From the human T2T-CHM13v2.0 reference genome, Homo sapiens: a DNA stretch of 64,000 nucleotides. Position 1 is the stretch's first letter. Each line of letters opens with the position of its first letter. Below the pieces are notes generated by a model, which saw only the letters and a program-made list of their open reading frames with translations, did no database searches and was not told the origin of the DNA. Location of the stretch: assembly GCF_009914755.1 (NCBI RefSeq), contig NC_060932.1; one strand, given 5' to 3'. Below are positions 1 to 64,000 of the stretch, one piece after another. The position numbers and the translations under genes are program-made.

Positions 1-74
1 TCAATCTCCTGACCTCATGATCCATCAACCTTGGCCTCCCAAAGTGCCGGGATTACAGATGTCAGCCACCACAC
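1..74 (-). mobile_element. Alu, 5' part (cut by window edge)
   Basis: ctcctgacctc..ggcctcccaaagtg..gggattacag..agccacc matches the Alu left monomer, reverse strand. Confidence 0.9.
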
Positions 75-597
75 GATCTCTCTGTCTATAATCTTCACCT
101 TTTCCAATTTACACTCCAATTCAACTTACCCTTTCTAACACTTAATTCTTAAATTCCTCCTCTACAACAAAATTTATAATAGTTGTCAATCTTCTACAAT
201 AGTGATTCTCAAATTTAGAACTGTAATGTCTCTTTATATGTGAAAAAAAATCCATGTGAATTAGTCTCCTTTTGCTGCTATAACAAATTCCTGCAAACTT
301 GGTGGCTAAAATGACACAAATGTATGATCTTACAGTTGCAGCGGTCAGAAGTTTGATATTGAGTGTCACTGGGCTAAAACCAAGGTGTCAGCAGAACTGC
401 ATTCCTGCTGTGGAATCCAGGGAAGAGTCCCTGTCTTGGCTTTCTCTAGCTTCTAGAGGCTGCTGCATTCCTTAGCTCCTGGCTCTCTTTCATCTTCAAA
501 GCCAGCAAAGGCCAGGCGAGTCTTTCTCATGCTGTGTCACGTCTCCTTCTCTGACTCTGACCCTCCTGCCTCCCTCTTTCACTTACGAGGACCCTGT

Positions 598-913
598 TCC
601 GGGCGTGGAGGCTCATGCCTCTAATTTCAACACTTCGGGAGACCGAGGCGGGTGGATCACTTGAGGTCAGGAGTTCAAGACCAGCCTGGCCAATATGACA
701 AAACCCTATCTCTACTAAAAATACAAAGATTAACCAGGCGTGGTGGTACATGCCTGTAATCTCAGCTACTTGGGAAGCTGAGGCATGAGAATTGCTTGAA
801 CCCGGGAGGCAGAGGTTGCAGTGAGCCAAGATCACGCCTCTACGCTCCAGCCTGAGTGACAGAGCAAGACTCTATCTCAAAAATAATAAAAATTAAAAAT
901 TAAAATTAAAATT
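598..913 (+). mobile_element. AluS
   Basis: full dimer with AT-rich tail; aggac flanks. Confidence 0.92.
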
Positions 914-1355
914 AAGGACGCTTGGGATTACATGGGGGCCATCTGGATAATGCAGGAGAATCTCCCTGATATAGGCTGAATAGCTGTCCCCACCCAAATC
1001 TCATGCTGAATTGTAATCCCCAGTGCTGAAGGTAGGGCCAGGTGGGGCCAGGTGGGGCAGGGGAGGGCAGGCAGGGAGGTGTTTGGATCATAGGGGTGGA
1101 TCCCTCATAGCTTGGTACTGTCTCTGTGATAGTGACTTCTTGAGAGACATGGCCATTTAAAAGTGTGTGGCACCTTCTCCCTTCGCTACTCTCTCTGTTG
1201 TTCCTGCTTTCACCATTGAGGCACAAGCTCCCACTTAGCCTTCCGCCATGTGTGAAAGCTCCCTGGGCCTCCCCAGAAACCGCCCAGAGCCAAATGATGT
1301 CAGTGCCATGCTTCCTGTACAGCCTGCAGAACTGTGAGCCAATTAAACCTCTTTT

Positions 1356-1426
1356 GTTTGTTTTCTTTCTTATTTATTTATTTATTTTTGAGGCAAGGTC
1401 TCACACTGTCACCCAGACTGGAGTGC
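1356..1426 (-). mobile_element. heavily 5'-truncated Alu (3' end plus tail)
   Basis: T-rich tail + gaggcaaggtctcacactgtcacccagactggagtgc; TSD taaacctctttt. Confidence 0.8.
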
Positions 1427-1429
1427 TAA

Positions 1430-1759
<330 letters not shown>

Positions 1760-1886
1760 TAAGCCTCTTTTCTTTACATATTACCCAGTCTCCAGTATTT
1801 CTTTACAGCAATGCAAGGACAGCCTAAGGCACTCCCCACCTCACCATCTGTAACAGAATCACACCTGCACAGTCCCTTTGGCCATG

Positions 1887-2277
1887 TGTATTAGTTTGCT
1901 TGGGCTGCCATAACAAAATACCATGAACTGAGTGGCTACACAACAGACATTAATCTTCTCCCAGTTCTGGAGGCTGGAAGTCCAAGATCAAGGTGTTGGC
2001 AGGATTGGATTCTCCTGACACCTCTCTCCTTAGCTTACAGCTGGCCATCTTCTCACGGTGTCCTCACAAGAACTTTTCTCCGTTCATATACACACCCCTG
2101 GTTCTCTCCCTCTTTTTATAAGGACAGAAGTCCTATTGGAATAGGGCCCCACCCTAACACCTTATTTTAATTTAATTGCCTCTAAAGACCTTATCTCCAA
2201 ACGCAGTTACATTCTGAGGTACTAGAATTTGGGACTTCAACATACGAATTTGGGGGGAAGCTGATTGAGCCATAACA
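1887..2277 (-). mobile_element. MLT1A/B-like LTR
   Basis: tgtattagtttgcttgggctgccataacaaaatacca..ggaggctggaagtccaagatcaaggtg..acttcaacatacgaattttgggg. Confidence 0.85.
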
Positions 2278-2751
2278 TGAATTTAGCCCACCTATGAGCT
2301 CCTTAACTTTGATCAAGCTGACTGCTCTATTTATGAGTTTCCTAATATGTAAAATTGGGAAATAAGAGTGCCTACCCCAAGTGCTTATTTTCAAGAGTAA
2401 ACAAGATAAATCATGACTTGGAACAGTGCCAAACATGGAGCATGCACTTGGTAAATGATACCTAATTAAGATATAAAAGTAAGAAAGTTATCTGTTCTCA
2501 CTCCCTATCTTTACCTTTGGTTTAAGCTGCCCCTTGGGCACGTTTTTCCATTGTGTTAGTGCTGAACCTCCAAAAATAAGAGTAAAAACCGATGCTAAAG
2601 AGAAAACGTAAGTTCTCTCTTAGTTTTGGCTTCAGAAAATGAAAAGTAACAAAGAATATGAAGAAATAAGAATGACCTTTGAGATTCAGGACTGCTTAGG
2701 AACATGGTGGTTTCATGAATGTGGTCCTCTATCAAAACTCATCAAACTGCA

Positions 2752-3106
2752 CTGTTGAGATCTGAATGTTTTACGTCTTCCCAAAATTCATGTGTTGAAA
2801 CCCTAGTTCAAAATGTGAGGGAGATGGGGCCTCTGGGAGGTGATTAGGTCAAGAAGGTGGAGCCCACATGAATGGGACTAGCGCCCCATAAGAAGAGATG
2901 TAAGAGAAACCTCTCACCCCTTTCACCATGTGAAGACACAGAGAAGACACAAACTGTGAGCCAGGAAGTGTGCCCTCACCAGACACCAAATTCATCAGCA
3001 CCTTGATCTTGGACTGTCCAAGCTCCAGAACTGTGAAAAATGAATTTTTGTTGTTCATAAGCTACCCTATTGTATTTACTTATAGCAGCCTGAATGGACT
3101 AAGACA
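2752..3106 (+). mobile_element. MLT1A LTR
   Basis: ctgaatgtt..cccaaaattcatgtgttgaaac..ccttgatcttggac..ccagaactgtga..aatggactaagaca. Confidence 0.85.
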
Positions 3107-3261
3107 TGCACTCAAACTAGGTCCAATTCATTAGGGGGAAAGTATTTACCAATAAAAAGTGTTAACAGCTATATATTTGTATCGATAATTTAAATTATTT
3201 AGATGTTTAAGGGCAATTATTTTCAGCTTAGCAAAAATTAATAAAAATAATTCTAGAACTG

Positions 3262-3556
3262 CTGGGAGGGGTGGCTTACACCTGTAATCCCAGCACTTTG
3301 GGAGACCAAGATAGGCAGATCACTTGAGCCCAGGAGTTCAAGACCGGCCTGGGCAACATAGCGAAACCCCATATCTACAAAGAACACAAAAATTATCCAG
3401 GCATGGTAGTGCGCACCTGTGGCCCCAGCTACTTGGGAGGCTGAAGTGGGAATGTCAATTGAGCCCAGGAGGGTGAGGTTGCAGTGAGTCATGATTGTGC
3501 CACTCCAGCCTGGGTGATAGAACGAGACCTTGTCTCAAAATAATAATAATAATAAT
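3262..3556 (+). mobile_element. AluJ
   Basis: gatcacttgagcccaggagttc; (TAA)n tail. Confidence 0.88.
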
Positions 3557-3943
3557 TCTAGCACCCTCAAGTGGGGTGGGAGGGAAGAATGCTACTCTGT
3601 GCGTACCCATTAGGACTCTTTCAGTTGCAGGTGACTGAAACCCCAATCCCAGCTGCCTTGAGCCATAGGGATTTTATTGGCTCAAGTAAATAAAGCAGTG
3701 GCTGTAGGTGCAGCTGGTTATGGACCCAGCTGATGTAATCAGGATCTGGTTTCTCTCTCCCCATCTTGGCTTCTTCAGTAATACCTGACAGTTGCCAATT
3801 CAGCAACAGCCAATTTCACTGCAGTTGCCTCAGGGAGCCAGGAAGCACACAGATGAGCTTTCCTTATGGTGCTAATTTGAACACAAATTAGAAACAAGTA
3901 AATTAAAATCAAATCATTAAAAGAAATAAAGAAATCTGGAAAA

Positions 3944-4632
<689 letters not shown>

Positions 4633-4690
4633 TTTGGCCCATGTGTCTTCATTGTCCAATTCACCTCCACACAGCAAGATGGATGCTAAA

Positions 4691-4829
4691 GGCCAGGAAT
4701 GGTGGCTCACGCCTGTAATACCCACACTTTGGGAGGTGGAGTGGGGGAGAATTTCTTGAGCCCAGGAATTCAAGACCAGCCTGGGAAACACAGTGAGACC
4801 TCACCTGTACCATGAAAAAAAAAAAAAAG
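4691..4829 (+). mobile_element. Alu monomer (FLAM-like)
   Basis: single left arm + A tail; gatgg(a/c)tgc-like flanks. Confidence 0.8.
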
Positions 4830-6596
4830 ATGGCTGCCAAGACCCTGGGCTACATCCTCCCTGGTTCACAACCCAACACTAGCTGGGATCCTGAGTGTCA
4901 CTCTGATTGCAGAACAAAGATAATGTATGTCATGAAACAGTACTTGACATTTATATGAAAATTCTTTTTGTATTTGGTTTGTACTTGCACCTGGGTGACC
5001 TCCCCTACTCTCTAAGGCAGAGTCAAGTGTCCACATTTTGACTTCCAAAAGAGACTCTTGAAATCTGTAAACCATAGTTGTAAAAATTGAAGCTTTTTTT
5101 CTGCATGAGCCAGGCATTGTAGGAGGAAAGAGGAAGGCTTTTTTCCCTCAAAAGGCAAAGCCTGAAAGGAGCAGGGCATAACATTCATTCACTAAATTAG
5201 ACGGAAAATAGAAGTTCACAAAGAGTTAGGCCTCCTTGCTCTGCAGAAGATGAAGGTTTTCCCGGCTGGAAGGGCAAGAAGACAGAGGAGGAAGAGGAGA
5301 GAGGAGACTGGAGGCTTCTAACCTAGAGCACCACTTGAAGAAGTGTGGAGCCAATGTCAAGGACAGCCAAATGCAGGCAGGTGACACCCTCAGTCTACAG
5401 TGCTGAGGCTCAGGGGAGCTGTCGCAGAGGCCAGAGCCAGTCTAGGCAGGGCAGTGTGCCACCCACCTGTGCTGAGCAGCAAGGCATTGCTAAACTTCTT
5501 ATGCCAGGCTGGGAAGCATCCAGCCAACAACAGACCACCCAGGACCTATCAAGAGTGTGAGGGACTCAAACTTTACTTTCAGTACACTGCCCGTGTCAGG
5601 ACAATTCTAATTCCTTCCCCCCTCCCCCACCCAAATACAGGGTGATTCCTTGAATACTCAGAGAAGGTAGAGATGTTGGGGAAAGGAAATTTCTAGGACC
5701 TGTACTTGTATGCCTGTATGGGACTAAGTAGAGCTAGCTACATATTTCTGCCCCATCACCCTCCTACAGCAAGCTGACAACCAACCTCCTTTATATATGT
5801 ACACTTCTGGCCCAGGAACTAGGGCAATACCCCAACTGACTTAGGCTTGGTCCTGTGCTCCACCACCACTTCCTCTGAGTGCGAAGCAGATCCCCCAAGT
5901 GCATAGAACAAAGATGAGAGAAGCATCAAATGCAAAAAAGGCAGGTACCAAAATGAGGCTAGGCTGATTTGCTACTTTTGCAGCAGTGCATGTTTGGGCA
6001 GCCAAAACAACCGTTTTTCACTAGACCTGATCATATCTTGTTGTCATACTTTAGATTTTCCCAGAAAAGACAACGGTTTTTTTCCCTCTCAAACTCACAT
6101 ATTCTCTTGACCCAGAGGCTCTTGACCTTCCTGGATTCTTTGATGAACAGTTATAGTTAATGCATAATAACTGCAGACCACAAGTAAGAGACATCAGTAA
6201 TTGGATGACAAGGCCAGAGAAGGTCAGTGTCATAGGAGTAAATAGGAATTCAAACAAAAAAAAAGGAATGAGCAATTTATGTAAATATTTCCAGTGTGTC
6301 GACCCCATTAAATTACATTTTGCAAATGTGGTTAGGGAGAACAGTGTGTCTCCCACAGATCTTTAAAATCCCAAGGATGCCTCCCAGAATCTCATCAAGA
6401 AGACACCAATAAGATATATTATGAGTAGTGATCAGGAGAGAGCATGAGGGGAGCCCCTGGGGTGCTGGGTGAGGTTCTGTTTCTTGATCTGGATGTCAAT
6501 TATCAGAGGTATTGAGTTTATGAAAATCATCGAGCTGTATTCTTATGATCTGTATTCTTTTCAGTATGTGTTTATACTTCAATTAAAAAAAACTTA

Positions 6597-6958
<362 letters not shown>

Positions 6959-8304
6959 TTATGATTTGATGTCTAAGAATTTTGAAGAAGTCCCCCAATA
7001 ATAGAAGTCATTTGTCATTGCTAGGGAATATGGACACACAATAATTTCGTGGTAGGACCATTTTGGGTTTATCTAGGTCTTTGTATGGGAAAAACAAACT
7101 GACAGATTGAGTGGTCTGGTTAAAGAGTGGGCTCTTCTGTTACAAGCAAAGAGGATTCTCACAGGTCCTTCAAGAGCCTGGTGCTCAACCAGCTTCTTCT
7201 GATTGGGTGCCATGCTCCCCTGCTGGCCTTGGGGTCCTGTTTCTCAGGCACTTTGACACCAGCGAGGGGTTTCACCCAGGGCTGGGTGTAAGGTCTCTGA
7301 CCTCTGGCAGCACAAGTGCACTGTTCCTCACCTGAAACCACTGGGACCAAGTGTACTTTAAAATGCATTTATTTTTGAATTCTAGAAAGAAAACAGTGCC
7401 TATATTTAATATCTGTTGTGTAGAAATAATATACATATCAATTTTGTGTGCACATATATACATATATATAGTGTATTAATTATGTACCAACTCCAGCAGA
7501 GTCTAGGGCAACACCATGAAATGAAACACATATTTCTGGAGTGCAGTTCATAAATATTCACATGAAGGAAGATGAAAAGGAAACTTTAAATATCTCATAT
7601 CACTTTAGGAAAGTTTTGCTCCATAATAAGTATAAAAACTGTTTTTTAAAGATGGGGCGATTACAATTTGTAAAAAAATATTCTAGACCCATATATACTT
7701 ACCATTTTAAAGCGGTAAATTAATAGCCTGGGTTTATATTTTTTGCATAACTGTTATTAGTGTGAATTCATGTCCTAGAGTCAAATACTCATCTACTCTC
7801 GCCCCAGGTAAATTGATAAAATAAAATAGCTGGAGTTGGTAAAGCCAAGTAAACTGCTGGGCAGTTTGCCCCTCTCTTGCCCCATTCTGGGCAGGACAGA
7901 AAACATAGGCCTGCCAGTAGTCTCTCTCCAGCTTCCCACTAGCCATCATTAATTTTTGGATATCGTGCCCTGTCTATGACTTTCTCTTTCACCCCTTTCT
8001 GGAAAATCTTCTAAGAGACCTCAATGGTCAAGTAAATCATTGCTGAAGAAAAAGTCATTCGATTTAATACATTTAACAAATATTTGAATCTATACATTAG
8101 TACTGTGCCATTTTACCCTATATAATTTTGATCATCAAGTTGTGATAAGGTACCCTAACAGAGAGTCAATCTCAATTTTTCTAAAACTTGGTGGCTAGCA
8201 TCAGGATTTGGCTGCAAGTCTAAAACTGGGAGTTTTCTGCCCTTTTGTTTGGGGAGAGTTAGGAACCTCATTTGGAGGGTTTTTTGAGAAAGAAAAAACA
8301 AAGG

Positions 8305-9008
8305 GGATGCGGAGGGAAGGGGCAGGGGAGGGGCGGGGAGGGGCAAGGGAAGGGAAGGGGAGAGGAAGGGAAGGGGAGAGGAAGGGGAGGGGAGAGGAAG
8401 GGGAGGGGGGAAGGGGAGGGGGGAAGGGGAAAGGAAAGGGGAAGGAGAAGGGGAATGGAGAGGGGAAAGGAGAGGGGAAGGGAGAGGAGAAGGGAGAGGG
8501 GAAGGGAGAGGGGAAGGGAGAGAGGAAGGGAGAGGGGAAGGGAGAGGGGGAGGGGGTAGGGGAAGCAGAGGGGGAGGGGAAGGGGGAGGGGAAAGGGAGG
8601 GGGAGGGGAAGGGAGGGGAAGCAGAGGGGGAGGGGAAGGGGGAGGGGGAGGGGGAGGGGGAGGGGAGGGAGCAGGGGAGGGGAGGGAGATGGGAAGGGGG
8701 AGGGAGGGGGGAGGAGGAGGGGGAGGGGAGGGAGATGGGGAGGGGAAGGGGGAGGGAGAGGGGGAGGAGGAGCGGGAGGGGAGGGAGATGGGGAGGGGAA
8801 GGGGGAGGGAGAGGGGGAGGAGGAGGGGAGGGAAGGGGGAGGGGCAGGGGAGGGGCAGGGGGAGGAGAAGGGGAGGGGCAGGGGAGGAGAAGGGAGGGAC
8901 AGGGGGAGAGGAAGGGGAAAGGGGAGGGGAAAGGGGAGGGGAAGGGGAAGGGGAAAGGGAAGGGGAAAGGGAAGGGGAAAGGGAAGGGGAAAGGGAAAGG
9001 AAAGGGAG
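8305..9008. repeat. GA-rich polypurine low-complexity / minisatellite tract
   Basis: ~700 bp almost exclusively G/A; GGGGAA/GGGAGA units; recurring gggagatggg at ~8684, 8730, 8783. Confidence 0.95.
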
Positions 9009-9193
9009 AAAATCCCAGTTCCTGCTCAAGAATGGAGACTTTGGGAAAATGTAGAGTTCAACTGCTCTGTTTTCATTGTGCATCTCTGCAGGGCAGGGCA
9101 AGGAAGGGAGAGAATCCCAGTTCCTGCTAAAGAATGGAGACTTTGGGAAAACACGGAGCTCAACTGCTCTGTTTTCATTGTGCAACTCTGCAG
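9004..9193. repeat. 102-bp tandem duplication (2 copies)
   Basis: gggaga(a/g)aatcccagttcctgct..ctgctctgttttcattgtgca(t/a)ctctgcag at 9004-9091 and 9106-9193. Confidence 0.95.
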
Positions 9194-10189
9194 ATTATCA
9201 GGCTGTCTGGAAGGCAGCCATGAAACGGGAAGAGGTTGTCTCCCTCTCTTTAGGCTGCAGAAGGAAAAAGAACCTGAAGAGAAGGACGTGCTCAAGGCAA
9301 TCCTATTGTGGAGGACGGGCTTGCTACAGCAACACGGCACCCAACCAGGAGCTAAAATAGAGAGGTGGCCAGCAGAGGGATGGCCTAAGAACTGTCAGCA
9401 AAGGCGTCCATTTTTAGGTTGTTTTATGGTTTGGTTTGGTTTTAGTCTTTCTGGGGTAGTAATTCCCTTTAGCTATCTATTTGCCATGCTTTGTTAAACA
9501 TTTTGGAGGAGAGTGCTGGATTGCAAATAAAATAAATACAGCCAAAAAAGAAAATGCTGAGACCACGTATGAGAAGAAAGAGGTCAGATAGCTGCAGTGC
9601 AACCCATCCCATTTATTGACTGGAAAAGGCAGCCAAAAATCTGTAGAGAATATTAAAAGAAAGGATAGACTTCTGTTAAAAAAAAAAAAAAAAATCAGTG
9701 GATAATGACTTGGCACTTGCAACAATGCAGGTGACAGCCCGTCAGTGGAAAGGGTAGTGGAGTCACAGAACAAGGGGCACAGCTTCTGCCTAGGACATAC
9801 AGGACGGGACAGTGGGAGACCCACAGAACAACCAGACTGTACCACGCCAAGATCGATTTCAAACCTTGCCTTCACCTAGAAGCTCTGTGACTTGGAATTA
9901 TCCTTGAAAACTCTGTTTCCTCATCTAATAAATAAATTTACTTATTCCTGCTTCATTGGACATGTATAAAACCAAAGATTGCTTATATAAAGTTTTTAGC
10001 AGATATTCAATAAATGCTAATTATCATTATTGTTTACACACTAATTAAGGTTTATTAGAGATTGAAAGTTGATAAATCCTTTAGCGTTTATTATGTATAA
10101 AGCTGTTCATAAGTAATGCCGTTCTCATTACAGAATGGACTCATTATTTGCAAATCACTGTGTTGTAATGATGAAGCCTCAGAAAAAAG

Positions 10190-11190
10190 AACATTTCAAA
10201 ACCTATCAGAGTCCTAAAAAATGTAAAGATCTGGTGTGCCAAGTGTTGGTGCCTGTGTAACTACATATCAACTCCCAAACACTGGTTTTGGCAATGAAAC
10301 GAGGAACAATTCAGCAACATGACCCAGTATTTCTAACCCCAGACATATATCTTCTAGGAACTCTCATCCAGGCAACAAGGAGACATGTCTGAGAATCCTC
10401 ACTGCAGCATTTCTAATCAAAAATAAAACAGGCTGGGCATGGTGGCTCACATCTGTAATCCTAGCACTTTGGGAGGCCGAGGCCGGCCGATTGTCCGAAC
10501 CCAGGAGTTTGAGACCAGCCTGGGCAACATGGTGAGACTCTGTCTCTACAAAAAACCCAAAAATTAGCCAGGTGTGGTAGCACACACCTGTAGTCCCAGC
10601 TACTCAGGAGGCTGAGGCAAGAGGATAGCGTGAGTTTGGGAGGTCAAGTCTGCAGTGAGCCATAATCGCGCCACTGCACTGCAGCCTGGATGACAGAGCA
10701 AGACCCTCTCTCTAAAATAAATAAATAATAAAACAAACATCTAAGATAACCTAATGTCCATGAAAGGAAGAATGAATAAGTAAATTCAGTTGGAGACAAA
10801 CAGAATATGCTTTAGAAGTTGAAATAAATAAACCACAAGAAAAGCATGTTGCAAGAGGATAGGTACAGCAAAATACTATTCCTAAAAAATCTTACAAACA
10901 TTTAAAGCAATAATGCATTGTTTAGAAAAATGTAATATTTAGTTAAAGTAGGAAAGCATATGTGACCATTATAAATATTGAGGTCAGGAGGGGCATGTGA
11001 CTGTTGAGGGCCACAGAGGAAGCTTTAAGTGTATCTGTGAAATATTTTTCTATTAAAAGAAAAGCAATCTGGTAAACATAGCAAAAAATAAATTAAGGGA
11101 AAAAAGATGGGGCTTGGTATCAAGTATATTGTTATTCATTATATTATTCTCTTTAATTTTCTGAATATTGAAAATAGTTCACACTTAACA
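10190..11190 (+). mobile_element. old L1M (L1ME-like) 3' fragments, interrupted by AluJ
   Basis: ccaagtgttggt..gacccagtatttctaacc..cactgcagcatt..aatgtcca; diverged. Confidence 0.55.
10431..10735 (+). mobile_element. AluJ
   Basis: dimer; aataaaaca flanks. Confidence 0.88.
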
Positions 11191-11893
11191 ATCAGGATTT
11201 CAAGGTACCTATAGAACAATGGGGACAAGTGAAATCTAAATTCCTTCATACCCTATTCAAAAACCATGCAGATGAATTAGTATGAAAGAGATAAAACCAC
11301 CTACCACCAAAGTCTGCAGCAAAACTAGGAGACAAAGAACATTGAAAATCTCATGTATGCAGGAAAATTAATATCCAACACCAGTAAGACAGCTGTAGAG
11401 CTCATGTCAGAATGAAGAGACAGGTTGGGAGTGCGTGCAAAGAGGGGAAGGCAGTTGATATGATAGTCCATCTGGGAAAGCCAAGAAAATCAGTGGCAAA
11501 GCTAGTGTGAACAAGAGAACTCAATAAGACAGCAGGCTATGGACTAAACACTGTAAAATCAGTAGCTTTCATATGTACAATTAATGACCAGTTAGAAGGT
11601 GTGAAGGAAAAGAAAACATCATTTTTGGTACCAATAAAATAAAAATACATTTCTTAGGAATAAACTGAACAAAAACATTTGCAAAAGCTGTACAAGGGAA
11701 ACTTTCAAAGCCCGCCTGAAAGACATAAAAGTTGACTCAGACAAAGAAAAGGGCATTCCTTGTTCTCTGATAGGATAGCAACATCTGAAAGATGTCAGCT
11801 CTTCACTAGTTAATATGTAAGTTTAAAGTGATCCCAATAAAAATAATAATTTCTTTTTCTAGAGATGGACAAGTTTTATTTAGAGTCTGTAGG

Positions 11894-11896
<3 letters not shown>

Positions 11897-11951
<55 letters not shown>
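11897..11951. repeat. compound (CA)n(GA)n microsatellite
   Basis: directly visible. Confidence 0.97.
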
Positions 11952-11955
<4 letters not shown>

Positions 11956-12466
11956 AAACCAGGAACCAGTTGAAAAAGAAGAGGAAAGAGGAGAATTGGC
12001 CCTACAAGATAGTGGAACACAGTGTAAAACTTCTGTAATTGAAACTGCAATGGCACGGAAAACAACAATCCAACAGAATAGAATAGAAATGCAGGAATAG
12101 TCCCAACTACATGTAAACATTTAGTATGATGCTGATAGCATTTCAAATCACTGAAAAGACAGACTTTTTACTAAATGATGTTGGAACAACAGGAGAGCCA
12201 TTTTAATAAAAGGCTAAATGAGACTATAATTCATGTCATTAAAAAGTACAGTGAAAGAAAAAGGTGCAAGAACCATGAAAAATATGATTACGTTCCTGGG
12301 TGTAGGATATAAGGAAAGCTGTTGTATCTATGACTCAAAATCTGGAAGCAATTAAGAGAAAATTAATAAATTTGACCATGTAATAACAAAGTCCAATTTT
12401 TAACATGGCAGAATCCCATAACAACAACAACAAAGAATGGCAAGCTAGGATAAAATATTTGCAACT

Positions 12467-12765
<299 letters not shown>

Positions 12766-13452
12766 TATTTGCAATCTATATAAAGAGATCTTTAAAAAAT
12801 AAAAGGAATAATAAAAAAACTTGAGAGAAAGATGAATAGAAGACAAGAACCAACATATCACAGAAAAAGACTCACAAATGGTCCTCGGGCATGTGAATAG
12901 AGGCTCAACTTCATTTGTACTAATAATGAAAATTAAAACCTCACAAAGCTACAATTTCACATATGTCAGACTGATAAAATTTTAAAAGCTTGATGACACA
13001 CTTTGTTGGTGAGAAAATAGGGAAATGGGCACTCTCAAGCCTTGCTGGTAAAACTGCACAATGTTATACACATAATACAGAAGGGAATTTGGGAATAGAT
13101 AAAAAACTACCTATGCACTTACCGTTTGACTCAGCAATCCAGCTTTTAGAAATTCACCCTGAAAATACACCCCCAGAAATTCTAAACAACTTATACACTA
13201 CTCATCTTACAGTATTTGTAATTTACTAGGTTTCTAATTTATAATTAGAAACCACCAAATTCCCAAACAGGAGACAGGTTTACTAAACCATGGTACAATC
13301 ATACAACAGAGAAATCTGTATAAAAACAAAAGAATGACTCCCTTTGAACTGATATGGAGTCACTCAGAGTAGCAATCAAAATCTCTAAAATAACAAATAA
13401 AAGCCCCCCTCCCCATTGCCCCCACCACATCCCTGACCTTATCTCTGATTGA

Positions 13453-13760
13453 TTTTTTTTTTTTTTTTTTTGAGACAGAGTTTCATTCTTGTCGCCCAGG
13501 CTGGAGTGCAATAGCGCGATCTAGGCTCACTGCAACCTCCGCCTCGCGGATTGCAGATCAAGCGATTCTCCTGCCTTAGCCTCCCAAGTAACTGGGATTA
13601 CAGGCACCTGCCACCATGCCTGGCTAATGGTTGTATTTTTAGTAGATATGGGGTTTCGCCACGTTGGCCAGGTTAATCTCAAACTCCTGAGCTCAGGTGA
13701 TCCACCCATCTTGGCCTCCAGAAGTGCTGGGATTACAAGCATGATCCACAGCGCCCAGCC
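13453..13760 (-). mobile_element. AluS
   Basis: poly(T) + reverse dimer. Confidence 0.92.
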
Positions 13761-14034
13761 CCCTCTTACTGATTTCTCTCTGGATTAGTCCATGACAGCT
13801 ACTGGTTGTAGTGTCAGTCAATGCTGGGTGCGCTCCTGTCTTCCCTCGCTTGCACTTGATCAAGAGGTCCACGTGGCTTCTCCTTTATGTCTTGTAGAAC
13901 TTACTAAACCATAATCTTCTCAGTGAGACATTCACTGGCTATCTTATCCAAAATTGCAAGCTCTCCTGCCACTCTCCTTCCTTTACCTACTAGATTTTTC
14001 TTCCTTTGCACTTACTAATACACTCTCTATGAAA

Positions 14035-14378
14035 GAAGCTGAGTTTTGCCTCCTGTCAGACCAGTGGCAGCATTAGATTCTCATAGGAGCTCAAACCCTA
14101 CTGTGAACTGCAAATGCAAGGGCTCTAGGTTGTGCATTCTTTATGAGAATCTAATGCCTGATGATCTGTCACTGTCTCCCATCACCCCCAGATGGGACTG
14201 TCTAGTTGCAGGAAAACAAGCTCAGGGCTCCCACAGGTTCTACATTATGATGAGTATGTAATAATAATTGAAACAAAGTGCTTGAATCATCCTGAGACCA
14301 TCGTCCCCCTACACTGTCCATAGAAAAGCTGTCTTCCACAAAACTAGTCATTGGTGCCAAAAAGGTTGGGGACTGCTG
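14035..14378 (+). mobile_element. MER1A (hAT-Charlie), lacking its left end
   Basis: gcctcctgtcaga..cattagattctcatagg..gcaggaaaacaagctcagggctccc..ggtgccaaaaaggttggggactgctg (right TIR). Confidence 0.88.
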
Positions 14379-14444
14379 GTCTAGGTAGTAGCCATTCTTT
14401 TGTTTCTTTACTTTGCTAATAAACTTGCTTTCACTTAAAAAAAA
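14379..14444 (+). mobile_element. MER41-like LTR R-region fragment ending in poly(A)
   Basis: gtagccattcttttgtttctttactt..aataaacttgctttcactt followed by A8. Confidence 0.7.
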
Positions 14445-15044
14445 TCTGGGCACCATGTATACAGAGATTATCACAACTAAATCCTGGCCCTTTCGTAAGT
14501 TCCACTCTGGGGAGGAAATTGACAAATTGCAATAACCATTAGTAAAGGAACCCAGCAACTCTATTCTGGTGTCTTATTTCTGTTATTAAAATGTTTCCAT
14601 ATCTTAGTTTTCCTATCTGTAAAATGGTTGAGAGATTCTTGGTAAGATACATCAGACATTTTGAAGGGAATTCTTAGTATTGCTTTCACTAATTGGCCAC
14701 TGAAATTACTCTTTCACGAGGAGATGCAGAGAGAATTGGCATGGTTTCATCACCCCTTCCATACACAATTTTCCTAATGCAGAAAAGCAGAGAGCCCAAT
14801 ATGAATGCAAGCACCTGACGCCAGCAACATGACAGCGAGGGCATCTCTAGGTAGTCAGGGCAAGTAGAGTCAGAAGGAGACAGAGTGACAAGGGGTAGAA
14901 ATGAGAGTAGGGGGGAAGGACCAGAACATGGCTTGCTTTTTGCTATCTTCTAGAATATAATACAGGGACCTAAAGCAACTGTTTAGGGCAAAACAGGCTG
15001 TGCAAAAGAAAGAAAGTTGAAAAATTTATTTCAAATTCCTACCT

Positions 15045-15047
<3 letters not shown>

Positions 15048-15075
<28 letters not shown>

Positions 15076-15348
15076 GTGACGGAGTCTCGCTGTCTCCCAG
15101 GCTGGAGTGCAGTGGCGCGATCTCGTCTCACTGCAAGCTCCGCCTCCCGGGTTCACGCCATTCTCCTGCCTTAGCCTCCTGAGTAGCTGGGACCACAGGC
15201 ACCCACTACCACGCCTGGCTAATTTTTTGTATTTTTAGTAGAGACGGGGTTTCACCATGTTAGCCAGGATGGTCTCGATCTCCTAACCTCGGGAGGCCTC
15301 GGCCTCCCAAAGTGCTGGAATTACAGGCGTGAGCCACTACGCCCGGCC
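15048..15348 (-). mobile_element. AluY
   Basis: ctgcaagctccgcctcccgggttcacgccattctcc; long poly(T). Confidence 0.92.
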
Positions 15349-15759
15349 TAGCTTTCCTTCTTAATTCTAACTAAAGCCATAACGTTTCTCTATAACAATC
15401 AGAATTTACCCAATCACAATGAGCTTCCAAATGGCAAAGAGACTAAGTGAGCCAGTCACGTTGAATGAACTTCTGAATTTGCTTTACAGATGTTTGAGAC
15501 TGCTCAGGGAGGACAGATCAGGGGCCTGTGTGCAAGCTCACTTTCATTGTGCAGTACACAGCAGGCATTCACTAGAAGACCTCAAGGTGGACAGCATTCC
15601 TTGGAATCGTGCAACATGATGCCCTGATGGGGATATGTCTGGACTGGCAAAAACCCATCCCAACTACTTAGAATCAGAAATAGCATACGCTTCACTGTAG
15701 CATTGTCTTTTGGCAGGAGAGGCAACAATCTGACTTCTATCCATCCTGCTCAGTCTTAG

Positions 15760-16090
<331 letters not shown>

Positions 16091-16740
16091 ACTCAGGCCT
16101 TTTTAAGTAGATTTTTACTCTTCTGGGGTATTTGCTTTAAGAAATTGTTTACATGGGAAAGAGAAGGTTGCGCTTTTCCCGATTTAGCCATTTCTATCTC
16201 TGTACTTAGAAGAATAATTTTTTTTTACATTCACTAAAGTGTCACTTAAATAAGATGGGCAAGATGATCTCCAGGTACTAAACTATTAATGAGAACTTTT
16301 TCTTCTAGAAGGAAATTAAATGAATAGCAAATAGTCCTATTATTAGATTTTAAATGACTTTAATTTCTTAACACCAACTGGAAAGAAAATAGCCAGTGTT
16401 AGAATGTGTAATTGCTTATAATAGTAACAATAAAGATTTTATTTGCAATCTTATTATTCAGTGAGAAGGTTACTAAGCAATTTACCAGAGTGTGGGCCAA
16501 GGATTATAAAATTTCATTTACACACAAATGATAAAATGTGTTGCCATGGTGAAGGTCTGGTCAAAACAGGATAATGTTTTAGCTCATTTTAAATTTATCG
16601 GTGCAAGAATTGTCTGATATAAAGAAAGCAGCTTGATTCTCATAATCCATGAACCTTTTGGAAATAATGCAAAGAATAGCTGAAAACTAAAAACTCTCAA
16701 TTACTCTTTCTTAAACTTTCACTTTGATACTACCTGTAAA

Positions 16741-17190
16741 GTTTTTAAATATACTGATGCCCTAGTCCTTCCCCAGAGATGCTGATTCAATCAGCATGGG
16801 GTACAGTATGGGAACCTGAATTTTTTATATTTTTATTTTTTTTATTTATTTATTTTTAGAGTCACGCTCTTGCTCTGTTGCCCAGTCTGGAGTGCAGTGG
16901 TGCAATCATAGCTCACTGCAACCTTGAACCGGACTCAAGGGATCCTCCCATCTAAGCCTCCCGAGTAGCTGGGACTACACATGCGTACCACCACACCCAG
17001 CTAATTTTTGTATTTTTTGTAGAGATGGGATCTAGCGATGTTGCTCAACCTGGTCTCGAACTCCTGATTTCAAGCAATCCTCCCACCTCAGCCTCCCAAG
17101 GACTGGGATTATAAGCATGAGCCCCTGTGTCACGCCTGGGAATTGAAATTCTTAAAGCTCCCCAGGTGATTCTAATATGCTTCAAGTTGC
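16741..17190. mobile_element. MER5A interrupted by AluJ (16822-17137, minus)
   Basis: ccccagagatgctgattcaat..ggggt.. / ..aagctccccaggtgattctaatatgc flank a reverse AluJ. Confidence 0.75.
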
Positions 17191-17595
17191 AAAAATTTAT
17201 TCAGGCGGCACATCCTTCTGTCCAAAGACTACAGTAAAAGTGAAGCTTATTTATCACATATTTGTGCCTCAACAAGGGCTTTGCTTTAGAGATATTGTAT
17301 TGGTGTGTCTAAAGACAAATGAAGAAATAGAAATATAGAAAGATATATAGAAATAAAATAGAAATAGAACACTTAATAATAGGCAGCAGCAAATTATCTA
17401 TTACTATAATAGTATTCTGTTTTATATAATATCTATTAAAATAACTGAAATATAAAATAAATCAAAATAAATATAATCTCAGAGTTTATAAAGACTTACA
17501 TTCAAATAAACTTATCAGAGCCATATTAGTACATGATGAAATGCATTTTGTTTCCAGAGAAAGTTTAGTGCTTATGCATTTTAAAGAATACTAAT

Positions 17596-18125
17596 TCCAC
17601 TGTGGGTATACCCAAAGGAATATAAATCAGTCTAATATAAAGATACATACATGTTATGTTCATTGGAGCACTATTCACAATAGCAAAGACATGGAATAAA
17701 CCCAAATACCTGTCAATGATAGACCAGATAAAGAAAATGTGAGTACATATATACCATGGAATACTATGCAGCCATAAAAAGGAGTGAGATCATGTTCTTT
17801 GCAGGGACACGGATGGAGCTGGAAGTCATTATCCTCAGCAAACTAACACAGGAACAGAAAACCAAACACCGCATGTTCTCACTTATAAGTGGTTACTGAA
17901 CAATGAGAACACATGGACCCCGGGGGTGGGGAACAACACGCACTGGGGGTTTTCAGGGGGGCAGAGGAAGGGGGAGCATCAGGATAAATAGCTAATGCAC
18001 ATGGGGCTTAATGCCTAGGTGATGGGTTGATAGGTGCACAAACCACCATGGCACAGGTTTACCTATGTAACAAATCTGCACATCCTGCACTTGGGTCCTG
18101 GAACTTAAATAAAATTTTTAGAAAA
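17596..18125 (+). mobile_element. 5'-truncated older L1PA (L1PA13-16-like) 3' end
   Basis: cacaatagcaaagacatggaa..accatggaatactatgcagccataaaaa..; 13-bp TSD aaagaatactaat (17583-17595/18126-18138). Confidence 0.9.
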
Positions 18126-18611
18126 AAAGAATACTAATGCCATCCCATCATAAAATCAGGCTGTAGCCAGGTAACACAGGTGGTTTGGATACAAGTAGAG
18201 GCAACAGATTTAGTTTCTATTCAAATCTGAATTAGCCTCATTGCATTTCATGGAGTCAAACTATTACACAGATGTTAGCAAATGATCGCAGAAATGCATG
18301 GATTTGATCATAAAGGAAATCAAATTTAAAACAACTACCACCAGTGAGAAAACAGTTCACTGGTATCAGACTTCACGTGTCCATTCACAAAGCATTTCTT
18401 GAATACTTGTGAAGTAATGAGCTTTGCAAAATGGAAGAATGAGGATTCCAATTCTATCTGTGAAGCTTTATTACTGAAAACGAGTCTAAAGCAAGTATCA
18501 GCAAATTATAACATTTGCTCAGTATGGCTGACAAGTACATTATGTTTGCTATATTATTCTTCATACTTCTCATATATACTTGAAATATTTCACTTAAGAA
18601 AAGTTCAGTTT

Positions 18612-19047
<436 letters not shown>

Positions 19048-19419
19048 TCAAACAGTTGAGCAGCCAACTCTATATGATGGTATAGAGACCCAGGTTCTGT
19101 CATCTCATGTCTCCACCATTTCCTAAAGCGTCTTGGTGCATCACTGGACCCTCAGCATCCAGCTGGCATTCTGGGGAACAGAGTGGAAGATTGCACAGAA
19201 GATGTTTTACGAGACAGACTGAGGACTCACATACATCACATCTGCCCACATTCTATTGTCTAGGACCCAGTCACGTGGCTGCCCCTCCATGGAGGCTGGG
19301 AAATGTGGTTCAGCCCTTTGTCCAGGAAGAACAAGAAAAGGGCTAGGGGAGCATCTCACCAGTCTCTGTTGGTGGTGATTGCATAAGAAAGCAGATAAAG
19401 GGCTGAGGCAGCTCAAAGG

Positions 19420-20150
19420 AAAGAAACACTGCTTTTGGCAAAAGGGATTACGAAAAGCCTCACAGGAAAGGTGACTTCTGAATTGGAACTTGAAAGATTT
19501 GTAGGATTTAGAAGTGCAGAGATAAATTTTATTTGGGGTGGGGGTATAAACTATGTACAAAGGTAGGAAAGTAGAAAAGTAAAAGTCCATGCAGGGAGCA
19601 GAGAACAAAAGGGGGACAGCAGAGTATAGATAGGCTGGGCTGATACTCAGCTGTTACATACGGGAAGTCTATAAAAGTTGCTCAGAGAATGAGATGCTTC
19701 TGAACTACTTGACATCAAAAGTCACCAGTCCCAGCTCCTGAATGCCCACATGGCCATCCCAGCTGCCACTGGGACATCCTGAGCTTCTCCCACTGTCCAA
19801 GGAGATGCCCCCAACAGAGCCGACTCCTGCAGGACCCTGCTCCAGCACTGTGGTCATGTTAGTTTTGATTGTTAGCATCTGCATTTTACTGGCTGTTACA
19901 TATTTTTCACATCATCTCTGAACACCAGACCATAAGCAGAACTAATGGCAGGATTTGGAGAGGTAGACTGGAGCTAGTTCACAGTGTCCTCAAATGCCAC
20001 ACCATGAACTTTGGATTTTATTCATTAACAGGGAATTGAGTGTTCATCACAGACCTTTTCTGAGGAGACAAGTAATATGATCAGAGCTCTGTTTAGAAAG
20101 ACGATTCTGACAGCAGCTAATTTAGGATGATATGAAGAGAGAGAAAATAG
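19420..20150 (-). mobile_element. L2 fragments
   Basis: aggaaaggtgacttctgaattggaacttgaa..gaactttggattttattc..atgatcagagctctgtttagaaagac. Confidence 0.55.
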
Positions 20151-20356
20151 ATTACAAAGATTAAGTGATCTTTGTAAATGAATGGCACCAGGTTATTAAA
20201 ACAGCATGGAGGCTCCATCTAACTAGTTATTACAGTTACTAAGATAAGGAAAATATTGCCAACAAATTATATCAGACCTGTCCTTATTACTTTGTTCTAA
20301 TAATCAATGTTTATAACTGTAGTTGCTATTGCTGTATCTATAAGAGTGGACATATT

Positions 20357-20675
20357 GGCTGGTCGCAGTGGCTCATTCCTGTAATCCCAGCACTTTGGGA
20401 GGCCAGGGCGGGCAGATCACCTGACGTCTGGAGTTTGAGGCCAGCCTGGCCAACATGGTGAAACCACGTCTCTACCAGAAGTACAAAAATTAGCCGGGCA
20501 TGGTGGCAGGCACCTGTAATCCCAGCTACTCCGGAGGCTGAGGCAGGAGAATCTCTTGAACCTGAGAGGCAAAGGTTGCAATGAGCCGAGATTGCCCACT
20601 GGACTTGGACTTCGGACTTCAGCCCAGGGGACAAGAGTGAGACTTCGTCTCCAAAAAAAAAAAAAAAAAAAAAAA
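20357..20675 (+). mobile_element. AluS with internal GGACTT micro-expansion
   Basis: dimer; TSD aagagtggacat. Confidence 0.92.
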
Positions 20676-20862
20676 GAGTGGACATGTTATTCTGATATAT
20701 GTCTGAGGGCTCTAGTGCCACAATTCACAGAGCATCACTGGATAACCGTCCTTCATACTGTCCCTCAATTATCTCTGTAAGGGCAAAAATCTACTGGTTC
20801 TATTATTTAAGGAAAATACCTGGAATTTCCCCATCCTTATATTTTCCGCTGCTTTAACTCCC

Positions 20863-20995
20863 TACATACACATACATGCACACACGGGAGCAAATGCACA
20901 CACATGCACAGAGACACACATATACACATGAGCAAGTGCACACACACAACCATGTGCATATAGATGAACACCCACACATGCATGCAGGCACCCAC
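20863..20995. repeat. degenerate (CA)n-rich tract
   Basis: directly visible. Confidence 0.85.
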
Positions 20996-21325
20996 CAGGA
21001 CACTGGCATCTATGAGGGATCCTATGCCTGCCCCAGGATGTTGATGAGAACCTGCTTGCTTGCTCCATCTTTGCCACCTCCATATCCCAGATAGACATGA
21101 TTTTAATTCTTTTCTTTCTAGCTTTCAGACTTTTTTTTTTTTGACTTAAAAATCAAAGCCAGGTTATCCTTACCATGTAAGCGTATAATACTTCTCACTG
21201 AGGCCATAGTTCATCCCACTCACCTCAGACCTGATCCTTCCCTTCCCACATCTCCCACCCATGCTCTTGAAATGAATGGTGTTTTCCCTGCCCATTCTTG
21301 GGCTCCATCTCCATCTCCATCCCAT

Positions 21326-21740
21326 CTGAGCACAGAAGCTTCTGTCCCCATGGAGTTGGAGTGCACCACCCTATCAGCACGTCAATGCATTCACCAACCT
21401 GGAAGCTTTTCAAACTTCATCATTTACGGGTTTTTTTGGAGGTACCATTACATACGCATGATTTATTAAATCATTGGCCATTGGTGATTAGCTCAATTTC
21501 CAGACCCTCTTTTCTCCCTAGAGGTCTGGAGTTTCAGCTGAAAGTTCCAACCCTCTTATCATACCTTGTTCCTTCTGGCAACTAGCCCCTACCCTGAAGC
21601 TATCTAGGAGTCTACTCTTTTGATCTAAGAGTAGCCTCGTTATATCAAAAGATGGTCCTATCACCCAGGATATTCCAAGGGATTTGGGATCTGTGTGCCA
21701 GGAACCAGGGATGAAAACAAAATACTTATTTATCATACAT
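21326..21740 (-). mobile_element. MER21-type LTR
   Basis: agaagcttctgtccccatggagttgg..aaatcattggccattggtgatta..ctgaaagttccaaccctct..gtgccaggaacc. Confidence 0.8.
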
Positions 21741-21844
21741 ACCGTCCTAACATCAATTAGTGCAAGAAAATCATCTCTCCATTATCATTTTAAAATGTGT
21801 ACTGAAGTCATAACTGTGCTAATTTTAATAAGACCAATCCCTGG

Positions 21845-22200
21845 TATATTAGTTCATTTTCATGCTGCTGATAAAGACATACCTGAGACTGGGAAGAAAA
21901 AGAGGTTTTTAATTGGACATACATTTCCACATGGCTGGGGAGGCCTCAGAATCATGGCAGGAGGCAAAAGGCACTTCTTACATGGCGGCAGCAAGAGAAA
22001 AATGAGGAAGAAGCAAAATCGGAAGGCCCTGATAAGCCCATCAGATCTCGTGAGACTTATTCACTATCATGAGAATAGCATGGGAAAGACCAGCCCCCAT
22101 GATTTGATTACCTCCCCCAGGACCGTTCTACAACACGTGTGAATTCTGGGAGATACAATTCAAGTTGAGATTTGGATGGGAACACAGCCAAACCTTATCA
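21845..22200 (-). mobile_element. THE1A solo LTR
   Basis: catgctgctgataaagacatacctgagactgggaagaaaaagagg..acacagccaaaccttatca; TSD cctgg (21840-21844/22201-22205). Confidence 0.92.
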
Positions 22201-22861
22201 CCTGGACATAATAGTACTATATTAGTCTGAGTCAAGTTGGGAAATTAGAAGCCACATTAGGCTTTACAAATAGAGGGCATTTAATACAGGGAATTGGTTA
22301 TATGGTGTTGGAAGGTTGAGGCAACTCAGATATTAATAACTGCAGGAAGCAGTTCCCACTCCAGGTTGGAGGAACAAAGTGAAGAGAATTACCACAACTT
22401 AGGAGCTCGAAGGGTAGGTGGTTAGATTTCTGGTTAGATTCGCCAGTGCTTAGATTTCTGAGGGGTGGTGCATTGCACAGCTGCTGGAAGGAAAGACTTT
22501 TGAAGGGTGGGCACCACACAGCAGGTTCCAGAAGTACTGAAAGAAGCTGGGAGCCTGGCATGTGCTGCTGGCAGGATGCTAAAGGAAGCTAGAAACAGGA
22601 CGTCTCCCCTCCTCCTGCTTTCCCGTCTCCCACTGGAGCTCTACTTGGTAACATGTTACCATGTAACAGGACACCAGACAAAACAGAATCCAGGATATCT
22701 AGTTTGCACACTCCAACCCTAACCAAGACAAATTTCACATGAATACAAAATGAGGTGAGGCTCGACTCAAGGTGGCTGATTGGAACGGTCATATTGTAAA
22801 CACTGGGAGGCAAGAACCACAGAAGATAATGGCCAACATACCCTTTAATATTTACAATTAG

Positions 22862-23196
<335 letters not shown>

Positions 23197-23266
23197 CTAT
23201 TTTAGTATTATGATTTTTTTAACCTAGCATGGAAGCTAATTTGTATTTTTAAAAATCTATCTTTGG

Positions 23267-24719
23267 CCTCTCCCTCCCCCTCTTTGCACGGTCTCCCTCT
23301 GATGCCCAGCCGAGGCTGGACTCTACTGCCGCCATCTCGGCTCACTGCAACCTCCCTACCTGATTCTCCTGCCTCAGCCTGCCAAGTGCCTGGGATTGCA
23401 GGTGCGTGCCACCACGCCTGACTGGTTTTCGTATTTTTTGGTGGAGACAGAGTTTCACCATGTTGGCTGGGCTGGTCTCCAGCTCCTGACCGCAAGTGAT
23501 CTGCCAGCCTCGGCCTCCCGAGGTGCCAGGATTGCAGACGGAGTGTCGCTCACTCAGTGCTTGATGTTGACCAGGCTGGAGTGCAGTGGCATGATCTCGG
23601 CTCGCTACCACCTCCACCTCCCAGCCGCCTGCCTTGGCCTCCCAAAGTGCCGAGATTGCAGCCTCTGCCCGGCCACCACCCCGTCTAGGAAGTGAGGAGT
23701 GTCTCTGCCTGGCCGCCCATCGTCTGGGATGTGAGGAGCCCCTCTGCCCGGCCGCCCAGTCTGGGAAGTGAGGAGCGCCTCTTCCCGGCCGTCATCCCAT
23801 CTAGGAAGTGAGGAGCGTCTCTGCCCGGCCGCCCATCGTCTGGGATGTGGGGAGCGCCTCTGCCCTGCCGCCTCGTCTGAGATGTGAAGAGCGCCTCTGC
23901 CCGGCCGCCACCCCGTCTGAGAAGTGAGGAGCCCCTCCGCCCGGCAGCCGCCCCGTTTGGGAAGTAAGGAGTGTCTCCGCCGGGCAGCCGCCCCGTGCGG
24001 GAGGTGGGGGGCAGGGCCAGCCCGGCCGCCACCCCATCTGGGAGGTAGGGGGGTGCCTCTGCCCGGCTGCCCCATCTGGGAAGTGAGGAGCCCCTCTGCC
24101 CGGCCGCCACCCCGTCTGGGAGGTGGGGGGCGCCTCTGCCCGGCCGCCCCGTCTGGGAAGTGAGGAGCCCCTCTGCCCGGCCGCCACCCCGTCTGGGAGG
24201 AGTACCCAACAGCTCATTGAGAACGGGCCATGATGACGATGGCGGTTTTGTCGAATAGAAAAGGGGGAAATGTGGGGAAAAGAAAGAGAGATCAGATTGT
24301 TAATGTGTCTGTGTAGAAAGAAGTAGACATAGGAGACTCCATTTTGTTATGTACTAAGAAAAATTCTTCTGCCTTGGGATGCTGTTAATCTATAACCTTA
24401 CCCCCAACCCCGTGCTCTCTGAAACATGTGCTGTGTCCACTAAGGGTTAAATGGATTAAGGGCGGTGCAAGATGTGCTTTGTTAAACAGATGCTTGAAGG
24501 CAGCATACTCGTTAAGAGTCATCACCACTCCCTAATCTCAAGTACCCAGGGACACAAACACTGCGGAAGGCGGCAGGACCCTCTGCCTAGGAAAACCAGA
24601 GACCTTTGTTCACATGTTTATCTGCTGACCTTCCCTCCACTATTGTCCTATGACCCTGCTAAATCCCCCTCTCCGAGAAACACCCAAGAATGATCAATAA
24701 ATACTAAAAAAATTTTTAA
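23267..24719 (+). mobile_element. SVA retrotransposon, older subfamily (SVA_A/B-like)
   Basis: short CCCTCT head, antisense Alu-like domain, GC-rich VNTR (~23660-24200), SINE-R, AATAAA + A tail; 16-bp TSD aaaaatctat(c/a)tttgg (23251-23266/24720-24735). Confidence 0.96.
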
Positions 24720-25412
24720 AAAAATCTATATTTGGACACATTTTCTTATATCCTTGTTAGTACTGGCAAGGTAAAATTATTTCAGGCTATGAAACTAAAT
24801 CCGAAATTTTTGCAACACTGAATATATTCATGGAAAATATGTAATTTCAGTTACTATATTAGAATATCAGAAATAATGCTATTTCCAGTTTAATTCTTTG
24901 TTTTATAAATGTGCAAAATCTTTCTACAGCAACCCATTGTTTCAAAGACTGTTCTGATGCAAAGATTTTGAAACACATAAAAACCCATAATAAATACATT
25001 CATTCTTTCAAAAGTGCTCATTTCTATGACTCAAAAATGAAAAACAGATGATAAATATTTGTGCAAACTGGAAAAAGAAAGACATCGATTTCAAGAGTCC
25101 CAAATCTGGCAACTTTTGTTTTGATTAGCCAAATAGTGCCTCTCAAAACTCATTTTATTTCAATGCCTGGTTTCCGTGGGGGAAAAAAGGGGTTACTTAA
25201 CCTTAAAATGTCAGATCATTTGGCTCCAGGACTCTTTGGATTTTATGAGAAATGAGCTATCTCTGGGCTTGGATCCACTCAGCCTTTCTTTATACTTCAC
25301 GTCTATGGCACGAAATACTTTAGTTCCAGTATTAACAGTTAGTTCCTAGAGACTGAGAGGTCATGGGAGAGAGAAAAGTTCACAAATTTTGTTGAGAAAA
25401 GTTCTCAAATCT

Positions 25413-25741
<329 letters not shown>

Positions 25742-25889
25742 TCAATTATGGTATCTCTCAATCATGGTATCTTTTTTGGGCAACCAGTAGTATTAACAGC
25801 CATCCTGACGGGCATGCATTTTAAAATCCTTCTCAACTGCTGTTAATAACTCTGGAAAACAAGTATATTAAAGGACAGAAACCCTAAAA

Positions 25890-26310
25890 TGGCCAAGACA
25901 TCTCAGAAGGAGTGACAGTAAAATGACAACGCAAATACATGGTGTCCTTCAAAATAGGCACCATGGAGAGGATAACCTATTTCAATGATGCTGCCATTAT
26001 ACAAGTGTTTGGGGACCATTCTGAATCTTTTTGAAGCCACTTTAAATGACCCACAACCATAAAACAATCTATTTAATCACTTTCTTCTCAATCTTGCTTT
26101 TTGCCACCATAGAACATTTACACACCTCAGTGGGTTCCAAGTGACTTTTGAATGTTTTCCATTTTTAATAGCTATCATCAAAGACAAGCGTATATGAATG
26201 CTCCAAAAAATAGGCTTCATTACCAAAAAAAAAATTCCAGAATGAAAGTTTCAAGATATTTTGCATCCTGGGTATAACACAAATGTTAGCTCCCCAAGTT
26301 TCTACATTAA
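25890..26310. mobile_element. MARNA-like (Mariner) fossil
   Basis: cttcaaaataggcaccatggaga..atttcaatgatgctgccatt resembles recalled MARNA consensus. Confidence 0.5.
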
Positions 26311-26709
26311 AAGAAAAAAAAGCCATTGTAGTGTTCAGATTCTGGTTTTGCTTTTTTTTTTTTAATGGATCATAACATTTTATATAGCACATACGTTACC
26401 TGTGCCTTTAAGGGCAAACACGCTTCAGTGATCTTCCCCTGAGATTTTGCTGTCATTACTTAATTACAGTTTCATTTAAGAAGATGTTCCTCTGGAATGA
26501 GTTTCCCAGTGATTTTATCACATCCAATTACACCACTGAAGGTTTATAATGAATAAAGGCTCACAGAGTCAGAAAAACATTTGTCATTGGTAAACAAACA
26601 CTAGAATGTCATGAAAGACAACAGTGGAATAATTTCTCAACAAGTCAAGTGACCACAAGGAAACCAATGGACCAGCAGATGGAAAATGCTTCCAAAAAAT
26701 AAATGTTGG

Positions 26710-27810
<1,101 letters not shown>

Positions 27811-27923
27811 CTGCCTTCCTCCTGAACAGTAAAGTCATTTCCAATGGAGTCAACAAATAGGTTAAAGTAAAAAATAGGCCAAACTGTCAAGCAAATGGAT
27901 CCACTAGAAGTTACTCCAAGTTA

Positions 27924-28272
<349 letters not shown>

Positions 28273-28776
28273 AAATCAGAGTCTAAGAAAGAATTAGAGG
28301 ACACACACACACAGATGTCAAGCAGGAGACTGTTGGGACAACAAAGTTCAAGCTCACTACCTGTTTGAAAATTAATAAAGTCAAAGGGAAAATCCACCAA
28401 GAGGGGCAAGAATGAGGCTTAAACATCCACCACCACTGGCTCCCATTGTTCCCTGGAAGGCCTGACAAGTTCTTGCCATGCTGTTGGGCCCTGTGCTCTC
28501 AGCTTCCCGTGTCAACTCCTTGGCAGCCAAATTAGTCTCCACACCCCTCAGCCCAATGAGAATCTCATCTTCATTCTAAAGTCATGTCTCCCTAGTGCCC
28601 CTTCTGTTGTGTCACAAAAGTCAAGTCCATTTTGGAAATAATGTACAGGGAGCATTCTGGACTGCCTGGCTCCTTTGGGTCCCCTTCAGAGTCGAACACC
28701 TACCTTAAACCTTACAGCCACTCTCCCTTCCATATTGCCCAGAGAGACATTGATGATTGATTGATTGATTGATTGA

Positions 28777-29320
28777 CTGTTCATCATCTGAACCCCCTTT
28801 CTGTGTCTGAGGACTCTCATTGTGTGACTTTTGGTGGTTGGTCAGATGCCTTCTCACCTTGGAAACCCCAAATTTGGACAGTTGTTTTCTCAGACCCTGG
28901 AAGCTGTAACTTGGGCCTGGGATGAGGCCTCAGCCACCTAGATGCCCTCCCCCAACCCCCCCGCCAACCCCGGGAATTTGCTCTGGATTAAGTGATGCAA
29001 GCTATCAGTGAATTCCCAAGAAGTTTCCCTGGTGGCAGTGTCAGCAGAAGCCTGGAAATGGCATTTAGCTTCTCCTGGCTATAGCAGCGCTGGGCCCAGG
29101 CCCATACTCTGCAAAAGCAGTGGAGATACCCCAGCCAGCCTCTTCCTGGGGCATCCTCAAGGCCACTGACCCCCTGGTCTCCTTTGACTACTGCATGATT
29201 TCTGTTTTCTCCAGCTCCCTGTCCTTTCTGTAAGTTTTCTGATACCCTTCTAATAAATTCCATTTCTGCTTAAACTAACCAGAAATGACCTCTATCTGCA
29301 ACTAAGAAGCTTCAATATCA
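28777..29320 (+). mobile_element. LTR33/LTR16-like ERVL LTR (preceded by (TTGA)n)
   Basis: 3' end ttctaataaattccatttctgcttaaactaaccaga..tgcaactaagaa. Confidence 0.55.
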
Positions 29321-32300
29321 CACCTTCCCTGGCTCTGAGCATTGAAATTGAAGTAAAATTCTAGGCCAGAAGAATCATGGAGAATTGAACATAACAAGCA
29401 TTGAGTAATAAAGCTGGACACAAACTTGATTTGGAACCAATTAAAATACAAATGCAAAATAATCCACAAGTAATTCTTTTTCTTTTGTCCCTGAGGCTTT
29501 GTGAAGGTCGTGTGGACTTTTCAACAGCAGACTTAAAACATTCCCTGAATCAAGATCTGCTTGGTTAGGAATAGAATACCTTTTTGATTTGCTTGGCTAG
29601 TTCTTGAAGCCAACTCTGTGCAGTGTCTTGCAGAGGCCAAACAACTTTAAAACTTAGATTGCTTCTAGACTGCAAAGCTTAGCCAAGTTTTGAGAAGTAA
29701 TTTATTCTCGGCCTCATGTGTTCCATCAGATAGAAGCCCAAGGGTCCCTTTCATATTGAGTGTGTCAGGGACAAATTGGCTTTGGTGGATTCCAGAAAAC
29801 AAAGACAATTTGGGAACAATTTTGGAGGGGAACATTCAAAACTTTCTAGCACCACAGGGCCTAATTTGCTGCTGTATTGAATTTCAGCAATCCTAATTTT
29901 GAGAGTTTTACAACACCTGCTAGTGAAGCCATCCAACTTTTTCTTACTGAATTGATAAGTAGGTAAGAAATAATGTGGCCGCAAGAGTGGGGTAATCAGA
30001 AAACTCAGGAAAAAAAAAGATGAATTGCTCTTTCTCTCAGAGATAAACCCACACAAAACGGCATGAGACTTCTACATTTTCGCACAAACTAATTAGAGTT
30101 TCTTGGCCTTACCTCATTAGACTAAATTCATCTGAACTAAACACATGCAGAGACTCCTACAGTCAACGCACTTCAAATAATACAGGATATGAGGCTGGTG
30201 TAATTGCCAACTTAGCAGAGGAGCCTCTCTTTGCAAAGAGAGTGGAATACTGGTTAAGCACATTCACGTATTTCCTGCCTAATGTAACCGCTAATTAGAT
30301 GAAGGGGTTAGACCCAAAGGTAAATATAAAAAGAATTGCATTGCAGGCCATGAGCTGATCACAGTGGGCAAATCAGTGCTGATTACTTTGATTACAAACA
30401 TAAATGATTAAACCAGATTTCTGTTTCCAACTACCAAAGCTTTCACCACTTCCTTTTAGTTGAAGTTTTACTTTTCATTTATTTTGTATAATAACAAAAT
30501 TAAAAACTAGTAAGCTTCTCAGGGGGTTCTGGATGTCATTGCTGTAGTAGATTGGCTGTTTGATATTGAGTATCTGATATATCTGATTTGTCTTTGATGT
30601 TTCTTCTCTACTTGCATTATTCCTTTTTTCTACTGCCTGAAACAAAATTTCCTATTAGGTAGCCTGAGGAAAACCACAGCTGTTGGGCTCCACTCTTAAT
30701 TTAGACTCTGTTCAGATTTCTGCCTACAGGGTGGGCATTTGTCACAGTGGGAAGCACACAAAGATTCTGGCGGGGACAATGCTGCATCTCAGAATCAAGC
30801 TCTCCTTGGCATTTGTCGCAATTTGCTCTGCGGTGGGCAGGGTATGCTGCCACGTGGCGGCGTTCTTGTGAACACAGGGACACTACTGAGGGGAGGGACA
30901 TGGCAGCAGAAGCAGAGGAATCTTGAGGCGAAACAGAGAAGCAATGAGCAAGTCCAAGCAGGGCTGCGGCCTATTCAGCCCTAATTCTAGGCCAGCACCA
31001 AGTCAGCTGACCAGCCAGGGGCTGGGAGCAGGGCAGGGGGGTAAGGGGGAAGTTTGGGAGGAAGTCCCAACTTTGCAAGTGAAAGGCAGAAATTATTAGA
31101 ACATCAGGCAGAGTCCAGGTCATTGCAAGAATTATATCTACAAGTCAAGGGAGGGCAAGAAGCAAGGTCAAGACTTGCAAATGACTCTGGAAGAGACCAA
31201 GGAGAACCCCAGACCCCCGCTCTTGGGTACAGTGCAAGGCGGGACTCCACTCTCAAGTCAACCTGGCCCCAGTACCTTCAGGAAGTCCCCCCACTCTGAG
31301 CACCTCACCCAACAGGACCTGGTGACAAGCTGGCCTCCATAGAAGTTGTACTGTGAGGGAAAGGGTGGTCTAAAACATGGCAGCTTTATGGAGACTTTGC
31401 CTTATAGCTCAGCACAGCACAAAGCAAATATTTTCAACAAGCAAGAGCTATTGTTATATAGTGGCCTTTCAGACACTAGGTTTTGGGGTTGGTTTATTTG
31501 TTGGCTTGCTTGTTCATTTGTTTTGTCTTTTTGCTACATAGAACATAACAATACATTAGGCAAGATTTTGGGTAGCAAGCAACAGATATCAAATCTGGCT
31601 AACTTAAGCGGGAAGAGTGATGTTTTAAAAAGGTATTAGGTAGCTCATAGAATTACTAGGAAATCTAGAGAGCCAGACCAGGAACAGGACCCAAAAACCC
31701 ACAGCAGAACTGGTTCCCAACTCCAAGTTAGCAGTCCTTTCTCCTTCATTCTTCATCCACTTACCCCCAGGAGTAGAAACCACAGGCTGCACTCCTATCA
31801 CCGCTACTGTGGAATCTTCATCTTATTGTATCCTGTAACCATTAGTCCCGCAGCCACTGCTGCAGTGGGGAGATGGTCATGCTGCAGCCACTGCCACCAC
31901 CAGAGGATTCACTGCAGGACTTGCTTCTGTGTGTTCCCAGATCCTGGTTCAAAGTCAAGGAGTGTGTGAGGTTGGCAAAGCCCAGGTTGCATGATCATGG
32001 CCTCACTGCAAGAGAGGGTGGGAAAGTGAGTGCCTGCCGATCTTTGCTTCCATCATGGTAGGTGAACTCACTCCCACCACAACATTCATAAGGCAGAGTT
32101 CTGCACACTGGAGACACTGGAATGGGACTCAATCAATGGGCAACCAAAGAGAATGACCAACATCTACTGCAGACATCTATTACATATGTAACAGTCGGAG
32201 TGGAGAGAGACCTTATCAGGGGCTGACAGTGCTGGGCCTTTCACCTCTAGCTCACCTGGTCTTACTCCTCCTGTTCCATAGTTATCCCCGTGCCCAGCTG

Positions 32301-34400
32301 CCTACTGGGGTTTCTCAGTGTTCACGTCATCTTTGATCTCATCTGCCAACTACCCAGTTCTTGACCTGTCACTCCCGCTAATCTCTAGAATCTGGCTTTA
32401 GCTTGCTTTCCTGGTTGCTCAGAACATTTCTGAGTCTCAGGTTCTGGCCTCTTGTGCTGTCTGATGGTCCTACCCCTGCAAATGATGCTGATACCACTTC
32501 TGAATGATGACTATGCAGTCCTCAGTGTACCTTAGGACTGTGGCTCTGTAAAGTTCCATTATTGTAAGATCCTATAAGTAATTGAGTCCCCACAGATGGG
32601 ACTATGGTATATGTGGTTCATGCCAAACCCTGTGTCTCAACAGACTGCATTAAGCCAGCTACACTGTGCCATTTAAGAAACATTTTTGCTGACTTGCAAT
32701 AATCAGCTCCCCAACCAACCATCCCCCTCAAACATGTCTGAATTTTCAATAAGTACATTAAAATATTACTTTAAAATACTTCTGTTAAGCACTCTTTTAC
32801 AACAATTGCCAAAAATCTGACAAGAAGTTTGAGGGAAGAAAAAGCGGTCACATCCACACCTCCGCAATGAAGTCTTGTGTTCCCTGGTACAGCCCCTTAT
32901 TTGACATATTTGCAAGCAGAGCCTCAGCCTGCAGTGGCTGTATTTCTTCAAACATGAAAATACTAAGGACACACCTCAGAACACTGTTAGAAGAGATCAT
33001 TCAAGAATGTTTGGCAAGACTTTTTGCAAAACAAACTGCTGAGTAAATAATCTGGGATGCATGTTGCCATTCAGAAGGCAAATAGAGAGAGGAGGAACCA
33101 TCTCATCAGGACCAGTCATGTTCTTTTCATCAAGAATCAAATCCAATATGGAATATACAATGCAGCAGCATTGCCTTCTGAAGGGTCCCGGAGGTAAGCA
33201 AGGAGTTGGACTCCAAGGAAGCAAAAACAGGAAAAGAACCAAAACCATGGATAGAGATTTGGTCTCTGGTCAGAAGTTACTGATAAAACCTCTCTAGGGC
33301 AATTTTACACAGCTGTCGTCTTCATCTACCCTGAGTGCAACAAAACTCTTCACTGTGAACTTGGAAGTCTGTTTCCTGGTGTGTTCAGCTTTGTAAGCTA
33401 CTGTCTGTGATGCTTTCAAGCACAGCCACTTTGGAATTTAAAATATCTGCGTGGTATGATCCTCTATATTCAAACTACTCTGCAAAACACTCTCACATCC
33501 ATTCTTTTGTCTGAATCTGAGAAGCTCAGTGGATAAGTGAGGGGATAAGGGTACAGGAATCAAAGCACAGACACAAGGTCCCTCACTTTCCCAAGATAGC
33601 ACAGAGAGTCAGAGGTAGTCAGTCGAGGTCCCCTAATTCCTACTTTGTGACTGTGTCCCCCTGTTTCCCTCCTCATTTCAAGTAAAATATGTTATCTCCT
33701 CCAAGGGGTTCAGAAAACAGATTTCCCTCCCTTACCTTTCAAGGAGACATTGGCTGCTTTTATCTACTCAGCATCTCTTATTTTCTTTGGAGAACTAACC
33801 CTTCCCTATTTTTGATGGTTCTGATGTCACCGCCATCAAAGGTTGTCCCAGAGCCTCTTGTCCCCACTTGGTATGTTACAAATAGGTAACATATGTCTAA
33901 AAACTGAGTTATGAAAGGCTTTCTGCTACTCCCAAAAGAAAGAACTGGCTTGCATCTGCTCCCGAGATCTTCAAACATCCCTGGCACTGTCCTTCTTAAG
34001 GCTGGAAATTCATGTCATGCTTCAGTTTGCTAGCCTATGCCAACCTAACTCATTCAACTCCGTTATTGCCCATTAATCAACCACATTGGGAGATGGGAAA
34101 GCCTTGGTTTTTAAGTCCTAGGAAAGCAAACAAACAAACTAGTTTCTGGGAAGCATATCAAGTCATTTTTCCTGCATGCAGGCAGACACTTTTGATTTGA
34201 GATTTGGCTGTAAGTGTAAACTTCGCCTGACATCATAATCTAAGTTTACTCAGGCTCTTCAGCTTCAGCAAAAAAGGCCTCACAAATCATTGAGGGAGTG
34301 GTAACACATTTCAGACAGTCACTTGTGGAAGTGCAATACTCATTAAACATCTTCATTGTCTTTACTAGACAGATGTAAATGGCTTCTGAGTCCAGACTGA

Positions 34401-34740
<340 letters not shown>

Positions 34741-35744
34741 TGCCAAGCATTTTCAAATGCACATCAAGTCCCCCAAGTTCTATTTGGCCAAAAGGCTGGT
34801 GTAGGCTCAATTGCTCCTTCCCTGCCCTTGGAGATCTTCCCCTTCTTCCCGGTACCGGCCTTAAGCAAAAATGAAAACCCAAGAAAATATAGGTTGGTTT
34901 TCTCCAAACTCTTTCCTTCACTGGGACTATAACCTCTTCCTGGATCTCCTCCTTAACAGAGTTTGCTTACAGCAAAAGAGACAATATCCATTATTTATTC
35001 TGCAGCACACATTTCAATGAGCATGACCTGTCCAGAGTATTAGCATGCTCCCTTTCAGCTGTCGGCCAGCAGGGAAGGAAGGAAACATTAGGGGGATGGC
35101 ACTGGCACAGATGAGCTCAGACTTCTATGCTCACAGACAAGCCTGGTACTGCCTTCAGAACGAGTCTAAGAACACAGAGCCTGTGTTGAAACCATCATAA
35201 CCTCTTCACATTCGGAGACCCTTACTCCTAACCCCCAGAGTGAAAAAGCTGCCAGACGGATATTACGTTTCCTTTTCTTGCTAGGTTTTCTCAGGCCTAT
35301 ATCAATTTTTTATTTTTTGCAAATGGACAAATGTGTCCATTTGCAGAGCAGAGAGGCTCAAATAACAAACAGAAGAGTTGACAAGATGCCAGAACCCGAT
35401 TTCTAGTCCTCTCTTCCATCCATGCAAGCAAACCACTTAGACCTCTACGTCCCACACACCTCATCCTTCAGAGGCATTTCCACAAGTGTCATTAGCAGCT
35501 TTAAAAAGTGAGGAGAGCATTAAATAATTCCAAACGCATTTTCCCTTTTGGAAATGATCCTTCAAAAGCACCATCTTGAGACAAAACTTTAAAGGTATGT
35601 TGACTTTTATTCCACTGCATAGCTTTAGAGCCCCTGATGTCACATTGTCCTACTGCCTTCATGGTCGGTGGGGATGAGAACAGTGGGAATCACTGTGCTG
35701 TGGAGGAGAAAAGGAGAGCAGGGTCTCGTTCCATTTCTTCCAGA

Positions 35745-35850
35745 ACTTCCCACAACCTTGGCCAGGTCACTCCTTCTCTGGACTTCAGTTTCTGCATCTC
35801 CAAGGTGAAGAGATTGGAGATAATGAATGCTAAGGTACCTTCAGCTACTA
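35745..35850 (+). mobile_element. MIR core
   Basis: accttggccaggtcactccttctctggacttcagtttctgcatct. Confidence 0.65.
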
Positions 35851-36350
35851 ACCTCCTCTCCAGCACCGTCTACACTCTACAGACAGCTGCTTCTCTTCTC
35901 TGTGATGGCCTAGCCTGGCTGGAATGTGAAAAATGAGAAGAAAGCCAAACAAAGCAAACCAAATACCCCCTAGCAATGCTTGTAAATTATAAGCAATTAT
36001 TTTGCACAACTAAGAAAAAGACAAACTTTTTTTTTGAAATGTAACATATTAATGGTGCTAAGAAATAGAAACACTCATTGTGTATCTGTGGTACTTTTAT
36101 TAAGATTAGGACAAAAATTAAAGACATTAGTCCATTTCCATAAGCAAAGTTTGGGGTGGGAGACAACAGTGAGGAGAAGGGAAGGGAATAGAGATTATTT
36201 ATATCTCACTCAATTATCTCTGAAAAATTATAAATCATCTGAAGAAAGTAGGTAACTTTGATATTTTAATCCTTAGTTTGAAATTTTAAAAATTGATTCT
36301 CATTATTTTGATGTGCAGTAATTTAAACAAGGCTGCCAACATGTTAGGTA

Positions 36351-37160
<810 letters not shown>

Positions 37161-38232
37161 ATGGATAGCAATGATGCTATAATAAATAGATAATAATTAT
37201 TCATAATTATCATAACAAAACAATAGCCTAAGTATGAGAACATGGCTTATATTATTGTTCTAACAATTTGCTTAGAATTATGGCTGCATAAAACCTCAAG
37301 ATTTTTATGAGGCTGAGGAGGCCACCTAACTTTCTCTACATACTCTTTAAAAGCCTAAAAAATGATTTCAAGTTCAGTTTCAAATGCCATCTGGTTAACA
37401 TGACCTAATACAGTCTTTCTCTACTTCTCTCAAATTAATCTCAAAGATCCTGGAAAAAAATACCAAAATCTAAAATTTAAGGCTAACAGATAAACTATTG
37501 TAAACTCCTGGGTTCAAGTGAGTCTCCTGCCTCAGGCTTCCAATTAGATGGGACTACAGGCATGCACCACCATGCCCAGCTGGGAATTCTTTTAAAAGAA
37601 TTTGAAATGTCTATGGTTTCAAAGGTAAATGCTTGAATCTACTAATAAACATAAGAGAATAGAACAGGTTCAAGAAGTTTACCACTTAAAGTATCACTTC
37701 TGGGAGTCCCCTGCCCTGGTGTAAGAGCAGGGCTGGACCCAAAGTCCCTTCCTCTTCCATGGAAAGAAGAAGGATCTGGCTTCTCCCTGGACTTCTGTGA
37801 ATATTTATTCTATTTATGGTTCCTAGGAAGTTGTTTGGTGACAGAAGCCCCTTCCTGGGCACTTTCTACCAGTGCTGGAGTAGCCTCCTCTTCTGGACCT
37901 GGCTCAAGAGGCTGGGATTTTAACATATTTTTTAACACAGGACTTTATCTTGGCAAAAATAAGAATAAAGAAAAAGATACAACTTTTTCAAATGGAATAA
38001 AAGCATATAAAGCTTTCTATCTATATTAGGTAGGTATTATTTACAAGAGACATAATTAAAACCTAATAGTATGTAGAGATAGAAAGTAAATCAATCAGCA
38101 TATGCACAGACACACACATGCACACTCACACACACGAAACACATACACCAGGCAAATGGTACCCAAAAGACAACTGATGCTGCTCTAACTGGGAAAAAAA
38201 GCATTATTAGAGATAAAGTTAATCACTACTTA

Positions 38233-38591
<359 letters not shown>

Positions 38592-40522
38592 TTAACAGAT
38601 TTAAACACATATATGCCTAACTATATATGTTCCAAGTATATAAAACTTTTCAGATTATGAGAAGAAAATGATAAATGCATTTATTGTGGTAAGAGATTTT
38701 AACACAATTCTCTGTAAGTGATACATTAGGCAGACAAAAGATTACTAAGAATATAGTTGTAGACCACAACTAGCAACCTTTATCTAAGTGACACAAGGAT
38801 AGAACCCTGAAGCCAATGGTGAGAAATTATAAAACCTCCCACAGGTGTGTGAATTGTTTACAAATACGGATGATGCACGAGGCTAATATTCTACCAACAA
38901 AATTCTCTGACCACAATATCCTGAAATTCAGAAGAAATGAATAAAGGACAATTCCAAAATGTGTATAATTGGATATTAGAGAATATACTTCCAAATAATT
39001 CAAGAGTAATTGAAGAAATGCATGAAAATTTAAAAATAAAAATGCATATAAAAAGCATTAATATAAAGCTTAAGCAGATTGGAGAAAAATATACACACTA
39101 CATGCATATTTTAGAAAAACAATTGAAATCATGAACGAAACATCAAATTTGAAATTCTTCAGTATAAATCCTAAGAAAGTAGAAGAAAAAGTAATAAAGA
39201 GAAGAAATTAAAGAAACATGAGTATAAGAAAAGCTGTTTTTTGAGAAGATAAAATAGAAAAACACTGATTACTGACCTAGAAAAAGAAAAAAAGAGATAA
39301 TCTCTCTCAAAAATGAAAACAAAAACATACAAGTAGAATAGAGATTTTTTAAGTATAAAATAGTAATATAAAATGTTCATGCCAATAAATTTGAACTAGG
39401 ATAAGATTTATAATTTCTTAGAATTTATAGTAAGAATCCTAAAGTAAATCAAAGAAAATATATGTGAATATATAGAACCACCTCAGAATGGAAAAGGATT
39501 GTATAATCATGATGCTAGAGACAAACTTGTAATGAAGAGATTAAGTTGAAAGATAATAAATTGAAAAATATAAACACTAAAAATTACACTGCAAGTTTAA
39601 AAATAACCTAAAATATTTTAAATTTAAAAAACTACGAAAATTTTCAATAAATATGAGACAAATGTGAATATATTAAATATTCAAAAGAGTTATTTCTAGT
39701 ACCTAAAAAGACAAACACCCCAGTAGAAAATAGAAAAGGTATACAAGCACATAATTCACAAAAGTAAAAACCAAATTGCCATTGAATTATTGAATATATA
39801 TATTTTTGAATATATATTGAAAAAATATATATATTTTAATCCACCTTTGGCACACTAGTAAATTAAAAAGCAAAAACAAAATGGAGAGACATAGTTTGAC
39901 CTTAGCCCAAACATAAATTTACAGATAATTTTAAAGAAATGTATAAGCATTGGTGTAAAGATGCACTGTCATGTAATATCGGCAGACACTTAACTTGGTA
40001 TATTTCTGACAGCAATTAGAAAAAGTATAGGAACACTTACAACATGTACATCCCTTAGATTCAGCAATTCTAGTTCTATAATTTACCCTATGGGGAAAAA
40101 AGTCATGGATCTGCATAAAAGCCTATTTCTAGGGATATTCATGCCTACAAAAGAGAAAGTTTAGTAACAAACTACATAACAATGGGAGAAATTAAACCAA
40201 TGAGCTTTGAAATCATTAAAAACAATGCTATAATGGCACAAAGATAGATGAATAGACCAACAGAACAGAGAAAAATAATAGACCCACACATACACCTGAC
40301 TTACAACAAAGGCACCAGTGAAATTCACCGAGGAAAGGATGATCTTTTCAATAAATGGTGCTGGAGCAACTGGATATTATATGGAAAAAATGAACTTTGA
40401 TCTCTAGCTCACACCATACACAAACATTAATTTATGATGGATCATAGACTAAAATGTAAAACTTTCAAGCCTCTAGAAGAAAACATAGATGAATGGCTTT
40501 ATGACCTTGGGGTAGGTATAAC

Positions 40523-40808
40523 TTTTTTTTTTTTTCTGCTCTTGTTGCCCAGGCTGGAGTGCAATGGGGTGATCTTGGCTCACTGCAACCTCCACCTCCT
40601 GGGTTCAAGCAATTCTCTTGTCTCACCCTCCTGAGTAGCTGAGATTACAGGCATCTGCCACTACACCCAGCTAATTTTTGGTATTTTTAGTAGAGACAGG
40701 GTTTCACCATGTTGGGCAGGTTGGTCTCAAACTCCTGACCTCAGGAGATCCACCCGCCTCTGCCCCTCCAAGTGCTGGGATTACAGGTTTGAGCCACCAT
40801 GCCTGGCC
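40523..40808 (-). mobile_element. AluS
   Basis: reverse dimer; gta(t/a)aacttt flanks. Confidence 0.9.
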
Positions 40809-42850
40809 GGTAAAACTTTCTTAAACTGGAAACTAAAAGCTTTAACTACAAAAGAAAAGGAATTGATAAATTGGACTTCATTAAAGTTAAAAAATTCTGT
40901 TTACCAAAAGGCATCACAAAAAGATGGCACTTCACAATAGAGGATGTTTAAACAGCCAGTAAACATGAAAGAAGTACGACATCATTACTCATCAAGGGCA
41001 TACTCATGAAAATGGCAATGATACCACCACATACCCACTAGAATAGTTGCAATTTAACAAACTGAGAATACCAAATGTTGGTGAGGATGTGGAAAAATTG
41101 GAACTCTCCTACACCACTGGTGAGAGTGTCAATTGAAACATACACCTACCCTGAGATATGTTCTTCCTAGGTATGCAAGAGAAATGACAACATATGTCCA
41201 CGAAAAGACTTATACAAGAATGTCCACAGTAGCTTTATTCATAATTGGTACAGCAAATGAAAACAACCCAAGTATTTGTCAATAGGAGAATGAATAAAGC
41301 AAATGTGGTATATTTGTACACTAGAATACTAACAGCAACAACGAAGAAGAATGAACCATTGAACATGCAACAACATAGATGAATCTCTTTTAAAAATTAT
41401 GTTGAGTAAAAAAAAGGCAGATCCAAAAGTGTACTTTTTAAAGAAAAAATCTGTTTATACAAAATTCAAGAGTAGGCAAAATAATCTCTGGTGAGAAAAG
41501 TCAGAATAGAGCCACCTATCAGGATGTTGAATGGGAAGGGACTCAAAAGCGCCTGTGGAGTGATGGAATGTTCTGTGTGCTGATTAGGGTGGGGCTAATA
41601 GATGCACACAGATGTAAACATGTATTGAGATGTATATTTAATATATGTACAATTTCTGTACGTAAATTATACCTTAAATATTTTAAAGGGATGCTATAAA
41701 GAATATTTAATATGGGGAAATATTAACATTGTTTTAAATTTTAAAATTTTTACTAAGTTGTTCATTCAATAGACATTTGTTAGGCATCTACTAAAAGCCA
41801 GACATTATCCTAGGACACAGATAATAAAAATGAATAAAATGGAAAATATCTTTAACCCTTGGCAGCTTACCTTCTAGTGTGAGGTTTGTTATACAATAAG
41901 TACATACATTCAGTATAGGGTAGGTATTATTTTGTGTGTGTGCGTGTGTGTGTGTGTATCTGTGTATATGCTCATTCTTGTCGATATATGTTTAAAATAC
42001 ACGTAGAAAAAAGAATGAAAAACTTTAAGGATGGCATCCGTTTTGGTGATTTAAATTAATTTGTATTATTATCTTTGTGCTTTCATCATTTTCTACAATG
42101 AGCATGCATTCCTTTCATAATCAGGGAAAAAACATTGTTAACAAAACTCTTAATGCAGACATATTGGTTCCTGCAGTTTCTCAGCAGAAGGAGAGCCACA
42201 GCATGCTCCCTGAGAACTTGTAGCTAGTGAGTTTCAACAGCTGTGTAACACCTGGAGCATCTGCATACAACTTGAATGAATCTCTTCCAGGCAATTGATG
42301 TGGAAAGTTTTATTAAGAAAGGAAGGAGAACAAAAACATGACCAGGAAAACTTTAATTGGCATCGTGAAAGGGTCTCTGTAGGGATTATTAACTAAGCCA
42401 AGATTTTTCACTGAACATTAGGTCAAAGTAATTAAATCAGAGCTAGGAACATATCTGAACTGCAGTGGAATGTTTGCCCAGGCTACCAAGTTATATCCTT
42501 CTGTCATTGACTTATAGAATAATACCCTTATGTAAATTCACACAACTTAATTTCCTACCTATAAAATGGGAATAATCATCCCTGTATTAGAGGTCTACCA
42601 CAGTTTTTCACATGGCTCTCACTGACCTAAGTTATATTCTGACATCAAAAAATTAACAGTAGAGCATGCACCCAGCTCCCCAACTGACCACAGTTTATTT
42701 CTCACTTAAATCCCTTCATGTGACACATTCCTTATTGCCAAACTCGATGCTAGGGAAAAGTTACTCTGTGCAAATATCTTAGGATTTAGGTTACTTAGAA
42801 ATCTATATTCTACAATTAATTAGATAATTAGATACAGAACAATTAAGTGA

Positions 42851-43407
<557 letters not shown>

Positions 43408-44322
43408 TTAAACATTATTCTGGGTATGTCTGTGAGGATATTTCTGGATGAGATTAACATTTGAATCTGTAGATTGCCCTCTAACAAGGGAGAGTCTCAT
43501 CCAATCATTTGAAGCCTTGAATAGAACTGAATAAGGCTAAGAGGGAATTTCTTCTGCCTGACTGCCTTCATTCAGGGACATGGGATTTTTTTCTTCTTTT
43601 GGACTCAAACTAAAACATTGGCTCTTCCTAGGTCTCAAATCTGCCAGCTTTCAGACAAAGAACTACACCATTTCGTTTCCTGGGTCTCCATGTTGTCAAC
43701 TGCAGATCTAGGGACCTGTCTGCATCCATAATCACAAGAGCCATTATAATAAGTTTTTTTATACTTATATATTTTATTTGTTTTATTTCTTTATATATAC
43801 TATTTATTCTGTTTCTCTGGAGAAACCTGACTAATCCATATTTGGTAGTGAGAGGGGTTCTAGAGGAATAGAATTTTAAGAATGAGTTCTCTGAACTATT
43901 TCTTGGGTTTCTGAAATTGGCTAATCTGATCATGTTTAAAGACATTAATGACTCAATTTCCAGTAGTAAAGAGAGCACTGATAGTGGTAATGATCTGGCA
44001 ATAAAGATACACAAAATAATATCATTGGATATTCCTAATTTATCACTTATAAGAAGCAACTCTCTGGGTGACTGTATATTTCAAACATTTCTAGCAAACT
44101 AATGCATACAATAAAATTGACTGGTTGCTCCTAATGTCACTGGACAAAGTGGGGAAAGAAAAATATGAGGTCAGAGATTTTAATTCCCAGCTCAAAAACC
44201 ACATAAATGATCTGAAATCTTCTATGCATGCCTGAAGGAGACCCTTCTATCCTGTAGCTGCAGGGCTGAGATTGCTGAAAATCAGAATCAGAATCTCATC
44301 CCAATGACTAGCTAAATTACAA

Positions 44323-44325
<3 letters not shown>

Positions 44326-44374
<49 letters not shown>

Positions 44375-44398
44375 AGAGAGAGAGAGAGAGAGAGAGAG
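44326..44398. repeat. (TA)n(GA)n compound microsatellite
   Basis: directly visible. Confidence 0.95.
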
Positions 44399-45439
44399 GC
44401 CCAAGCAAGCCTTCAAGTCACAAGTAAGTTGCATGAAGAGGTAGCCCAAATACCCATGATACCCTGTCCAGCTACAATGCCTTCTCTCTCTCAGCCTGCA
44501 CCTATGCCCTAATGAGGAGTTCCCTACAATCAGTTGACAGAGCAAGAAAAGATTTGGAACTGGTTTATAGATGGCACTACTCAAAAGTAGGCGGTTGCAA
44601 CATTGCATCCACTTTCCAGGAGATCCCTAAAGGACAATAGTGAAGGAAAATCCTCCCAGTGGGAAGAACTTTGAGCACTGCACTTGGTTGTTTACTTTGC
44701 TTGGAAGGAAAACTGGCCAGACATGGGTATCCTCAGCACAGGAGGATTTTAATAATCTAGTGGATAGGATGACCAGTCAGCATGATGTTATGTAAAAGAA
44801 GATGTATTGACTTTATATCAGTATTTAAGTGTTAATTTTACATTACAGTATTTTAGGTTATTGCGTATCAAAAAGAAAAGTCAATATTACTTAAAGGCTC
44901 CACCTCCCCTTTGGGGGAAGGAGTTACTGTATTTTCATTTGTACACAAAATAGTTGTGTCAGGTTAGGCAGAATTATGACATTGTTATTGTCTTCATTTG
45001 GAGATTAAGTATGGGTTAAGTAGATGTATATGGGTGCCAAGTTGACAAGGGTTGAGCCTGTGATGGATAAAGTTTGTATCAACTCGATTGGGCCACAGGG
45101 TACAGAGTACTTAGGTATTTGGTCAAACACAATTTTGGATGTGTCTATGAGGGTGTTTTGGGATGAGATTAACGTTAGAATCAGATTGAATAAACAGAGG
45201 GTGGGCCCCATCCAATCAGCTGGAGGCCTGAGTAGAACAAAAGGGCTGAGTAAGAGGGAACGTCTTCTGCATGATGCCTTCGGTTAATCAGTTGGGTTTT
45301 CTCCTACCTTTGGACTTGAACTGAAACATTGGCTCTTCCTGAATTTTGAGCCTGCTGGCTTTTGTACTGGAACTATACCATCAGCACTCACTTGCGTGCT
45401 CTCTCTCTCTCTGCCCCCCACCCCCATATATACATATAT

Positions 45440-45749
<310 letters not shown>

Positions 45750-46189
45750 ATACATATATCTTATACACACACAAACACACGCATATGCATATATATATAT
45801 ATATATGTTCTGTTTCTCTGGAGAATCCTCATATACATACATATCTATGTATGGGTATATATGTATGAATATGTATGTATTTGTACATATATATACACAT
45901 ACGCATAATTTAAACATAATATTAATAAAGATTTTTAAGTCACTGTGGTGGCTAGAAATATTATGTCTCTAGATCTGTCAAATATAAGTGGTGTTTTTAT
46001 AATTTACTCATTTGGCAGGTTTTAATCTTATAACTGCTAAAATGACTGTTAACTAGCTATGTGAATATACTACCTCACAGAATTCATCCATAATTATTGG
46101 ACCTATTCCAGCTTAGTTTTCTCTAGAAAATAAATTATATAAGTAAGATTCTTGTGACTGTCTTTATGTAATTACTTTTATTAACATTT

Positions 46190-46810
46190 CCTTGTGGGTT
46201 ACTCATCTCCTTGATCTCTAAATGTTGGAGTATTCCAGTGTTTTAACTTTGGACCAATTTTTGTTTCTATCTACACTCACTCTCTTTGTACTTGCATCAA
46301 GTCCCATAGGTTTAATTACCATCTTTTTGCCATCCAAAATTTACTTTCCCAGCACAGACATTTCCTTAGACTTTAAGCACACATTCCCACTTATAAGCCT
46401 CATGAACATTTCAAAATTATTTTTTCTAAAACTGAGCTCCTGGTATTTGCACACTGACTCTCCCTCTTTTCAGCCACTGGCAATTCCAATCTCCCAGTTG
46501 CCTCTTTATCCTTAATATCCTATTTGTCAGTAGATTCCATCAATTCTGCCTATAAAATATATTTAGAATCTGACATCTGCTGCTACAACCCTGGTCCAAG
46601 CCACCATTACCTCCTGCCTGGACTATTGCAACATTCTTATAACTGCTCTGCTTATTTTTTTCCCTTGACACCAGTCAAGCCCACTCTCAAGAAATCATCT
46701 ATCCAAAATCCTTTCAAAGTATAAATTATATCATGTCATTCCTCTGCTCCAAACCTTCAGAGCCTCTAATTTCAATCAGAGAAAAAGCAAAATACTTTTA
46801 AATTCTTTTA
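46190..46810 (+). mobile_element. L2 (resumes at ~52660-53160)
   Basis: aatgttggagt..ctggtccaagccaccattacctcctgcctggactattgcaac..tcatgtcattcctctgctccaaacc. Confidence 0.75.
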
Positions 46811-46834
46811 AGTCTATATTCGTCTGTGGTCTTA

Positions 46835-48570
<1,736 letters not shown>

Positions 48571-48584
48571 TTCAAGTCAGTAAA

Positions 48585-48705
48585 AAATTTATAATTTTAA
48601 TAAAATTAAAGTCAATAAATTTTATAATTTTATTTAATTTTTAATTAAATTAATTTTAATTTTATTTAATTTATTAATTTAATAATTTTAACAAAATTAA
48701 AAAAT
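48585..48705. repeat. AT-rich low-complexity tract
   Basis: almost exclusively A/T. Confidence 0.9.
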
Positions 48706-51700
48706 AAGATGGCCCACGGGACACAGCCATGTGTAAGAGCTTCCACGCAGAAACGAAGAGGACTGGCACACTCCTAACATCTTCAGAGGGAAGTCACAGA
48801 GTGGGCAGAAGGAAGACACAGAAGCTGGGCTGAAGGGGGAGGAAGCTGGGAACCCTGCATGGGGCTGCCATGCACCAGGACTCATTTCTGGCCCCCACCC
48901 AACTAATCTGGAGAAATGGATGAATTGAACTGGCAAGGAGCAACCCGCTCTCACCAGGAGCCGAGATTCTGAAATCTCGGCGGGAGACCCTTCGACCATG
49001 AGTTGACCTGCTCCACTACGTGACACTGCATGGAGCGATGTGTAGTGTGCGGACTCCGATCTTAGAGGTCAGATGTGGATGCTCAGGGATTCACCGAACT
49101 AGATTCCTGACTGATTGACCAGCGGGTGGACTCTGGGGAACACGATTGAGAAATGCGTACTTTGGGAGTGAAAACTGGCCCCGGGACAGGAGGGAGTGTG
49201 GTGCAAGCTGTCTTCTCCGTGAAATCCACGCTGTGTCCGGCAGCGTGGATTTCATGGACTTCGTTCCAGTGTGACAGATATTGCCACTCTGAGGTCGTGG
49301 GTCTGGAGTCTACTCTGAACTGCTGCTTAGAGAAGTGGTAAGGGCAGCAGCCCAGCTGATACCTAGTCCAGGATTTGGTGCTGGTGCGTCTGTAGCCCAC
49401 CACAGCTAGGAACACCCATTTCCCAAAGCTCAACTTGCTCCCTTAGGAGACTTTAGCCCTAGGGGAACTGTCCAACCTGAATTCTGCAAGGTGGTCTTGC
49501 CCATCAGATAGGGCCATCCAACCTGAGGACTCCTTGGTCTGCTGGCCTCTCCCAGGGGTCCAGCCTGGCTGTGCCTGCTTACAGGGTAGCCTTGGGTGCC
49601 CTAGGGGCCCACACCATAGCTCCTGTGCTGATGGAGCCTGCCTGACTGATGGGGAGCTCCAGCCGGGCAGCCCCCACAGCCGCACACCAGCCTGCCAGCT
49701 CCCTCCCCACACTACAGACTTCCCTGGGCCCACAGCAAGCCCCCACATCGCTTTGCTGGCACTTTTGTGCACAGGCGGGTTTTGCCTTCCTTGCCCCGCC
49801 AGCATGTGTGTGTGCATGCACCCCGCCCTGCCACTGCTGCAGCAGGAGTACACTCTGGCACCCCCACATGGAAGCCATTGCAGTTGGAGCCAGCCCCACC
49901 AGTGCCCCACCCTTGCACCAACACTGCTGCAAGAGTGAAACTAGGCAGAGAGAACAGCCGACCATCCCCCTGCCCTAAGCAACCACCCTTGCCTGCTGTA
50001 CACAAAAAGCATACACAGACCTGCACCTGCCAGCCCCCCACCCCCAAGCTAACACCACACCGCCACCAGCGCAACCGCACCAGCAAGACCCCCCCAGCCC
50101 AACCCCCAAGGCATGCTGCCTCTGCCACTGTGAGTGAACACCAGCATGGAAGAAGGCACCCCAGCATCCACTACTTAGGTCTTAGGAATTGATTTCTTGA
50201 TTTCTTCTTTATTTTATTATTAAGGAGATATTATTAATAAGCACATTATTAAGGTGCTCCAACACAGGAGCTCCCAGGTTCATAAAGCAAGTTCTTAAAG
50301 ACCTTCAAAGACACTTCAAAGACACTTAGATTCAGATAAAACAGACTTTAAGCCAACAATGATCAAAAATGTGAAAGAAGGGCATTATGTAATGACAAGG
50401 GATTCAATCCAATAAAACTTAACAATCCTAAATATATACACACCAAACATTGGAGCACACAGATTCATAAAGCAAGTACTTTTAGACCTACAAAAAGATT
50501 TAGCCACACAATAATAGTGGGAGACTTAAACCACTACACTGACAGCATTAGGTGGATTATTGAGGCAGAAAACTAACAAAGAAATTCAGGACTTAAATTT
50601 GACGCTGGAAAAATTGGACCTAATTGACATCTACAGAATACTCCTCCATCCATCAACCACATTCTTCTCACCTGGACATGGAACAAACTCTAAGATCGAC
50701 CACATGCTTGACCATAAAATAAGTATCAATAAATCCAAGAATATAGAAATCATACCAACCATACTGTCAGTCCACAATGGAATAAAAATAGAAATCAATA
50801 CCAAGAAGATCTTCCAAAACTACACAATTACATGGGAATTAAACAACTTGCTTCTGAATGTCTTCTGGGTAAATAATGAAATTAAGGCAGAAATCAAAAC
50901 ATTCTTTGAAATAGATGAAAATAGAGATACAACATACCAAAATCTCTAGGATGCAACAAAAGCAGTGCTGAGGAAAGTTTATAGTGCTAAATACCTATAT
51001 CAAGAAGTTAGAAAGATCTCAAATTCAGATCTAACATTACACCTAGAGGAACTAGAAAAAAAAAAAAAAACTAACCTGAAAGCTAGAAGAAGAAAAAAAT
51101 TACCAAAATCAGAGCAGACCTAAATGAACTTAAGACCTAAAAACCTATACAAAGGATCAAAAAAACCAAAAGTTGGTTTTTTGAAAGAATAAACAAGAGC
51201 AATAGATCATTAACTAGATTAACAAAGAAAAAGAGAATATCCAAATAAGCACAATCAGAAATGACAAAGGTGACATTTCAATTTATCCCACAGAAATACA
51301 AATATAAAAAATCCTCAGAGACTATTAAACAGTTATAGCCACCTGATCTTTGACAAAGTTGTCAAAAGTAAACAATGGAGAAAGGACTCCCTATTCAATA
51401 AATAGGGAATAGCTGGAATAGCTGGCTAGCCATATGGAGAAGAATGAAACTGAATCCTTACCTTTTAAAATATATAAAAATCAGCTCAAGATGGATTAAA
51501 GATTTAAATGCAAGACCTCAAACTATAATATCTCTAGTAGAAAATACTATTCTGGACATCAACCTTGATAAAGAATTTATGATTAAGTCTTCAAAAGCAA
51601 TTGTAACAGAAACTGACAAGTGGAAACTAAACTAAAGAGCTTCTGCACAGCAAAAGAAACTATCGACAGAGTAAACAGACAACCTACAGAATGGAAGAAA

Positions 51701-51955
51701 ATATTTACAAACTATGCATTCGACAAAGGTCTAATATACAGACTCAATGGGGAACTAAACAATGCAACAAGTAAAAAACGATAACCTCATTAAAGGGTGG
51801 CCAAAGAACATGAACAGACACTTCTCAGTAGATAACAAATGGCCAAGAAACATATGAAAAAGGGTTCAATATCACGAATCAGAGAAATGCAAATAAAAAC
51901 CACAATGAAATACCATCTAACAGGGAGTATGGCCATTATTAAAAAGTCAAAAAAA
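48706..51955 (+). mobile_element. L1PREC2/L1PA15-16-like element: 5'UTR, EN domain, 3' ORF2, with large internal deletions
   Basis: aagatggcc..cttcagagggaag..gaagctgggctgaagggggaggaagctgggaaccctg; ORF 50560-50949 is L1 endonuclease (DLIDIYR..SKIDHML). Confidence 0.85.
49013..49319. other. unassigned CpG-rich ~300-bp insert with inverted repeat, inside the L1 5'UTR
   Basis: splits tgagttg..gctgcttagagaagtgg, contiguous in the recalled L1 consensus; flanked by tga(c/a)ctgct; 15 CpGs; 14-bp perfect IR 49220-49254. Confidence 0.7.
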
Positions 51956-52295
51956 TCAGTCAATGAAAAACACCACATTAGTAGAATGAAGGGTAAAAAC
52001 TCATTATTATCTCAAACAATGCAAAAAATTTTGACGAAATTACTGCCTTTTTATGATTAAAAAAACACTCAATAAGCTAGGAATAGAAGGAAACCACCCC
52101 AACATAATGAAGTCCATAAATGAAAAAGCCAAAACTAACAGCAAACTCAAGGATAAAAGACCAAAAAAGCTTTTCCTCTAAGATCATGAACATGTTACTG
52201 AAGTCCTACCCAGAGCAATTATGCAAGGAAGATAAATAAAAGGCTTCCAAATTGGAAAGGAAGAAATCAGATTATCTCTGTTTGCAAAGGACATT
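51956..52295 (+). mobile_element. L1M ORF2 (RT region) fragment
   Basis: aacactcaataagctaggaatagaaggaaac..gcttttcctctaagatca..attggaaaggaagaa. Confidence 0.8.
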
Positions 52296-52299
52296 ATTA

Positions 52300-52660
52300 T
52301 TTATTGGGGCATATCTGTGAGAGAGAATGGGTAGAGACTGGAAGAATTTGAGAGAGCCATCACCATGGAGCTAGTCTGAACCTAAGAAAGGGAGAGAGGA
52401 AAAAAGTTTGGATGGAAGGATCCTAGACCTCCATGCAATCTAAGGAAGGTTTAGCAAGTACATTTGCCAATGTCACCCATTAGAGAAATCCCCATTGTCT
52501 CCCAGAAATGGGTCTACTGTAGTATTCCTGCCATACTTAGTTATAAGCTAAAAGCAGTTCTGAGAAATATTGGTGGGTTTCAGAATGCAGTAACTGGAGT
52601 GCATCGTCAATTACACTCTCTGTAGTAGGAGGTCCACAAAGTATATTCTCATTGCCACCC
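52300..52660 (-). mobile_element. old MLT1 (H-like) LTR; other part at ~46820-46862
   Basis: ttattgggg..cctgtga-like start, cccattgtctcccagaaatgggtctact. Confidence 0.45.
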
Positions 52661-53798
52661 CAAAAGCCTTACATAATATGCATCCACCACTGTCTTTTGA
52701 TGCCCTAACCTTCTTCCTCTTGAACCCTTTTTTCCAGCCACACTGACCTTGGCAATCCTTGACAACAGTAGGCATATTCCCCTGCAGAGCCTTTGTACAC
52801 ATTACCACACCTAAATTTTCTTCTCCCAGATACCCCATGATTTGTTCATTCACTTCCTCCAGGTCTTTACTCCAATATCACCTTCTCAGTGAAGTCTGCC
52901 CTAGCCACCCCGTCTAAAAGTCCAATACTTCGTTACTCATCCTTACAATGTACACATACATTTTTCTTAGCAATTATCACTAAAAAACATATTATACTCA
53001 CTTATTTATCTTGTTTCTTTTCTATCTCCCCTACTAGACTGTAAGTTTCATGTCAGCAGGAGCTTTGATTTGCTTGGTTATTGTTGTTTATTCAGAAAGT
53101 GGAATACTATATTGAATATATTAACCACTCAATACATACTTGCTGTATTAAAGATTGAACACAGAAGAAAAAAAGGGTTTTAAAATAATACATTTATTGC
53201 TGGTATACAGATGAGTTACTACAAGAAATCCAGAGGGACATTTTGGCAGCATTTTTTTCAGTTAATCCAAGTCTCTATGTACACTTGGAAGGAAGAAACT
53301 TCATGAAAAATCTATAAGTAAATGTTTCTCAAAATCAGAATGGTTTTTCATGACAGAAATCAAGAAGTCTTTCAAAGATAAAAATGACAAAACTAAAAGA
53401 TAATCTTCAAATGGCACCAAAACCAGCCTTCAGTAACTTCTTTGACCAAGAATGGAACAATTTGTGCATCAAAACAGTTAGTAAAAGCAATTAATTTGAA
53501 CATATTGACTTATTTTTAAATAGCCGGTTTTTTGTATAATTATACCAAAAAAGGAAGAAAAGAAAGAGAAAGTCAAATAAGGGCAACATCAAAAACAAAA
53601 ACCTGACCCACGGGAAACCAGTAGGAAAGACCAGGAAACTAACTTTTTACTCTGAAGATTTGTAATTTAAATACAAAGATTCATTGCTTAACCTAATTTT
53701 AGGAAAACCAAATAGTCTGGTGGATGAGAAAATGTCTCTCTTCTCAGAAAACATTGAGCTAATCCGTGAAGAAATGTAATAACTTTTCTAAACCATCA

Positions 53799-54270
<472 letters not shown>

Positions 54271-55079
54271 CTATTATGACACAATAAAAACACAAAGCAT
54301 CACCAATGAAATTGGTCAAGAAAGCAGAAACTGAACTTAAGCAAGCTCTGTGGCTAACTTCTGTGTACGAGAAATATGAGGAATAGAAGAACAAATTAGG
54401 TGGCAGCCCCAGAAAAAAAACAAATTCAAAACATGGCATGTTCTGTACGACAACTGACCCAGTTTCTGAAACAAGTAAGTAGCGTGGAAAAAAAGGTGAG
54501 GAGATAATTGTTCTAGAGTTTTTGCTTAACTTAAGAACACTAAACAACAAAATATAATGTGTAGAGTTCTTCTGGGATTCTGTTTTAGACAAACTAAATA
54601 TAAAAATACTTTTGAAGGCCATTGAAAGCTTCTGGTTGTGATCTGGATACCAAAAGACATAAAAGAGTTGTTAGTAATTTTGCTAAACACGAATAATGTC
54701 ATAGTTAGTTCAGAAAATATCCATATTTTAGATCCACACCTAACTCTGGAAAGGAGAATGACATGACTTATTGAATCATATGGAAAAGGGGAAAATAGAT
54801 AAAGCTAGTGGGGCAAATTGTGAGAATAACTGAATCTGTATAAAGCATGTAAAAAGGTTTATTTTACAGCTCTCTATTTGTGTATGTTTGAAGAATTTTA
54901 TGATAAAAATGTAACTGTTTATTCCAATTAATTCTAATGAATAAGTGTTTACTGTAAGTTACAATTAAATTATCTACTTAACCAACTTATACTCCAAAAT
55001 ATTTATTCGTTTCATTAAAGGAAAAATATAGCATGAAGACATTTAATCTTAAAACAGATACTTGGAAGATATGATATCC

Positions 55080-55700
55080 ATTAATTCAACCTATATTTAT
55101 AGAGCCCTTATGATGAATCAAGCATAGTCCTAGATGCTAATACAGAGGTGAGTCAAATTAAGTCCTCTTCCTCCTAGAATCTATATACTAGGAAGGAGAG
55201 TACTAGTAACAAATAAAAGATAATAGCAATCCCATAGTGATGAATAATCACACACTAATAAGTGCCATGAAGAAGATAAAGCAAGGAAAGATGACAGAGG
55301 GACAAAAGGAATGGAGCTATATGGGAAAGGTGGACAGGGAAGGACTTTCTAAAAAGGTGAGGCTTGAGGTTGAATCTAAATGATAGGTAGGTTAGGTGCA
55401 TGCATGCCTTATGGATCTGGGTGGTAAAGGGGCGTGGAGGTGGGGAAGAGCAAGTATGAAAGCCCTGAGTTGTTTTTAAAAAAAAAAAGCAAGTTATATG
55501 TAATGGACAGTGAAACACAAGCGTGGAAAGAGAAGGGAAGAGGGTAGGAGGAATCAGACAGCCAAGTATAGAACAAATGGTGTAAAGCCTGGTAGAGCCA
55601 TGGTAAGGCATTCTGATTTTATTCTACATATGACAAACCGCTGAAGAACCCAAATTAGGGGATGGTCATGATTAGATTTAATATTTTCAAAAAATATACA
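55080..55700 (-). mobile_element. L2
   Basis: taataagtgccatgaagaagataaagca..agggaaggactttct..aggtgag..catgattagattt. Confidence 0.7.
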
Positions 55701-56109
55701 TTGCTAGATTTAGATTTTATGTATCTGTGTTCATGGCAAGATTAGCTTAAAACTTTCCTCTTATTGCCTTGAATGGTTTTGTTGACAAAGTTTATTAGCA
55801 TCATAAAATGAAGCTGAGAAAATTCCTTCATCTTTTGTTCTCTAGAATATTTTGTATGAGACTAGAGTTATCTGTTCCTTGAAGAATTTATAGACATTGA
55901 CTGTAAATCTGCCTGATCTTGATGTTAATTTCTGCACAGACTTCAGTTTCAATTTATTTTGTAGTTACATATCTCTTCATATTTTCTAGTTCTTTAGTTA
56001 AATTTGGTAAGTTATATTTTCCTAAAAACATACCCCATTTCTGAAGATTTTAAAAATATATTTATATAGCCTTATATTTCTGACCAATATAAAATAAATG
56101 GTTACATGA

Positions 56110-57050
56110 AATGATTGTTAATAAGTAGCAAAATATATGAAACAAAGTTTGTAACACATTGAACATCAGACAACAAAGAGGAGTGACCCCACAGAGATAG
56201 AAAACTAACAATATGAACATTATGACTGACCAGATTATGGCCTTGAGAGAACTTCCAGGATGCAGCACAGGGTGGAAAATCCCATGTGGAGTGTAGGGGA
56301 CTCTCAGAGTTTAGAAGGTAGAGCTGAGTCCAGGGAGACCAAGGTGGCTACAGTTTATGGGCAGAGTACCAGAGAGGAGAGACTAGGAGCACACGAGAGA
56401 GAACTCCAGAGATCTGCAAACTGTCCACTAGCAAAGCATAGATGGGCCTAAATATGTGAGAAAACTACCCCAGGCCAAAGAAAGAATGTCCCAAAATGAA
56501 TAAAGGGAACAGTGTGCAGAGCTCACACAGGGCTGGGAATTGTGCCTGTTACCACCAGCCAGTCAGGAGAGCCTCATAATTCATGGTACATTAGGTAGAG
56601 CATTCAGAAGAGTCTTGCTTTCATAGTGGAAAATGATTAACTCCAGATTAAACACTGCTCTCATCCTACCTAATAAATCTTAAAAGCAAGAACCAAAAGA
56701 ATCAAACAATTTCCATGTAATTTAATAGTCTATCAGAATAAAACTCAAAAACGTTTCTAGAAATGCAAACATATCCAGCAAGAAAGTACAATTCACAAGG
56801 TTTGGTATCCAGTCAAAATTTACTAAGTAAGCAAAGAAGCAGGAAAATACGACCCATAATGAGGAGGAAAATAAATCCATCAAAACCAACCCAGCCTTGG
56901 CACAGGTATTAGAATTGGCAGACAAGAATACAAGAATAGTTATAACTGTATTCTATAAGTCCAAAAAGTTAAAGAATCAACATACTAAACACAGATTCAG
57001 AAGACAAAAAAATTCATATCAATAGTCAAATGCCAATATTTTTCAAAGAT
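56110..57050 (+). mobile_element. L1M (L1MC/MD-like) 5' region
   Basis: aattcacaaggtttggtatccagtcaaaattt..aagaagcaggaaaatacgacccataatgaggag..ttagaattggcagacaag. Confidence 0.6.
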
Positions 57051-57079
57051 CCGTGAAAGTGATAAACCTCTAATCCAAT

Positions 57080-57228
57080 GCTTCTCATTTGGAGGTGATT
57101 TGCCAATGTCTGGAGATATTACTAATTGTTACAACAGAGAGTACTGCTGGTATCTAGTAGGTAGAGGCCAAGAATACTACTAAACATCTTATAACCTACA
57201 GGAAAGCCCCCATGACAAAGAACCATCT
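57080..57228. mobile_element. MER20 fragment
   Basis: caatgtctggagatatt..tactgctggtatctagtaggtagaggccaaga..ctaaacatctta. Confidence 0.75.
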
Positions 57229-57968
57229 AGTATTTGGTTTCCTGTTCCTGCATTAGTTTGCTTAGGATAATGACCTCCAGCTGCTGCAAAGGACATAATT
57301 TGGTTCTTTTCTATGGCTGTATAGTATTCCATGGTGTGTATGTACCACATTTTCATTACCCAGCCTATCATTGATGGGCATCTAGGTTGATTCTTTGTCT
57401 TTGCTATCGTGAATAGTGCTATGATGAGCATATGAGTGCATGCCTCTTTTTGATAGAACAATTTATCTGGTTTCATGTATATACCCAGTACTGGAATTGC
57501 TCCGTCAAATGGTAGTTTTGTTTTAAGTTCTTTGAGAAATCTCCCCACTGCTTTCCACAGTAGCTAAACTAATTTACTTCCCCACCGGTAGTGTATAACT
57601 GTTCCCTTTTCTGTCCATCCTCACCAGTACCTGTTATTTTTTTACTTTTAATAGTAGCCATTTTGACTGATGTGAGATGGTATCTCATTGTGGTTTTGAT
57701 TTGCATTCCTCTGATGATTATGATGTTGGGCATTTTTTCATATGTTCATTGGCAACTTGTATGTCTTCTAGAAGTGTGTGTTCATGTCTTTTGCCCATTT
57801 TTAATGGGGTTATTGGTTTTATGTTTGTTGAATGGTTTAAGTTCCTTATAGATTCTGGATATTAGACCTTTGTCAGATGCACAGTTTGCAAACATTTTCC
57901 CCCATTCTGTAGGTTTTCTGTATACTCTGTTGATAGTTTCTTTTGCTGTGCCAAAGCTTTTTAGTTTA
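57229..57968 (-). mobile_element. older L1PA ORF2 3' region
   Basis: gcattagtttgcttaggataatg..atggctgtatagtattccatggtg..gatattagacctttgtcagatg. Confidence 0.88.
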
Positions 57969-58526
57969 AATAAACATGAATTCAAACTAGATTCCTGTAA
58001 GCATGCTAGTGGTAATCCAGGACAACCACCAAGAAAATAACTCAAATTTCAGGAAAGCTTCATTATAGAAAGTATTTGTTTGAGGGCAACTTGACATGAT
58101 TTCTTATTCAGGAATGGCCCAGAAAGAGTGTCATTGATCTCTCTCTCACTTGGCCATAGCAACCCAGATGGGATCTTTCAATATGGAGGGCAGTTGCCTT
58201 CGTGGTTTTCTACTTGCTCTACCTGCCTTTGGGAAATCTTTTTGGAAACTTGCATTCACAGAGCAAAATATCTGCACAGACTGGACCAGTCATTATCGAG
58301 CCAAATCAGGCCAGAAATGTCTCTCAAGGATCTTCAGAAAGATGTAATGGATGGCCCAGATTATCCAAATTGTGGTAAATGAAAACATTAAAGACATCAA
58401 TGAGTGTTCAAAGAACAGATTCCGTATGGCGTCCAATAGCGTAATTGAAAGGACTTGAAAGATGTGAAGACTGAGAGTAGAGAAGGAAAATTTTGAAGGA
58501 GAAAATAGGTAATTCAAAAGTAATAG

Positions 58527-58856
<330 letters not shown>

Positions 58857-60563
58857 AATATCCCATTTTCAATAGTGGGTCGAAAGCAGGCTGAAGAGCA
58901 ATAAGATGACTAAAAAAAAAACTATAAACTAATCCTACCTAACAGACATCTATAGAACAATGTACTCAAAAAGATAGAACACAAATTCTTCTCGAGTTCA
59001 CATGGATGATTCTCCAGGATAGACTATATGCTAGGTCATAAACCAAGCCTCAATACATTTAGGAAAGTTGAAATCATACAAAGTATGCTTTCTAACCACA
59101 GTGGAATAAAAGAAAAAAACAATACAAAGAAATTTGGGAAATGCACACACATTGAAATTAAACAATATACAATTAAATGACTAATGAACTGAAGAAAATC
59201 ATAAGGGAAATTAGAAAATTTGAGATTAATGAAAATGAAGATACATCATACCAAAACCTATGGGACACAGCTACAGCAGTGCTTAGAGAGAAATTTGTAG
59301 GTATAAATTCCTATATTAAAAAAGAATAAACACCTCATATCAACAACCTAATGTTCTATTTTAAGAAACTTGAAAAATAAGAGGAAGCTAAATTAAAAGC
59401 AGAAGAAAGAAAATAAAAATTCGAGTTGCAATAAATGAGACAGAAAATAGAAAAACAGGGAAAATCAATAAAACAAAAAGTATTTTATTAAAAAGAACAA
59501 CAAAACTGACAATCTTTTAGCTATACTGACCAAGGGAAAAAAAAGAAGACTCAAATTACTAATTCCAGAAATGAAAGAAGAGACATTACTATTGACCTTA
59601 CAGAAATAAAAAGAAATATAAAAGAATATTTTGAACTATGGTATGCCAACAAATTAGATAACCTAAATGAAAGGAGAAATTCCTAGAAAGCCAGAAAGTC
59701 CTGAAATGGACCAAAGAGAAAATCTAAAATCTGAATAGACCTGTAACAAGTATTAATTTTAAAAAATGAATTAGTAAGGACCAGGCCTAAATAGCTTTAC
59801 TGGTAAATTTTACTATATGGTTAAAGAATAGCTAACACCAATGCTTCTCAAACTTCCAAATAATAGAAGAAGAGGTAACACTTCTCAACTTATTCTAAGA
59901 GGTTTGTATCACCTTGAAAGCAAAAGAAATCACAAGAAAACTGCAAACAAATATCACTTATGAATATATTTGCAAAATTTATCCACAAAATACTAGCAAA
60001 CCAAATCCAACAACATATAAAAAGGATTATACCCTTTGATTAAGTGTGATTTATCACAGGACTGCAAGGTTGGTTCAACATATGAAAATTAATCTATATA
60101 ATAATCCATATTAATAAATAAAGCAAAAACCCACATAATCATCCCAATAGACACAGAGTCTGACAAAATCCAACATTTCATAATACAAACACTCAATAAA
60201 CTAAAAACAGAAGGTAACTTCTGCAACCTTATAAAAGACTTCTGTGAAAAAGCCACAGCTAACATTATACTTAATGCTGAAATATTGACAGATCTCTCCT
60301 TAGATGAGGAACATGACAAGGATGTCCAATTTCAGCACTTCTATTCAATATTCTAATGGAGGTAATTAGACAAGAAAAAGAAATAAACAGCCCTTTGATT
60401 GGAAAGGAAGAAGTAAAACTATCTCTATTTCCAGACTGTGTCTTGAAACTCCTAAGTAATTCACAAAAATCTATTAGAACCAATAAATGAATTTATCCGT
60501 TTTCAGGATACAAAATCAACATAAGAAAATGAATTATATTTCTATGCACTAGCAAAGGACAAC

Positions 60564-60905
60564 TGTATTAGTCCGTTCTCATGCTCCTATGAAGAAATAC
60601 CCAAGACTGGGTAATTTATAAAGGAAAGAAGTTTAATTGACTCACAGTTCTGCAGGGCTGGGGAAGGCCTCAAGAAATTTACAATTGCAGCAGGAGCAGG
60701 AAGTGCAGAGCAAAGCAGAGCTTGAGAGGGAAGCCTCTTATAAAACCATCAGATCTCACGAGAATTCACTATCAGGAGAACAGCATGGAGGTAACCACCC
60801 CCATGATCCAATTACCTCCCGCTGGGTCCCTCCCATGACACCTGGGGATTATGGGAACTGCAATTCAAGATGAGATTTAAGTGGGGACACAGCCAAGCCA
60901 TATTA
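60564..60905 (-). mobile_element. THE1 (C/D-like) solo LTR
   Basis: tgtattagtccgttctcatgct..agactgggtaatttataaaggaaagaagtttaattgactcacagttc..ggggacacagcc. Confidence 0.88.
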
Positions 60906-61261
60906 ACAATCAAAAATGAAAACAAGTGCATTTACAATAACATCGAAATAATAAAATAAATAAATTTAACAAAATAAGTGCAAAGCTTATACTAACAATT
61001 ATAAAATGTTGAAAGAAATTAAAGAAGACCTAAATATATGGAAAGATGTCCCATTTTTATGGATCAGAAGTCTCAGTATTATTAAGATGGTAACACTCCC
61101 CAAATTTATCTACAGATTCAATGCAGTTGCTATTAAAATCCCAACTGACATTTTTGCAGACACGGAGAAGCTGATCCTAAAACTCATATAGAAATGCAAG
61201 AGACCCAGACTAGCCAAAACAATCTTTAAAATTAAGAACAAAATTGGAAGACTCACACCTT

Positions 61262-61432
61262 TTTGTTGTTGTTGTTTGTTTGTTTGAGACAGGGTCTCGC
61301 TCTATCACCCAAGCTGGAGTATAGTAGTGTAATCACGGCTCACTGCAACCACAAACTCCTGGGCTCAAGCAGTTCTTCCACCTCAGCTTCTCAAAGTGCT
61401 GAGTTTACAGGTGTGAACCACCATACCCAGCT
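61262..61432 (-). mobile_element. Alu monomer/deleted AluJ
   Basis: gagacagggtctcgctct..ctcctgggctcaagc.. Confidence 0.8.
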
Positions 61433-61459
61433 TACACTTCTTCATTTGAAAATGTATTA

Positions 61460-61789
<330 letters not shown>

Positions 61790-61812
61790 TCATAGTCATA
61801 GTCAATTGACTT

Positions 61813-62786
61813 CCTTTTATTTTTGACCAAAATCATTCTGCTTTTTATTATCACCAACAATGTGGAACAATGTTGGTAAAAAAACTACTCCTTCCTGCCA
61901 AGGTAAACTGCTCCTACTGACCTCTCCCTTCTTTGTATGGCATTGCACTACACTGCATATATACCTGCACATGCAGAAAACCCAGACCCAAATAGGCACT
62001 GGAAATATGTGAAGTGTTCATATTAGCCATCTAGCCAGCCCATGTTACCACATCCTCTCCATTCAATTTTCTTCTGTAAACATATCTTGAGTAGTCAAAA
62101 TCAAACATACCAAAAAACCCACAGCAATGTGTATCTTCCTAGAATTATATTTATCTCAAATAAAGATTCTTATCCCAACTAGCCTCAAAACCATCTCCAG
62201 CAGAATCCATTGGCAACTGACATCCAATGCTATAACTTCTGTGTGTTCACAGTCTCACGAGGAACAATTCTTGCTCTTCTTCTGTGCCTGGGCCATCTGG
62301 CATGTGCTCGGAGGGGTAAACACCAAGGGATCTTTAAAGCCCAGCCATGTGTCAAAAAATCACACGGACAATATCACACTGTAATTTTTGATAAATGCTT
62401 CCCGGACAGGGCAACAATCCTTGACTGTATAGATGCCAATCCAGATTTCCTAGGATCTGGCTGACTTTCTGTCCGATGACACCTGGACAGTGGTCTGCAC
62501 CTGGGGGCCCCCAGTAGAGTATTGATCTTCAAAGGTGGAGTTCTGTGGAATGTCAGGAGGCTCCTAGGGCTCTGTCAGAGTCATCTTTGAGCACTGCTTG
62601 GTAGCTTTCTCAGTCTGAAACATCACTCCATCCTTACGGAGCAAAATATATTCAAATAATCTCTTGCAGGGAATTATTACACCGTCCTCTCATCCAGCAC
62701 TGCATGTGCTGGTTCAGACTATCCTAGGAGAATGGGGCACAGCTGATGCAACTGTTGCTCTGCTGGTACACAACCTGGTGACCATC
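61813..62786 (-). pseudogene. EPDR1: EPDR1 (ependymin-related 1) processed pseudogene, 5'-truncated; CDS remnant 62255-62786 plus probable 3'UTR
   Basis: Translation GHQVVYQQS..IPCKRLFEYILLRKDGVMFQTEKATKQCSKMTLTEP*EPPDIPQNSTFEDQYSTGGPQ..SDRKSARS*EIWIGIYTVKDC..NYSVILSV*FFD..KDPLVFTPPSTCQMAQ..CS matches recalled EPDR1; intronless; stops at 62724, 62564, 62450, 62360 and frameshift near 62680-62705; AATAAA near 61816. Confidence 0.93.
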
Positions 62787-62809
62787 TGATTTTCAATGAA
62801 TGGCCATGA

Positions 62810-62890
62810 AATTTACCCATGTAACAAACCTGTACATGTACCCCTTAAACCTAAAATATGTTGGAAATAAAATAAAATAAAAAGTTGGAG
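62810..62890 (+). mobile_element. short L1PA/PB 3'-terminal fragment
   Basis: tttacccatgtaacaaacctgtacatgtacccc..aacctaaaata + A-rich tail. Confidence 0.75.
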
Positions 62891-63364
62891 AAATTAAAGA
62901 AATAAATAAGAATGTTAAGACACTACAATAGGGGAAGAATACAACAAACGGTGCTGGGACAAGTGAATATCTACATGGAAAAGAATGAATTGGAACCTCT
63001 ACCTTACACCATATTTAAAGATTAACTCAAAATGAATCATAAACCCAAACATGAGAGCTAAAATATAAAATTGTTAGAAGAAAACATAGGAGTAAATACT
63101 TGTGACTTGGGGTTAGGCAATGATTTTTTTTAGATATGACACCGAAAGCACAACTGACAATATTAAAAATAGATGAATAGAACTTAATTAAAATTAAAAA
63201 CTTTTGTGCATCAAAGGAACCATCAACAGAGTGAGAAGGCAACCCGGGGAATCGGAGAGAATATTTGCAAATCATACCTGAGAGGGGATTAATATTCAGA
63301 ATATATAAAGAACTCCTAGAAATCAACAACAAAACCCAAACGACTCAATTTAAAAAATGGATGG

Positions 63365-63582
63365 CAGCCTGGGCAACATGGCAAAATCCCATCTCTACAA
63401 AAAATACAAAAATTAGCTGGGCATGATGGAACACACCTGTAGTCCCAGCTTCTAGGGATAAGGAGAGGGGCGCTGAGATGGGATGATCACTCGAGCAAGG
63501 GAGGTGGAGGCTGCAGTGAGCTGTGATCTGGCCGCCACACTACACCCTAGGAAAGAGTGAGACCCTACATTTAAAAAAAAAA
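63365..63582 (+). mobile_element. partial AluJ
   Basis: cagcctgggcaacatggcaaaatcccatctctacaaaa..ggaggctgcagtgagctgtgatc. Confidence 0.85.
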
Positions 63583-63819
63583 ATGACTTGAACAGACATT
63601 TCACTACTAAAGGAGACAGAAAAATGACCAGTAAGCACACAAACACATTCTCAAGATTATTAGCCATCAGAGAAATGCAAATAAAAATCACAGTAACATA
63701 CCATTTCATATTCACCAGACTGGCTATAATAAAAAAAGACAGACAAGTGTTGGTGAGGATGTGGAGAAATCAGGACCCTCATTTATTGCAGATGGAATTT
63801 TAAAATGGTGTAGTCATTA

Positions 63820-64000
<181 letters not shown>

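What the first reader, a model, noticed from the sequence alone, without database searches (positions are those of the whole stretch)
49216..49258. Near-perfect 18-bp hairpin at the core of the insert
Seen: tgaaatccacgctg (49220-49233) / 7-nt loop tgtccgg / cagcgtggatttca (49241-49254) is a perfect 14-bp inverted repeat. It extends to 18 bp through tccg/tgga with one G-U pair, which works only on the plus-strand RNA (L1 sense direction) and could also be CpG decay of a once-perfect IR. Weaker stems occur in the insert: cactac/gtagtg (49014/49042), tcagggat/attcctga (49083/49103), gactcc/ggagtc (49052/49305). A 9-bp stem gccgagatt/aatctcggc (48960-48981) lies just upstream. Inference: an RNA stem-loop (processing, packaging or small-RNA precursor), a dimeric protein operator, or a cruciform.
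Basis: partly seen in the sequence, partly recalled or inferred. Interest (0 to 1): 0.7.

Follow-up and report, generated by a model that had tools for sequence, protein, structure and literature searches.

The report
Inherited palindrome in captured DNA patch
The hairpin is real, but it arrived as a passenger inside a roughly 315-base patch of foreign DNA, copied from a small sequence family that flanks ribosomal-DNA-like sequence, which was pasted into an old dead L1 element, and nothing found here shows that it has a function.

Summary
Arms 49216-49233 and 49241-49258 form an 18-bp stem (14 perfect pairs, one G-U). The RNA fold gives -34 kcal/mol, z -7.2. It is the only perfect inverted repeat of 13 bp or more in the window that is not AT-rich.

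The stem lies in a foreign patch (about 49006-49321) that interrupts the 5' region of an old, rearranged plus-strand L1. None of 26 other copies of that L1 family carries the patch.

The patch has about 13 nt of filler plus 301 nt. The 301 nt are 90% identical to a chr12 pericentromeric locus, 86% to two chrY copies, 78% to chr19, and 71% to five acrocentric copies about 9 kb distal to the rDNA arrays. In those paralogs the piece sits beside rDNA-spacer-like sequence, and homology runs past both ends of the chr8 piece. The patch has no target-site duplication and no poly-A, and about 10 bp of L1 are lost. This fits double-strand-break patch repair.

The palindrome came from the donor. It is present in chr12 and chrY, bulged in chr19, and gone in the acrocentric copies. 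Its arms change as fast as the flanks, covariation does not exceed shuffles, there is no Rfam match, and the stem is too short for a canonical pri-miRNA.

Verdict: ordinary, with an interesting origin.

The parts
49216..49258 (+). The hairpin: 18-bp inverted repeat (14 perfect pairs, one G-U) with a 7-nt spacer
49019..49319 (.). A 301-nt templated piece copied from a low-copy paralog family. It is 90% identical to chr12:38003883-38004183 (minus strand), 86% to two chrY copies, 78% to chr19 and 71% to five acrocentric distal-junction copies
49006..49018 (.). About 13 nt of filler at the left junction with no source found
48706..49005 (+). Left part of the 5' region of an old L1 family. Its 5' boundary is sharp and shared with the other copies
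49320..50173 (+). Right part of the same L1 5' region. In other copies it resumes about 27 nt after the left part
48960..48981 (+). A 9-bp perfect hairpin private to this L1 copy, made by a cluster of changes about 20-25 nt from the left junction
   Evidence: (0 of 26 other copies)
50530..50949 (+). L1 ORF2 protein remnant (residues 147-286 of the human protein), which fixes the L1 sense strand
   Evidence: E 2.9e-39

Best explanation
The hairpin is a passenger palindrome with no detectable function of its own. An old L1 on the plus strand suffered a break in its 5' region, now at about 49005/49320. The break was sealed by end joining that lost about 10 bp of L1, added about 13 nt of filler and patched in a 301-nt copy (from DNA or a transcript) of a sequence from a different chromosome. 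The donor belongs to a small paralog family: chr12 pericentromere, two chrY copies, chr19 pericentromere, and the distal junction of all five rDNA-bearing short arms. In every member the hairpin-bearing piece lies just upstream of diverged rDNA-spacer-like sequence. The palindrome already existed in the common ancestor of the chr8, chr12 and chrY copies and was copied along with the patch. It looks near-perfect on chr8 only because that clade is fairly young (10-14% pairwise divergence). It has been decaying neutrally, mostly by CpG-to-TpG changes. Shown here: that the piece is an insert, its donors, the junction anatomy, that the palindrome was inherited, and that no constraint is detectable. 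Inferred: break repair as the mechanism, the dating, and the lack of function.
For: Insert status:
- 36 scored places match only the left flank (query positions up to 299), and 7 further rows match the right flank.
- All 26 fetched L1-family loci match the left flank. 24 of 26 resume at 49322-49330, one resumes at 49414 and one not at all.
- In those copies about 27 nt separate the two parts, against 323 nt here.

Donors:
- A search with the insert alone scored all 10 candidate places: itself, chr12, chrY twice, chr19 and five acrocentric copies.
- Only 49019-49319 is shared with chr12 and chrY. Everything else shared is Alu.
- Homology among chr12, chrY, chr19 and the distal junction continues past both ends of the chr8 piece, so chr8 holds a fragment and not a mobile unit.
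- chr12 and chrY are paralogous over at least 16 kb. chr19 and the distal junction are paralogous over 2.6 kb.
- The chr12 unit continues into rDNA-spacer-like sequence: 76% over 1780 bp to a piece of a chr21 rDNA unit, and hits with 44,385-bp spacing.
- The distal-junction copy lies about 9 kb before the measured first rDNA base, chr22:4793796.

Junctions:
- There is no target-site duplication and no poly-A. About 10 nt of L1 are missing, and the filler has no source.
- This matches class 2 templated sequence insertions as defined in the abstract of PMC5110952.

Inherited and decaying:
- Folds at the homologous place give chr12 z -3.0, chrY z -3.0, chr19 z -1.15 with a bulge, and distal junction z -0.55 with no hairpin.
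- Stem versus flank differences are 2/36 vs 28/262, 5/36 vs 37/262 and 4/36 vs 36/262, with Fisher p 0.55-1.0.
- The covariation score is 0.156 against 0.121 in shuffles, and 115 of 500 shuffles reach it.
- No Rfam match at E up to 1 overlaps 48700-49400 or the paralog loci apart from Alu-derived hits.
Against: With 36 stem positions and three close paralogs, the test for constraint has little power. chr8 versus chr12 does show fewer changes in the stem (5.6% vs 10.7%), though not significantly.

All three CpG sites that changed in the arms changed as C to T on the window's plus strand, which keeps G-U pairing in a plus-strand RNA. With 3-4 events this is at best p about 0.06-0.13 by my own binomial arithmetic.

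The core of the palindrome is old enough to be recognisable in chr19.

No expression, small-RNA, population or cross-species data could be consulted, so lack of function is inferred, not shown. I could not run RepeatMasker or Dfam, so a named low-copy repeat cannot be excluded.
Confidence: 0.72

Rival explanations
1. The hairpin is a functional RNA stem-loop, such as a small-RNA precursor or a processing or binding signal. It would be transcribed in the plus sense and kept in the chr8, chr12 and chrY copies.
For: The fold is very stable and better on the plus strand. The arm transitions keep G-U pairing on that strand. The wider 156-nt stretch folds into a longer imperfect hairpin, z -3.9. Template switching and palindromes are documented raw material for new miRNAs (abstract of PMC10710096).
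Against: The stem has 19 bp and a 5-7 nt loop, then a 3/14-nt asymmetric internal loop. The preferred pri-miRNA form has a stem of about 35 bp and a loop of 10 nt or more (introduction of PMC10710096). There is no Rfam match. Covariation does not exceed shuffles. The arms evolve like the flanks. The structure is lost in the acrocentric paralog and bulged in chr19. RefSeq lists no gene here (hub table). The L1 host is old and internally deleted.
Confidence: 0.07
2. The palindrome is a binding site for a dimeric protein, or a cruciform-forming or fragile DNA element. In the latter case its tendency to break could explain why this donor piece was released and captured.
For: The half-sites are perfectly symmetric over 14 bp. 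The DNA hairpin is stable, -20.2 kcal/mol, z -7.6. The palindrome sits near the middle of the captured piece.
Against: The 7-nt spacer and 18-bp arms are short for cruciform extrusion in vivo (general knowledge, not tested). If the donor had broken at the palindrome, the palindrome would lie at an end of the fragment and not in its middle. No motif library was available to test binding. The arms decay in the paralogs.
Confidence: 0.05
3. The patch entered during L1 reverse transcription: the enzyme switched from L1 RNA to a foreign transcript and back. The chimera would then have been born with this L1 copy and not inserted later.
For: L1 reverse transcriptase is known to switch templates (general knowledge). 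The patch lies in the L1 sense strand context and has no hallmarks of its own.
Against: This needs two switches, with a return within about 10-25 nt of the point of departure. The patch is far less diverged from its donor (10%) than the L1 is from its family (20-25% pairwise). The patch keeps CpG at observed/expected 0.72, against 0.35 and 0.15 in the L1 flanks. Both points argue that the patch is younger than the L1.
Confidence: 0.08
4. The near-perfect repeat was created by a template-switch mutation. This happened not on chr8 but in the common ancestor of the chr8, chr12 and chrY copies, turning an imperfect repeat like that of chr19 into a perfect one. This concerns origin only and is compatible with the best explanation.
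For: Relative to chr19 and the distal junction, the clade has 4 extra nt in the 5' arm that are the exact complement of the 3' arm, plus further differences that all raise complementarity. Such events are common in primates: over 6,000 hairpins, per the abstract of PMC10710096.
Against: The differences lie on both arms, whereas one switch rewrites only one arm. Decay of a perfect ancestor along the long chr19/distal-junction branch explains them equally well. There is no outgroup: the canonical rDNA piece examined lacks the segment.
Confidence: 0.3

Closest known systems
Class 2 templated sequence insertions (DSB 'patch' insertions; Onozawa and Aplan, PMC5110952, abstract read)
   Same: [quoted passage not shown] There is small loss and filler at the junction.
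   Different: This is an old, apparently fixed insertion inside a dead L1. Whether the template was RNA or DNA cannot be told. Polymorphism was not tested.
Template-switch-generated hairpins and de novo miRNAs (Monttinen et al. 2023, PMC10710096, abstract and introduction read)
   Same: A short, perfect inverted repeat in primate DNA. The neighbouring 9-bp hairpin at 48960-48981 has the typical signature: a private cluster of changes that makes the arms perfect.
   Different: The 18-bp hairpin was not made at this locus; it was inherited from the donor. The stem is about half the length preferred by the miRNA pathway, and there is no evidence of expression.
rDNA distal junction and dispersed rDNA-like relics (Floutsakou et al. 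2013, PMC3847771, passages read; Robicheau et al. 2017, PMC5381670, listing abstract, passages and section 21 read)
   Same: The donor family includes one copy on each of the five rDNA-bearing short arms, about 9 kb distal to the first rDNA unit. In all members it is linked to diverged spacer-like sequence.
   Different: The hairpin-bearing piece itself was not found in the rDNA units. The papers, as far as I read them, do not describe this piece.
Nuclear capture of organelle or other DNA fragments at breaks (NUMT-like filler DNA; recalled, no call)
   Same: A foreign fragment is used as a patch during end joining.
   Different: Here the source is nuclear, from a duplicated pericentromeric or rDNA-flank sequence.

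Membership tests
Canonical pri-miRNA hairpin | Stem of about 35 bp with an unstructured apical loop of 10 nt or more (as stated in the introduction of PMC10710096) | tested here: not met
Canonical pri-miRNA hairpin | Match to a curated miRNA or other RNA family | tested here: not met
   In Rfam 15 at E up to 1 over 47000-52000, 7 matches, none overlapping 48700-49400. The paralog loci gave only Alu-derived matches
Canonical pri-miRNA hairpin | Mature small RNAs mapping to the arms | not testable with these tools
   No expression data are available here
Structured functional RNA (any) | Pairs kept by compensatory change, and the stem more conserved than the flanks | tested here: not met
   Covariation score 0.156 vs 0.121 in shuffles, reached by 115 of 500. 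The 2 double-sided changes are one CpG-type change and one in a doubtfully aligned row. Stem vs flank Fisher p 0.55-1.0 within the close clade. Power is low
Class 2 templated sequence insertion (DSB patch) | [quoted passage not shown] | tested here: met
   301 nt, 90% identical to chr12:38003883-38004183, with flanks unrelated apart from Alu
Class 2 templated sequence insertion (DSB patch) | No target-site duplication, no poly-A, no L1 endonuclease-type junction | tested here: met
   Junctions were read against 8 and 26 other L1 copies. About 10 nt of L1 are lost, there are 13 nt of filler, and no A-run at either end
Class 2 templated sequence insertion (DSB patch) | Absent from the ancestral (empty) site | tested here: inconclusive
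   Absent from all 26 paralogous L1 copies, but the orthologous empty site in another primate could not be examined
L1-mediated retrocopy (class 1 insertion or processed pseudogene) | Target-site duplication and a 3' poly-A tail | tested here: not met
Mobile element (MITE, DNA transposon or LTR) | Defined ends, terminal repeats and dispersed independent copies | tested here: not met
   Only 10 places were found. All 9 others lie in shared duplicated contexts, and homology runs past both chr8 ends. No Dfam or RepeatMasker run was possible
Template-switch mutation made at this locus | Perfect arms present in this copy but not in its closest relatives | tested here: not met
   chr12 and chrY carry the same palindrome. 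For the separate 9-bp hairpin at 48960-48981 the feature is met: 0 of 26 relatives have it
rDNA intergenic-spacer relic | Homology to the canonical rDNA unit | tested here: inconclusive
   The neighbouring sequence in chr12 is 76% identical over 1780 bp to a piece of a chr21 rDNA unit. The hairpin piece has no match in the 4.5 kb of unit examined and did not hit the arrays.

The most novel reading that the evidence does not exclude
The palindrome is a selected element of an ancient sequence module that sits at the edge between the rDNA spacer and the distal junction. It could be a short-hairpin RNA or a symmetric protein site. On this reading it was kept in the chr12, chrY and chr8 copies for tens of millions of years in a form that preserves pairing on one strand, and the chr8 patch seeded a copy of it far from any nucleolar organiser.
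Probability: 0.04. Interest if true: 0.55.

Novelty: new member of a known kind. Interest (0 to 1): 0.18.

Why it matters
On its own it matters little. It is one more old patch insertion carrying one more palindrome, and a genome of this size is expected to hold on the order of a hundred comparable perfect repeats by chance.

Two things make it mildly useful. First, it is a clean, datable example of break repair that copied a piece of a pericentromeric or rDNA-flank duplicate into a euchromatic L1. A second, private mini-hairpin next to the junction may record error-prone synthesis at the same event. Second, tracing the donor showed that the last 9 kb or so of the acrocentric distal junction, and loci on chr12, chrY and chr19, share an old module that joins this piece to diverged rDNA-spacer-like sequence. 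That may interest people who reconstruct the history of nucleolar organiser flanks.

Tried and rejected
- **Rfam:** nothing was found on the window region or on four paralog loci apart from Alu-derived hits.
- **Covariance model:** a model of the hairpin region was built, but this genome cannot be searched with a model. More diverged copies could therefore be sought only by DNA similarity.
- **Pfam:** five short L1 reading-frame pieces gave nothing at E up to 0.01. The L1 identity was obtained from solved structures instead.
- **L1 ORF1:** an ORF1-like frame downstream of the 5' region in family copy L016 found no solved structure at E up to 1. Calling 48706-50173 an L1 5' region therefore rests on three things: the sharp shared 5' boundary, the copy number (740 first-look candidates), and its position just upstream of ORF2 on the same strand.
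- **Filler:** searches for a source in the window and 12 fetched loci, allowing 2-3 mismatches, found only the filler itself.
- **More of the rDNA unit:** Only 4.5 kb of one unit was examined.
- **Rejected readings:** a mobile element, because homology overruns both ends and there are only duplicated-context copies; a retrocopy, because there is no poly-A or target-site duplication; and a template-switch scar made on chr8, because the donors have the palindrome.
- **Literature:** the papers on the distal junction and on rDNA relics, as far as read, do not mention this piece. I did not search for it by any other term, so I make no claim that it is unpublished.
Full report
**1. The observation**

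- The repeat finder reports arms 49216-49233 and 49241-49258: 18 nt, 94% complementary, 7 nt apart.
- As plus-strand RNA, 49206-49268 folds into a 19-pair stem at -34.0 kcal/mol. Shuffles average -14.3 (sd 2.7), z -7.23, and 0 of 200 do as well.
- The minus strand reaches -27.3, z -6.12, because the G-U becomes an A.C mismatch.
- As DNA the value is -20.2, z -7.59.
- A script scan of the whole window for perfect inverted repeats of 11 bp or more with 3-15-nt loops found this to be the only one of 13 bp or more outside (TA)n and AT-rich tracts. The runner-up is 12 bp at 35318-35345.
- By my own arithmetic such a repeat is expected about 0.003 times per window but about 150 times per genome. It stands out locally, but a scan of very many windows will meet such cases.

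**2. The surroundings: an insert in an old L1**

- A search of the window's own genome with 48700-49400 returned 47 rows from 40 scored places out of 740 first-look candidates. 36 places match only query positions up to 299 (window 48706-48998). 7 further rows match only 622-697 (window about 49322-49396). Only three other places match the middle.
- All 26 fetched family loci match the left part, with a sharp common start at 48699-48762, mostly 48706. 24 of 26 resume at 49322-49330, one at 49414 and one not at all. They then run on to about 50173.
- In those copies the two parts are about 27 nt apart. Here they are 323 nt apart.
- Downstream on the same strand, 50530-50949 encodes residues 147-286 of the L1 ORF2 protein (E 2.9e-39 to solved structures).
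- The flanks are therefore the 5' region of an old plus-strand L1. It is 66-83% identical to its relatives and has itself lost ORF1 and much of ORF2.
- Calling it the 5' untranslated region is an inference from position, copy number and the shared boundary. An ORF1-like frame follows it in a relative, but I could not confirm that frame by a library match.

**3. The junctions**

- Against 8 and then 26 relatives, the L1 sequence runs up to a GAGTTG motif ending at 49005.
- About 13 nt follow with no counterpart in the L1 family, in the donor, in the window or in 12 fetched loci.
- Next come the 301 nt shared with the donor (49019-49319).
- The L1 resumes at its CTGCTTAGAG motif. About 10 nt of L1 between the two motifs are missing, and a further 11 nt or so are missing just upstream.
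- There is no duplication of the target and no A- or T-run at either end.
- A possible 3-5-nt microhomology at the right junction is my reading, not a tested result.
- This anatomy matches what Onozawa and Aplan call class 2 templated sequence insertions, a patch from a distant region used to repair a double-strand break (abstract of PMC5110952). It does not match L1-mediated insertion.

**4. The donor**

- With the insert alone as query, all 10 first-look candidates were scored:

| Place | Identity to the chr8 piece | Length matched |
|---|---|---|
| chr8 (itself) | 100% | whole query (331 nt) |
| chr12:38003883-38004183 | 90% | 301 nt |
| two chrY places | 86% | 298 nt |
| chr19:30369072-30369276 | 78% | about 210 nt |
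| one place each on chr13, 14, 15, 21, 22 | 71% | about 230 nt |

- Only the 301 nt are shared between chr8 and chr12 or chrY. The rest of the matches are Alu.
- The other members are duplicated segments. chr12 and chrY are about 84% identical over at least 16 kb (85% over 3.3 kb). chr19 and the acrocentric copy are 82.6% identical over 2.6 kb. Two acrocentric copies are 99.4% identical to each other.
- Between the two groups homology is contiguous for about 650 nt at about 62%, and it runs past both ends of the chr8 piece. The chr8 piece is therefore an internal fragment of a longer unit, not a mobile element.
- Downstream of the piece, the chr12 unit continues into sequence that hits tandem chr21 copies spaced 44,385 bp apart (78%) and many pericentromeric copies at 80-83% (40 of 253 candidates scored). 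It aligns at 76% over 1780 bp to a fetched 4.5-kb piece of a chr21 rDNA unit. This is rDNA-spacer-like sequence.
- The acrocentric copy has the same order of parts.
- I measured the start of the repeated rDNA on chr22 at 4,793,796. The acrocentric copy (4,784,716-4,784,924) therefore lies about 9 kb distal to it, inside what the literature calls the distal junction (PMC3847771, passages read).
- The hairpin piece itself was not found in the rDNA arrays or in the 4.5 kb of unit examined. The remainder of the unit could not be fetched.
- Degraded rDNA units, spacer included, are known to be scattered in the human genome (abstract of PMC5381670 as shown in the search listing).

**5. The hairpin in the paralogs**

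- chr12 and chrY carry the same palindrome with one or two more wobbles or mismatches: -27.6, z -2.99, and -24.4, z -3.00.
- chr19 lacks 4 nt of the 5' arm and folds with a bulge, z -1.15; 25 of 200 shuffles do as well.
- In the acrocentric copy the minimum-energy fold has no hairpin at the place, z -0.55; 53 of 200 shuffles do as well.
- Within the close clade the arms change as fast as the rest of the piece: 2/36 vs 28/262 (chr8-chr12), 5/36 vs 37/262 (chr8-chrY) and 4/36 vs 36/262 (chr12-chrY), with Fisher p 0.55 to 1.0.
- On a five-sequence alignment, 90% of cells pair against 88.0% in shuffles (120 of 500 reach it). The covariation score is 0.156 against 0.121 (115 of 500 reach it). Two pairs change on both sides (146 of 500 reach it). 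One of the two is a symmetric CpG decay in chr19 and the other lies in the poorly aligned acrocentric row.
- All three changed CpG sites in the arms changed C to T on the plus strand, which keeps wobble pairing on that strand. With 3-4 events this is not significant (my arithmetic, p about 0.06-0.13). I record it as the one hint in favour of an RNA reading.

**6. Age**

- chr8 differs from chr12 by about 10%, from chrY by 14%, and chr12 from chrY by 13%. The patch therefore came from the chr12 lineage, or from a lost close relative, after the split from chrY.
- The L1 is 17-34% different from its relatives.
- The patch keeps CpG at observed/expected 0.72, against 0.35 and 0.15 in the L1 flanks.
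- The patch is therefore younger than the L1. This argues against a chimera made during the L1's own reverse transcription.
- In absolute terms this means tens of millions of years, which is an inference from recalled primate substitution rates.

**7. Comparison with known kinds**

- *miRNA precursor:* the stem (19 bp, 5-7-nt loop, then a 3/14-nt asymmetric loop) falls well short of the roughly 35-bp stem and 10-nt or longer loop preferred (introduction of PMC10710096). Rfam has nothing.
- *Template-switch hairpin:* the mechanism is common in primates (abstract of PMC10710096). However, this palindrome was not made on chr8. Whether a switch perfected it in the chr12/chrY/chr8 ancestor cannot be decided without an outgroup. 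The differences from chr19 lie on both arms, which one switch does not explain.
- *Patch insertion:* all features I could test are met.
- *Protein site or cruciform:* not testable here. The size and the 7-nt spacer make cruciform extrusion unlikely (general knowledge).

**8. A neighbour worth noting**

0 of 26 relatives have it.
- It arises from a 5-nt insertion, two or three substitutions and a 3-nt loss within about 25 nt. It is stable as DNA, z -3.56.
- This is the signature of a template switch or snap-back synthesis. It lies about 20-25 nt from the left junction, next to the 11-nt loss.
- I think it plausible, though unproven, that it records the same error-prone repair event that brought in the patch.

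**9. Verdict**

The structure is real and non-random. Its presence on chr8 is explained by descent from a donor that already had it. The evidence available shows neutral decay and not maintenance. It is a new example of known processes. Its origin from a module linked to rDNA flanks is the most interesting part.

Noticed in passing
window 48960-48981: A 9-bp perfect hairpin with a 4-nt loop is private to this L1 copy (0 of 26 family copies). It is produced by a 5-nt insertion plus clustered changes about 20-25 nt from the insert's left junction. It looks like a template-switch or snap-back footprint, possibly from the same repair event.
   Followed up: partly
L052/L056 (chr22:4783000-4794999), L058 (chr12:38001582-38005748), L070 (chr21 rDNA unit piece): The last 9 kb or so of the acrocentric distal junction holds pieces 69-73% identical to, and in the same order as, the rDNA spacer just upstream of the junction point. 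The chr12/chrY locus is 76% identical to the same spacer region over 1.8 kb. This looks like an old spacer relic that escaped homogenisation and was duplicated to pericentromeres.
   Followed up: partly
window 50173-51635: The host L1 is internally deleted. The 5' region ends near 50173 and ORF2 protein residue 147 is already at 50533, so ORF1 and the start of ORF2 are missing. By my recall of the protein, a frame at 51402-51635 resembles its C-terminal third only about 450 nt after residue 286, so most of the reverse-transcriptase part seems to be missing too.
   Followed up: partly
window 49019-49319 versus 48706-48998 and 49322-50173: The insert keeps 15 CpGs (observed/expected 0.72), while the surrounding L1 has 0.35 and 0.15. 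This points to a CpG-rich, probably unmethylated, source and a younger age.
   Followed up: partly
L050 (chr12:37994000-37997200) and L057 (chrY): The chr12 and chrY paralogous segments abut tandem repeats whose self-matches are offset by about 170 nt. By recall this is the period of alpha satellite, consistent with a pericentromeric setting.
   Followed up: no
window 35318-35345: The second-longest perfect inverted repeat outside AT-rich tracts: 12 bp with a 4-nt loop.
   Followed up: no
window 48560-48700; 44326-44372; 38355-38387: An AT-rich, quasi-repetitive tract lies directly upstream of the L1 5' boundary. Two (TA)n runs dominate the list of perfect hairpins in the window.
   Followed up: no
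window 48200-48560: A plus-strand frame with an L1 ORF1-like look (by recall; no Pfam match at E up to 0.01) lies upstream of the L1 5' region, preceded by a GA-rich tract. It is probably a fragment of a different, older L1.
   Followed up: no

What the first reader, a model, noticed from the sequence alone, without database searches (positions are those of the whole stretch)
49004..49324. Unexplained ~300-bp CpG-rich insert inside an L1 5'UTR, bounded by a short direct repeat
Seen: 49013-49319 has no Alu/L1/LTR hallmark, no poly(A) tail and no clear TIRs. It is flanked by tgacctgct (49004-49012) and tgaactgct (49316-49324). It holds 15 CpGs, against 1 in the equally long L1 stretch just downstream (49325-49630). 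Knowledge: in the L1PREC2/L1PA15-16 5'UTR as I recall it, ..TGAGTTGGCAGGGAGAGCTGCTTAGAGAAGTGG.. is contiguous, and here the halves are ~310 bp apart. Inference: a much younger or foreign or unmethylated module placed just downstream of the L1 internal promoter start. It could be an uncharacterised structured RNA or mobile unit, a captured or viral fragment, or an assembly or engineered artefact. No frame gives a recognisable protein.
Basis: partly seen in the sequence, partly recalled or inferred. Interest (0 to 1): 0.8.

Follow-up and report, generated by a model that had tools for sequence, protein, structure and literature searches.

The report
Ribosomal-spacer-derived DNA patch inside old L1
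The 300-bp CpG-rich block is a fragment copied from a low-copy relative of the ribosomal DNA intergenic spacer and patched into an already old L1 element, most likely during repair of a DNA break, so it is a rare but ordinary kind of event rather than a new mobile element or RNA gene.

Summary
25 of 25 sibling copies of this L1 5'UTR lack about 300 bp at the site. The 9-mers TGACCTGCT and TGAACTGCT lie at the stated places. The block has 15 CpGs, against 1 in the L1 stretch downstream.

The block is not L1, not a transposon, not an Rfam RNA and not an artefact. Positions 49019-49319 are 90% identical to chr12:38003883-38004183. They are 86% identical to two chrY palindrome copies and 71-78% to chr19 and to one copy beside each of the five rDNA arrays.

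At chr12 the homolog is the inner part of a 675-bp segment set in a degraded rDNA intergenic spacer. Present-day rDNA units lack that segment.

The patch has diverged about 5% since it split from the chr12 copy. The surrounding L1 is about 15% from its siblings' majority base. So the patch arrived long after the L1.

The junctions show no poly(A), a 6-nt filler, a 7-nt loss of L1 sequence and short junctional homology. This fits a templated patch at a break. The CpG richness is mostly inherited from a CpG-rich donor.

Interest is low to moderate.

The parts
48706..49012 (+). 5' end and first ~300 bp of the 5'UTR of an old, internally deleted L1 (left flank of the patch)
   Evidence: Homology to 25 sibling L1 copies begins at 48706 in many of them and runs to 48998. 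A sibling carries L1 ORF1 and RT domains.
49004..49012 (+). Left copy of the short direct repeat, TGACCTGCT (L1 sequence; CTGCT recurs on the right)
49013..49018 (+). 6-nt filler CCACTA that matches neither L1 siblings nor donor paralogs
   Evidence: register of window against the chr12 copy; L1 siblings.
49019..49319 (+). Donor-derived patch: internal fragment of a 675-bp segment of rDNA-intergenic-spacer-like DNA. It lies in the sense orientation of rDNA transcription and of the L1.
   Evidence: Identity is 90% to chr12:38003883-38004183(-), 86% to two chrY copies, and 71-78% to chr19 and five acrocentric copies.
49216..49258 (.). 18-nt inverted repeat with a 7-nt loop inside the patch; inherited from the donor and eroded in the older paralogs
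   Evidence: I1, 94% complementary; intact in chr12 and chrY; a 4-nt deletion in one arm in chr19 and the DJ copy.
49316..49324 (+). Right copy of the direct repeat, TGAACTGCT. TGAA is shared with the donor paralogs; CTGCT leads into the L1.
49322..50173 (+). Continuation of the L1 5'UTR (right flank)
   Evidence: aligns to sibling L051 395-1266.
50259..51956 (+). Remainder of the same L1: an ORF2 5' fragment (50259-51327) and the 3' end (51343-51956). Two large internal deletions separate it from the 5'UTR and split it.
   Evidence: matches sibling L051 2997-4021 and 6782-7415. None of the window's own ORF pieces hit Pfam.
48940..49324 (.). CpG-island-like stretch: 385 bp, 20 CpGs, GC 0.548, obs/exp 0.70. 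It covers the patch plus the last 73 bp of the left L1 flank. The right edge is sharp.
48960..48981. Perfect 9-nt palindrome (GCCGAGATT / AATCTCGGC), created by a 5-nt insertion unique to this L1 copy, about 45 bp left of the patch
   Evidence: I7. In one search, the 17 aligned siblings all lack the 5 nt.

Best explanation
About 300 bp of DNA (49019-49319) was copied from a low-copy sequence related to the rDNA intergenic spacer (IGS) and inserted into a resident, already old L1 5'UTR. The donor family is a 675-bp segment that lies next to IGS sequence in degraded spacer copies. These copies sit at the chr12 pericentromere (both arms), in a chrY palindrome, at the chr19 pericentromere, and at the telomere-side end of each of the five rDNA arrays. 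Present-day rDNA units lack the segment, so it is best read as an ancestral spacer segment later deleted from the arrays.

The insertion most likely happened when a double-strand break or collapsed fork in the L1 was repaired by an end-joining or template-switch pathway that used this sequence as a patch. The patch could have been copied from DNA or from a cDNA of a spacer transcript. This matches the class 2 'templated sequence insertion' type.

Shown: the donor family, the fragment nature of the patch, its absence from other L1 copies, its younger age than the L1, and the junction anatomy. Inferred: the repair pathway, whether the template was DNA or RNA, and the ancestral-spacer reading. 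The CpG richness is mainly inherited from a CpG-rich donor and has only partly decayed.
For: 1. Donor family. The patch alone finds 10 places in the whole assembly: itself, chr12 (90%), chrY twice (86%), chr19 (78%), and one per acrocentric chromosome (71%, E 4.6e-23). None of these shares the L1 flanks.

2. It is a fragment.
- chr12 and chrY are 85% identical over more than 3.2 kb around the homolog.
- chr12 homology to chr19 and to the DJ copy extends about 60 bp left and about 200 bp right of the window piece.
- The 675-bp segment finds only 6 places.

3. IGS context.
- The flanks of the chr12 copy match every rDNA unit listed, at 76-83%.
- Rfam places the site about 15.0 kb upstream of the pRNA/promoter match in a 42,527-bp unit.
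- The canonical unit has about 25 bp where chr12 has 675 bp. It has no homolog of the patch in 50 kb searched with word size 7.
- The segment is colinear with IGS sequence in chr19, in the DJ copy and at chr12p.
- On chr22 the copy lies 8.9-9.1 kb distal to where canonical rDNA starts.
- PMC5381670 (abstract and passages read) reports degraded rDNA units, including IGS, near centromeres, and pseudogenic array ends.

4. Age. On the 298 aligned sites the window branch has 15 changes, chr12 has 13, and chrY plus the ancestral branch has 25. The window's L1 flank differs from the leave-one-out sibling majority at 40 of 268 non-CpG sites; siblings range 9.4-16.3%.

5. Junctions.
- No poly(A) or poly(T), and no A/T-rich L1-endonuclease-type target.
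- A 6-nt filler.
- 7 nt of L1 (AGGGAGA) are missing.
- CTGCT is present on both sides.
- TGA(A/C) is shared by the donor end and the target.
- PMC5110952 (abstract and passages read) lists microdeletion, microhomology and non-templated addition, without poly(A), as the marks of class 2 templated insertions.

6. CpG counts in the same 298 bp: window 14, chr12 15, chrY 9, chr19 3, DJ copy 5. Nine CpGs are shared by window and chr12. The whole 3-kb chr12 copy has obs/exp 0.26-0.82.
Against: - A 5-9-nt direct repeat flanks the patch. PMC5110952 assigns target duplications of at least 5 bp to class 1 (L1-mediated) events, so the class 2 label does not fit cleanly.
- The real donor locus is unknown. 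The nearest survivor is only 90% identical. Polarised by outgroups, only 2 changes are clearly shared by window and chr12 against chrY, with 10 ambiguous. The three lineages therefore separated at about the same time, and the donor may have been a copy or an array variant that no longer exists.
- The ancestral-spacer reading rests on colinearity at 67-70% identity in chr19 and the DJ copy. It is not checked against the rDNA of any other primate.
- The age argument assumes similar neutral rates in the patch and in the L1, and that the sibling majority base represents this copy's own progenitor.
- CpG decay is weaker than expected for methylated DNA. Only 3 of 15 changes on the window branch are of the CpG-decay type, and 0 of 13 on the chr12 branch.
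- The adjacent L1 flank keeps 3 ancestral CpGs that siblings have mostly lost. Inheritance from the donor does not explain this.
- The genome search states that its counts are lower bounds.
Confidence: 0.75

Rival explanations
1. Reverse-transcriptase-mediated origin. An RNA from the spacer-like locus was reverse transcribed by L1 ORF2p and inserted at a pre-existing break (endonuclease-independent) or at a staggered nick that produced the 5-9-nt duplication. Alternatively it was picked up by two template switches while this L1 itself was being copied.
For: A direct repeat of 5-9 nt flanks the patch. Target duplications of at least 5 bp are a class 1 mark in PMC5110952. That paper (passages read) also argues that class 2 patches derive from RNA. 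The patch is in sense orientation relative to rDNA transcription and to the L1. Short junctional homologies would suit template switching.
Against: There is no poly(A) and no T-rich nick site. The donor ends do not look like splice sites or transcript ends (reading). The double-switch-at-integration version conflicts with the threefold lower divergence of the patch than of the L1 flank. No evidence for a transcript of the donor was available.
Confidence: 0.13
2. The block, with the adjoining 73 bp of L1, is or became a functional germline-hypomethylated CpG island. It would be an unannotated promoter, enhancer or protein-bound palindrome downstream of the L1 start, and its CpGs would be kept by protection from methylation rather than by youth.
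For: 48940-49324 has 20 CpGs, GC 0.548 and obs/exp 0.70, with a sharp right edge. The upstream L1 flank has 8 CpGs against 0-4 in 24 siblings. The three ancestral CpGs it retains (48946, 48978, 48993) all lie within 70 bp of the patch, and siblings keep each of them in only 1-2 of 18 copies. Only 3 of 15 changes on the window branch are of the CpG-decay type. There is a near-perfect 18-nt palindrome.
Against: The donor copy on chr12 is just as CpG-rich without any such context. Five of the 8 flank CpGs are new rather than retained, and four or five ancestral sites were lost. RefSeq lists no functional element or gene here (hub annotation). There is no Rfam family and no covariation. No methylation or transcription data could be consulted.
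Confidence: 0.08
3. It is a complete copy of a low-copy mobile element (DNA transposon, solo LTR or SINE) that transposed into the L1 and made a 9-bp target duplication.
For: An imperfect 9-nt direct repeat lies exactly at the borders. Size is about 300 bp.
Against: Only about 11 loci exist genome-wide. In all the others the homology continues past both ends of the window piece, as part of a 675-bp segment and of multi-kb duplications. There are no terminal inverted repeats, no poly(A) and no ORF with a Pfam hit. TGAA of the right 'duplication' is donor sequence.
Confidence: 0.02
4. Assembly or laboratory artefact (chimeric join or vector sequence).
For: None beyond its oddity.
Against: The nearest genomic paralog is 90% identical, and a misjoin would be near 100%. 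Both junctions lie in unique, well-aligned L1 sequence. There is no plasmid or phage match.
Confidence: 0.01

Closest known systems
Class 2 templated sequence insertions (TSI/TSIP; PMC5110952, abstract and passages read)
   Same: [quoted passage not shown] There is no poly(A). The junction shows microdeletion (7 nt of L1), filler (6 nt) and short homology.
   Different: A 5-9-nt direct repeat of target sequence is present, which that scheme assigns to class 1. The event is ancient and presumably fixed, not a polymorphism. The surviving donor is only 90% identical.
Dispersed rDNA-derived pseudogene fragments, the 'rDNA-like signal' (Robicheau et al. 2017, PMC5381670, abstract and passages read)
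   Same: The patch belongs to a family embedded in degraded intergenic-spacer copies near centromeres and at array ends. These are the locations that paper describes.
   Different: The 300 bp has no match in the canonical rDNA unit. A search with canonical rDNA as probe, as in that paper, would not find it. It is an interstitial euchromatic site on 8p, inside an L1.
NUMT-type and other captured-fragment 'filler DNA' at repaired breaks (named in PMC5110952 passages; otherwise recalled)
   Same: Insertion of an unrelated cellular DNA fragment with end-joining-type junctions.
   Different: The donor is nuclear spacer-like DNA, not mitochondrial DNA.
L1 chimeric retrocopies formed by template switching (U6/L1 type; recalled, no paper read here)
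   Same: Foreign sequence joined to L1 sequence with short junctional homology.
   Different: Those chimeras carry the foreign RNA at the 5' end of a truncated L1 and arise at integration. Here L1 lies on both sides and the patch is about three times less diverged than the L1.

Membership tests
Class 2 templated sequence insertion (break-repair patch) | Inserted sequence is templated from a distant region of the same genome | tested here: met
   Paralogs at chr12, chrY, chr19 and five acrocentric array ends, with no shared flanks. The exact donor locus was not identified; the best match is 90%.
Class 2 templated sequence insertion (break-repair patch) | No poly(A) tract and no L1-endonuclease-type (TTTT/A) target | tested here: met
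   The ends read ..CTACTCTGAA|CTGCTGC.. and ..GACCTGCT|CCACTACG... There is no A or T run on either strand.
Class 2 templated sequence insertion (break-repair patch) | End-joining marks: microdeletion, microhomology, untemplated addition | tested here: met
   7 nt (AGGGAGA) of the sibling consensus are missing. There is a 6-nt filler, CCACTA. TGA and GCT are shared between the donor end and the target.
Class 2 templated sequence insertion (break-repair patch) | No target-site duplication | tested here: inconclusive
   CTGCT (5 nt) is on both sides. The longer 9-nt match includes TGAA, which is also donor sequence. The pre-insertion site is not available.
Class 1 TSI / L1-mediated retro-insertion | Target duplication of at least 5 bp, plus poly(A), plus a TTTT/A site | tested here: not met
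   Only the duplication is arguable. Poly(A) and the endonuclease site are absent.
Transposable element family (DNA transposon, LTR, SINE) | Multiple dispersed copies that share the same termini; TIRs, LTR ends or an A-tail | tested here: not met
   There are 10-11 loci in all. Homology runs past both ends of the window piece in the others. No terminal inverted repeat. Dfam was not available.
Known structured RNA (Rfam 15) | Match to a covariance model at or near the gathering score | tested here: not met
   The best hit in 48600-49800 is E 1.4, at 19.9 bits against a gathering score of 55, and it lies outside the patch. The alignment fold has a covariation term of +5.48.
rDNA intergenic-spacer-derived sequence | Homology to the canonical rDNA unit | tested here: not met
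   No significant match of the 307 bp in 50 kb of chr15 rDNA (best E 2.2). Membership is by context only. The homologous 675-bp segment is embedded in, and colinear with, spacer-derived DNA at chr12q, chr12p, chrY, chr19 and the array ends.
CpG island (classical criteria as recalled: at least 200 bp, GC at least 0.50, obs/exp at least 0.60) | Sequence criteria | tested here: met
   49013-49319: GC 0.537, obs/exp 0.70. 48940-49324: 385 bp, GC 0.548, obs/exp 0.70. No 500- or 600-bp window passed.
CpG island (functional sense) | Unmethylated in the germline; promoter or other activity | not testable with these tools
   No methylation, CAGE or chromatin data were available.

The most novel reading that the evidence does not exclude
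The spacer-derived patch, together with the adjoining 70 bp of L1, forms a 385-bp CpG island that has resisted germline methylation since insertion. It would be an rDNA-spacer relic, with an 18-nt palindrome, that acts as an unannotated promoter or protein-bound element just downstream of an L1 start site. Its sequence survives nowhere in the functional rDNA arrays.
Probability: 0.07. Interest if true: 0.5.

Novelty: new member of a known kind. Interest (0 to 1): 0.2.

Why it matters
It resolves an apparent oddity as a fossil of break repair: an interstitial 8p L1 patched with rDNA-spacer-related DNA. Two small points go beyond that.

First, the patch belongs to a 675-bp segment that seems to be an old part of the human rDNA spacer. 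It has been deleted from all present arrays and is kept only in escaped copies and at array ends. That gives a marker for ordering the escapes of rDNA copies to chr12, chrY, chr19, chr2, chr14, chr20 and chr22.

Second, fragments of this kind cannot be found by searching with canonical rDNA, so the rDNA-derived share of 'unexplained' human DNA is slightly under-counted.

No function is indicated.

Tried and rejected
- Rfam at permissive threshold on 48600-49800: 7 weak hits, none credible.
- Single-strand folds: z about -3 on both strands, driven by the one palindrome.
- Five-sequence consensus fold: the covariation term is penalising and many pairs are broken in the older copies.
- ORFs in and around the patch: the longest are 119 aa (-) and 63 aa (+). 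Pfam gives no hit. The window's own L1 ORF pieces also give none.
- Plasmid and phage collections, distant mode: no match.
- Canonical rDNA unit searched for a diverged homolog of the patch: none.
- L1 subfamily variant: rejected, because 25 of 25 siblings lack the block.
- Whole-alignment divergence of the window L1 (22.9%): discarded, because MAFFT had placed consensus columns against the end of the patch. It was recomputed on the secure flanks.
- The search of earlier findings was not open.
Supplements of the two papers were not opened.
Full report
**Observation.**
TGACCTGCT lies at 49004-49012 and TGAACTGCT at 49316-49324. These are the only two matches to TGAMCTGCT on either strand of the 64-kb window. 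About 1.4 matches are expected by chance, so the count is not unusual; what is unusual is that they bracket the block.

The block 49013-49319 has 15 CpGs (GC 0.537, obs/exp 0.70). The L1 stretch 49325-49630 has 1 (obs/exp 0.04). The contrast is one-sided, because the L1 stretch upstream, 48706-49012, has 8 CpGs.

**The flanks are one L1 5'UTR that is contiguous elsewhere.**
A search of the assembly with 48850-49480 gave 467 first-look candidates, of which 40 were scored. I kept 25 sibling loci, L012-L036.
- In all 25, the pieces matching the left and right flanks lie 279-355 bp (median 298) closer together than in the window.
- I aligned 17 of the 25. I left out L014, L024, L025, L026 and L028 for short left-flank hits, and L017, L020 and L034 for having no left-flank hit.
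- 16 of the 17 read straight through as ..GAGTTGGCAGGGAGAGCTGCTTAGAG... L031 has a deletion there.

The family is L1. The chr1 sibling carries Transposase_22 (E 7e-23) and RVT_1 (E 4.6e-10) downstream of the same 5'UTR. The window's copy is 48706-48998, 49322-50173, 50259-51327 and 51343-51956, with two large internal deletions. Its own ORF pieces gave no Pfam hit. I could not check the subfamily name.

**What the block is.**
The 307 bp alone finds 10 places in the assembly (10 candidates, all scored):
- itself;
- chr12:38003883-38004183 (90%; 268 of 298 aligned sites);
- two chrY copies (86%), which are 99.97% identical to each other in inverted orientation;
- chr19:30369072-30369276 (78%, partial);
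- one copy on each of chr13, 14, 15, 21 and 22 (71%, E 4.6e-23).

None of these shares the L1 flanks.

The other copies are parts of larger duplications. chr12 and chrY are 85% identical over more than 3.2 kb, and chr19 and the acrocentric copy are 83% identical over 2.6 kb. Homology between chr12 and the chr19 and acrocentric copies continues about 60 bp left and about 200 bp right of the window piece. The window block is therefore an internal fragment, not a complete unit.

**Donor context.**
The sequence around the chr12 copy matches every rDNA unit listed at 76-83%. Rfam on a chr15 unit locates the following:
- pRNA at chr15:2552584-2552673;
- 18S from chr15:2556360;
- 5.8S;
- 28S at chr15:2560632-2565693.

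The unit period is 42,527 bp. The chr12 copy is a degraded intergenic spacer in reverse orientation. Where the canonical spacer has about 25 bp (chr15:2537553-2537578, about 15.0 kb upstream of the pRNA match), chr12 has 675 bp (chr12:38003574-38004248). The window block corresponds to positions 66-366 of that segment.

A word-size-7 search of 50 kb of canonical rDNA finds no homolog of the block; the best E-value is 2.2. Spacer pseudo-copies on chr2, chr14 (two), chr20 and chr22 lack the segment with the same breakpoints as the canonical unit.

The segment is followed colinearly by the same spacer sequence in three other lineages:
- chr19, where the alignment runs almost uninterrupted across the boundary;
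- the acrocentric copies;
- a truncated copy at chr12:34141601.

On chr22 the copy lies 8.9-9.1 kb on the telomere side of the point where canonical rDNA begins. That point is chr22:4793796, which corresponds to 3.9 kb upstream of the start-site region. This places the copy in the degenerate spacer-like end of the distal junction; the name is from recall.

The most economical reading is that the 675 bp is an old spacer segment deleted from the arrays after some copies had escaped. This is inference. Robicheau et al. 2017 (PMC5381670; abstract and passages read) report degraded rDNA units, including spacer, near centromeres on HSA2 and HSA20, and pseudogenic array ends. That agrees with the places found here.

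**Age.**
On 298 aligned sites, three-way parsimony assigns 15 changes to the window branch, 13 to chr12, and 25 to chrY plus the internal branch. Two further sites differ in all three.

With chr19 and the acrocentric copy as outgroups, only 2 changes are clearly shared by window and chr12, 14 are chrY-specific and 10 are ambiguous. So the three lineages split at about the same time, and the true donor may no longer exist.

The window's L1 flank differs from the leave-one-out majority base of its siblings at 40 of 268 non-CpG sites (14.9%). Siblings range 9.4-16.3%. An earlier figure of 22.9% was inflated by misalignment at the patch edge and is discarded.

The patch is thus about a third as diverged as the L1. 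This argues for insertion into a long-resident L1 and against acquisition during L1 retrotransposition.

**Junctions**.
- Left: the L1 ends ..GAGTTGAC-CTGCT. Six bases follow (CCACTA) that match neither partner. Donor homology then starts at 49019.
- Right: donor homology runs to ..CTACTCTGAA (49319), followed by CTGCT-GCTTAGAG of the L1.
- All four paralogs read TGAAAC(G/T)CT at this point, so TGAA, and possibly GCT, of the right 'repeat' is donor sequence.
- Seven L1 bases (AGGGAGA) of the sibling consensus are missing.
- There is no poly(A), no poly(T), no A/T-rich target and no terminal inverted repeat.

Within 55 bp left of the patch the L1 also carries:
- a 5-nt insertion, unique among the 17 aligned siblings, that creates a perfect 9-nt palindrome (48960-48981);
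- a roughly 10-nt deletion, plus two smaller ones.

The right flank aligns without indels. I read this cluster as possible collateral of one error-prone repair event, which is speculation.

This anatomy fits the class 2 templated insertions described in PMC5110952 (abstract and passages read): microdeletion, microhomology, untemplated bases and no poly(A). The exception is the 5-9-nt direct repeat, which that scheme links to class 1. These data cannot say whether the template was DNA or a cDNA of a spacer transcript.

**CpG.**
The donor family is CpG-rich. In the same 298 bp, chr12 has 15 CpGs, chrY 9, chr19 3 and the acrocentric copy 5. Nine CpGs are shared by window and chr12. The 3-kb chr12 copy has obs/exp 0.26-0.82 throughout. 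So most of the richness is inherited.

Two things are not fully explained.
- First, only 3 of 15 changes on the window branch, and 0 of 13 on the chr12 branch, are of the CpG-decay type.
- Second, the L1 flank left of the patch has 8 CpGs against 0-4 in 24 siblings (L028 excluded because its hits span 1.35 kb).

Of those 8 flank CpGs, three (48946, 48978, 48993) are ancestral sites that only 1-2 of 18 siblings keep, and all three lie within 70 bp of the patch. Five are new. Four or five other ancestral sites were lost.

Together, 48940-49324 (385 bp, 20 CpGs, GC 0.548, obs/exp 0.70) meets the classical CpG-island sequence criteria as I recall them, with a sharp right edge. This leaves room, at low probability, for local protection from methylation.

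**RNA, protein, foreign DNA.**
- Rfam gives nothing credible.
- The fold z-scores of about -3 on both strands come from one 18-nt palindrome.
- That palindrome is eroded in the older paralogs and shows no net covariation.
- No ORF has a Pfam hit.
- There is no plasmid or phage match.
- A 90% best paralog rules out a recent misassembly.

**Verdict.**
The mobile-unit, structured-RNA, viral and artefact readings are not supported. It is a new example of a known kind of event, with an unusual donor.

**Limits.**
- No primate orthologues, Dfam, methylation or expression data were available.
- The genome search counts are lower bounds.
- The supplements of the two papers were not opened.

Noticed in passing
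L002 1192-1866 (chr12:38003574-38004248); chr15:2537553-2537578 in L042: A 675-bp segment is present in spacer-like copies on chr12q, chr12p (partial), chrY (two copies), chr19 and the five rDNA array ends. It is absent, with identical breakpoints, from canonical rDNA units and from the chr2, chr14, chr20 and chr22 pseudo-units. It could serve as a marker for ordering the escapes of rDNA copies.
   Followed up: partly
window 48706-49012: The L1 5' flank has 8 CpGs against 0-4 in siblings. Three retained ancestral CpGs all lie within 70 bp of the patch, and five CpGs are new. This is not explained by inheritance from the donor.
   Followed up: partly
window 48960-48981: A 5-nt insertion unique to this L1 copy creates a perfect 9-nt palindrome (GCCGAGATT/AATCTCGGC). 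Several small deletions also lie within 55 bp left of the patch, while the right flank has none. This may be collateral of the same repair event.
   Followed up: no
window 50173-50259 and 51327-51343: The host L1 has two large internal deletions relative to a chr1 sibling. About 1.7 kb covering the 3' part of the 5'UTR and ORF1 is missing, and about 2.8 kb of the sibling's ORF2 region (which itself holds Alu-like inserts) is missing.
   Followed up: partly
L003 and L004 (chrY:19166611-19166909 and 18552136-18552434): The two chrY copies are 99.97% identical over 3.3 kb in inverted orientation, 614 kb apart. This is as expected for palindrome arms.
   Followed up: no
chr12:38003694-38003784 (within L002) against chr15:2547581-2547673 (L045): A roughly 90-bp piece of the 675-bp segment, outside the part copied into the window, is 75% similar (E 2e-12) in reverse orientation to canonical spacer about 5 kb upstream of the promoter.
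   Followed up: no
window 48235-48299 and 48625-48691: A purine-rich tandem array (AAGAGGGG-type) and an AT-rich tandem array (TAATT-type) lie just upstream of the L1 5' end (composition).
   Followed up: no
L046 4758-4847 (chr15 rDNA 5' external transcribed spacer): Rfam mir-663 matches above its gathering score inside the rDNA unit used as reference, alongside pRNA, 18S, 5.8S and 28S.
   Followed up: no
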